Below are positions 1-64,000 of a stretch of DNA of 64,000 nucleotides, piece after piece. This stretch comes from Antedon mediterranea (taxonomy: Eukaryota > Animalia > Echinodermata). The first letter of the stretch is position 1, and each line of letters begins with the position of its first letter. Made by a program: the position numbers and the translations under genes. The notes under the pieces were generated by a model, which ran no database searches, had not been told where the DNA came from, and saw nothing but the letters and a program-made list of their open reading frames with translations. Where the stretch lies: NCBI RefSeq assembly GCF_964355755.1, contig NC_092671.1, forward strand, positions 40,620,304 through 40,684,303, read 5' to 3'.

Positions 1-2040
1 TACCCCAGGAACACAATGCTTTAACATAGGAAAACGGCCTCATATTACAGTAGTTTATTCATTATGTATAATGCATTGTGTTCCATATACCCAAAATGAT
101 ACCACAGGAACACAATGCTTTAACATAGGAAAGCGGCCTCATATTATACAGTGGTGGTTTATTCATCATATAATGCATTGTGTTCCATATACCCAAAATG
201 ATACCCCAGGAACACAATGCTTTAACATAGGAAAACGGCCTCATATTATACAGTGGTTTATTCATCATATAATGCATTGTGTTCCATATACCCAAAATGA
301 TACCCCAGGAACACAATGCTTTAACATAGGAAAACGGCCTCATATTACAGTGGTTTATTCATTAATAATGCATTGTGTTCCATATACCCAAAATGATACC
401 CCAGGAACACAATGCTTTAACATAGGAAAATGGCCTCATATTACAGTGGTTTATTCATTATATAATGCATTGTGTTCCATATAACCAAGATGATACCCCA
501 GGAACACAATGCTTTAACATAGCAAAACGGCCTCATTGCTTATTGAAGTGGTTTATTCATTATACTGTATATAATGCATTGTGTTTCATATACCCAAAAT
601 GATACCCCAGGAACACAATATTTTAACATAGGAAAACGGCCTCATTGCTTATATTACAGTGGTTTATTCATTATATAATGCATTGTGTTCCATATACCCA
701 AAATGATACCCCAGGAACACAATGCTTTAACATAGGAAAACGGCCTCATATTATACAGTGGTTTATTCATCATATAATGCATTGTGTTCCATATACCCAA
801 AATGATACCCCAGGAATACAATGCTTTAACATAGGAAAACGGCCTCATATTATACAGTGGTTTATTCATCATATAATGCATTGTGTTCCATATACCCAAA
901 ATGATACCCCAGGAACACAATACTTTAACATAGGAAAACGGCCTCATATTACAGTGGTTTATTCATCATGCATTGTGTTCCATATACCCAAAATGATACC
1001 CCAGGAACACAATACTTTAACATAGGAAAACGGCCTCATTGCTTATTACAGTGGTTTATTCATTAGCCTATAATGCATTGTGTTCTCCATATACCCAAAA
1101 TGATACCCCAGGAACACAATACTTTAACATAGGAAAACGGCCTCATTGCTTATTACAGTGGTTAATTCATTATATATAATGCATTGTGTTCCATATACCC
1201 AAAATGATACCCCATGAACACAATGCTTTAACATAGGAAAACGGCCTCATATTACAGTGGTTTATTCATTAGCCTATAATGCATTGTGTTCCATATACCC
1301 AAAATGATACCCCAGGAACACAATACTTTAACATAGGAAAACGGCCTCATTGCTTATTACAGTGGTTTATTCATTATATATAATGCATTGTGTTCCATGT
1401 ACCCAAAATGATACCCCAGGAACACAATGCTTTAACATAGGAAAACGGCCTCGTATTGTGGTTTATTCATTATATATAATGCATTGTGTTCCATATACCC
1501 AAAATGATACCACAGGAACACAATGCTTTAACATAGGAAAACGGCCTCGTATTGTGGTTTATTCATTATATATAATGCATTGTGTTCCATATACCCAAAA
1601 TGATACCCCAGGATCACAATGCTTTAACATAGAAAAACGGCCTCATTGCTTATTACAGTGGTTTATTCATCATATATAATGCATTGTGTTCCATATACCC
1701 AAAATGATACCACATGAACACAATGGTTTAACATAGGAAAACGGCCTCATTGCTTATTACAGTGGTTTATTCATTATATATAATGCATTGTGTTCCATAT
1801 ACCCAAAATGATACCACAGGAACACAATGCTTTAACATAAGAAAACGGCCTCATTGCTTATTACAGTGGTTTATTCATTATATATAATGCATTGTGTTCC
1901 ATATACCCAAAATGATACCCCAGGAACACAATGCTTTAACATAGGAAAACGGCCTCATATTACAGTGGTTTATTCATCATAATATAATGCATTGTGTTCC
2001 ATATACCCAAAATGATACCCCAGGAACACAATACTTTAAT
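1..2040. repeat. Minisatellite, ~95-105 bp unit, ~21 copies, runs off the window start
   Basis: Repeating TACCCCAGGAACACAATGCTTTAACATAGGAAAACGGCCTCAT...CCATATACCCAAAATGA; the ORF-track peptides here are periodic artefacts. Confidence 0.95.
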
Positions 2041-2889
2041 TTTGCTATGGTTACTTAATTTTACTTAATCTTTATTAATACAAATATATTGATTTCCAAA
2101 GTGGTTCACAAAAGTTCTACAAAACTAAATGAAAATGATACACGTTAATAAAACGCAAATTCAAGAAATGTTTCTACACTTCATACAAAAGAAAACTTTT
2201 AGAGGAAATCATGGAAGTGAATTGGATTAACACATCTACTTTGCAGAAAATGTAAACAAATAATACTGTAACTGAATTGATAAGCACCGGATCCCTTTAA
2301 ACTTTACTATAAAACACTATCAATTACGAAGGGAAAAAAAACATGTTTCCACTACTTGATACTAGGAGAGAGTAGAGAATGCTCGATTGTCGAAATGACG
2401 CTCTCCCTCAATATCCAATCACATCTTCCTTTAAAACTCCCTAAGTTGTTAATAATCAATGTCCATGAGCATGTTCATGTCTTCATTTTGATGGTCCGAA
2501 TATAGCTCCATATTTGAGCTATATTTCCTATACCATCCTGGCTAGTTGAGAATTCTCAACTATTTTATGTTTTTTTCTACCTTTCTGGAAAATGATATAA
2601 TCCAAATTTTATTAATACTACCAGTAGTAAACATTTAGAAACACTTGCATACCTTCAATAATTTTAGTTGTTTGTAGTTTAAGACAATCTTAGTGATATT
2701 TAAATGAAAACAATACGATAAAAACTATTGTGTCTGTATTTTACAAGACTATGACTTCCGTATAACGTGCATTGTGGGTACTTCAATTTTTATAGAAAAG
2801 CTAGGGAATCCTAATTTAGTAGGCAGCATATGGGGGCGGGGCAACCAAACTTGCTTATCAAATCAAAGCACAGTAAAGCAAAGGATAAA

Positions 2890-4745
2890 ATTAATGTACG
2901 ATCCAGTTTACCACTGTTCTCAACTATAGTCATTTTAGTATACTTGAGCACAGTTATAAAGAATAGGATAAACTTAACAATATACAACAAATAGCATTAA
3001 TGTACGATCCAGTTTAACACTGTTCTCAACTATAGACATTTTGGTATACTTGAGCACAGTGATAAAGAATAGGATAAACTTAACAATATACAACAAAAAA
3101 CATTAATGTACGATCCAGTTTAACACTGTTCTCAACTATAGTCATTTTGGTATACTTGAGAACAGTGATAAAGAATAGGATAAACTTAACAATATACAAC
3201 AAATAACATTAATGTATGATCCCGTTTAACACTGTTCTCAACTATAGTCATTTTGGTATACTTGAGCACAGTGATAAAGAATAGGATAAACTTAACAATA
3301 TACAACAAATAACATTAATGTACGATTTAGTTTAACACTGTTCTCAACTATAGTCATTTTGGTATACTTGAGCACAGTGATAAAGAATAGGATAAACTTA
3401 AAAATATACAACAAATAACATTAATGTACGATCCCGTTTAACACTGTTCTCAACTATAGTCATTTTGGTATACTTGAGCACAGTGATAAAGAATAGGATA
3501 AACTTAATAATATACAACAAATAGCATTAATGTACGATCCAGTTTAACACTGTTCTCAACTATAGTCATTTTGGTATACTTGAGCACAGTGATAAAGAAT
3601 AGGATAAACTTAATAATATACAACAAATAACATTAATGTACGATCCAGTTTAACACTGTTCTCAACTATAGTCATTTTGGTATACTTAAGCACAGTGATA
3701 AAGAATAGGATCAACTTAATAATATACAACAAATAGCATTAAGGTATGATCCCGTTTAACACTGTTCTCGACTATAGTCATTTTGGTATACTTGAGCACA
3801 GTGATAAAGAATAGGATAAACTTAATAATATACAACAAATAGCATTAATGTACGATCCCGTTTAACACTGTTCTCAACTATAGTCATTTTGGTATAGTTA
3901 AGCACAGTGATAAAGAATAGGATAAACTTAATAATATACAACAAATAACATTAATGTATGATCCCGTTTAACACTGTTCTCGACTATAGTCATTTTGGTA
4001 TACTTGAGCACAGTGATAAAGAATAGGATAAACTTAATAATATACAACAAATAACATTAATGTACGATCCCGTTTAACACTGTTCTCGACTATAGTCATT
4101 TTGGTATACTTAAGCACAGTGATAAAGAATAGGATAAACTTAATAATATACAACAAATAACATTAATGTACGATCCCGTTTAACACTGTTCTCGACTATA
4201 GTCATTTTGGTATACTTGAGCACAGTGATAAAGAATAGGATAAACTTAATAATATACAACAAATAGCATTAATGTACGATCCCGTTTAACACTGTTTTCA
4301 ACTATAGTCATTTTGGTATAGTTAAGCACAGTGATAAAGAATAGGATAAACTTAATAATATACAACAAATAACATTAATGTATGAACCCGTTTAACACTG
4401 TTCTCGACTATAGTCATTTTGGTATACTTGAGCACAGTGATAAAGAATAGGATAAACTTAACAATATACAACAAATAACATTAATGTACGATCCCGTTTA
4501 ACACTCTTCTCGACTATAGTCATTTTGGTATACTTCAGCACAGTGATAAAGAATAGGATAAACTTAACAATATACAACAAATAACATTAATGTACGATCC
4601 AGTTTAACCCTGTTCTGAACTATAGTCATTTTGGTATACTTGAGCACAGTGATAAAGAATAGGATAAACTTCGAATAAACAGCAAATAACATTAATCTAC
4701 GATGCCGTTTAATACTGTTTTAAACTATAGTCATTTGAGTATAAT
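2890..4745 (+). repeat. 106-bp satellite array, ~17 copies (left arm of fold-back)
   Basis: Unit ATTAATGTACGATCC.GTTTAACACTGTTCTCAACTATAGTCATTTTGG...; period 106 (2996 to 3102). Confidence 0.95.
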
Positions 4746-4857
4746 TAATCACAGATAAAGAATAAGATCAACTTTAATACTATTTATTAAATAAAAAAAA
4801 CTAATTCTATATTAACACATATTATTTACATATACTTTCACTGCTGACTTCTAGTAT

Positions 4858-4974
4858 AAACAGGCCATAGGCCTATACATGGCTGCAGTCGCGTGCTCAA
4901 ATTTGAGTTGGTGCTTACCGACCGACCGACCGACATAGTGAGCTGTAGAGTCGCGTTTGCACGCTACTAAAAAG
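4858..4974 (-). mobile_element. Short Helentron/DINE-1-like (HINE) non-autonomous fragment
   Basis: (CCGA)n-CATAGTGAGCT is the reverse complement of the AGTTCACTATGTCGGTCGG core at 38931 and 39544. Confidence 0.5.
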
Positions 4975-5580
4975 TTCACAACAACCGTAGGACGGGCACA
5001 GGGGAGTTTATTCGAAACTCCAACCCCTCCCCTGGCTATGCGTTTAGATTGTTCATGCCTCCTTTACAAACCAAGATTATTAGAATACTATTAGGAGGAT
5101 CAAACACAATTCTTGTTGCCAGATTTCATTGACATTACAGGTATGAAGTCTATCAATATACAGTACCGCTTAATACAATACTTGTTGAGGCCATATCCAT
5201 CTATACATTTTAGTGTTATTCCACTTTAAAAAAGTCGATTTATATCAATACTCATCAACATACGATATAACGATAGAATTTATTGCAACTTGTCCATGTC
5301 GTATTCATCTACAAATAAAGTGTCTATTACCGTACTTTTAAAAATCTATTTATATCAATACCTATCAACGTATGTACGTGTGCATATTATATATACAAAA
5401 ATATATACATCAACATAAATGTCATATCATCTATAGTCATTAGTGTTATTTCACTTTTAATATTAGTAAATCCAAAGGCAAAATACTGAAATAATAACAA
5501 TGCTGTGGTCTCAATGGAGATACAAAAAAAGAAGCGAAAAGCTAAATCAAAACGATAAAGTAAAACAGCCAGAAAAGTTA

Positions 5581-5618
5581 GCAGAGTTTTCGGGCAACAC
5601 TAGCCCTTCATCAGTGCA
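5581..5618 (-). other. Degenerate minimal hammerhead-ribozyme motif (Penelope-like element remnant)
   Basis: Minus strand GCA-CTGATGA-A-GGGC-TAGTGTT-GCCC-GAAA-ACTC-TGC: both core boxes, a 4-bp stem II and a short stem I. Confidence 0.5.
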
Positions 5619-5639
5619 AGTGAGGGTACTTGTACAAGA

Positions 5640-6730
5640 TATAGTGTTATTTAACGTTTAGTCGATTTATATCAATACACTCATCAACATATGTACGTGC
5701 AATTCACGTCTACAATCAATAGTGTTAATTCCACTTTTAAAAGTCGATTTATATCAATATACTCATCAACATGTGTACGTGTCCACGTCATATTTATCTA
5801 TAAATATTAGTGTTATTTCACTTTTAAAAGTCGATTTATCAATATACTCATCAATAAATGTACTTGTCCACGTCATATTCATTTACAAATCAGTGTTATT
5901 TCACTTTTCGAAGTCAATTATATCAATATAGGCCTACTCATCAACATATGTACGTGCAATTCACGTCATATTCATATATGATCAATACGGTAGTGTACAA
6001 CTAATAGTGTTATTTCACTTTTAAAAGTCGATTTATATCAATATACTCATCAATAAATGTACTTGTTCACGTCATATTCATCTACAATCAATAGTGTTAT
6101 TTCACTTTTAAAAGTCGATTTATATCAATATACTCATCAACATTATGTACCGTACGTGTCCACGTCATATTCATCTACAAATATTAGTGTTATTTCACTT
6201 TTAAAAGTCGATTTATATCAATATACTCATCAACATATTTAAATCGTGTCCAAGTCATATTCATCTACAAATATTAGTGTTAATTTGACTTTTAAAAGTC
6301 GATTTATATCAATATACTAATCAATATATGTACGTGTCCACGTCATATTCATCTACAAATATTAGTGTTATTTCACTTTTAAAAGTCGATTTATATCAAT
6401 ATACTCATCAACATATGTAAATCGTGTCCAAGTCATATTCATCTACAAATATTAGTGTTAATTTGACTTTTAAAAGTCGATTTATATCAATATACTAATC
6501 AATATATGTACGTGTCCACGTCATATTCATCTACAAATATTAGTGTTATTTCACTTTTCAAAGTCGATTTATATAAATATACTACTCACCAACATAATGT
6601 ACGTGCAATTCACGTCATATTTATCTACAATCATTTGTGTTAATTCCACTTTTAAAAGTCAATTTATATCAATTACTTATGAACATATGTACGTGTCCGC
6701 GTCATTCACCTACAAATATTATAGTGTTAT
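5640..6730. repeat. Diverged ~88-bp tandem repeat, ~12 copies (more degenerate copies at 5210-5460)
   Basis: Repeating TAGTGTTATTTCACTTTTAAAAGTCGATTTATATCAATATACTCATCAAC... Confidence 0.9.
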
Positions 6731-6744
6731 TATGTTTTTCATAT

Positions 6745-8945
6745 TATCACTGTGCTCAAGTATATGAAAATGACTATAGTTGAGAACAGTGTTAAACAGA
6801 ATCGTGTACATTAATGTTTTTTGTTGTATATTGTTAAGTTTATCCTATTCTTTATCACTGTGCTCAAGTATACCAAAATGACTATAGTTGAGAACAGTGG
6901 TAAACTGAATCGTACATTAATGTTATTTGTTGTATATTATTAAGTTTATCCTATTCTTTATCACTGTGCTGAAGTATACAAAAATGACTATAGTTGAGAA
7001 CAGTGTTAAACGGGATCATACCTTAATGCTATTTGTTGTATATTGTTAACTTTATCCTATTCTTTATCACTGTTCTCAAGTATACCAAAATGACTATAGT
7101 TGAGAACAGTGTTAAACTGGATCGTACATTAATGTTTTTTGTTGTATATTGTTAAGTTTATCCTATTCTTTATCACTGTGCTCAAGTATACCAAAATGAC
7201 TATAGTTGAGAACAGTGTTAAACGGGATCGTACATTAATGTTTTTTGTTGTATATTGTTAAGTTTATCCTATTCTTTATAACTGTTCTCAAGTATACCAA
7301 AATGACTATAGTTGAGAACAGTGTTAAACTGGATCGTACATTAATGTTTTTTGTTGTATATTGTTAAGTTTATCCTATTCTTTATCACTGTGCTCAAGTA
7401 TACCAAAATGACTATAGTTGAGAACAGTGTTAAACGGGATCGTACATTAATGTTATTTGTTGTATATTATTAAGTTTATCCTATTCTTTATCACTGTGCT
7501 CAAGTACACCAAAATGACTATAGTTGAGAACAGTGTTAAACGGGATCGTACATTGATGTTATTTGTTGTATATTGTTAAGTTTATCCTATTCTTTATCAC
7601 TGTGCTCAAGTATACCAAAATGACTATAGTTGAGAACAGTGTTAAACTGGATCGTACATTAATGTTATTTGTTGTATATTGTTAAGTTTATCCTATTCTT
7701 TTTCACTGTGCTCTAGTATACCAAAATGACTATAGTTGAGAACAGTGTTAAACGGGATCGTACATTGTTGTTGTATATTGTTAAGTTTATCCTATTATTT
7801 ATCACTGTGCTCAAGTATACCAAAATGACTATAGTTGAGAACAGTGTTAAACGGGATCGTACATTATTGTTATTTGTTGTATATTGTTAAGTTTATCCTA
7901 TTCTTTATCCCAATGTGCTCAAGTATACCAAAATGACTATAGTTGAGAACAGTGTTAAACGGGATCGTACATTAATGTTATTTGTTGTATATTGTTAAGT
8001 TTATCCTATTCTTTATCACTGTGCTCTAGTATACCAAAATGACTATAGTTGAGAACAGTGTTAAACGGGATCGTACATTAATGTTATTTGTTGTATATTA
8101 TTAAGTTTATCCTATTCTTTATCACTGTGCTCAAGTACACCAAAATGACTATAGTTGAGAACAGTGTTAAACGGGATCGTACATTGATGTTATTTGTTGT
8201 ATATTGTTAAGTTTATCCTATTCTTTATCACTGTGCTCAAGTATACCAAAATGACTATAGTTGAGAACAGTGTTAAACTGGATCGTACATTAATGTTATT
8301 TGTTGTATATTGTTAAGTTTATCCTATTCTTTATCACTGTGCTCTAGTATACCAAAATGACTATAGTTGAGAACAGTGTTAAACGGGATCGTACATTGTT
8401 GTTGTATATTGTTAAGTTTATCCTATTATTTATCACTGTGCTCAAGTATACCAAAATTACTATAGTTGAGAACAGTGTTAAACGGGATCGTACATTATTG
8501 TTATTTGTTGTATATTGTTAAGTTTATCCTATTCTTTATCAATGTGCTCAAGTATACCAAAATGACTATAGTTGAGAACAGTGTTAAACGGGATCGTACA
8601 TTAATGTTATTTGTTGTATATTGTTAAGTTTATCCTATTCTTTATCACTGTGCTCTAGTATACCAAAATGACTATAGTTGAGAACAGTGTTAAACGGGAT
8701 CGTACATTGTTGTTGTATATTGTTAAGTTTATCCTATTATTTATCACTGTGCTCAAGTATACCAAAATGACTATAGTTGAGAACAGTGTTAAACGGGATC
8801 GTACATTATTGTTATTTGTTGTATATTGTTAAGTTTATCCTATTCTTTATCAATGTGCTCAAGTATACCAAAATGACTATAGTTGAGAACAGTGTTAAAC
8901 TACATCGTACATTAATGTTATTTGTTGTATATTGTTAAGTGTATT
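6745..8945 (-). repeat. 106-bp satellite array, ~21 copies, inverted relative to 2890-4745 (right arm of fold-back)
   Basis: Unit CCAAAATGACTATAGTTGAGAACAGTGTTAAAC.GGATCGTACATTAAT is the reverse complement of the left-arm unit. Confidence 0.95.
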
Positions 8946-10272
8946 CTTTATTCTTATTAATTGTACTAAATTATTAAAAGAAACGGTAGTAAGCATAACA
9001 TTTCCCCACTCCTACATTAGCATGGTAGGACATTGTAATGGTCGCAGGTGGCTCAACTTTATTACTGCAATGGGATGGACATGGTCCTACTGCCACCTTA
9101 CCATCCAATAGGATTCCAGTAAATTTCCTTTACTACCAATCATAATTCAGTAATAAATTACCCCTTAAGTTAACAAGGAAATCAGCCTATCCCATTATAC
9201 CGGTAGGCTTCGTCGTACAGGCGTACTGCGGTAATAGTTGAGAATTCTCAACTAGCCAATTTGGTATATTTTATATACCTGCATATTTCGTGTAAAATCA
9301 AAGAAGTAATATTGTCCATGTGGTAGGGCGCCGCCATAAGTGTGGATGTATCTGGGATGTATACAACTTTTTGTGAAGGTTTCACTAATCAAATGCTGGA
9401 CCACCGGAGTATTTTCCGATGATAAAAATGTTATCAACTACATGCCAACATCATGTTAAGTACTATTTGAATATTTAATTGTTCGCGTGACCGGGCGTGT
9501 TGGTGTTTACGCGTTTTCACGAAGGATAGTTTAATAATATTCCTATATTTAACTTGTTTCTGGTAAAACAAATAAATGTTAATGACATTTAACATTTTCT
9601 CCTATTAATAACATGTGTTTTATACTAATTTATATCATAAAAACAATACTTAATTTACCGGGCGTACAGTAGTACACGGCAATGGTAAAGAATAGGCCGT
9701 GCTGAGTAATATTCGTTGATTTTTGGTGTTGCTGTGTTAGGCCTTTTTTGTGAACTAACTTAGCATGTTAGTAAATAATTGTCTGTAAAAGAATAAACAC
9801 TAGTTTGTTAATAAATATGTATTATAAAAGAGTTTACAATTGCAAAAACTATCATCATAATTCTATTTAATGTGACATGTATCATGTCTATTAAATCAAG
9901 TCTTATTTAGTATGTATACATCCGCCCTTATGAGGGCGGGCATCACTCACTGGAGCTCTCTGTTACAAATTTCTCATGCAAAAATCGCGGAATACTCATT
10001 CTTGTGATACTCTTTGGTAAAATCGATGATTTTGATTTTGGAGCCTCTCACGGGGAGAGCAGCAAACACACATAAAAAGACGTCGTGAGTCATTCTTCGT
10101 TTTGTGTCTAAATTGAATGATTTCACAATACAAGTTGATATAAGTAGCTTTGTTTTATAAGCATACACAGTTCGTCTTGAAGACTGCAACAGTAGTAAGT
10201 ATATTGTTATATATTAGCATAGGCCTAGCCCTAGACTAGGCGAGTTTAGATTTTGGTAATGTAGCCTCTCTC

Positions 10273-11025
10273 GGCGCTACTGCAGTTTCGCACCACACTG
10301 TTATATCTTCGATTTCTCGCTTAATTTTTTTCTCACACCAACACCATACAATTTTGGGCCATTATGTAACATGTTCCCATGATTTAGCCACCGTTAATTA
10401 CCTTTATCATAACAAAAAATGCCTTTCAAAACAGCTCCTTTTTTCGCGAATACTTCGATCGAACTGTGGCCATTTTAGAATCAGAAAATTGCCAGAAATC
10501 AATGTATGTTTTATTTTCTGTTTTTATTTTTAAACTGCAAAGAGTGGTTTTTATAAAGAACCAGCTGTACAACATATCAAAAGGGCGACGATATGAGTCC
10601 GTACATAAAACATTGATAGGAACCATTAATATAAATATTAATACTAATAATGAAATATTAATTTAACATTTATTATTTTGCCAGCTGAAAACATTTCTTG
10701 CTTTTCAAAACTAAATAGGCCTATATGTGTAATCGGATTTTATAACACTGCCCTCTATAGTTTCTAGAATTTTTGGGGTAAAATGAAGCATAAATTCTGG
10801 CAATTAAGTGATAAATATGGCGAACATTTCGCAGTGTGTTGACAGCGAGTTCAGTATTGTTTAAAATGTTTTGAAAAGTATTGTTATTTAAAAAAAATTA
10901 CTTAGTAAGTGATCGAATCGTATAAACATGTTACATAATATTATGTTGTGAGTGTAAAAAACGAAGATATCGAAGATATAACAGTGTGGTGCGAAACTGC
11001 AGTAGCGCCGCCTCGGCGTAGCGCC
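10273..11025. mobile_element. Non-autonomous Mutator-like (MULE) DNA transposon
   Basis: ~40-bp TIR GGCGCTACTGCAGTTTCGCACCACACTGTTATATCTTCGAT (10273) with its inverse at 10969-11009; 9-bp direct repeat GCCTCTCTC at 10264-10272 and 11026-11034. Confidence 0.75.
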
Positions 11026-11278
11026 GCCTCTCTCTAGCCTAGGCTAGCTTTAAAAAAAATAACCTCTTCCAACAACAATCGTGCGGCCGCTTTTGTTGGC
11101 GGTCGGTTCGACCATAATCTTGGCTATCTCTAGGCTAGTAGGTCTAGTAGTAGCCTAACTATAAGCCTAAAAGTATTCCAAAGTATCTCCCTATACGTTG
11201 TTATATCCTCCTCACTGAGCAGAATTTTGGCAGGCAAAGGCTGAGAAAAAAACATTGAATTTGAATTGAATATTAATT

Positions 11279-11723
11279 CGCCGTTGCTAAAGATACGGTA
11301 CCGTATCCATGCTTTTAAAAACTAAAGATACGGTAATTATAGAGGGCGCTTCTGTTTGCTAAAAGTACGGTAAAATTGCCTTCCTAAAACTCGTACCTAA
11401 ATATAAAACTCGTTCCTAAATATAAAACTCCTTCCTAAATATTAAACTCCTTCCTAAATATTAAAAACCTAACCCTCTAAATAATCTCTCTTAAATTAAA
11501 AACTAAAAAAAAAAAATAAAAAAAAGACGTCAAGAAGAGTATCGAACCAACAACCCCGTAAGCCAAAGCCTCACCACATGCCCACTAGGCTACACAGCTG
11601 GCTTGCAGAAAACCAATGCAATAACCTATTTGATTAACATCCACATTACATAGCGCCCTCTATAATTACCGTACCTTTAGTTTTTAAAAGTATGGATACG
11701 GTACCGTATCTTTAGACATAACG
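11279..11723. mobile_element. MITE with ~65-bp TIRs and 9-bp TSD, containing a tRNA-like segment
   Basis: TIR CTAAAGATACGGTACCGTATCCAT.CTTTTAAAAACTAAAG.TACGGTAATTATAGAGGGCGCT and its inverse at 11652-11715; flanks ATATTAATT at 11270-11278 and 11724-11732; A/B-box-like sequence on minus strand 11531-11602. Confidence 0.75.
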
Positions 11724-11944
11724 ATATTAATTACATAGCCTAACTAGGCCTATGCCTAGTCATAGTACTTAGTAGTAGGCCTATACTTATAGTAAATACA
11801 TATTATTACTGAGTTACTTTAAAAAAGTAATTTTGTGAGTGTGATGACATTTATTTGTCAACGATATTTGTATAATTTATAAAAAAATATTTATTTATTG
11901 TAGGTTAATAAATTGCAATAAATTTAAAGTTTAAAATTAAAAGC

Positions 11945-14027
11945 ATGGCTAGTGGTCGACCTGGTGGTTGTTCAAGTACAACAACTGTTATGGAGGATGA
12001 ACCGCATGACCCCCGCATACCCGACACAGAAGCAAACGTTTCTGAACAAGCTGAAGATGTTATACGAAGCTTTATGTCACAAAGGTTGCACATGGCCTTA
12101 AGAAATGAGGAGGAAGACGTAGTTGTAGCTACACCAAATTTAGCCGATTTTGTATCATCAAATCCTCTCAGGTACAGTACGCTATATAAAATACCAATTT
12201 AGTTATTTTTTATTGTACAGTACAGTAATATTATTTATAATTTGTTTGCCTATTTTGTATACAATGTAACAATGAGGAGCAATTCAATTGTTAAATATTA
12301 TATTCTCAAATTGTTGTACAGTAATTCATCATTTAGCCGATTTTGTATCATCAAATCCTCTCAGTACAGTATATAATATACCATTGAAATTATTTTTATA
12401 GTAATATTATTTATATTATGTTTGCTAATTTTGTACATACAATGTACTAACAATGAGGAGCAATTCAATTTAAATATTATATTCTCAAATTGTTGTACAG
12501 TAATTCATCAATGGTTGGCCGACAACTTGCCCAAATTGGTGATCAGATTGATTCTCAGTACAGAGATGAATTTCGCCAGATGATAAATTCTCTAAATATT
12601 ACCCCAGCAACAGCATACCAAGCCTTTGCAGGTGTTGCGAAAAGGTGAGTATGTGTGATTCTGAACATTTATGTAAAAATAACAATTTCTCAAAATGTTT
12701 TTTGTTTATGAAATCACTGTATTAATTATGTGATGTCAATATTTAATTTATGTATTATTTTAGAAAATGTTAACTGTATTTTGTTTTTATTTGAGAAATA
12801 AATTATTATTGATTATTGATTGATCTTGTAAGCATAGCTTACAATATAATCATTTAATATTCTGCAATCTGAAATATTAATTGGAAACTAATATCTACAG
12901 GAGATATAGGTCGAGTTTCTGTGAAATAACTGATAGTAAACAAATTGTGTAGTAGTACAGTAGATCCCAATGGAAATAAGCTAATAAGCTTTTTGGCTAT
13001 CCTGGAAAATCTTTTATAAATGTATTATTTGTAATGTCACAGTAATTTTTGTTATCACTTTGTATGTATTTTTTATGATGATTTTCCTAATAAATTCAAA
13101 ATTAAAATCATAGGTTGATATTTATTTTAAATAAATGTTAGGTTGTTCCGAGAGGGAATTAACTGGGGAAGGATAGCTGCTCTGTTGATGTTTGGCTATC
13201 GAATTGCAATGGACGTTGCCAGAAATGCAACACATTTTATTAAAAAAATTATTGAATCAATTGTCAAGTTTATAATCACCGAAAAAATTGCACAGTGGAT
13301 AGCGGAACAAGGAGGTTGGGTAAGTAGCATGTTATTGTGTTTATTAACATTTTAAAAGTATTGCCCAGAGAAAAGTAACATAGTGAACCACAGCATGACA
13401 TGAAGAAAGGAGACAAAGAGATTGATAATTACTTATGAACTGTGGTTTTTCTCATTACCTTGTGGTTTTCAGGAATCCAATACCATATCCAACACATACT
13501 AACATGTATTATAATATTATAATTTTCTGTATGCTTTTTATAATCGTTCTTTACCCAATATCGGTATTGAATTAATTTTGTCAATGTAGTTTTATTTGTG
13601 TTTTTTTTTATTTATATTCTGGAATGTAAAAATTGATTGATTAAATCCAGCGAGTCATTGCTATATTGTTGTAACTTATTAGAACTTAACCGTTTGAATT
13701 TTTAACAGTATGCTGTACTTTTAATCTATGCATGTAAAATAGATTTTCTATTTATATAATCTTAAATAAATTAATACCTTCAACATCTATGTTTATAAAT
13801 ACATTAATTGGTACAGATAATTTAAAAAAATTTTTAAACCTTTAAAATTAATACTAAATACCAAAATGCTTGAATTTAATTAATTTTTGATAATTTTATT
13901 GTTTTTTTTTATGTTACAGATTAGCGCAATGAGGTACCAAACAGAAAATGCAAGTTGGAGAGACATATGCGTAGTGTTAAGCCTTGCTGCTGTATCTGCA
14001 TTCGCTGTATACATGTCTCGAAGGTAA
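11945..14027 (+). CDS. BAK1: Bcl-2 family pro-apoptotic effector Bak, 218 aa; coding exons 11945-12171, 12501-12644, 13142-13319, 13920-14027
   Basis: GT-AG exons with consistent phases; BH3 VGRQLAQIGDQID (Bak-type), BH1 LFREGINWGRIAAL, BH2 WIAEQGGW, C-terminal TM ICVVLSLAAVSAFAVYM followed by SRR-stop. Confidence 0.92.
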
Positions 14028-15486
14028 AGATACAGAACATGTGTAGAGTTTCATGTCAGCTTTACTATAACAATGACAGTGTTGATCACACAGAATGTGT
14101 TTGATCATTCTATGGTTTCTACTGATTTTGATAAATGGTGGTATATATTTTAACATAGTGTGATAATGTACTGAAGGGTCTCAGGTAGGATATTGATTGA
14201 AGGATCAATTGTGATTGCTGAGAAAGACTTCAAGATCGACGATGACAACAGCAAAACTATAAAATAATATATTAATTATTATAATAATAACATTTGCTTA
14301 CCAACCTCAGAAAGTAAGATTGTATCCATTTTTAAATTTCATTTTGTTGTTGTGCATTTGAATAGGTTTGTTTAACAAACAAACACAATTTGATATGGTG
14401 TCACATGGATGTATCAGAAAGTTAACATTCCACCTCCCTAATTTCCTGTTCATTTAATGTCAATACTGTAATATGTTCCATTTTAAATAATAGAAAACCG
14501 TTGCTCCTGCATAGATTGCCATACTACTGTAGTTAAAGGTAGTTTTTAATTGTATTAACATACAGCAGATAGTATTATACTAGTAGTATTCATGTTGTAC
14601 TTAACGTGTACAAAATATACGTATTCTACGATTTAGGGAAGTTAGTTAGCATCTAATTTGTTTTCTTGCCGAGTTTATTCATTACTTTATTATTATTAAA
14701 TTAAATATCTGATCACTTCATATGAATATTCATTTGAATTATGTTAATTTTGAATAATAATAATAACTTATTAATCAAATGTGAAATTATTAAGATCTGT
14801 TGTAAAAATTGTACCTTCGATTTCTGGGGTTTGAGGGGTGTTTTTTTTATTACATTGGAAATGTATAAATTAAATCATGGACATTTTTTCCTAATTTTGA
14901 TTGTAGTTTTCACCAAAAATTTGACCCAAAGGTTTATGTTGTATGTTGTGTTTTCGGCAATTGAAGGAAAAACTGTTGTGTGTAAATGTTAAAAAAAATA
15001 TATCATAATAATAATGTAAAATTTTCAAGTAATACTTTTATCTGTGTGTGTGTTTTTAAATTTTTAGAAATGGTTAAAAAACAAATACGGATTTAATTTC
15101 TGTATCATTGATGTGTTTGAAAGTTAAATGGCGCCCTCTCTGATTATATATTTGGTTTTATGTAGAAATGATTTCAAAATAATATTTGATATGGTTCTAC
15201 AACAGCAGGCTCATTTGATGATAATTGAATGTAAAATCGGAAAGTTTTTTTTCTGGAGAAATTGCTACAAACTTTTATTGGTTTAAAATCACAAAGCATA
15301 TTATTTTGATAAAGTGGTCTCTTCTTCCACGGGAACATGATTGATGTTTTAACATCGTTTCTTTGTATGTGCAATTCTCGGAATAAACTCAGAGAAATAA
15401 ACTGACTTCTTGTGTAGCAGTAATCTTGTGCTTTCAATGGGCGTAGTAGTAGGCCTCATTGTAAGTATATAAACTTGTGTAAAAGT

Positions 15487-17007
15487 AGTCCTGTGCTTTC
15501 AATGGGTGAAGTGGTAGGCCTCATTCTTAGTACAGTATATACATTAATGTATATTATAGTCCTGTGCTTTCAATGGGTGAAGTGGTAGGCCTCATTCTTA
15601 GTACAGTATATACATTAATGTATATTATAGTCCTGTGCTTTCAATGGGTGAAGTGGTAGGCCTCATTCTTAGTACAGTATATACATTAATGTATATTATA
15701 GTCCTGTGCTTTCAATGGGTGAAGTGGTAGGCCTCATTCTTAGTACAGTATATACATTAATGTATATTATAGTCCTGTGCTTTCAATGGGTGAAGTGGTA
15801 GGCCTCATTCTTAGTACAGTGTATACATTAATGTATATTATAGTCCTGTGCTTTCAATGGGTGAAGTGGTAGGCCTCATTCTTAGTACAGTGTATACATT
15901 AATGTATATTATAGTCCTGTGCTTTCAATGGGTGAAGTGGTAGGCCTCATTCTTAGTACAGTATATACATTAATGTATATTATAGTCCTGTGCTTTCAAT
16001 GGGTGAAGTGGTAGGGCTCATTCTTAGTACAGTATATACATTAATGTATATTATAGTCCTGTGCTTTCAATGGGTGAAGTGGTAGGCCTCATTCTTAGTA
16101 CAGTATATACATTAATGTATATTATAGTCCTGTGCTTTCAATGGGTGGAGTGGTAGGCCTCATTCTTAGTACAGTATATACATTAATGTATATTATAGTC
16201 CTGTGCTTTCAATGGGTGAAGTGGTAGGCCTCATTCTTAGTACAGTATATACATTAATGTATATTATAGTCCTGTGCTTTCAATGGGTGAAGTGGTAGGC
16301 CTCATTCTTAGTACAGTATATACATTAATGTATATTATAGTCCTGTGCGCTCAATGGGTGAAGTGGTAGGCCTCATTCTTAGTACAGTATATACATTAAT
16401 GTATATTATAGTCCTGTGCTTTCAATGGGTGAAGTGGTAGGCCTCATTCTTAGTACAGTATATACATTAATGTATATTATAGTCCTGTGCTTTCAATGGG
16501 TGGAGTGGTAGGCCTCATTCTTAGTACAGTATATACATTAATGTATATTATAGTCCTGTGCTTTCAATGGGTGAAGTGGTAGGCCTCATTCTTAGTACAG
16601 TATATACATTAATGTATATTATAGTCCTGTGCTTTCAATGGGTGAAGTGGTAGGCCTCATTCTTAGTACAGTATATACATTAATGTATATTATAGTCCTG
16701 TGCGCTCAATGGGTGAAGTGGTAGGCCTCATTCTTAGTACAGTATATACATTAATGTATATTATAGTCCTGTGCTTTCAATGGGTGAAGTGGTAGGCCTC
16801 ATTCTTAGTACAGTATATACATTAATGTATATTATAGTCGTGTGCGTTCAATGGGTGAAGTGGTAGGCCTCATTCTTAGTACAGTATATACATTAATGTA
16901 TATTATAGTCCTGTGCGCTCAATGGGTGAAGTGGTAGGCCTCATTCTTAGTACAGTATATACATTAATGTATATTATAGTCCTGTGCGTTCAATGGGTGA
17001 AGTGGTA
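15487..17007. repeat. 71-bp minisatellite, ~21 near-identical copies
   Basis: Unit AGTCCTGTGCTTTCAATGGGTGAAGTGGTAGGCCTCATTCTTAGTACAGTATATACATTAATGTATATTAT; period 15558 to 15629; contains the 18-bp palindrome ATATACATTAATGTATAT. Confidence 0.97.
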
Positions 17008-17280
17008 CTGAAAGCACTTCGAAGAATTCAGTGCCGGTGTTTGTTTCGGTACAGACGTATTTTTGATGATATTCAACGATACCTTCATAAATTACATTTT
17101 TCTTTCATGCAACAGAAGAAATTCGAAAAGTTTTATTTGATAAAAATAATATTTTTAATAATCCAATCAAATTACATGATCAATAAAATTGTATCTCTTA
17201 CTAATCATCATGATCATGACGTCATTTGATTGAACGTGTGAAAATTAACCCCTAACAGAGAACCTCGCATAGCTTTAACG

Positions 17281-17349
17281 TATTCTTGGGATTCGAACCG
17301 ATGACATTCGTGTTACGAACACGACGCTCAGTCGACAGGCTAACCGGTC
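17281..17349 (-). pseudogene. tRNA-like sequence (CGT anticodon, Thr-like; probably transposon-borne pseudo-tRNA)
   Basis: Minus strand GACCGGTTAGCCTGTCGACTGAGCG-TCGTG-TTCGTAA-CACGA-ATGTCATCGGTTCGAATCC: perfect anticodon stem-loop and B box, but the acceptor stem does not pair. Confidence 0.55.
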
Positions 17350-17907
17350 ATCTTGTATAACTAGGTTAATTTGGTACTACTTTCGTTTCCTAAAAAATGA
17401 CGTTCATAAATTCGTAATATAAATTAGCATGTTTAAATGTACTATTGACAGGTATTCCACTTTGTGGCGTAACGGCTAAGTGCTCTGATTTTTGTGTGCT
17501 CGAATCTCGATTTTGTGTTTTTCCTTTCTTTCAATGGAAAATAAATATTTGGGGTTAATTAAAGATATAGTGTTAAATCAATTTAGGAAGTATTTAGTTA
17601 TTGTTGGTATTCCTATATCGTCATAAATGCTTAGTTAACTGTGTTGATCATCATCCATATTATTACAACTATCACTATCTATTTACAGTAATCGCTACAT
17701 ATTAGAGTAGATGCCACCCGCGGCCTTGCCTCCCGTCACACCAAAAATGCACAAATCATCCTCAAATGTTTTTTTTTTGTTGTTAAACACTCATTTAATA
17801 AAGTGTTGCATACCTGTTGTTGTTCCCCATTGCATAAACTAAAAGTGAATTTTGATGTTGTAGCCTATATTTTAAATTTGGTTTATGATGAGCCCGAACT
17901 TCACTAA

Positions 17908-18120
17908 AGCTCTGTCTACACTATCAAACTTTATGTGACAAAAAAAGTGCTGTGCCCCTAAATGAACATGATGATGTCATAATCACTACCATATTTTGGT
18001 ACCGCATTTCACTACCATATTTATCATTTTCTTTATCACAAACTATGTACATAGAAAAGAGAATAAATGAAAAAAAAAATATTTGGGCACATCACATTTT
18101 TTCATAGTGTGGAAAGAGCT
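17908..18120. mobile_element. PIF/Harbinger-type MITE, family A (other copies 22403-22566, 26905-27020 partial, 27901-28058)
   Basis: TIR AGCTCTGTCTACACTATCAAA...TTTGATAGTGTAGACAGAGCT with TAA/TTA flanks; four copies in the window. Confidence 0.8.
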
Positions 18121-18249
18121 TAATGTTCGATTTTAGGAATAATCGTTCGTAGGAGTATTAGTTATGCAACTTACAACTTACAATCGTTCGTTGGAGTATT
18201 AGTTATGCAACTTAAAATCGTTCGTTGGAGTATTAGTTATGCAACTTAC

Positions 18250-18960
18250 AATCGTTCGTTGTAGTACCAGTATTAATAATCGTTCGTTGTAGTACCGGTA
18301 TTAATAATCGTTCGTTGTAGTACCAGTATTAATAATCGTTCGTTGTAGTACCGGTATTAATAATCGTTCGTTGTAGTACCGGTATTAATAATCGTTCGTT
18401 GTAGTACCGGTATTAATAATCGTTCGTTGTAGTACCAGTATTAATAATCGTTCGTTGTAGTACCGGTATTAATAATCGTTCGTTGTAGTACCGGTATTAA
18501 TAATCGTTCGTTGTAGTACCGGTATTAATAATCGTTCGTTGTAGTACCGGTATTAATAATCGTTCGTTGTAGTACCGGTATTAATAATCGTTCGTTGTAG
18601 TACCGGTATTAATAATCGTTCGTTGTAGTACCGGTATTAATAATCGTTCGTTGTAGTACCGGTATTAATAATCGTTCGTTGTAGTACCGGTATTAATAAT
18701 CGTTCGTTGTAGTACCGGTATTAATAATCGTTCGTTGTAGTACCGGTATTAATAATCGTTCGTTGTAGTACCGGTATTAATAATCGTTCGTTGTAATACC
18801 GGTATTAATATTCGTTCGTTGTAGTACCGGTATTAATAATCGTTCGTTGTAGTACCGGTATTAATAATCGTTCGTTGTAGTACCGGTATTAATAATCATT
18901 CGTTGTAGTACCGGTATTAATAATCGTTCGTTGTAGTACCGGTATTAATAATCGTTCGTT
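18250..18960. repeat. 28-bp minisatellite, ~25 copies
   Basis: Unit AATCGTTCGTTGTAGTACCGGTATTAAT; related longer units flank it at 18140-18250. Confidence 0.97.
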
Positions 18961-19983
18961 GGTGGCGTATTAGTTATGCAACTTGAAATCTTTATATTCG
19001 ATTTATTGATACTTTCAAAGCCGTTCAAAAAGGGGATTCCCCTTCTTTTATTAAAATCATGAGTTATTGACTTTAGAAACCGGAAGAACTTTTGATCACT
19101 ATATCGCGATATTTCTGTATGTTTTTGTTTTTGTATAATATACGGTATTGAAAGCGAAAACCTCTATTGATAATCAGGTTCAGACAGAGTAAAGATGCTA
19201 TCGTATCTAAATTATATCCAATATGTCGTTATGGTATGGTTAGCTTCGCGGCCTATTTTACTCAAGTGAACATAAGATTATTACCTAGGTGAGTGTATTA
19301 TTATTATTTCATTATCTTTATTCTCTATAAATGTATAGAAATTTAGTAGGCCTACCGATGTTATTAATATGTAAATTTAATTATTCGAGTTTGTATTTAG
19401 GAATGGTTTAGGCCTATACTGGTTAAGAAAACACATTTAGATAGTCGGATCATATCGTGCACACCCTGTAACTTCATTATAGTTTATATGTGATTACTGA
19501 ATAGAGTAAAATAAATAGATTTAGGCTTTGATTTTATACTAAGACCTAAGTTAGGCCAAGACAGTGTGCATCACGTCTGATCTGAACAGTAACCTGACAT
19601 GCCTATAATCATGAAGCAACGAAATCATGTAGTTGTTGCTCCTAAAAAATACTCATGTTGTAACAGTTGTTTAATCGTAATTTTCACATGATGTAAATCC
19701 CGTACGCCTGTTATTATGTGATCTTATGGTAGATACATGGTTTTAAAGTACATTTATGGGCCAAACAGGAAACAATGCGACTTAATTGTTTCACTTTCGT
19801 AACGATTCACGCATTTCGTCTATTCTAATTCATTATTAATTTTAAAATACACAAAAGAACATAACATAATGACCATGACATTGACTATATAACGTTTCCG
19901 TAGATCACAGTGTTGTTATAATTCATTACATTTTACTGGCAGAGTAAAATAAAATAAATACGTTTTTATTTTTTTTGCAAGCT

Positions 19984-22309
19984 ATGGATGGAGGGAGTGG
20001 ATGTGTGACCAAGAAATACAAACTCGTTCTGTTCGGTGACGCAGCTGTTGGTAAAACAAGTTTAGTTTTACAGTTTGTTAAAGGAAACTTTTCAAATGAA
20101 CCCCAGGAAGCCACCATAGGAGGTAAACATTATTTGTACTGATCGACGGGGGCTTTTTAATAGGGTCATGATCATTGTAAGATGAACCCCAGGAAGCCAC
20201 CATAGGAGGTAAACATTATTTGTACTGATCGACGGGGGCTTTTTAATAGGGTCATGATCATTGTAAGATGATCGCCGCCGTCATAATAACAGTTACAATC
20301 GTCCCGTTCCCATTTTAAATCTAAATTAACGTATAGGAGGCCTACTCGTATCGAATTGCTAAATTAACGTATAGGAGGCCTACTCGTATCGAATTGCTAA
20401 ATTAACGTATAGGCCTACTCGTATCGAATTGCTTCTGAGTGTCAGTCTCTTTTCTTGGCACCGGTGATGCACAGTCTCATTTTTTGTTTTATAAATAGAC
20501 TAAATTAGCTACTTTTGTTTGTTTGTAGTACATTTTAGTCTATTCCAACGTACGATTCAGTCATGCATATTAAAGCAAATTTGATCATCTAATATTGAAT
20601 GTTTTTCTAAGTTGCCTTTCAAAGTAAGATAGTGTGTCTTCAAGACTCGACAGTAAAGTTTGAGATTTGGGATACAGCCGGATCTGCGCGGTATCAAGGC
20701 TTGGCTCCGATGTATTACAGAGGTGCAGATGCCGCTATCGTCGTCTTTGATATCACGAATGAGGTAGAAAAGAGAAAAAAAATCCACTCAAAATACGTAT
20801 ATGTTTGCGTGTAGTAACTTACATTTTGTACGTTATGTTATTTAAGCGTGGTTCCCACTAGGACGCAACGCAAGGACGTACGCGCAAAGCAAGCGAGTTG
20901 ACCAATGACAAGCCACTGTTCGAATAATCCATTGCTTGTGATTGGTCAAATCACTTACGTTGCGCTAGTGGGAACCAAGCTTAAATAACATTTTCAGTCA
21001 CGTACAAAATGTAAGCAGGAACATCCAATAAAATTAATCCGAATGGTAGGCCTACATGCAGTGTTTCTCTATATTTAGTTCAGCCATTGCTATGCCGAAA
21101 GAGGCGCCTTTAGAATTTTGAAACCGTAACAACAGTGCAAAACAATATAAGAATCTAAACAATTTTGTTTATATAGGATTCTTTTACAAAAGCCAAGACG
21201 TGGATATGTACACTACAAACACAAGTTAAAAAGAGTATCATATTAGCTCTTGCTGGAAATAAATCTGATTTGAAATATCATAAATCTGTGGACAGGCAGG
21301 TAATCATATTATATCATATTTATAAGTATTTTCGTTGCATGTACCTCCATTTAATATTTACTGTAACTGAATACAAACTGAAATGTTTTTTATAACGCGT
21401 CTCTTTGGCGCACGATGGCCATAAAGGACGCAACGCAATGACGTAACGCAACGTAAGCATGTGTGAAGCTTGGTTCCCACTAGAACGTAACGCAAGGACG
21501 TAAACGCAACGCAAGCGTTTTAACCAACCAATCACAACAAGCGATGGCTTATTCGCTTGGGATTGCTAACCGTCTTTAACTTCGCTTGTCAAAACGCTTG
21601 CGTTGCGTTTACGTCCTTGCGTTACGTTCTAGTGGGAACCAAGCTTTACGTTGCGTCTACGTCCTTGCGTTGCGTTGTCACCGAAAAGTTCTGTTAAGTT
21701 TGTTTTTTTCGCAAAGTATCTTTAACTGAAGATGAAACGAACATTTTTTTCAATTTCTACTCTTAGAAAATACAAGAATTTGTTGAAGAGAACGATTTAG
21801 TATTCATGGAAACGTCAGCAAAAAGTGGAAATAACGTAACTAACATGTTTCTATCAATTGGTAAGTTCCCTATGTGTACTTAGTGAGTGTGTAGAGTTTG
21901 TTCTTTTTTATTGTCTGTTCTTTGTATTCATGTGTAATTTGCCTATGTAATAATATAATTTATTTTTGTACAAATACTGCAATTCAGCGTTTTATGCTGC
22001 ATTGTATATTTGTTATGATTGATTGAATAATAAAGATACCGAATATAATACATTCAATACCAGGGGAATATGTTGTTCTCTTATCGACGAGAATAAACAT
22101 AAAATAAAATATTTACAGCAACAAAACTTGTAGCACAAGAAAAAGAGAAGAAGGCCTTAGAAGATCAAGCAAGCAGCAGTGGACACAATACAACTAGTAC
22201 AACGAATACTACGACGAGTGCGGCTGTGGCAGCTGATACACTCGTCGACGACAACGAAGTAGATGGCATGTCTGATGGTTGCTGCTGCTGCTGCTGTATC
22301 TTATTATAG
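19984..22309 (+). CDS. Divergent Rab5-family small GTPase paralogue, 232 aa; exons 19984-20122, 20612-20763, 21177-21299, 21767-21860, 22119-22309
   Basis: Open across all GT-AG exons; G1 GDAAVGKT, switch I EATIGVAF, G3 [18 protein letters not shown]4 GNKSD, G5 ETSAK; internal exon sizes 152/123/94 match the canonical Rab5 at 56.7 kb; ends CCCCCCILL. Confidence 0.9.
20845..20981. mobile_element. PIF/Harbinger-type MITE, family B
   Basis: TIR AGC(T/G)TGGTTCCCACTAG...CTAGTGGGAACCAAGCT with TTA/TAA flanks. Confidence 0.8.
21467..21645. mobile_element. MITE family B copy, nested in a related older copy (~21425-21680)
   Basis: Long TIRs AGCTTGGTTCCCACTAGAACGTAACGCAAGGACGTAAACGCAACGCAAGCGTTTT; the flanks carry the same ACGCAACGCAA/TTGCGTTGCGT motifs. 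Confidence 0.8.
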
Positions 22310-22402
22310 CATTATTAATTTCTTGTTCATAATTTTCTTGTGATTTTTAAGGTGTAAACTGAATTGGGGTTGGCTCAGCTACAGTGCGATTTTGTTCACT
22401 TA

Positions 22403-22566
22403 AGCTCTGTCTACACTAGCAAACTTTATGTGACAAAAAAGTGATGTGCCCATATATGGACATGAACAGATGATGTCATATCACTACCAAATTTCAGCAT
22501 ATCACTACCATATTTGGGTACATCACACTTTTTTTGTCAAACTAATTTGATAGTGTAGACAGAGCT
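22403..22566. mobile_element. MITE family A copy downstream of the Rab5-like stop codon
   Basis: AGCTCTGTCTACACTA...TAGTGTAGACAGAGCT. Confidence 0.8.
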
Positions 22567-23754
22567 TAGGTTGGCCCCGGTCTCAGTTTTTTTTTGTTAT
22601 GTCAATATTGAAAAATACCGAATAATAATTAGATGTTGCATGTAAAATATATAACGACTTTACATAGTTTTAACATATTTGTACATATGCCTACTGTAGT
22701 AAACATAGTTTGTATATTAAATTGTATAAACATTAACTGAACAAACTATTTTAGTATAGTGTCTTTTCTTGCATTGTTTATTTACCAAACTCCGATAATA
22801 CAAAACTGAATTTTTAAAACAAACAAGCGACTATTGATGATATGAATAATTTTGTAACTGCAACCAGAAGTGAGAAAACATTGAAAGGAAAGTTTATATT
22901 ACATTATGATACATTAATGTGTATTATTGAATAACATTCATTCATATTCAAGGTTTTGTAAAGTGATGTTGATCATAAAATTGTCAAAATATTACTCAAA
23001 ATTAGACAGCCTAAGTATAACAAATGTATATAAGCAACATGTTATTTAATATCATGAATGAGGGTGGGTGGCCCTTCTGATATTAAGGAAACAATTACAT
23101 TGCTAATACAAAGTATCGTTAAGAGGCAAACATGCTTTATATATATTTATTAATATAAAATATGACGTTCTGTGCTGGGGAGTGGGTAGGGAAAATTGAA
23201 AATGTCGGACGAGGTGAGCGCCTGATGTTCCGCATCATGTTGGCTATATATGGCTCTGTTAATATTTACAATAAAGGTTTTGGTTTAACAGAATTTAATT
23301 ACAATTTGGATTTATTAGTTATCAAACAAATACATTGTTGCTGATAAAAAACATCATTATTTACAAATCAAGGTTTGTATTAACAGGTTTATTAACAGAC
23401 TAATTTAAATACAATTTGGATGTTGTATTTATTGTTGTATTATTTTATTTATTGTTGTATTTATTGTTTTAAGTTAGTATGTAAAATCTGCAGTCTCATT
23501 TGATTATTATTTGTAACTTTTTTGTTTCTATATATTGTAACTATTTTATAAACTTTTTGTCAAACCTCTTGTTACAAGAGAGTTTTTCTATTTTAAAGGA
23601 GAGATAAATAATAAATAAATAAACAAACTACTTATAATGACAATTAAAACATTAACCTATGTCAAAATAGTGTGGGTTACTCCAATACTGGACAGCCTAC
23701 CAATAATATATTACATCATATCATGGAGTTATTCCTTCATGATTACAACAACAT

Positions 23755-25052
23755 TCATTTATTTACAGCATTAATATTTACAAATCAAGGTTTTATAAGT
23801 GATGACTTATTTGGTTGATAAACAAAACATAGACTATGGTCAAAATAGTGTTCACTCCAAAATTGGATATCTTAAAATTAGGTGCTGGTATCACAATATT
23901 AGAAATATTCATTTAATTTACAGCATTAATATTTACAAATCAAGGTTTTATAAGTGATGACTTATTTGGTTGTTAAACAAAACAGACTATTGTCAAAATA
24001 GTGTTCACTCCAAAATTGGATATCTTAAAATTAGGTGCTGGTATCACAATATTAGAAATATTCATTTAATTTATTTACAGCATTAATATTTACAAATCAA
24101 GGTTTTATAAGTGATGACTTATTTGGTTGATAAACAAAACATAGACTATGGTCAAAATAGTGTTCACTCCAAAATTGGATATCTTAAAATTAGGTGCTGG
24201 TATCACAATATATTCATTTAATTTACAGCATTAATATTTACAAATCAAGGTTTTATAAGTGATGACTTATTTGGTTGATAAACAAAACATAGACTATTGT
24301 CAAAATAGTGTTCACTCCAAAATTGGATATCTTAAAATTAGGTGCTGGTATCACAATATTAGAAATATTCATTTAATTTATTTACAGCATTAATATTTAC
24401 AAATCAAGGTTTTATAAGTGATGACTTATTTGGTTGATAAACAAAACATAGACTATTGTCAAAATAGTGTTCACTCCAAAATTGGATATCTTAAAATTAG
24501 GTGCTGGTATCACAATATTAGAAATATTCATTTAATTTATTTACAGCATTAATATTTACAAATCAAGGTTTTATAAGTGATGACTTATTTGGTTGATAAA
24601 CAAAACATAGACTATGGTCAAAATAGTGTTCACTCCAAAATTGGATATCTTAAAATTAGGTGCTGGTATCACAATATATTCATTTAATTTACAGCATTAA
24701 TATTTACAAATCAAGGTTTTATAAGTGATGACTTATTTGGTTGATAAACAAAACATAGACTATTGTCAAAATAGTGTTCACTCCAAAATTGGATATCTTA
24801 AAATTAGGTGCTGGTATCACAATATTAGAAATATTCATTTAATTTATTTACAGCATTAATATTTACAAATCAAGGTTTTATAAGTGATGACTTATTTGGT
24901 TGATAAACAAAACATAGACTATTGTCAAAATAGTGTTCACTCCAAAATTGGATATCTTAAAATTAGGTGCTGGTATCACAATATTAGAAATATTCATTTA
25001 ATTTATTTACAGCATTAATATTTACAAATCAAGGTTTTATAAGTGATGACTT
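23755..25052. repeat. ~150-160-bp tandem repeat, ~8 copies
   Basis: Repeating TTTACAGCATTAATATTTACAAATCAAGGTTTTATAAGTGATGACTT...GGTGCTGGTATCACAATA. Confidence 0.93.
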
Positions 25053-25610
25053 AAAAACTGGTTGGATATCCTTAGATTCAATACCAGTATTATAAATAGC
25101 ACCAAATAGTCTTAAACAACTCTAATCCTAATGTTGTATTTAAACTTTCTACATAGTATTCAATCTATTGCGGCTATTCTTCTCTATCCTAATTTGTTAA
25201 ACTATCCATTTCTTACAGTAACATAGTAGTTTAAAAACAAACAATACAAACATATACATTTAATTGTTCAAAATGTAAAGTAAAATTCAAGAAAATAGAC
25301 ACATAAACATTGATACATTCTTATCAAACAACAAGAAAAAAAAATAATTCTTCTTAAAATTTTCAGAAGGCAAAATGTAACAGTAAACACAATTTACTCA
25401 GTTTACAACGAAGACAAATATTCAACAACTTTGTTCTATCTTTGCTAGTTTGTTTAGGCAAATAGTATAAATGACAAATCATTAATAAACATTTATTATT
25501 AAACATTATTTACAGTTGATAAACAAGTAAGATCACATCAGATAATTATTTAAAATGTATTAATACACAAATAAGCAAATAGTAATTTATTATCCAATAT
25601 TATTACAGCA

Positions 25611-28600
25611 TTAAGTGACAAGCTTTTGAGCAGCACCACTTGTAGTATCATCTAGAACGTTGCGAAAACTTTCAACGCTTACGGTTCCATCTTCACTTTG
25701 TGATGCTGCCATTGTCCACATCTTTTGGAATGTATCACTATCCATGTTCATACCAATATTCTCAAATATAGATTTCACCTGCAAAACAATAACACAATAA
25801 CATAGACATAGTTCATTATACAGTATGAATTACAATACAGACTGCTTCATCATTGCTGATGATGATGCAATACAGGAGGGTGAGGTTTTGAATCTTCACC
25901 TCTTATTATTCAAACATGTTCTGTAAAGTAATTCATTAAATATACATTTAAAGTTTTAAAGTACCTTTACAAATTACTAAACATTTGCAGGCAACAATTA
26001 AAAAATAAACACTGATGACCACCAGCGACCTCATATAATTAGAAATCAGAATCTAAATTAATTCACAAATTTCACAACAATATTAAGCCGTTTGGTAATA
26101 CAAATATTGCCACAGATATACACATGCATACAGTGAGCTGCATTACAACAACAACATATAGATATATAAATTACTATTGCAAACATACTGATTGTTTTAT
26201 TTCACATGTGATAATTATCATTTCACTGTGCTGCATTAAATAAAGCAATTGCTCTTGATTAAAGCATAACAATTAAAACCACAGATTTAAATTGACAACG
26301 ATTTACCTAGAATTGCTTCCAAAATATTGTTTGGTGTGAAAACTATAAATGGGAAGATTATTTAAAACCTTGATAATTGAAATCAGTATCAGAAAAAGAC
26401 AAATGGTTTTAAACCTCGATACTAGTAGAAATTATAACACAACTGGGACATGGGTTTTTTAAAAAGATCACAGCTAAAATATCAAAGTTAAATCAAGTCT
26501 TTACATAATTTAAAAAAAAGTTTCGTTTTTTTCCATAGCTTACCTCTCCTTGGTTACGTGGCTGAAAAAAGTCTTTTTCATAGACACCTCTGTTGCTGTA
26601 AACTGATGGGTTAACCAATCCATATGTATTGGACTCATCACCATAGTTTGTGCGATCGCTAATTCTACGAACAATTGGTGGCGCTAAATCACTACGTATT
26701 GTTGGAACACCATATTTTCTATATCCTGTTGTTAAAGTAATTTGTAGAAAATTGAATCTTTATAGTATTATTGACATAGTAGTAGTAGCAACTCAGATAA
26801 TTACAGTACATTACTGCGCTCATAAACAATTTTTTTTGCTTTAAAAAAAATTAATAAAATACAAAAATAAACATGATAAATTAAAAGTTGATGACAGACA
26901 AACTATTTTACAAAAAAAGGGTGATGTACCCAAATATGGTAGTGGTATGACATCATCATGTCCATATATGGGAACATCAAATTTTGTTGTCACATAAAGT
27001 TTGATAGTGTAGGCAGAGCTTTGTGAGAGAAAACTAGAGTTGTTACCTTGTGTTGAGACACCACCAACCGCTGCATTTATCATGGAAGACGAGGTCCTGT
27101 GCTCTCCAACAGCTTGGTCAATCTGTTTACTAATAACATCTGGCATGTGTGCTGCTGCTGTAGAAGGGGCTAACAATGTTTCTTCACTACTCATTTTATC
27201 TTTCCAGTTTAAAAAGTTTGCAAATTCATTGTAATCAATAGTACCATCATTGTTAGCATCACAGTATGATATGAGTTGTATGAGTAGTTCTGGATCCACT
27301 GGTAAGTTGAACTGTAAACAACAATCTTGTAATTCATTGATGTCGATTCTACCATCACCATTCTATCAAAACAAACACACACTTTATGAGTGAGTTTACG
27401 ATATATTATTACTTTATTTATATTAAATAATGTTCCATGTCATGTCACAATTTCTTCTTTCATCTAATTTATATCCTGTATAAAAAGTTAGATAGAGTTG
27501 CAGTATCTATCTATATGTAAATAACTTAATGTATTATAATATTCCAACAATGTACTTGAATATATATATACCTTATCATAGTGCCTGAATGCTGCACTTA
27601 GATCATTAAAATTGTGATAATTTGATTTTTTTAACTGCTGTCGTACAGCCGAAAGCAGTCCACGTTGTCGTTCTTTTCCACGTAGATAGTCACCCGGGAC
27701 ACGGCAGTGCATCAAATCACCAGCACCGTACTCGTCAGGGCGTATCAAAATACCAAATGTGTGGTCTTCGGATACTCTCATCGTGTCCTTGATCGGATCA
27801 TGCACCTTACCAAGTTGTGGCTGTGTTCGTTCACGGAAATCATCAACTCTTTTGGACACTATCTTTGACCCTTTGTCCCTGTTAACATAAAATCTGGTTA
27901 AGCTCTATCTACACTGTCAAACTAGTTGACTAGTGTGATGTGCACAAATATGGTAGTGATGTGCTCAAATATGGTAGGATATAAAATCATCGTGTCCATA
28001 TACTGTATGGGCACATAAAATTTTCTGTCACATAAATTTTGATAGTGTAGACAAAGCTTTAGTAATAATCTGTCAAGTTATTATTAATAAATTGTATGGA
28101 TTTATAAAAAGTTTATATAACACTTACAGTTGGTCGTTCCTGAGCCATTTTAAAGATTTACTAACATGCTTGCCATCATTCTCATGTGGAGTTGCAATTC
28201 CAAACGTACCATCCTTTGGATATCGTGACCAATCGTAGTTCCTATCCAAACCTTCACCAACTTCAAAGTCATGGTGAGTTAATTTATACAAATCATTTCC
28301 TTGCATAGATTCTATGTAAACTTGTTGATAAGATTTGTTTGGATTCACTAGCTCTCCTGCGGTGCCATCTAGTGCAGTAAAGTACAAAATGAATCTGTTA
28401 GTACTTTATTACATGCTAGTTTAATGACATTCAATGTGATCCTGTTCATCCAATAAAATGTGTATTTAAATTGGGCCTGCAGTTACTACTACTATTTACA
28501 TAGAGAATTATAAATGTAGTACACTATGGGTTAAAACCTGGATACCGCAAGTAACCAACCCCAAAAAGGTATGTATATCTGAAAGCTAAATTATTTAAAC

Positions 28601-31600
28601 AGTTATAATCAGGTCGATATGAAATGAATGTATTTTTGTATGAGCTGTTTGGCTAACTAATTTGCATAATTGAGACAAAGCAGATCAAGTAATTTGCATA
28701 AGATGGCATAGATTCACGTACCAAAAACATTCTTCAATCCAAAAGATGTTCCATAGATGTCCACATGATCTGGTAAGCCACTGGTTTGGTCATGTGACTT
28801 CCCTAAGGGAGCTCTCTGTTTGTTTGCATATAAAGATTCTTTTTTGTCCAGATAACGCTGGTTAAATAACGTCTTTGGGTCAGGATTCACAAGATTACCA
28901 GCCTGAAAATGATAACAATAACAACATTATATATCAATAGATGCAGATTGTATTTAAACAACATACAGTAATAAAACTAACTCCAAATAACGAGAGGCAA
29001 GCCATGATTCAACGTTTCGATCTTTTGATCATCATCATCAGGATTATTCAAATATTAATAACAAAATTAACATTGCTCTCTCTCTGTAGAGTTATTTCAC
29101 TTACTATAAAGATGCTTGTATTGAGAAATTTAATTGAGCACATTCATTTTTTTTCCCTTTGAGTCTACAGTAATGCTAACACTATGGTTAGTATCAACCT
29201 GTATGTACAGTAATGCTAACACTATGGTTAGTATCAACCTGTATGTACAGTAATGCTAACACTATGGTTAGTATCAACCTGTATGTACAGTAATGCTAAC
29301 ACTATGGTTAGTATCAACCTGTATGTACAGTAATGCTAACACTATGGTTAGTATCAACCTGTATGTACAGTAATGCTAACACTATGGTTAGTATCAACCT
29401 GTATGTACAGTAAACACTATGGTTAGTATCAACCTGTATGTACAGTAATGCTAACACTATGGTTAGTATCAACCTGTATGTACAGTAATGCTAACACTAT
29501 GGTTAGTATCAACCTGTATGTACAGTAATGCTAACACTATGGTTAGTATCAACCTGTATGTACAGTAATGCTAACACTATGGTTAGTATCAACCTGTATG
29601 TACAGTAAACACTATGGTTAGTATCAACCTGTATGTACAGTAATGCTAACACTATGGTTAGTATCAACCTGTATGTACAGTAAACACTATGGTTAGTATC
29701 AACCTGTATGTACAGTAATGCTAACACTATGGTTAGTATCAACCTGTATGTACAGTAATGCTAACACTATGGTTAGTATCAACCTGTATGTACAGTAATG
29801 CTAACACTATGGTTAGTATCAACCTGTATGTACAGTAATGCTAACACTATGGTTAGTATCAACCTGTATGTACAGTAATGCTAACACTATGGTTAGTATC
29901 AACCTGTATGTACAGTAATGCTAACACTATGGTTAGTATCAACCTGTATGTACAGTAATGCTAACACTATGGTTAGTATCAACCTGTATGTACAGTAATG
30001 CTAACACTATGGTTAGTATCAACCTGTATGTACAGTAAACACTATGGTTAGTATCAACCTGTATGTACAGTAATGCTAACACTATGGTTAGTATCAACCT
30101 GTATGTACAGTAATGCTAACACTATGGTTAGTATCAACCTGTATGTACAGTAAACACTATGGTTAGTATCAACCTGTATGTACAGTAATGCTAACACTAT
30201 GGTTAGTATCAACCTGTATGTACAGTAATGCTAACACTATGGTTAGTATCAACCTGTATGTACAGTAAACACTATGGTTAGTATCAACCTGTATGTACAG
30301 TAATGCTAACACTATGGTTAGTATCAACCTGTATGTACAGTAATGCTAACACTATGGTTAGTATCAACCTGTATGTACAGTAATGCTAACACTATGGTTA
30401 GTATCAACCTGTATGTACAGTAATGCTAACACTATGGTTAGTATCAACCTGTATGTACAGTAATGCTAACACTATGGTTAGTATCAACCTGTATGTACAG
30501 TAATGCTAACACTATGGTTAGTATCAACCTGTATGTACAGTAATGCTAACACTATGGTTAGTATCAACCTGTATGTACAGTAATGCTAACACTATGGTTA
30601 GTATCAACCTGTATGTACAGTAATGCTAACACTATGGTTAGTATCAACCTGTATGTACAGTAATGCTAACACTATGGTTAGTATCAACCTGTATGTACAG
30701 TAATGCTAACACTATGGTTAGTATCAACCTGTATGTACAGTAATGCTAACACTATGGTTAGTATCAACCTGTATGTACAGTAATGCTAACACTATGGTTA
30801 GTATCAACCTGTATGTACAGTAATGCTAACACTATGGTTAGTATCAACCTGTATGTACAGTAATGCTAACACTATGGTTAGTATCAACCTGTATGTACAG
30901 TAATGCTAACACTATGGTTAGTATCAACCTGTATGTACAGTAATGCTAACACTATGGTTAGTATCAACCTGTATGTACAGTAATGCTAACACTATGGTTA
31001 GTATCAACCTGTATGTACAGTAATGCTAACACTATGGTTAGTATCAACCTGTATGTACAGTAAACACTGGTTGAAATTAAACAACTAACTTGCATTCATT
31101 CAATCAACTAACAGTCACAATCCTAATGCTAATTATCTCAATGTTCTGTTGGAAAATCTTATTATAATATATATTTCTAAATAGTAATCACTATTCCCCA
31201 AAGACTTTCCCTTGAAGATTTATTTATATTTGTATTAAGATACTGAAATGTAAATCCATGTGATTTATAAACCTGAATTATTTATAGAGGTTATTCCCCT
31301 TAACACAATTCATTTATTTATTTACTGACATATTATACTGTATAATATATCTGACTTTTTTCCCATTAAAAAGGTTCTTTCAATAAGAATCACATCTTGA
31401 GATATTATAAATTAATGATGGGTGTGCTTATTTTGCTTATTTTTACTAAATGGGGTGTGGTCCTATGCCACTGTCAAAGTAAGCAGCTCATTAAGCTGAG
31501 ATGTAAACTATAAATAATAATAATCAATAATTGAGGATATTACTATAGTATGTTACATGTCAAGTAGTTGTAAAGTGTGCTACATAAAATAAAACCAGTT

Positions 31601-34600
31601 ACATGTCAAGTAGTTGTAAAGTGAGCTACATAAAATAAAACCAGTTACATGTCAAGTAGTTGTAAAGTGTGCTACATAAAATAAAACCAGTTACATGTCA
31701 AGTAGTTGTAAAGTGTGCTACATAAAATAAAACCAGTTACATGTCAAGTAGTTGTAAAGTGTGCTACATAAAATAAAACCAGTTACATGTCAAGTAGTTG
31801 TAAAGTGTGCTACATAAAATAAAACCAGTTACATGTCAAGTAGTTGTAAAGTGTGCTACATAAAATAAAACCAGTTACATGTCAAGTAGTTGTAAAGTGT
31901 GCTACATAAAATAAAACCAGTTACATGTCAAGTAGTTGTAAAGTGTGCTACATAAAATAAAACCAGTTACATGTCAAGTAGTTGTAAAGTGAGCTACATA
32001 AAATAAAACCAGTTACATGTCAAGTAGTTGTAAAGTGTGCTACATAAAATAAAACCAGTTACATGTCAAGTAGTTGTAAAGTGTGCTACATAAAATAAAA
32101 CCAGTTACATGTCAAGTAGTTGTAAAGTGTGCTACATAAAATAAAACCAGTTACATGTCAAGTAGTTGTAAAGTGTGCTACATACAATAAAACCAGTTAC
32201 ATGTCAAGTAGTTGTAAAGTGTGCTACATAAAATAAAACCAGTTACATGTCAAGTAGTTGTAAAGTGTGCTACATAAAATAAAACCAGTTACATGTCAAG
32301 TAGTTGTAAAGTGTGCTACATAAAATAAAACCAGTTACATGTCAAGTAGTTGTAAAGTGTGCTACATAAAATAAAACCAGTTACATGTCAAGTAGTTGTA
32401 AAGTGTGCTACATAAAATAAAACCAGTTACATGTCAAGTAGTTGTAAAGTGTGCTACATAAAATAAAACCAGTTACATGTCAAGTAGTTGTAAAGTGAGC
32501 TACATAAAATAAAACCAGTTACATGTCAAGTAGTTGTAAAGTGTGCTACATAAAATAAAACCAGTTACATGTCAAGTAGTTGTAAAGTGTGCTACATAAA
32601 ATAAAACCAGTTACATGTCAAGTAGTTGTAAAGTGTGCTACATAAAATAAAACCAGTTACATGTCAAGTAGTTGTAAAGTGAGCTACATAAAATAAAACC
32701 AGTTACATGTCAAGTAGTTGTAAAGTGTGCTACATAAAATAAAACCAGTTACATGTCAAGTAGTTGTAAAGTGTGCTACATAAAATAAAACCAGTTACAT
32801 GTCAAGTAGTTGTAAAGTGTGCTACATAAAATAAAACCAGTTACATGTCAATTAGTTGTAAAGTGTGCTACATAAAATAAAACCAGTTACATGTCAAGTA
32901 GTTGTAAAGTGTGCTACATAAAATAAAACCAGTTACATGTCAAGTAGTTGTAAAGTGTGCTACATAAAATAAAACCAGTTGCATGTCAAGTAGTTGTAAA
33001 GTGTGCTACATAAAATAAAACCAGTTGCATGACAAGTAGTTGTAAAGTGTGCTACATAAAATAAAACCAGTTACATGTCAAGTAGTTGTAAAGTGTGCTA
33101 CATAAAATAAAACCAGTTGCATGTCAAGTAGTTGTAAAGTGTGCTACATACAATAAAACCAGTTACATGTCAAGTAGTTGTAAAGTGTGCTCACTGCTAC
33201 ATAAAATAAAACCAGTTACATGTCAAGTAGTTGTAAAGTGTGCTACATAAAATAAAACCAGTTGCATGTCAAGTAGTTGTAAAGTGTGCTACATAAAATA
33301 AAACCAGTTACATGTCAAGTAGTTGTAAAGTGTGCTACATAAAATAAAACCAGTTGCATGTCAAGTAGTTGTAAAGTGTGCTACATAAAATAAAACCAGT
33401 TACATGTCAAGTAGTTGTAAAGTGTGCTACATAAAATAAAACCAGTTGATGCTTTCATTTAGTTTGTTTCCAATTTGAATAAGTAGATTGCGAGGATGAA
33501 TCATTCATTCAAGACTACCAAGCAGTTTCCATAGATACAGTCAAAATTGATTAAATACATTCTCTAATTGCTATCTTAAATCAAACTAAAGATAAGTATA
33601 GCTTTGTAGGCCTAAACTACTACAATAACCTGACAAGTAATGTTTAAAAAAAGTATAGTTGTAGGCCTACACCAGTAACAATAGCCTGACAAATGATGTT
33701 TAAAGTACAGTAGATATAGTAGTAATCATTCTTGTCATCAGAAAAAACAAAATACACGAGTGTAAAAAACAAAATACATGAATGTAAACCACAAAACATA
33801 TTATATTCATTACTTTTATCCTATATTTATTGCAGAAGATGTATTTAAATACATTCCACATTATTAGATTAATAACAAGTGGATAATAATGTAAACCTCC
33901 ATTAATTAAAGTAAAAATAAATAATAATAATATTGTCATTAGGCCTACATTCTCTAAAGTATAATGTAATTCCTGGTATCATAAACTTGGTATTAGTACA
34001 ATGTTTCTGATATTTCCTGAAATTAAACCTACAATTAATTAGAAATTTTAGTAGTAGACATATTTCACATTTTTTTCTCAAAAATAATACCTTTGCTTAC
34101 TAATCTAACTGTATAGTATATTTAATACCTTTGCTTACTAATCTAACTGTATAGTATATTTAATACCTTTGCTTAGTAATCTAACTGTATAGTATACTTA
34201 ATACCTTTGCTTACCAATCTAACTGTATAGCATACTTAATACCTTTGCTTACTAATCTAACTGTATAGTATATTTAATACCTTTGCTTACTAATCTAACT
34301 GTATAGTATACTTAATACCTTTGCTTACTAATCTAACTGTATAGTATACTTAATACCTTTGCTTACTAATCTAACTGTATAGCATACTTAATACCTTTGC
34401 TTACTAATCTAACTGTATAGTATACTTAATACCTTTGCTTACTAATCTAACTGTATAGCATACTTAATACCTTTGCTTACTAATCTAACTGTATAGTATA
34501 CTTAATACCTTTGCTTACTAATCTAACTGTATAGCATACTTAATACCTTTGCTTACTAATCTAACTGTATAGTATAATTAATACCTTTGCTTACTAATCT

Positions 34601-37600
34601 AACTGTATAGTATACTTAATACCTTTGCTTACTAATCTAACTGTATAGTATACTTAATACCTTTGCTTACTAATCTAACTGTATAGTATACTTAATACCT
34701 TTGCTTACTAATCTAACTGTATAGCATACTTAATACCTTTGCTTACTAATCTAACTGTATAGCATACTTAATACCTTTGCTTACTAATCTAACTGTATAG
34801 TATACTTAATACCTTTGCTTACTAATCTAACTGTATAGTATACTTAATACCTTTGCTTACTAATCTAACTGTATAGTATACTTAATACCTTTGCTTACTA
34901 ATCTAACTGTATAGTATATTTAATACCTTTGCTTACTAATCTAACTGTATAGTATACTTAATACCTTTGCTTACTAATCTAACTGTATAGTATATTTAAT
35001 ACCTTTGCTTACTAATCTAACTGTATAGTATACTTAATACCTTTGCTTACTAATCTAACTGTATAGTATACTTAATACCTTTGCTTACTAATCTAACTGT
35101 ATAGCATACTTAATACCTTTGCTTACTAATCTAACTGTATAGTATACTTAATACCTTTGCTTACTAATCTAACTGTATAGCATACTTAATACCTTTGCTT
35201 ACTAATCTAACTGTATAGTATACTTAATACATTTGCTTACTAATCTAACTGTATAGCATACTTAATACCTTTGCTTACTAATCTAACTGTATAGCATAAT
35301 TAATACCTTTGCTTACTAATCTAACTGTATAGTATACTTAATACTTTACCTGCTATGGTGGTTGCTTCTGATTTACTATATTGTGGTAGTTGACACTTCT
35401 TTAGTGCCAACCCACACTATTGACTTAAATTATGAACTATTCATAAAGAATTTTATTAATTAACAACTAATACTGGTAGGCCTACTTGTATTTATTTTAT
35501 TTGTATAAATTTGAATATTATCTGTTTGAATTCTATCTTTAATTTATATATGATTAAATGCTTTAGTACTTAATCTGTAAGTGGTAACTTAAAAAAACAA
35601 AAATGACAGTTATCAATATGCATTTTAATTACTGTTATTGAACATTTTAATTCCAACATAACTAACCTGTAAAGATCCTGATGTAGGAACACCATGTGTA
35701 AGATGGGAAGCAATGTCAACATCATTTGCTTTACCATAAAACACTCTGCGAACTTGAGGTTCTGCGTGGGTAAAGTTACGGAATTTCTTTACTGTATCTG
35801 GTGTCTCAACCTGTAATAAACAACATACTTAATTCAACAACTATATCAGTTTTTAGTGGGCCTCCTATCACAAGCCCCTTGGGGTTTCCTGGAGGTCCCT
35901 TTCATCTTTGTTTTACTCCTTTTTTTGTGTGTTTTTGTTTATTTTATGAGATGAATAAAAAGAAATTATGATTACAACAATGTTGCATCTATCAATATTT
36001 AATTATTGGAGGAAAAGAATTTTAATCATTTTTTAGTGTATTTTTTATTTTTGATTAAAGTAATGTGAAAATGCTTTAAAAAAATAATAATCATGGTAAT
36101 AAAGTTAAAGTCTGTAAATAAAATCAAATATTATTTACCCTTGGTATACTTAGACAATCTTTGGCTGTATTTTCACGCACAGTAATCAGCTTCCCTGCCT
36201 ACAATTTTACAAAATAAAGCATTTCATTAACAAATTTATCTATAAATAGCAATTGAAAAGATTACTACTCTTTAATTAAAATTCATATAAACTGTTTTTT
36301 CTCATTATATGAATCCAATCTTCAATATAAGGTAGTTGCCATAGCGATAAGAAGTATATAGGAAGTATTTAATATTCATCATTTATTATAATGGTATTAT
36401 TAAATGACTAACAAGGCGGTGGTTGGGTTTACAGAACAAAAGATGCATAGGAAATGGAAGTCATTATTTTATAGTATTATAATAATTTATTCTCCATTCT
36501 ACAGAGCTTAAAAAATAAGACAGTATAAGGATGGCACATTTTATAAATAATAACAATAATAAAATATGTGTAACTTGTTGATTAACATCATTAATGAAAT
36601 AAGGTAAAACAAGATTTTATTAGAAAGTATCTAAGAAATAATACATTTGTACGCGATTGGCGTACCATACTTACCTGGAGTTTTGGACAGCGTGTGTGTT
36701 CACGCAGGTTGGGTTGAAACATTGACATGTTATGTTATGTTGAAGTATAGAGTATTTAATAAACTTCACTTTACTGATAATAGTGGTCGATATATTTAAT
36801 TGGTGCCGAAACCCGGGAGCCATTTCATGCGAGGTATATTATCCTCGCATGAAATGATATTATGATATTCACTTCAAATCAATACTTTTTATTCAATTAT
36901 TATCAATAATAGTATTAGTAATATTACTCTGTATATTGGGGTTTTAGTTAAATGTTATACAGTATAACAGCACTGCTCAATCGCATTAGGAAAACGAGCC
37001 CTATTTAACGTGAGCTTTTAGTACCCCGGCTAACCCGGGGTACTATAATTGCCTGTAACTGTTTTGACCCTGATCAGTCTTGTTGATGGGTAATTAACAG
37101 AACAGTGGCCATCAATCATGCAGGAAAGTATCTGGGTACTAAAAGAGGCCAAGCCCACTTTGTTTGCCAACAGCCAATCACCGACAGCATCAGGTTTCAG
37201 TTACAGCATGTTTTAATGATTAGGTAATAGTTTGATTTCATGAAATAAATGAATATTTATATAATAGCCTTATCACGCATTATAATCATTTAAGTAAGCC
37301 TTTATTTCCATGTTTCCTTTTCGATTTTGTACATTTTAACAACATTGTATGGGGAGCTACAAAGTTCAACCTTAGATTGAGTAGTCAAGCGATCAACCAA
37401 TTACAATTGAATAATTTTAATTTTATTAATTTACCAATGAAATACATAGCCTACTACAAATTGATTCTGAAATAAACTGGGATGGTGCGATGGGATTTGG
37501 TAGGAATGTCAAGAGGTACACCATCACATCAGACTCGGGCTGAGGTATAGGCAGGGAATAACAACTCCCTGGTATAGGTAGGCCTACAATTTTTGAGAAT

Positions 37601-40600
37601 ATGAGCGGGAAATTCAAATAAAATAATGTAGCCGTAGGGGGTGGTACCCATACGCTTCCCAAAAAGTGTTTGCGCTATATTAGTATATAGGACCAGATAT
37701 ATGAATTAATTAATAATACTAAACAATCTAAAAAATAAATCTTTTTATTTAAAAAAATGTAATTGAATGAATGTTAATAAACATAAACGAAACCCATATA
37801 AATAACAATCCTTTTTATTGTGTAATAACAAGTTGATGTTATACGATATTATAATAGAAGGATTATGCCTCATTTTAGTTGTTTATGTTATTCTAAGAAA
37901 ACTGCACATAGGCCTACATACATTATGTTCACTTTAGCACTCTAGCTAGTATTTTAAAACATTGATGACTAGCAATTATACACGCCCGGGCGGGTTTCCT
38001 ATGTAGTTTTAAAACTTCACAGTACATTCCCGATCATTTGATAACTCATTATCCAGATGCCCTAAAATGCACCCACCTCCCCAACACACACCCGCACTCG
38101 GGGATTTTTTAACTTATAATGTTAAACTTCCTGGTACAAATTCTATTGCAAACCCCGGCTCTATGACGGTTTTCAAATGCAGTTAAAACATTCCCCCAGT
38201 TCACATTACTCATGTGGTCATTGATACTAACCCCAGCAAATCACTAAGCCTCCAACCCCTCTAACCTCTGCACACTGTGATTTTTTTAAATATAGTTTAA
38301 AACCTTCCCAGTACAATTGTGGTCATACAATCACGAAATATTGTGCTACCTACATTTGAGAAAGTGTGCAATCCATTAAAAAAATTGTGCTCCTCTTTGA
38401 GAAATTGTGCAATATGCAACATTCAGGAAATTGTGCTACCTTTTTGAGAAATAATTGTGCTAACCATTCGGGAAATTGTGCTACCTCTTTGAGAAATTGT
38501 GCTACCCATTCGGGAAATTGTGCTACCTCTTTGAGAAATTGTGCTAACCATTCGGGAAATTGTGCTACCCATTCGGGAAATTGTGCTACCTCTTTGAGAA
38601 ATTGTGCTAACCATTTGGGAAATTGTGCTACCTCTTTGAGACATTGTGCTAACCATTCGGGAAATTGTGCTACCTCTTTGAGAAATTGTGCAATCCATTC
38701 CGAAAGTTGTGCTACTTCTTTGAGAAATTGTACGTACGGTATACCTATTTGAGAAATTGTGCTATCTTTTTCACATTTTTTCATCCCCTTCATAATCCAT
38801 ATTCCTATATCTTACCATGCACCAACTCATTCCAAATGTTAAAGGATACAAGATATACTGTGACGGGATTTAATATATGTGCTAACAATACTTTATCGCA
38901 TTATGCAGGTTCACATTTTTATATATCTATAGTTCACTATGTCGGTCGGTCTGTCGGTCTGTCTGTCTGTTGGTCCGGTATCACTATGCATGTTATTGCT
39001 TTCTGACCTTATCTTGATATCAGTTTAATCTAGCTAAGTCAATTTTTCACAGTATATTCCTTATGGCCAGGAATCGATGTGGTTATGTTTTCACGGTGCG
39101 CAATAAAAAATTACACGGTCTACGCACGATTTAACGAAATCACGTTTGTAATCATATCTTCACAACCATGAATCACAATTAAATAAAATTTGGTACTCAT
39201 AAATTTCAGGGCATAAATCATGGCAATACAATTACGTGCGTAGCGCATGTAACGCATGCGTACGCGCGCTTAAAATTTTCAAAATTTATTTTCGATGAAA
39301 TAAGAGTACGTTTCAGGCAATTTTAAGCGTTTACAAAATTGCCATGAGTGCGTAGATTTTTGCGCGCGCACTGCGCGTTAAATGTTATTGCGCACTCTTT
39401 TTGCCCGATTTCTGTTTTCTTGACTTACTTTTCAACTAGAAATTACGTTATATGAGCACGTCAAAAGTGACAGGCTACGCACGTGTAAATTAAAAAAATA
39501 TAAATGTTTTTAAACATTTCAACATTTTTACACATGTTCAGTAGTTCACTATGTCGGTCGGTCTGTCAGTCTGTCTGTCGGTCGGTCCGGTATCACTATG
39601 CATTGTAGCACGCGACTTAATGGCTGTTGGCCTTGTTTTTTAATGGACAGGAATTTTTTAAGAATATAATTATACTCTATAAAATTTAATTCAAATTAGG
39701 CCCATAATATATGTTTACATGGCAATTGTTAATTTTCAAATTAAAATAAATATATAACATGCACATAAAGATTTTATTCAGTGTATTAATTACAGTATCT
39801 GATTTTTTAGTTAATCGTTAAAATAATGATATCCTGGCCTATAACAAAAATGTTCCATCTGTAACATTAACAACCATTTTTTAATATTTACTTAGACCTA
39901 ATCTATTGATTACAATTCAGGAGTTACAAATTAAGAGTTAACATTTTTGGTATCGTTACTTCACACAACTTAGACAAACAAATGTCACATTAATGTGAAA
40001 AAAAACTGAACTATTATGTATTGAGAAAAACATAAATATATATTTCCTCCATAAATGTGCATACAATTGGGGTATACTCAAGAAAAGGGGTTTATAATTG
40101 AGACATAAAGTAACTATTATATAAAATATGATTATAAAATACAGTATTTAATTGTTTGCTTATAATTTGAAATAGTATTACTGTACTATTTATTATAGGC
40201 CTATATATTTAACATTAGAGGGGTGGCAAATCCATAGAGATCATTTTGAGATCTCAGCTGAAGAACATGAAATAGTTTATAAATATAGTTTTAATTTCAA
40301 AACAAAAGTTTTTGCTTTTCCAGCGATTTTAGTCTGGGTGCACAAAACACAAATTTTTAATTTAAACTCATCTCTACAGTTCATTCTTTGGCTCCCTGCT
40401 GTTAGATTAGAACTGACCTTGCTAACCACAAGGCCACTTGCATTCTTTAATTTTGTGTGCAAAAAATTTACCCATGGTATAATGGTGGTTTCTAAATACA
40501 ATGAGTGACCAATTCCAAAATAGGCTGTGCATTGCAGCCAATCAGAAGCAAGGAAGGCTGAGCCTGGAAGATGAACAAGGTGTTACGTGATTTATTAATT

Positions 40601-43600
40601 GCCTAAGACATTAATGACTGGCTTTAGGCAAAAATAAACAAGTAAGATGCCAGAGGCAAAAGCTCACGCTAAATAGGGCTCGTTCTCCTAATGAACCCAT
40701 TCAATCCCTATCCACAATGGTACACTACACCAACCATCTCGTGATGAATCAGTATTAAAAGTTTGTATGCATTGCGACAATTTTTTGCGTTAATTGACCA
40801 ATCACGATAGTGTCACAGACGTTCCAACCCTCCCGAATTTCTACGGTAGCCTCCCGAATTTTCCTCCAATCTCCAGAATGTTGGTTTATTAATGTAAGTA
40901 ATTTATGATTTAAAAAAAACATTTTTCAAATCTATGTTCACCATTGTCTGAATGATGTCTTTTAGAAGGTTTATTTCTGTATTTTATACATATTAATTAA
41001 CTAGGCTTACATCAGATTTTACTAAAATGTGCGATGCACCTCTGATCACATTGAAAGTCTGATTATGAGGGTATTTTGTGTAATAAGTAATAAAGCGGGT
41101 GTAAGATTTTAAATATTTTTAGAAGATTTTAAATGTTTAAAAGTTGTCTAATAATCTATATATAAATTATGGTTAATTCTGACATAGGCGAGCACAATGC
41201 AAAAACTTCGGTACAAATCTCCGCCTTGGATACCTACCTTATCTATCCGAGATGTACCGCGAAACGTAGATTTGATAACATTAGTGTTCACGCCGACGCT
41301 ATTGTTCCATATTTATATCTTAGGAAGATATTATAAAGAGTTTTTTAACAACATTTATGATTTCAACATTAGATTTTCCTCTCAATTTCAATTCTTCCCG
41401 GTCAAAGTAATTTCCGGGTTTAAGATAAGTTCACCTTGCAACAACCTTAGTTTCAAATATTTTCTCTCTTTTAAACACAAGGGAGCAGTTAAAATAATAG
41501 ATTTGACCCTAAAGGTGACTGGAAACAGGCACTTTCCATCAATCAATACAGTGTCCCTTTGGAAGACGAAAAATATGTCAGAATTAACCATAATTTATAT
41601 ATAGATACCGCGCGTGTGTGAAGGTACAGTAGTTAAATAATAGGAATTATACTGCAAATTAAATATACGCCAAAGAATCAGAATATATTGTGGGGAATAG
41701 TATTATAAAATTACATAGGGAGATTTGATGATAAGACATTTTTCGAGTGAAATCCTGATAGCTGAGTTTTATTGAGTAAGCTTGCAGGAATAACTGTAGG
41801 CTATCTTCCTGTGTCCCATTAGGACCAAGATGTCTGCCCATGTTGCAAGCCGTAATGTCTTCTTTCTTGGGCCGACTCTGTCACGGCAGTTAGTTTCAAA
41901 AGATGATTAAATTAAATAATGTATTAATAATTATTAGGATGGTATTCATTTGAATAAACGCCTCTCCAATAAAACATCACTTTGAATAATAAACCCTCCC
42001 CCCCCCCCAACCCAACTATCTAATAAACGTCCATCCACATATTTATAATAAAACAATTATACTATTTGTAGTAGAATTCACCGCACTGTTATCTACAATT
42101 TATTAAGCATTTGTTATTCTTTTTTAGCACTTTTCATATCTATTAGAGGATTTCATTTGATTATAAATGTTACCATATTATTAAAACTAAAAAATTTAAC
42201 ATATATCCCTCGAATAAGCACCTCCCTCAAATGACCTCCGCCTCCCCAAAGGGCCCTACCAAACAATAAAAACTATACTTTAAAATGTTATTAATCATCT
42301 AAAACACTGTGATACAAAGTAGTTTAGTTTTACGAATGTCAAGCATTTTCAATAATGGTAACCGACAGAAAACGTATAAGGAGAACATTATCATTCCGAG
42401 AACCATCGTCTACTATTCCTAGAGGGGGAGCGAGCGAAGCATTAACATTAAACTCAGATTTTCGCCCAGTTTCTAACCTTCATACCTTAGGTAAGATTAT
42501 TCAGTATCTAACCATTTCCTGTCTACTTTATGAAACATATCAGTCGGTATAAATAATATAATAAATCTCATAGTACGGAAACTGCTCTATCGCGTTAAAA
42601 GTGATATATTATGTTGATGAAACCTGATAAAGGGTGATATATTATGCTATAGTTTTGGCAGTTTTTTTTTATCCTTTTGATACGATAGATCACGACATCC
42701 TGATCAGTCGTATGCAGAATGAATTTGGCATTACTGGCTTTTCTTTATTAATTGGGTAGATAGAAATAAAATTACTTCAGCATTACATAAAAGGGAGTTT
42801 TTTATTGGCGTCTTTCTTGATTTTTCAAAGTCAGTCAAATACCACAATACTTCTATCACAATTAATTGATTGGTTTAAAAGTTATTTATTATTTACCTCC
42901 GCCAAGGAGGTATCTCTAATCGATCGCGACGTGTGTCTGTTTATTTGATTGTCTGTCTGTTTGTTAGCAGAATTACTCAAAAAAGTTATTGCAAGAAATA
43001 TGTGGCCAAGGACCAATTTTTGACCACTTTTTAGTTTTATTTTCAGACCTGCTAGTGTTAAAGCGAATTTACGATTTGCACCGAATAGAGGTGTTTTTCA
43101 CATGTACAAACTGTTTTACATATAAACACAATATACACAAATAAACGTCGTAGAAGTGGTGTATTATTGTCATGCAGTACATTTGAAATCGCTGAAATTA
43201 TACTATGTATTCGAGAACCATCCCTAGTTGTTAAAATTGTTATAAAATACTAAAAAATATTTTAGAAGTGATTATATCGAATTACAGTACTTAAAAATGC
43301 TTATATATTAAAATGCTTATATATTATGCGTGGTGCGTGTGAGTGTTAGGCTACTATTATGTAGTTTCTTTTATATTATATGTAGGAATACTTTAACTTT
43401 CCAACTTGTATCTTTAAAACCTTATTTCATGTTTTTTTCTTTATGATAATGTTTTATTTTTCAAAGGGTCTTACGACTACAGACAATTCCTTGTCTCTGT
43501 AAGATTCATGTAACATATATATTAAATATCTAACATATTGTAGATTCTGTAAGTAAATGCACGGTGTTATCATTGAGTTTGTACGATATTGAGTTAAATT

Positions 43601-46600
43601 TTGTGCAAACTTCCATTTCGTATGGTCTCTATCTCCTTGGCTTTGCGCGCGCGGTCTTGTTGGCTTTAGAAACACCTATCAATAGAGGGCGACATTAAAA
43701 AAATATACTGTAGAAATTTGTTTGGCGTGCGAGGTCAATATACACTTACACTTACACTTACACTTAATGTTTGATGGAAATAGTTTAGGCTAGTGCCTAT
43801 TAGATTCCATTTCTAGCCGAAAATAGTTGTCAAGTCTAGACTTAAAGATGTTCACTGAAGAGGCTTGTATTACATATTCAGGCAGAGAATTCCAGTGATG
43901 TATGACTCTGATGGTAAAAAAGTTGACCCTGCACATAAGATTTCCTCTAAGTTTTGGACGATATAGTTTTAAGCTGTGTCCCCTGGTTCTGATGTTGTGA
44001 GACAATTTAAATAAATCTTTTGGGTCAATATCCTCAAAGCCTTTCAAAATTTTGAAAGCTTCAATCAAATCTCCTCGTAGTCTTCTTGTCTCTAATGGTT
44101 GAAGATCAAGATATTCTAACCTTTTTTCATATGGTAGATCACTTATTGACTTGACCATCTTTGTAGCTCTTCTCTGCACCTTCTCCAAGATTTCTTTGTC
44201 TTTGTTATAGTAAGGAGACCAGGACTGTATACAGTATTCCATATGTGGACGGATGTATGCCTTGTACATGACCTGAAAACTTTCTTTGTCAATATTTTTG
44301 AATGTTCTTTTGACAGTTCTCATACTATTCGTCGCTCTAGCTGCTGCTAGTAGTATATAATATAGTAGCTGCATCAAATTTGTTTTCGGTATTTAGATAT
44401 TGTTATTTTGTTTTCGGTTTGTTTTCGGTTGTTTATGGTTGTTTTCAGTTGTTTATGGTTGTTTTCGGTTGTTTTCGGTAATTAGACTGACCGTAAAAAT
44501 CAGTTTGATTAGCAATATTGCTAAACAAAATTTTAAAATGAAATTTTTCACTGATCATATAAATAGGCTGGCCTAGGCTAGGCCTAGGGCCTATACCTAG
44601 CCTCTAGCCTAGAGGCTAGGCCTACTGATACTAGTAGGCTAGAAGACAGGATCACCGCAAACACACTCAGCAGACTCTACTACTATTGAAATTGATTGGT
44701 GGACTTCTGACACTGTGGGTGAGTGAGTGCGAGTCATGCATGTTGTGAGGCCCTTAAGGCCGCCCATACGTATGACGTAGGTAGTTGGAGAGAAAGAGAA
44801 ACAATTACGTGCGTAGACCGCCATATTGTTCGTTTGACTTGAGTTGTTATTAAAGTTAGTTATAGCACATCTTTGTGTATAGTTTTATTATTGTGGTATT
44901 GACGAAGCAACATACCCAAACATGGCGCTGCGAGCAATCAAAGTTCAGCCTCCCAAGCTAGATTTAGCGAGCGACAGACTGTCGGAGTTTCGTGTATGGA
45001 AAACTCAATGGGAAGCGTACATTGCTGTCACTGAACTTGATCAACAGCCCAACCAAGCACAGGTAAACGTGCTCAGTTTGAGCCTTTCTGTTGACACTAT
45101 GAAGATTTTAATGAACCTAGGCCTTACTCAGGCTCAGCTCAAGTCACCCACGGACATTATTACGGCGTTGGAAACGCATATTCAAGGTCAACTGAACGAA
45201 TCCGTTGAACGGAAAAAGTTTCGATCCAGGGTACAAAAACCTGGCGAAGAATTTGACGACTACCTTGTTAGCCTACGCGACCTTGTACGCGAATGCAACT
45301 TCTGTAATGATCAATGTGCTAAGAATGCCATAAGAGATCAAATCATCGAGGGACTCTCTGATAATACAATTGTTGAAAAACTCTTAGCGATTGACAAATT
45401 GGATTTGACCAAAACCATATCAACGGTACGTGCATTAGAGGCCGCTAAACGACAAAGGGATGAAATAAATCCTCAACAGCTAAGCCTAGACCAGACAAGC
45501 ACTACTGCGGCTGTAAGAAAGTCCAATAATATGAGAAAACATCACAGTAAAAAACCAGAAAAGCAGCATATTAATAAGCAGCAGGGTAAGCAACAACCAT
45601 CTTCTAGTAATAATGATAAATGTAACTACTGTGGCAAGGTCCACCAACGTGGAAGACAGCACTGCCCCGCTGCAGATGCTACGTGTAATACGTGTAGGAA
45701 ACGCGGACATTTTTCAACCGTATGCCGCTCTAAGCCCCAAAATGGAGCGATACGGATCAATACGTGCAGTCAGTACGATCAGTTTACACATGCACCTCGA
45801 ACCACAGTAATGATAACACACAGGGAACATGCCGTAGACGCTCTTGCTCTTCCTGATTCCGGTTCAGATATTTGCCTCGCTCCTACATCACTGCTCGAAC
45901 AAATTAATGACCACGTAGAGAATCTCATCCCTTGCAAAATACGACCTGAAACTGTCGAAGGTAGCAGAATTCAGATTGCAGGAAAATTACCACTAATCGT
46001 TTCAACCGACGAACGTTGCGTGAGTGTTACAATTTATTTTTCTGATGACATCGATGACATTATTTTATCATGGAATGCATCAAAGCAGTTGGGATTTCTC
46101 TCACCAGCTTACCCTGAGCCACTGTGTCACGCAAACGTTGCATCAGTTACTAACATTAGTCCGATTGCTGCGCCACGTTTCAATCTGACTAACTTGTCCA
46201 AGGAATTTCCAGAAGTGTTTGATGGTATAATTCGCTCGATGCCTGGTGAAAAATTCACAATCAAGATAGCAGATGATGCTAAACAATTTTGTGTTAGCAC
46301 CCCACGAAAGATACCGTATGCCTACAATGATAAGCTGAAAGCAGAGCTCGAAACGCTTGAACGCCAAGGCATCATTGTCAAGACTACTGAACATTCCAAT
46401 TGGTGTGCTCCAATCGTCATTGCACCAAAGAAGGACACTGAAAAAATCAGAATGTGTGTTGACTTATCTCAACTAAATAAAAGTGTAAAACGCGAGTATT
46501 ATCCTCATACTACTCCACAGGAAGCTGTAGCAGATATTGCTGCATCCGATGCTCAGTTCTTTACTGTAATCGATGCGCTGAAAGGATATCACCAAATTCC

Positions 46601-49600
46601 ATTAGAGAAACAGAGCCAATCTTATACAACGTTCATAACTCCCTTCGGACGGTATAAATATTTGCGAGCACCATACGGTATCACATCTATTTCGGACCAT
46701 TATAATCGTCGAATGGATGAGGCGCTTCAAGGTTTAACTAATCATAGACGCATAGTCGACGACGTGGTTATTTTCAGTAAAACCAGACAAGAGCATCAGA
46801 AAGTGGTTACAGAATATCTCAAGAGATGTCAACAACACCATATTGCGCTGTCAACTGATAAGGTACAGTTATGTAAAACTACAGTTGCCTTTGCAGGTTT
46901 CACCTTATCACGTAATGGATATTCGATCGGTCCTAAAACCATGGAAGCGATCAGTAAATTTCCAAAGCCCAGTTCCAGATCAGATTTGAGGGTATTTAGT
47001 GGACTTGTAAACCAACTTGCCTCCTCGACTAGTAAGATCGCAGAGCTGATGACTCCACTACGACCCTTGCTATCTGAAAAGAACGAATTCATGTGGAATG
47101 CTGTTCATGATCAAGCTTTTGATAACGTTAAGAATGAACTTTCTATAGCACCCACAATGGCGTTTTTTGACTTAAAAAAGCCAACGAGATTGACCACTGA
47201 TGCCTGCAGACATGGCATTGGCTATATTCTATCTCAAAGACATGATGGTGATGAGTGGAAAACAGTACAGGCCGGTTCGCGATATCTGACAGATGCAGAA
47301 AGCAGATACGCAGTGATAGAACTTGAAATGTTAGCCGTTGCTTGGGCAGCACAGAAATGCTATATGTTTTTAGATGGATTACACCATTTTCAAATAGTCA
47401 CTGATCATCATCCGCTTATTCCTATATTGAACACTCATAGATTAGATGAAATCGTCAACGTCAGATTACAACGACTTAAAACTAGAATGTCTCGATACAA
47501 CTTCACTGCACAGTGGGTTAAAGGCAAAGACAACTACGCAGCAGACGCACTGTCACGTTACCCACATGCGAATCCTTCGAGTACAGATGAATTAGCTGAA
47601 CAATTAGCATTCAACGGTCAAGAATCTAGTCCAATACCTACATTGGCTGCCATTCGAGCAGCCACGGACAGTGTGGACGCTGATAATGCCAGATTGCTCG
47701 AAATATTGAAGGCCGCAAATGATGACAATGAATATCAGACACTGAAACAAATGGTATCTACAGATGACTTCCCAGCAACGAAGACGAGTATGCCTGATAA
47801 TCTAAAGAAATACTGGTGTATTCGAGCTGAATTGTCAGTTGAACAAGACCTTCTTGTATATGGATGCAGACTATTTGTTCCAGAGGCCCTTCGACCAATC
47901 ATGTTAGACAAGCTTCATCATGCACATCCTGGAATTCGAAGAGCTCAAGACAGGGCCCGTATGATTTTATATTGGCCGAACATTGATCGAGATATCGAGA
48001 ACATGACTTCAAACTGTAAGTTTTGTCAGGATAACTTACCTGTCAATCCCAGAGAACCACTGATTCAGAAACCCCAACCAACCAGACCCTTCCAGCAACT
48101 TGCAGCAGATTTTGCCTTTGTGAATGGTAGAAATTATCTGATCGTGGTTGATTGCCTAACTGACTGGCCAATTATTGAAGATATGGGTAAGAATACTACT
48201 ACAGCAGCTACGACTGAAAAGCTAAGGGACATATTCTGTAATGTTGGTGTACCTGAAGTATTTTGGTGCGACGGAGGACCACAATTCACCTCCAATGGTT
48301 TTAAACAGTTCGCTAATAACTGGCAGTTCACCATAAAATACAGCTCACCTTATCACCAACAATCTAATGGGAAAGCTGAAGCTACAGTCAAATCCATGAA
48401 AAAGCTTATCCGCTCATCATCTTCAAATCATACATTACCAGACAAAGAACAGTTAGCAAAAGCGCTCTTGCACTACAGAAATATTCCATGTAGGAAAGAT
48501 GGATTATCTCCTGCTATAAAGTTATTTGGACGACCTATTCAGGATACACTACCAACGCACCATCGCGCCTTTAATGCCGACTTCCAGAAAGATATTAAGG
48601 AAGCCCAAATCATCTTGGAAAAGGGGAAGGTGAAAGAGAAACAATACTTTGACCTTCACACCAAAGAACTGTCAGATTTAAAGCTTCATAACCATGTTGC
48701 AGTATATAATCATTTAGATAAACTGTTTAACATTTACGGAACAATAATTGATATAAAACCAAACAGGAGATACTTCATCAAAACATCGGGGGGAAGGGTG
48801 TTAGTTAGAAACCGACGCTTTATACGTAAACGTACGCCGCAATCTATTGGCTTTGTACCAGTGGACCTGCCCAAAAGGCATAGGTATATGCGCAGCACCA
48901 TTAAGGCCCCTGCAAGATTGATTGAAGATCCAAAATGGCCATAAGCACTTTGGATCTAAGGGGAGGTGTGAGGCCCTTAAGGCCGCCCATACGTATGACG
49001 TAGGTAGTTGGAGAGAAAGAGAAACAACGTGCGTAGTGTAGTGCCGCTACACAGATGCTTAAGCGGAGCGCGTCGCTCTAAACACCTGGACGCGCTCCGC
49101 CGTGTGTATCTTGGAACGTCAAGTACGTTAGGGACACTTGAGAAGTCGACGACGGAAACTAAACCTATATTATTACTACTCACTTATTATTATCATACAA
49201 AGACTATTACAATGGTGAGTATTTTACGTTGTAGTCTTTTATCGTAGTTAAGGAACTAAACCAAGAGACTAGCAATCTCTTTATTGGCGACGAGGATTAA
49301 AATTAAACGCGATATTTTTCTGGCGAAATATGACGCCGAAAATACGCGAATCTGGACGTGCGTTGTTTATATTTACATTCAATGTATCGGCCCTCGCCAA
49401 TTCATCACCGTCTCGAGGATAAGAACGTGAATGTTTCTTATAAGTTCATGTTCTCTCCGAGAGTTGGGGATGAATAGTAGATTAGGATTTATTATTTTTA
49501 TTTTTTATATTTAATATTCGACGAATGAACGATTGGCCTATACTAGATGAAACTGTAGTATAAGAATATTATTATTCATGCTCGTGACATGAATTTCATG

Positions 49601-52600
49601 CTCGTGACATGAATGTTCACGCTCGTGACGTGAATGGGTTTTGTATGTTAACCCGCTGGACTCGTGATTCCAGAACGAAACGACATGGCCCGTGTTTCAT
49701 GTCCGATTTCGGAAAATATACGATTAGGTTAGGCTAGGAAGTATTAGTTATCATATTAGTGGGCCAGTTGTTTACGTCGTTCCTTCACTGGAAGTCGGCA
49801 GTGTTGGAAGAATTTATTTATTTATTTTATTAGTTTATCATGAACCGCAAAAATAAATTAAACCTTTGCCTTTTTTGAAAAAAAAAAAAATTTCATTAGA
49901 GGGAAGATGGTTGAAAATATACTGGTCAATTGTATTAGGCCTAGATCCTCCGAGTCTTGGGCGATAGTTTTTCGATATTGTTTCAGATCTCATCCAGGTC
50001 TTATTCCATTCGAACAAACTGCCGCGCAGTTCTTGGACATCATACGATTGGCTAGGCTACAGCAACCAATCATATCATTGCATTCGCATAGTCGCTACCT
50101 GAGAGGGTCGTGCAGCGCGAGCTGTGCACTATCCAGGGAATGAAAATGCAAGCGATGATGACGCGGTTACGTGCGTACTCTGATTGGTTGAGCAATGAAA
50201 GAATTCTATGTACTAATAGTTCTGATTGGCTATTTACTTTACGGAAACATCCTATTTTTAGAATACTATTTTTAGGATGTGGATGTGAGTTTTAGTTATA
50301 CGCACGCCGGTACGCTCTGGCGAATGCTCAGAATTCTATTATTACGCAGTTATTTACTGTTGGGTTGTAGTTGTTTTAGGAATCAATGAAGTGGACATTT
50401 ATTTGAGATTATAAAGAATTTATTATTAGCTTACATTGTGATATTGTTCTGTGTGTTCTTTCTAAATGTGTCTACTGTATTCATTGGTGACTAATTCAAT
50501 CGAAAGATTCCAACGGTAAATTTAGTTCAGTCACAGTATAACTCGGTAATTCTGAACGAGTATACTAGAAGAAGGGCGAGTTTTATGGTAAACTAGTTCG
50601 CTCAATGTAAGAAGACTGAGGGCAATGATTCGAGGTCGGAACGAGTTCTTGCACGCGATCGGGAGACGTAACATGAGTTGCGGATCTAGATAGCTATGGC
50701 ATCAACTACGTGCTTTATTCGGTGTTTGCTTATAACGAAGAAAGCACCGGCTCTGTTAAAAAAAAAAATAATAATGCGCCGACATCGGCGAAAATCATAA
50801 AAGGATAGTACTGACGAGGTCTTTGAAGGGTCTGATCTTGAAGTTAATCCTAATAATCAGGTGACTTCAAAGAATGCGTCGATTAGTTTTAACGGGAAGG
50901 AGGAGCAGTTATTCCTGACGTTAACTCTGTGTCGAATGTAACCACGGATAGGTGGTTTAATTCCTGTTCCAACTACGGTACTCCTAATGGGGATATCTGA
51001 AATCGCGACTCTCATTATCCGGGCGATGACAACATGCGTTTCGATGAACGAGCTGGCGGCGAGTCCAATAGGTTTGTGCCTATGGAACGCGGTCGAGTTC
51101 CTTGGCGATCAATAAATCGTCAAGGGGGACGCAACAGATCGAGAGTCCGAACGACGGTATCCTAATCGAGGTCGTAGAATGGGAATGTCGCCACAGGGGT
51201 ACATCGACGGTAATCGCTATAAACGCTACTCGGACGATGTCGGTCAAGTTCGGACTGATTGTCGAGGTTTCGATTACAATGATCGAGATCGCGGTAATGA
51301 GGACAATACGAACGAGTACGTCCGAAGAGAGAGTAATGGCGGAAGTTTCGGACGTGATCCGCGCTGAGTTCATTATGTGGATAGGGACCACTTGCGTGGT
51401 TGATACGGTCATAATGAAGAATGGCGAGGTGAGCGTCGGAAAAGACTACTTTTCCGCCCTCAGAGAAACCTGGAATTTTTCGGTCAAAATGACTGGTACA
51501 TTTTCTGGGATAGATTTGAGGGGTATGCCCGAATTAGTGGATGGAACCTGGCGGAGAAGAAGGAGGCTTTTCACTTAGGTAAGAAGGGGAAAGCAGCCAT
51601 GTACTACTTACGTTGTACATTCTTCACGGCAGTGACATCACAAATAACTCGGTAACTAGCTCTGAAGAGATGTTGGAACTCCTCTGGCGGAAACGATGAT
51701 CACTATTTGTTACAGGCGCCAGAGTTTTCGTCCCAACAATTTGTAATCGAGGGGTAGAAATACTATCTTGTACTAAACTTGTGTTTTGCCTCTTAATGTT
51801 TTACAGATGGATAACTGCACTACTTCCGATCGAGTAACGGTGGAGGAGGAATTGTTCCTGCTGCAGGTGGAAGACTTCCCGCCGTTGGGCAAACCAGCTG
51901 CGAAACGAAAGTCTCCACCTTCACCTACTGGATTGGAAGAAGATGATGTGGCGATGGAGGTCGGGGACCCAGATCCGCCAGTAGTTGAGGGCAGAGAGAC
52001 GCCAGAGGTCTTGGCAGGATCGCCGGAGAGGCCAAAGTCCCCCTCCATTTTTCGTAAAGAGTTGCTTCCCGCCGCGCCAGCCGTGAAGGTATGGCGAACT
52101 CCAGGAAGTAAGGAGTCGGACTTTGCGTGCCGAGACGTCCGTCTCGTTGGTACGGCGACCAGTGCTGTTCCACCTAGTGCTGGGGCGGTACCAAAAGTTA
52201 AATCTCAGAGAAAGGCCGACAAACGGTCGAAAGACAACAAAAGACCTCATCCTGAAGGCGGTCAGATGGAATCGGGTAAACGGTCACGTCGGGCATTCCT
52301 GTGTCCAGTGGCAGGATGTGGCCGGGTGCCCGAAAACCCAAAACAACACCTGGCGCACCACATACCGCCATTCATGACGGAAACATCGCCGGAGGTATCG
52401 TCGACCACCTCATCTCGGCGCTGGAGTTTCATCCAGGAGTTAGTGAAACTCGTTCCGGAGTGCGGCGGGAGTGTCACCAAGGCGGTAGCACTTTTCAACG
52501 CCGAGGGGAGAATCCAGCCTGGATTCTTCTTCACCAAATCTCTAAGGAAGATGATGGAGTCGATGGGCGAGGCGGCGGGGCTCGAGATGCCCGAGTCGAA

Positions 52601-53965
52601 CACTCTATCGCCGTTAGTGTCACCGCTGGGTCTGCTCCACACTCGGTGTCTCCTTTTCCTGGTGGCGAGAGCCACTAGGGATAATAAGGGGGCATTTGTG
52701 GAGCTGTGCCAGAGGTATGGTAGGCCTACCTCGGCGGAGCCCAGACGCCGTCGATTTCCCAAGCCAGCTGGACCACTACGTCAACGGACCGGACCATCAT
52801 CACGCCAAGCACGGTGGCAACCGAACGTGGAAAACAACATCCATTCACCCACGCCACTGTTATGCCAGTTAAGGCGGGCCGACAGAGTTGCTCTGCGGTC
52901 GGCATTCAATGCCAATCGGGAGGTGGTGGAGCGTTTGGCTCAGCCGGGAAGTGGCCAGCTGAGGGCAGCGGCGGTTAGGATGTTGGAGGGATTCTTGGAA
53001 AACCTCCACTTCCACGCCCAGTTTGCCTATGAATAGGTTAAAAAAAAAAAAAACAAAAAAAAAATCCAAGACCAAATTAATGAAAATTTATTTAAAGTAA
53101 TTTTAAAATTAATTCCAATTAGTTCATTTTTTTAAACAAAATTCTTATCGGGTTCTTGGTAGTTTCTTTTTCTGGAATTCTATGTATGTATGTTGTGTTA
53201 TTGTTGTGTTTAAAAAAAAGAAAAAAAAAAGAAGAAAAATGAAGTGGAAGAAAAGAAAGAAAGAGCAAGTACGTGTGTAGAAGAACAAGAGGGAAGACAA
53301 AAGAAATAAAACAAGGAGGAATGTAGTGCCGCTACACAGATGCTTAAGCGGAGCGCGTCGCTCTAAACACCTGGACGCGCTCCGCCGTGTGTATCTTGGA
53401 ACGTCAAGTACGTTAGGGACACTTGAGAAGTCGACGACGGAAACTAAACCTATATTATTACTACTCACTTATTATTATCATACAAAGACTATTACAATGG
53501 TGAGTATTTTACGTTGTAGTCTTTTATCGTAGTTAAGGAACTAAACCAAGAGACTAGCAATCTCTTTAGTAGACCGCCATATTGTTCGTTTGACTTGAGT
53601 TGTTATTAAAGTTAGTTATAGCACATCTTTGTGTATAGTTTTATTATTGTGGTATTGACGAAGCAACATACCCAAACACATGTGATGTGTTTTATAATAC
53701 TAATAGGCCCTAGTTTCACTCTTTTTTGTTCACTCTATAGATACAGTAGCCTACAACAACAGATAAGCCTTGGCTAGGCTAGCCCCCAGGCTAGCCTAGT
53801 AGGGCCTAGCCTTAGCTAGGCCTAGGCCTATCGTATCGAAAGGAAGGAGGTGACAATTATTACCGTAATCATATCTGGATTTCTGTCGGTGAATTTTCCT
53901 CCATTACTGCCAATTGCAGCTGCAGTTGTTCCTCTTGATTGTGCGCTATAACGTTCCCTTTCCAT
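25611..53965 (-). CDS. EFHB: EF-hand domain family member B (CFAP21), 566 aa; exons 53965-53864, 36198-36139, 35810-35667, 28902-28722, 28368-28128, 27878-27572, 27362-27047, 26725-26544, 25778-25611
   Basis: Nine GT-AG exons, phases consistent, 1701 nt; EFHB-type motifs RVFYGKAND, RAPLGKSHDQ, VSKRVDDFRE, YLRGKERQR, EF hands DKNGDGRIDINE and DANNDGTIDYNE, FANFLNWKDKM, YGVPTIRSDL. Confidence 0.92.
27901..28058. mobile_element. MITE family A copy in an EFHB intron
   Basis: AGCTCTATCTACACTGTCAAA...TTTGATAGTGTAGACAAAGCT with TTA on both sides. Confidence 0.8.
29006..29046 (-). other. Degenerate minimal hammerhead-ribozyme motif (Penelope-like remnant)
   Basis: Minus strand CTGATGA-TGAT-GATC-AAAA-GATC-GAAACGTTG: core boxes, stem II GATC/GATC and palindromic AACGTT stem III. 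Confidence 0.5.
29166..31068. repeat. 40-bp minisatellite, ~48 copies, with interspersed 35-bp deletion variants
   Basis: Unit TACAGTAATGCTAACACTATGGTTAGTATCAACCTGTATG. Confidence 0.97.
31552..33447. repeat. 46-bp minisatellite, ~41 copies
   Basis: Unit GTTACATGTCAAGTAGTTGTAAAGTGTGCTACATAAAATAAAACCA; period 31552 to 31598. Confidence 0.97.
34085..35345. repeat. 38-bp minisatellite, ~33 copies
   Basis: Unit TAATACCTTTGCTTACTAATCTAACTGTATAGTATACT. Confidence 0.97.
36675..36728 (-). CDS. Candidate alternative first coding exon of EFHB (MSMFQPNLREHTRCPKLQ)
   Basis: ATG, 18 open codons, consensus donor CAG|GTAAGT in phase 0, matching the phase-0 exon at 36198. Confidence 0.4.
36801..36818 (+). 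other. Orphan tRNA-Phe primer-binding-site-like 18-mer
   Basis: TGGTGCCGAAACCCGGGA is the complement of the metazoan tRNA-Phe 3' end TCCCGGGTTTCGGCA-CCA. Confidence 0.7.
38380..38770. repeat. 21-bp two-variant tandem repeat
   Basis: GAAATTGTGCTACCTCTTTGA alternating with GAAATTGTGCTAACCATTCGG; explains the overlapping periodic ORFs. Confidence 0.9.
38915..39640 (+). mobile_element. Helentron/DINE-1-like (HINE) non-autonomous element
   Basis: Duplicated core AGTTCACTATGTCGGTCGGTCTGTC..GGTCCGGTATCACTATGCA (38931, 39544), GTCT/GTCG microsatellite, T-rich ends. Confidence 0.55.
41155..42440 (+). mobile_element. Non-autonomous Helitron, 3'-truncated copy
   Basis: A|TCTATATATA 5' end; reverse complement of 62243-63541; stops inside the terminal hairpin (GAGCGAGCGAAGC). 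Confidence 0.8.
42441..42890 (+). mobile_element. Degraded CR1/L2-group LINE reverse-transcriptase remnant
   Basis: Frameshifted fragments DFRPVSNLHTLGKII, STETAL, FDTIDHDILISRM, GVFLDFSK. Confidence 0.65.
42890..42990 (+). mobile_element. 5' end of a Helentron/HINE-like repeat
   Basis: TTTACCTCCGCCAAGGAGGT hairpin followed by a GTCT/GTTT microsatellite and GTTAGCAGAATTACTCAAAAA. Confidence 0.5.
43741..44345 (-). mobile_element. 5'-truncated CR1-group LINE (RT C-terminus plus microsatellite tail)
   Basis: ORF 43790-44377: YKAYIRPHMEYCIQSWSP, LEKVQRRATK, RRLRGDLIEAFKILKG, TRGHSLKL, WNSLP; 3' tail (TAAGTG)n at 43741-43767. Confidence 0.9.
44922..48944 (+). CDS. Gag-Pol polyprotein, 1340 aa (CA, two Cys-His knuckles, PR, RT, RNase H, IN)
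   Basis: CNYCGKVH..HC and CNTCRKRGHFSTVC, protease LPDSGS, RT DALKGYHQI..IVDD, RNase H TDAC..ELE..TDH, integrase HHAH..CKFC, D-D-E (ADF, CDGGPQF, NGKAE). Confidence 0.96.
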   Translation: MALRAIKVQPPKLDLASDRLSEFRVWKTQWEAYIAVTELDQQPNQAQVNVLSLSLSVDTMKILMNLGLTQAQLKSPTDIITALETHIQGQLNESVERKKFRSRVQKPGEEFDDYLVSLRDLVRECNFCNDQCAKNAIRDQIIEGLSDNTIVEKLLAIDKLDLTKTISTVRALEAAKRQRDEINPQQLSLDQTSTTAAVRKSNNMRKHHSKKPEKQHINKQQGKQQPSSSNNDKCNYCGKVHQRGRQHCPAADATCNTCRKRGHFSTVCRSKPQNGAIRINTCSQYDQFTHAPRTTVMITHREHAVDALALPDSGSDICLAPTSLLEQINDHVENLIPCKIRPETVEGSRIQIAGKLPLIVSTDERCVSVTIYFSDDIDDIILSWNASKQLGFLSPAYPEPLCHANVASVTNISPIAAPRFNLTNLSKEFPEVFDGIIRSMPGEKFTIKIADDAKQFCVSTPRKIPYAYNDKLKAELETLERQGIIVKTTEHSNWCAPIVIAPKKDTEKIRMCVDLSQLNKSVKREYYPHTTPQEAVADIAASDAQFFTVIDALKGYHQIPLEKQSQSYTTFITPFGRYKYLRAPYGITSISDHYNRRMDEALQGLTNHRRIVDDVVIFSKTRQEHQKVVTEYLKRCQQHHIALSTDKVQLCKTTVAFAGFTLSRNGYSIGPKTMEAISKFPKPSSRSDLRVFSGLVNQLASSTSKIAELMTPLRPLLSEKNEFMWNAVHDQAFDNVKNELSIAPTMAFFDLKKPTRLTTDACRHGIGYILSQRHDGDEWKTVQAGSRYLTDAESRYAVIELEMLAVAWAAQKCYMFLDGLHHFQIVTDHHPLIPILNTHRLDEIVNVRLQRLKTRMSRYNFTAQWVKGKDNYAADALSRYPHANPSSTDELAEQLAFNGQESSPIPTLAAIRAATDSVDADNARLLEILKAANDDNEYQTLKQMVSTDDFPATKTSMPDNLKKYWCIRAELSVEQDLLVYGCRLFVPEALRPIMLDKLHHAHPGIRRAQDRARMILYWPNIDRDIENMTSNCKFCQDNLPVNPREPLIQKPQPTRPFQQLAADFAFVNGRNYLIVVDCLTDWPIIEDMGKNTTTAATTEKLRDIFCNVGVPEVFWCDGGPQFTSNGFKQFANNWQFTIKYSSPYHQQSNGKAEATVKSMKKLIRSSSSNHTLPDKEQLAKALLHYRNIPCRKDGLSPAIKLFGRPIQDTLPTHHRAFNADFQKDIKEAQIILEKGKVKEKQYFDLHTKELSDLKLHNHVAVYNHLDKLFNIYGTIIDIKPNRRYFIKTSGGRVLVRNRRFIRKRTPQSIGFVPVDLPKRHRYMRSTIKAPARLIEDPKWP
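51030..51620 (+). pseudogene. Decayed gag remnant of the nested element
   Basis: R/D/G-rich region with stops and frameshifts, then DWYIFWDRFEGYARISGWNLAEKKEAFHLGKKGKAAMYY from 51491, typical of a Gypsy capsid N-terminus. Confidence 0.7.
51807..53036 (+). CDS. Accessory ORF of the nested LTR element, 409 aa, unknown function, C2H2-like motif
   Basis: GC-rich uninterrupted ORF; acceptor TTTTACAG directly before the ATG at 51807; acidic/Pro-rich then basic N-half; CPVAGC-x9-HLAHH; helical C-half. Confidence 0.8.
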   Translation: MDNCTTSDRVTVEEELFLLQVEDFPPLGKPAAKRKSPPSPTGLEEDDVAMEVGDPDPPVVEGRETPEVLAGSPERPKSPSIFRKELLPAAPAVKVWRTPGSKESDFACRDVRLVGTATSAVPPSAGAVPKVKSQRKADKRSKDNKRPHPEGGQMESGKRSRRAFLCPVAGCGRVPENPKQHLAHHIPPFMTETSPEVSSTTSSRRWSFIQELVKLVPECGGSVTKAVALFNAEGRIQPGFFFTKSLRKMMESMGEAAGLEMPESNTLSPLVSPLGLLHTRCLLFLVARATRDNKGAFVELCQRYGRPTSAEPRRRRFPKPAGPLRQRTGPSSRQARWQPNVENNIHSPTPLLCQLRRADRVALRSAFNANREVVERLAQPGSGQLRAAAVRMLEGFLENLHFHAQFAYE

Positions 53966-54101
53966 TATGTTAATAACAACCTAAAATATTAAATTAAAAC
54001 AAAATGTTCCCACTCCTCTTTTACGGTCAGGGACGACGAGGCTGTCGTGCGTTATGTTGATTGGATTCCTTCTCAGATTTCCTTTTTGTTTGTAGGAGGT
54101 C

Positions 54102-54114
54102 GTTGCTAAGCAGC
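54102..54114. promoter_or_regulatory. Candidate RFX X-box upstream of EFHB
   Basis: GTTGCTAAGCAGC ~140 bp upstream of the ATG of a ciliary gene; one mismatch to GTTGCT-N-AGCAAC. Confidence 0.45.
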
Positions 54115-54706
54115 GAGGGATATTTCTGAGCAGACTATTTTTATATCATTGTATTTTTACTGCTATATTTTATGTACACTAATAATAGATATTTTATACT
54201 CTATTATATTAAAAATAACATTATATTAAATAATATTTAATACATAATTTTTGGATGCAAACAGTTTTTAATATAGTTAATTTAATATACCTAATATAAA
54301 CAAACTCTTGTTTAAAAGGTTAAGCAATGCGTATGACGCGCCTTTTGAGAAATAAGACAAAATGACTTGTGTTCTTGGTTGCCGGCCCTGATATAGAACA
54401 TAATGTACTGTAAATTGTTAAAATTGTATGGTTAATTAGAAATAAAGAAAACTAAAGAAAATTTATTTATTTTATTCATTTGACCAAACATTAAATATTA
54501 TATTAATTTATTAACACCGCACTTTTTTTAATCAGTGGCACACTTCAACAAAAGCTAGCTAGCTTGAGGGGCAAAGGGAAAAATTCAATTATATCCAAAT
54601 TACAGAAATTATAATGTTGAGGAGCAGCCCTTAGGAAAGGTGGCCCTTTTTTCAAATAGGAATGACAGGCATAGAATTAATAAACCGCTCGGTGATCACT
54701 AAAAGG

Positions 54707-54984
54707 CGCCCGAATCAAGATTCAAACTATAGGAACCTTCTGCAGCCTATCTAACCATTATACCACTGGGACTTTGGCCTTCATTGTGTATTGTGCAAAT
54801 TCGATACTTCCCGGCGGAAAAACGAGCCATATATGGCTCTGATCTCTGTTGCGCGTGGGTACAATTGACATGCACTTTCCCGCAAGGAATTGAATGCGCA
54901 CATTTGATCACTGTCAGTCCCAGTGGTCTAATTGTTAGGACGTCTGCAGAAGGTCCGGGTTCGAATCTCGGTTGTTGTGGTGCG
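54707..54984. other. Divergent inverted pair of tRNA-like (Pol III A/B box) cassettes
   Basis: Minus 54773-54707 and plus 54916-54984 both read AGTCCCAGTGGT.TAAT.GTTAG...CTGCAGAAGGT.C...GTT.GAATCT.G; no proper anticodon arm. Confidence 0.55.
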
Positions 54985-56698
54985 TTTTCAAACCGAAACA
55001 TAAAACCTTCATTAGCCTAGGATATGTTATGCTATGCTATGTTAAATCATGGATTAAATATAATAATTACTTAATGCTGGTATTGATAAACAGAAAGTGT
55101 CGGTAATAAGAAAAATTGAATTAAATTGCTAAACAAAATCAAACTCGATTAGGCCTATTCTGACCCAACAGACCCCGAATTTTAATAAATTCTAATAGTA
55201 TCGGCAATATAGTAAATAAAAAGGAATTGAATTTCCAACAAATCAAACTCGATTAGGCCTATTCTGACCCATCCCGACTCATAATTTCCATAACACATAC
55301 TGTGGGGACCGAGTTCTGTTGCGCATCCCATAGACACACCGAGATGACGTGACCCAAACCAATTATGGTCATGTTGGCGTTCCATAACTTTTGACGTAAT
55401 ACTTCGGGAGTTTTTAGACACAGCAAAACTGCGATAATAATATTTATGTTTTTGGTAAGTATTTGTTGAAAAATTGGCGACAAATATTCATTTTATATTT
55501 TGAAAACCCCATTCTAAGAAAAATATAAGTCTTTCTTTTTTATTTGGAATGAAAAATTATGACTGGAATAATTGGTATAGTTGTCATATTTCTATTTTTG
55601 TTGAATGGTTTTTCTATTTTTTAAGCCAGTTTTCAGGTCACGAGAGATACTTGGGGTGGTGTTTTTCATGTTCTTGAAAATAAAATTCACAATTGTGGGT
55701 ATATTCGCGAGATAGACATAACCAGTTGTATAAGTTTTTGCTATGGAAATATTTAATGACCGTAAGACTACTTAAGTAGTTGTTCTTTTCTTTTAGTTAA
55801 TTATTAAACAGCTTTTTAGGCTAGTTTTGTATGCGTCATGCCGATCCAACATGGCGTATGTCAACAGAAGCATTACAGTGCGTACGTGTGTGAGCAGGAT
55901 CGGAGCTGCGAGCCTGATTTTTTAAACAATTTCAATGAGGAAGCGCCCAGCTAGGTCGTGATTTACCATCTTGCATGCTTCATGTGGGTTGCGTGGGGTA
56001 GAAATAAATAGTGATTATTTACTTGTTCTGTTATATGATTTGTTTTACAATTTATTTTTTTGTTTAAGTTTCCTTCCAACAGTTATTAATAAATATTTAT
56101 TAATTACTATACTATGGTATTTATTGCCAACATGTCACACCGTACCACCACCTCAACAATCTTAAATTTCATTAGACTTGGTTAATTGTTTAGTGTATTA
56201 AAAAGAACAGTACTCGGATTTTCCCTAGAAAACTGATCAAGAAATAAAAAAACCCTGTGTATTGTTTATATCGATCATTGTTGTCAAATTTATTAGATTC
56301 CAAATGAAAAATAGTAACTGTAAGGCAATTAAGCTAAACTTAAAATGAAAGTTTGATTTCAACCCATTCTTAATTATTTTTCAATCTTTACTGTTAATGT
56401 TGATGAACAGATTGTCCCAAAGCACTTAAAATTCATTCATTATTGCATCCCAATCTTTTTGTATATCAGTCCAAATACAGTGGGTTTTCATCCTTGATTT
56501 AAGAAATAATGCAGATTATAATTATCATGTTGATGAAGATGTACAGTATCGCCATTTACAGTTCATTCTTGTATTGTTTTATCTCCACAGAAATTTAAAA
56601 AGTGTAAAAACTAGTACCAGACTATCTTAAGATTAACGTGGGCATCAGTTGCCAACTTAAAACACTTCAAACAATACAACAATACTCTAACATAAATA

Positions 56699-59600
56699 AT
56701 GGCAAGCCGAGGCGGAGCACAGCGTCCAAATGGTACCCAGGGCAAGATATGTCAATTTAAACTTGTCCTTCTTGGTGAATCGGCTGTAGGTAAAAGTAGT
56801 CTTGTGTTGAGATTTGTAAAAGGGCAGTTTCATGAATATCAAGAATCTACAATTGGAGGTATGGTCTTGTGAATATCTATCTATAAATTAATATAAAATT
56901 AATGTCCATGTTCAATGATGTTAATTTTTCAGGCTGCTGCTTATCAAGTTCTCAGTTTCTAGCTTAAAAGTGAGCAACTTAGAGACACTCTATGCTACAT
57001 CTGTTTGTCTTAAGTGCTTTCTTTTCATTTCAAATTATATTGACAGATGACCTTTCACAATCTATTTGTTTGATATTTTCAAAGTATAATCCCCAAACTC
57101 AGGTCAGAAGAAAGTAACTGACCTAGATATTTTCACTGAAATTTTTTCTTAAAAAAATCAAACTTTCTTAGGATTCAACCCCTTCAAGTATGGGCATATT
57201 TGTTTAAATGATTGTAAAATATAATAATAAAAACTAGTAGGTAAATTAAAGGTACACTAAATGCATTTCTTCACAGTTAGTTATGAAAAAAAATTAACCA
57301 ATGGAAAGAATACCACATTGTGTGCACAGAAGCTTGTATGCTGTTAAATCATGCCAAGAAAAAAAACTATTTTATTTATAATTAGTGTCTTTCCTTTCAG
57401 TTCAGGGGAAATGTCTAGTAATCATGTAGTAAACTGAATGAACTTTTTTTTAAATTTGAACAATGTTACATGAAGTTTGAGGTAAAATAAACGTCTAAAC
57501 AACTTCCTGGTTTGTTTGCAGGGTCAAAGGTTGAATAATAAACATTTACAGAGAAGTATTGACTAAATGACTACTTGCTATGAATTGTTCATTTCATTGT
57601 TTAAAGACTTTGTAAAGGATGCTCTATTAAAAAATGCTTTGTATTATTTATTTCAAACATAAATAAGCATTTTTTTTCTAGATGTTACATATTTTTTAAT
57701 GTTTGATTCATATAATGTACATTAATTTTAAATTTTTTATATCTGTAAAATTGTAATAATTTCAGCCTTTGGCTGCCGGTATGATTTCTTTGATTGAATA
57801 AATAAACCTTGATTATATATAATAAACCTTGATTATAATATATATAATAAACCTTGATTATATATAATAAACTGCAGTTTTGAACAACATTTGTGGAGTA
57901 AAATCAATTTATAATCATTACTTTTGATGTTCACTTTGTTCCAGCTGCCTTCTTAACACAGACGGTTTGTCTAGATGACACAACTGTTAAGTTTGAAATC
58001 TGGGACACAGCAGGCCAAGAAAGGTATCATAGCCTAGCCCCTATGTACTACAGAGGTGCCCAGGCAGCTATCGTTGTTTATGACATTACAAATCAAGTAA
58101 GCTCATAAAATAGTGGTTTTTTGCCTTTTTTCACCAGAAAAACAAACTAGAGCTAGGGAGTAGTCTTGTTCAAGAGTAACAGCAGTGTATTTTTTGTAAG
58201 CTTCCCCCTTCCCAGCATTTTTAATTTTTATGTGTGTGGTTTAATAAATAAATAAACATACAGTAACTAAACACCATGGATAAGAAGATAACTAGTAGAC
58301 TGTGTAGATAAGAAGGGTCTAATTATTCTGCAGTGTCATTTTTGTATTAACTGAATGTGGTATAATAGTATACTGGTTGAAATCTCTCCTTCCGCAGGCC
58401 ATTAAACTTAAAATTAAAAATCATAAAAGATTATTGTTCTATGAAATGTTTGGGTATTAATTATTACTAAATAAATGAAAATTGTTTAGTACTGTACTGT
58501 ATGCTCTTTTATATTTGAGCATATAAACATTAAACACAGTAATACTACAGTAACTGTTAATGATATAATTATGGTTTCCTTTTTTCTACTGTATAATAAT
58601 TATTATACTGTATGATGATACTGTATGATGATACTGTATGATGGAATTAAGTTTCTCCAGCATAAGTGCATTCTACGTAAAAAAAAAAACTATCATGTCA
58701 CTTTGTGATTTCAGGATACTTTTGGAAGAGCAAAAACCTGGATAAAAGAACTTCAACGTCAAGCCAGCCCAAACATAGTCATAGCCCTTGCTGGAAACAA
58801 AGCAGATTTAGCTAATAAAAGAATGGTAGAATTTGATGTTAGTATATTTTCATTTATTTTGTGTCTGTGTATGAAAGTTGTAGTAATGAAAGAAGCATTA
58901 ATGATTTCCTTTTTTAAATTAATTTTTTCCCTTTTTTTTCCATAATTTATCAAAACAGGTTATTTCAGGTAAAAAGATGAACAATGCTACAAATAGCCAG
59001 AAGGCGGAAACATTTTATAATACAAAAGTTAAAATGCATAAACAAATATCAGATGTTTTTTTTTTCAAGTGAATTTTTTTCAGATATATTTTATTGTCCC
59101 AAAAAGACGAAGAATGCTACAAATAGCCAAAAGGCTGAAACCGTAACATTTGACAGTATAAAGGTTAAAATTCATAACAAAATATCATATGCATTATATA
59201 TGTATAAAATGTAAAGGCAATAAAATTACATTACAACATTACATGTTAATGTTTTAATGCAACAAATATTATTTGTTAATGTTGTTAGTTAATTTCTAAC
59301 AATATTAACAGATATTAAAGTTTGTTCTTGTGTAAATATTTGTTGATCTTCTCAGTTGATTGAAATGTAATTTTTTATAAATGTGTCTCATTTTATGTTG
59401 ATATGTACTAAATTTAATATGGCTGAAATAAATTGTGTACATAAAATATTATACAAATAATGAATGTGTAAGAGTGCAATGGTACAAATAATTGCATTAT
59501 TTACCTATACATAATGTCTGTTTTTTTGTTATCCATGTATAGGAAGCTCAAGCATATGCAGATGACAATAGCTTACTGTTTATGGAAACATCAGCTAAAA

Positions 59601-59972
59601 CAGCAATGAATGTCAATGATATTTTCTTGGCAATAGGTGAGATTATACATTTTTCAATCTTTTAATTTGAAAGCAGAATGTTTTGCTTTTCAACTTTTAA
59701 ATATACAGTTATTCATACTAAGCATTTCATGCTAAATTTCAAATTGAGGAAAATAAATATGGATGACTGTTTATTGAAACTGTTTTACTTGCTTCAACAC
59801 TATGTAGGTACTATTGTTTATTATACTAAAATCTACTTTTTTTTATTTAGCAAAAAAGCTTCCGAAGAACGAACCAGCTGGCGGTCAAGCCGGAGGCCAA
59901 AGACAAGGCGGCCCGGTGGTGATACCTGATGAGAGGGGGGGACAATCTTCAGGTTCATGTTGTGCTAAATGA
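56699..59972 (+). CDS. RAB5: Ras-related protein Rab5, 216 aa; exons 56699-56858, 57945-58096, 58715-58837, 59543-59636, 59851-59972
   Basis: [80 protein letters not shown]-terminal CCAK; GT-AG junctions in phase. Confidence 0.97.
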
Positions 59973-61652
59973 AAAGCCCAACTGTTTCATTCACAATTTA
60001 TTAACAATTAAGCTAGTCCGCAGGCACTCCAAACGGGAAATAATGTGTTATCAACCCTATAAAACAAAGCTAACATTTGTATCCACAAAGTAGTCTATTG
60101 ACTAGTTTAAACATCCCCCCCCCCCCCCAACCCACAACCCCAATCCAACTTTTATTTTTATACCCCTATGTTTTTCTTTCTCTTTTTCATCTTTCCTACA
60201 ATGTGTTTTTATGTCACCTTGTGTCTGGTATCTGTCCTCCTTTTTTGTGTATTTCAATATGATACATATTTGATTCTTGTTTTTAAAGCACTTCAATATC
60301 ACAGTGTTAATTGATGGTGTAGTAATCCTGGTTATCACAACATAACTACTGTATTTGTACTATAAGTTTATATAGGTGGGTGGGAGTAGTTAAAAGACAA
60401 TAATCAACTCATCAGACATAATCAAATATTATTATTTCTGTATTAATCCTTATGTTAAATTGTAAAAGAATGTTTGTAGTGATACTATAAATAGAACATT
60501 ATCAATGGTAGGTAGGCATGTTGTACATTATTGACTGTAAGTGGGTGGTTTTTGTCATTTAATGTTCAGTTGACAACCACAATGTGAATTATGATATTTT
60601 TGCACAGGCAAATTACTATTTAATTTTTTATTTCAAAAATCAGCGGACAATTGTTTTTTTTTGTAATTTCCCATTTAAACTCTGAAGCATATTATATAAA
60701 TATTTCTTATTAATAATACAAAATAATTTGGTGGGATAAAGTGGTGTGTAATAATATTGATTTGCTTAATTGAGATTTCCTTTGTATTCTTGTGACCATA
60801 CATTGATGTTTGCTCCTTTTTGAAAAAAAATCAAAGTATGTACGTAAAAGGTTTGTTAAAGCTACCGTATACTACTGCAGTAATATTTATTATACTCTTA
60901 AGTCTTTTTTTTTCATAAGCTTTTAGATGTTGCCGATTAAATATATTTTAAGTAAGTCATGGATAATTATGTAAATGTCATCTAATGATTTTGTAAGGAA
61001 ACATTAAATGCTAAATAAGTTGAGCAAACAATAAATGAAATGTGATTTGTTTTGGACTTGCAGATTAAACAATTTTCTTAAGTTTAACCTAATGTGACCC
61101 TTCAATGTGTTTATGCAGATTTTTGGAAGGTGGTTTAATAATCAATGATGTAATAAAGAACAGTATATATGCTAGTACACAGGTATATAAATATATATAA
61201 ATATAAAATGTATTTGTTAATTTTTATCACAATTAGCCTAGCATTTAATTAAGTTTTTGTATGAGGGAACTGGTTATAGTTTTAGATTTTGGTCTCACAA
61301 AAATAATTAGTTAAAAATAACAAAATAAAAAATTGCAAAATATTTAAATCAAAATATGACAGACTATTTGAAATGTATTCACTAATTACTCAAAACTTGT
61401 GGATTAATCAAAAGTTAAGAACAGTTATGAGTATGTTTTAGTGGATGATATTTGTAAAGTACCGTATAACATTTCCAAGAATGCATGTTGCATGTGCTGT
61501 TGTAACAGAAATTATGTCTGCTTTTGAACCAATGTTGTACACCCCAGTAACTGCAGTAATGAGGTTTTTTAAAAGTTAACTGCAACATAATATTTACTAT
61601 TTGCTGTTAATATCAGTTAATAATGTTCGTTATCTCTGTAAAGAAATAGAAA

Positions 61653-61811
61653 TGCTTGGTTCCCACTAGAGACGCAACACAACGATGTAACGCAACGTTA
61701 AAGATTTGACCAATCACAAGGTATGGATTTATTCGACTGTCGCTTGTCATTGGTCAACTCGTTTGCGTTGCGTCTACGTCGTTGCGTTGCGTCTCTAGTG
61801 GGAACCAAGCT
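61653..61811. mobile_element. MITE family B copy
   Basis: GCTTGGTTCCCACTAGAGACGCAAC...GTTGCGTCTCTAGTGGGAACCAAGC. Confidence 0.8.
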
Positions 61812-61873
61812 TTAGAGGTGAACCAACATCATAAGATTCAAAAGCAGTTCAATAATTGCGTGACAAAGCTTCA

Positions 61874-61908
<35 letters not shown>

Positions 61909-62227
61909 GTGCTGTTTACTAACCTTGTACATACTCCATGGGTAGCTCATGTATATGTTTATTTCCAATTTGTTGTGGCCATGTTGATAATACCAATGAT
62001 GTAATCAGTGTATGTGCTTGTAGGCAGACGGATTTAAGTATGTACTCTTATACTGTATATTATATAACAGATCAAATTTGTACAAGAAAAAAAATAGATT
62101 GTGAAGTTTAAGTTGCTACATCTCATCTATTATATTCTATGAATGGACTTGTAGAAAACATTGATATTAAATTGTACCACAAATCCAAACATGGTCTTCG
62201 TATATTTTGTGTCTTAATTTGTAGTCA

Positions 62228-63541
62228 CTAGAGGGTGAGCTCGCTTCGCTCGCTCCCCCTCTAGGAAGTGTAGACGATGGTTCTCGGAATGATAATGTTC
62301 TCCTTATACGTTTTCTGTCGGTTACCATTATTGAAAATGCTTGACATTCGTAAAACTAAACTACTTTGTATCACAGTGTTTAAGATGATTAATAACATTT
62401 TAAAGTATAGTTTTTATTGTTTGGTAGGGCCCTTTGGAGAGGCGGAGGTCATTTGAGGGAGGTGCTTATTCGAGGGATATATGTTAAATTTTTTAGTTTT
62501 AATAATATGGTAACATTTATAATCAAATGAAATCCTCTAATAGATATGAAAAGTGCTAAAGAAGAATAACAAATGCTTGGTAAATTGTAGATAACAGTGC
62601 GGTGAATTCTACTACAAATAGTATAATTGTGTTATTATAAATATGTGGATGGACGTTTATTAGATAGTTGGGTTGGGGGGGGGGGGGTTATTATTCAAAG
62701 TGATGTTTTATTGGAGAGGCATTTATTCAAATGAATACCATCCTAACAATTATTAATACATTATTTAATTTAATCATCTTTTGAAACTAACTGCCGTGAC
62801 AGAGTGGGCCCAAGAAAGAAGACATTACGGCTTGCAACATGGGCAGACATCTTGGTCCTAATGGGACACAGGAAGATAGCCTACAGTTATTCCTGCAAGC
62901 TTACTCAATAAAACTCAGCTATCGGGATTTCACTCGAAAAATGTCTTATCATCAAATCTCCCTATGTAATTTTATAATACTATTCCCCACAATATATTCT
63001 GATTCTTTATGGCGTATATTTAATTTGATCTTTATTAATTTGCAGTATAATTCCTATTATTTAACTACTGTACCTTCACACACGCGCGGTATCTATATAT
63101 AAATTATGGTTAATTCTGACATATTTTTCGTCTTCCAAAGGGACACTGTATTGATTGATGGAAAGTGCCTGTTTCCAGTCACCTTTAGGGTCAAATCTAT
63201 TATTTTAACTGCTCCCTTGTGTATAAAAGAGAGAAAATATTTGAAACCAGGTTGTTGCAAGGTGAACTTATCTTAAACCCGGAAATTACTTTGACCGGGA
63301 AGAATTGAAATTGAAATGAAAAACAAATGTTGAAATCATAAATTTTGATAAAAAACTCTTTATAATATCTTCCTAAGATAGAAATATGGAACAATAGCGT
63401 CGGCGTGAACACTAATGTTATCAAATCTACGTTTCGCGGTACATCTCAGATAGATAAGGTAGGTATCCAAGGCGGAGATTTGTACCAAAGTTTTTGCATT
63501 GTGCTCGCCTATGTCAGAATTAACCATAATTTATATATAGA
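62228..63541 (-). mobile_element. Full-length non-autonomous Helitron, 1314 bp
   Basis: Minus strand A|TCTATATATA...GAGGGGGAGCGAGCGAAGCGAGCTCACCCT-CTAG|T: TC start, subterminal GC hairpin, CTAG end, A|T target, no TSD. Confidence 0.85.
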
Positions 63542-64000
63542 TGAGTATACAGTACTTTCCTTTACGACGCCTGAGGGAATAGACACTTGTGGAACGACAC
63601 AGAGATTGGAATGTTCCATTCATCGCAAATCAATACATTTGTATAAACGTATATTAAATCTATCAAAATAGTATTTTTTAAAGAAAATCGGCCTGTCTTC
63701 AACATTATGATACTGTACTCGAGCTGTTCAACCGGTTTTCAGCTATTAAAAACAATTATCCTAGGAGAAGATAGGAAAATGCGAAGTATCCTCGTATTAT
63801 TGTGTGCAGGTATTTTTCATGAGGACATCCATTAGACAGTGTATACCACGATCGAAAAAAACCCCTATTTGGGAAAAATCGTTGAACCTAAATTCGTTTT
63901 AATTGTCAATAAGTAATTATCTAACTAAATTTAATTAGTACACAGGGTTACATCAGGTGGTTAAAATCAGTACCGAGATTCTAACCAACTTTATATACCA

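Follow-up and report, generated by a model that had tools for sequence, protein, structure and literature searches.

What kind of gene stays open in an LTR retrotransposon that has no pol and a broken gag, and is it kept for a reason? The question is raised by a Gypsy insertion in the window, by which we mean the whole 64-kb stretch of Antedon mediterranea DNA that was analysed. A first-pass annotation described the insertion as a recent, non-autonomous element holding a spliced cargo gene that selection retains. Our preferred reading, held with moderate confidence, is of a young pol-less feather-star Gypsy that was likely copied in trans. Its open reading frame (ORF) would be the native third gene (ORF3) of its lineage, likely expressed by splicing, and its predicted product is a nucleic-acid-binding regulator that would aid expression of its own family. 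The features concerned were as follows.

44744..53678, + strand: host Gypsy with intact 1340-aa gag-pol (44922-48944), 179-bp LTRs and a 5-bp target-site duplication (TSD) CATGT; its 3' LTR is split by the insertion
left 49033..49036 and right 53569-53572, + strand: target-site duplication GTAG
49037..49283, + strand: 5' LTR of 247 bp, TG...TA, containing an ATG (49212-49214) and the splice donor GTGAGT (49215)
49215..51806, + strand: predicted GT-AG intron of 2592 nt, removing the primer-binding site, leader and gag remnant (from splice signals and a sister RefSeq model)
49285..49297, + strand: primer-binding site (PBS) TGGCGACGAGGAT, within the predicted intron
51119..51757, + strand: gag remnant, comprising a low-complexity N-terminal part and the start of the capsid region, with three internal stops (clade gag profile, E 3.8e-8)
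51765..51806, + strand: branch-point-like TACTAAAC, pyrimidine tract and CAG acceptor
51807..53036, + strand: ORF3, 409 aa
53297..53321, + strand: purine-rich tract preceding the 3' LTR (PPT)
53322..53568, + strand: 3' LTR, same sequence as the 5' LTR

The two LTRs (49037-49283 and 53322-53568) were exactly 247 bp each with no differences between them, and they ended in TG...TA rather than TG...CA. The 4-bp duplication GTAG was present on both flanks, so that the identical LTRs, PBS, PPT and TSD reported in the first-pass annotation were all found. The PBS is presumably that of tRNA-Ser(GCU). A G+C-rich hairpin of about 12 bp was predicted at ~49064-49101 in the first half of the LTR, and also in the 3' LTR. 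The 409-codon ORF was fully open and no pol remnant was found in the element by tblastn, both as previously described. Gag was indeed broken, but the remnant, earlier placed at 51491, is larger: its frame spans roughly 51119-51757 and is interrupted by stops at 51365, 51401 and 51653. A profile of 386 positions, made from the gag of clade relatives, matched it at positions 47-129 only (E 3.8e-8). Pfam searches with the ORF, with the gag pieces and with the core alignment gave no match, and the gag piece gave none when searched against longer proteins. With C-terminal gag and pol missing and ORF3 open, the element is non-autonomous, as had been proposed.

The insertion was also said to lie in the LTR of another retrotransposon, and this was borne out by the interrupted 3' LTR (48967-49036 and 53569-53678) and CATGT duplication of the host Gypsy, whose 5' LTR lies at 44744-44922. 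The host LTR pair was identical at 176/176 aligned bases, plus one 3-nt gap; because the LTRs differ by just this gap, the host is also very young. It is presumably Mag-like, and the ATG of its gag-pol overlaps the LTR end and PBS. Elsewhere in the window, inverted copies (96.6%) of a 1.3-kb MITE- or DNA-transposon-like element lie at 41154-42440 and 62243-63542, and this element has a 33-bp inverted repeat at 41154-41186/41574-41606. An open frame of 200 aa on the - strand (43790-44392), with no Pfam match, resembles what we take to be the C-terminal part of a CR1/L2-type LINE ORF2. The stretch ~2800-35300 holds several tandem arrays, each homogeneous, whose units measure 106, 71, 28, 40/35, 46 and 38 bp; the two 106-bp arrays are oriented toward each other.

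To what does the ORF belong? A phmmer search of 1.84 billion proteins recovered 16 proteins at E<=1e-3, all via about residues 155-310. Invariant residues of this shared domain were C, C, H, H, P, R, P and H, and in 5/16 matches a Pfam TatD_DNase domain followed downstream. DNA context was taken from two metagenome contigs (five short loci excluded) and from 19 contigs of one contaminated metagenome-assembled genome (MAG). The core was followed by a TatD-like match in all 21 contig loci, and pol lay upstream on the same strand in 18, the remaining three beginning at ORF3; the pol match at L035 covered 40 aa only. Loci L001, L004 and L008 had the order pol then ORF3, with gag ahead of pol in L001 and L008, and the pol domains of L001 and L004 were PR-RT-RH-IN-PHD by Pfam. 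Because its homologues lie behind pol or before TatD, the ORF is read as the lineage's own gene: its homology makes it the native ORF3 in a Gypsy clade of marine invertebrates that has gag, pol-PHD and an ORF3 ending in a TatD nuclease. The earlier view of a cargo gene was therefore given up, since full-length relatives hold the homologous ORF3 behind pol.

The element shares with this clade its LTRs, TSD, PBS, PPT, a homologous gag and an ORF3 with a C-x4-C...H-x3/4-H finger and helical core. The PR-RT-RH-IN-PHD order is known from the relatives, the element itself being without pol, and neither a Pfam nor a TatD-like match to a TatD domain was found in the element. A tree of 33 cores, midpoint-rooted only and excluding L031, L035, L038-L040, P0012 and P0033, contained a 100/99 branch separating the window ORF, five other crinoid proteins and a partial ENA protein from the rest. 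None of these seven crinoid-type cores was accompanied by TatD, and the full-length members end in a helical hairpin. Judged from these domain contents, the crinoid branch has lost TatD. Three other proteins that lack TatD in their records (P0009, P0015, P0016) look truncated, because their close relatives P0026 and P0034 have it. Within L001, a 396-aa opposite-strand ORF with no Pfam match (8658-9848, - strand) interrupts the TatD domain, and the start of gag (31-1770) weakly resembles a helix-hairpin-helix domain (HHH_3, E 7e-4).

Viral and GTDB contigs scanned with the core pattern gave no match. In the 'Sedimenticola sp.' MAG G001 (L008-L040), 20 ORF3-core matches fell on 19 contigs, most with a eukaryote-type Gypsy pol upstream, and the NCBI name for such MAG proteins (also P0010, P0011, P0012 and P0033) is a bacterial 'TatD family hydrolase'. 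ORF3 cores in symbiont MAGs are likely host-animal contamination. No description of a TatD-ORF3 Gypsy clade was found in the literature, within a search coverage that leaves aside Repbase, most subscription journals and supplements. The accessible parts of PMC12440569 and PMC8220671 hold no description of the element's ORF3.

We also examined the protein. Residues 1-155 of the window ORF3 were modelled with low confidence. A basic patch, a C-x4-C...H-x3-H finger and a helical core occupy about 160-305, followed by an Arg-rich linker and a helical hairpin (357-408). AlphaFold pLDDT was mostly >90 in the window core, and the core of the Pecten homologue reached pLDDT 96 and pTM 0.89. Compared with solved folds, the Pecten core, used as the query in place of the window core, gave a best Z of 3.6 and no Foldseek match at E<=0.001. 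A fold search with the full model gave no match, Z values of up to 6.7 reflecting the generic C-terminal hairpin only. PDB sequence searches returned nothing beyond weak C2H2-finger matches (E about 1), and the ESM Atlas gave for P0001 a sub-threshold lead only (DUF3435, 0.77). The ORF3 domain is previously undescribed, with no Pfam entry or structural match; for a modelled core, an absent solved-fold match does not prove a new fold.

The window protein is also shorter than its crinoid homologues, with 36 aa between two anchors vs 126-132. Missing is a ~115-aa domain present in four of them (P0002, P0003/P0018, P0005 and P0007), where it is beta-rich, precedes the zinc finger and has no Pfam, Atlas or PDB match. 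It may resemble an SN/OB fold, a resemblance that no search (Atlas, PDB) supported. Net charge of the window protein is +15, and most of the 16 homologues have a basic patch ahead of the finger. No Env features were found: there is no signal peptide or TM segment, the best 19-aa hydropathy window (1.54) falling inside the folded core, no Pfam match, and an N-terminus that is acidic and proline-rich. The earlier statement that the protein is not an Env accordingly stands. From the basic charge, the basic patch with its C2H2-like finger and the absence of a TM segment, we predict a nucleic-acid-binding regulator.

How would such a gene be expressed? The first-pass annotation pointed to a donor in the LTR and an acceptor before the ORF, and both signals are present, delimiting the 2592-nt GT-AG intron. 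In the donor ATG|GTGAGT the GT begins at 49215 (LTR position 179), 70 nt before the PBS, and TTTTACAG|ATG supplies the acceptor at 51806/7. On the + strand of the window ATG|GTRAGT occurs three times, two of these being the element's LTRs, and the acceptor ranks second by pyrimidine content among the 103 YAGs within the element. The sole close protein of the ORF is XP_071966282.1 (Antedon mediterranea RefSeq), which is 98% identical, has 410 aa and starts MMDNC, exceeding the genomic ORF by one Met. The codon preceding the ORF ATG is CAG in the window, and it was unchanged among the best 40 of 88 rows from X5 and X6. (X1, X5, X6, X7 and organism B are our labels for where related sequences were found.) The MMDNC start is strong but indirect evidence for a product of the LTR ATG joined to the ORF; we call it indirect because the first Met of the model is attributed to the LTR by inference.

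Relatives carry comparable signals. For 11/15 relatives an acceptor-like YAG was found no more than 15 nt from the ORF3 ATG, vs 400/2390 other ATGs (p=2e-6), with six loci that have no clean pol-ORF3 boundary excluded. A GTRAG lay 22-88 nt upstream of the PBS in 4/5 relatives vs 277/2582 background windows (p=6e-4), counted within 100 nt upstream of PBSs chosen by eye and with L034 excluded. Both p values are too strong, as the rules were set after the sequences had been viewed and the loci are related. An acceptor before ORF3 and a donor upstream of the PBS are, on these counts, a trait of the clade. Production of ORF3 from a spliced message that joins the LTR ATG to the ORF, as first suggested, is well supported but indirectly so, by the RefSeq start and by the relatives' donors and acceptors. 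Contigs of X5 cover the predicted intron evenly and look like DNA; a 49214-51807 joint was absent from X1, X5, X6 and X7, a result that does not bear on splicing.

Sister sequences bear on whether this is a family or a one-off deletion, the check that the first-pass annotation had called for. One X5 contig covered the gag remnant and the ORF without a break, with 63 differences over 1590 nt, one X1 contig spans 51283-52582, and organism B gave cover in 30/30 bins. The pol-less form was seen in X1 and X5, and probably in organism B; a TSD was read for the window insertion alone. Given this cover, the pol-less form would be shared and older than the window insertion. At the level of sequence the pol-less layout is that of a family, the same gag-to-ORF junction recurring in single contigs of X1 and X5. 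Related gag sequences in X5 and X6 extend beyond the remnant's match, with loose ends at 51544 and 51639, and these diverged gag sequences are candidate helpers. The host Gypsy was rejected as a helper: its pol is only 24% identical to clade pol and its TSD is 5-bp, not 4-bp, which makes it unlikely to serve.

In the preferred reading, transcription would start in the LTR upstream of 49212, and the LTR most likely makes two RNAs, one spliced and one unspliced. The spliced RNA, having no PBS, would be mRNA only. The unspliced RNA would keep the PBS, the PPT and both LTRs and be packaged and copied by the Gag/Pol of a related, diverged family, the neighbouring host Gypsy presumably not being the helper. 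The ORF3 protein may then act on element DNA or RNA via its basic patch, zinc finger and helical core, for example in activation, escape from silencing or RNA handling. This last step is the weakest, and such an action would explain an open frame in still-moving copies while gag decays.

Selection to keep the ORF had also been claimed. The strongest competing explanation is that the frame is open only through incomplete decay or recombination with full-length relatives, its protein being useless to the element; we regard this as unlikely, if well worth weighing. On the same molecule, 3 internal stops interrupt the 213 codons of truncated gag and none the 409 of the ORF (p=0.04), which speaks against it. 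Among ORF differences in X5, 15/28 were non-synonymous vs ~70% expected (p=0.045), falling to 1/5 in the core (p=0.029); in X6 the count was 9/16 (p=0.17). These counts used 29 usable ORF rows from the best 40 of 88, and with several tests run they are a weak signal, which leaves room for a useless protein. The core is avoided by differences, again to the detriment of simple decay, and 8/10 amino-acid differences vs P0001 fell within the first 160 residues (p=0.011). In the best 12 of 104 indel rows for organism B, three ORF indels were each 3 nt and two in the gag remnant were 1-2 nt. The deletion, moreover, ends shortly before the branch point and acceptor, an arrangement that likewise argues against a useless frame.

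Some sister copies do have broken or deleted ORFs, as expected if the protein is useless. Near codon 183 the ORF of the main X5 copy is frameshifted by a 1-nt insertion, and deletion variants missing 51339-52138 (X1) or 51813-52931 (X6, X7) have lost the acceptor or most of the ORF, so the ORF is not required in every copy. The loss of two domains also favours that explanation, and loss of TatD and the ~115-aa domain fits erosion as well as streamlining. In rotifers, too, ORF3 variation within a genome looked neutral (section 3.6 of PMC5408684, in the part accessible). Decay after insertion is expected even under selection in the moving lineage, and for this reason the question leans toward retention. 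Selection is weakly supported on these data: the contrast in stops and the lean toward synonymous change favour the earlier claim, and the frameshift in the X5 copy and the ORF deletions in X1 and X6 count against it.

A further possibility is a Rev/Rex-like export adaptor, in which a strong LTR donor makes spliced RNA the default and ORF3 exports intron-containing RNA. The family would then have to retain its own copy for packaging, as ORF3 would be needed for export of its own unspliced RNA. The consensus donor G|GTGAGT upstream of the PBS, the Arg-rich segments with the +15 net charge, and a leucine-rich export-signal pattern at 393-402 are consistent with this, the pattern having an aligned C-terminal place in 4/4 full-length crinoid-type proteins compared. 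That pattern is degenerate, however: 12-40% of shuffled 30-aa tails match it and 13/13 scanned proteins have matches. The 393-402 segment is modelled as a plain helix and TatD-bearing relatives have no C-terminal tail, so that we rate an export role as quite doubtful. A bolder composite appears improbable as a whole. It holds that a marine-invertebrate Gypsy clade expresses ORF3 from a donor within the LTR and that in crinoids an export-signal-like helical tail took the place of the nuclease, giving a family-specific Rev/Rex-like or anti-silencing regulator of undescribed fold, needed so much that a gag/pol-dead family retains it by selection as its only gene and borrows all other functions.

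That the ORF is a host cargo or host-domesticated gene lying between LTRs is very improbable and largely refuted. Its RefSeq annotation is that of an ordinary uncharacterized gene, and the crinoid proteins P0002, P0003, P0005 and P0007 were not placed in a retroelement context here. Against this, every homologue with readable DNA is in Gypsy ORF3 position or directly before TatD, the gag remnant comes from the same clade, and the insertion is very young. A one-off deletion of an ordinary autonomous element, which the reading of an own TSD for a single insertion would allow, can be dismissed as barely credible, because the X1 and X5 contigs share the gag-to-ORF junction, the X5 copy is 4%-diverged and from another study, and the gag decay is older than the identical LTRs.

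We therefore return to a native ORF3 that is open, likely spliced and predicted to bind nucleic acid. The role of non-envelope ORF3 proteins for LTR retrotransposons is an open question. An element with no gag, pol or nuclease and with one small conserved domain is a natural deletion series, which points to the retained ORF3 domain as the part that matters and is directly testable. Retention of the third gene, if true, would suggest that ORF3 aids spread even for a parasite of a parasite. Public databases label relatives of ORF3 either host genes or, where they come from contaminated MAGs, bacterial 'TatD family hydrolases'.

Errantivirus env is made from a subgenomic spliced mRNA, and ORF3 would likewise come from a spliced message, but the element has no Env homology or features. 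The splice donors of delta- and spumaretroviruses lie in the LTR R region, and the element's donor is also inside its LTR. Friend SFFV, whose genome is pol-defective, retains a spliced 3' gene and depends on a helper; the element would do likewise, with no Env homology. For echinoderms, the accessible part of one survey reports no env-carrying Ty3/gypsy (PMC13524379). The sORF2 of the Drosophila MDG1 group was considered as a parallel and rejected, its transcripts showing no splicing in the part seen of PMC11952523.

A layout of this kind is known already. The non-autonomous LTR family TelKA2n of a bdelloid rotifer, Adineta vaga (Rodriguez, Kenefick, Arkhipova 2017; PMC5408684, as far as accessible), lacks C-terminal gag and most of pol and keeps ORF3, and is a precedent. 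The two are alike in having lost C-terminal gag and pol with ORF3 open, but the TelKA2n ORF3 is env-like, whereas the element's is a predicted soluble zinc-finger/helical protein with no TM segment. The same portion of that paper states that ORF3s are typically spliced and leaves non-envelope ORF3 activities in rotifers undemonstrated. It also describes the rotifer Juno and Vesta elements, with a DEDDy exonuclease or GDSL esterase ORF3. These resemble full-length members of our clade in placing a non-env ORF3 behind pol. The clade's full-length ORF3 also ends in a nuclease fold, TatD, of a different enzyme family, and the window branch has no nuclease and keeps the partner domain alone. LARDs, the general class to compare with, are kilobase-size LTR derivatives moved in trans (Kalendar 2004, via the accessible part of PMC6431247). 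The element is alike in size and in its probable movement in trans, but its long open ORF is its own gene and not trapped DNA; where a LARD's internal region has no coding capacity of its own, the element has a 409-codon ORF homologous to clade ORF3. With the ORF3-TatD clade (L001, L004, L008, L024-L040) the element shares the gag motif, ORF3 core, acceptor and donor upstream of the PBS, and several clade members have, as it does, non-CA LTR ends adjoining a TGGCG PBS. It differs from them in having no pol and no TatD, and in a C-terminal helical hairpin that is common only to its crinoid homologues.
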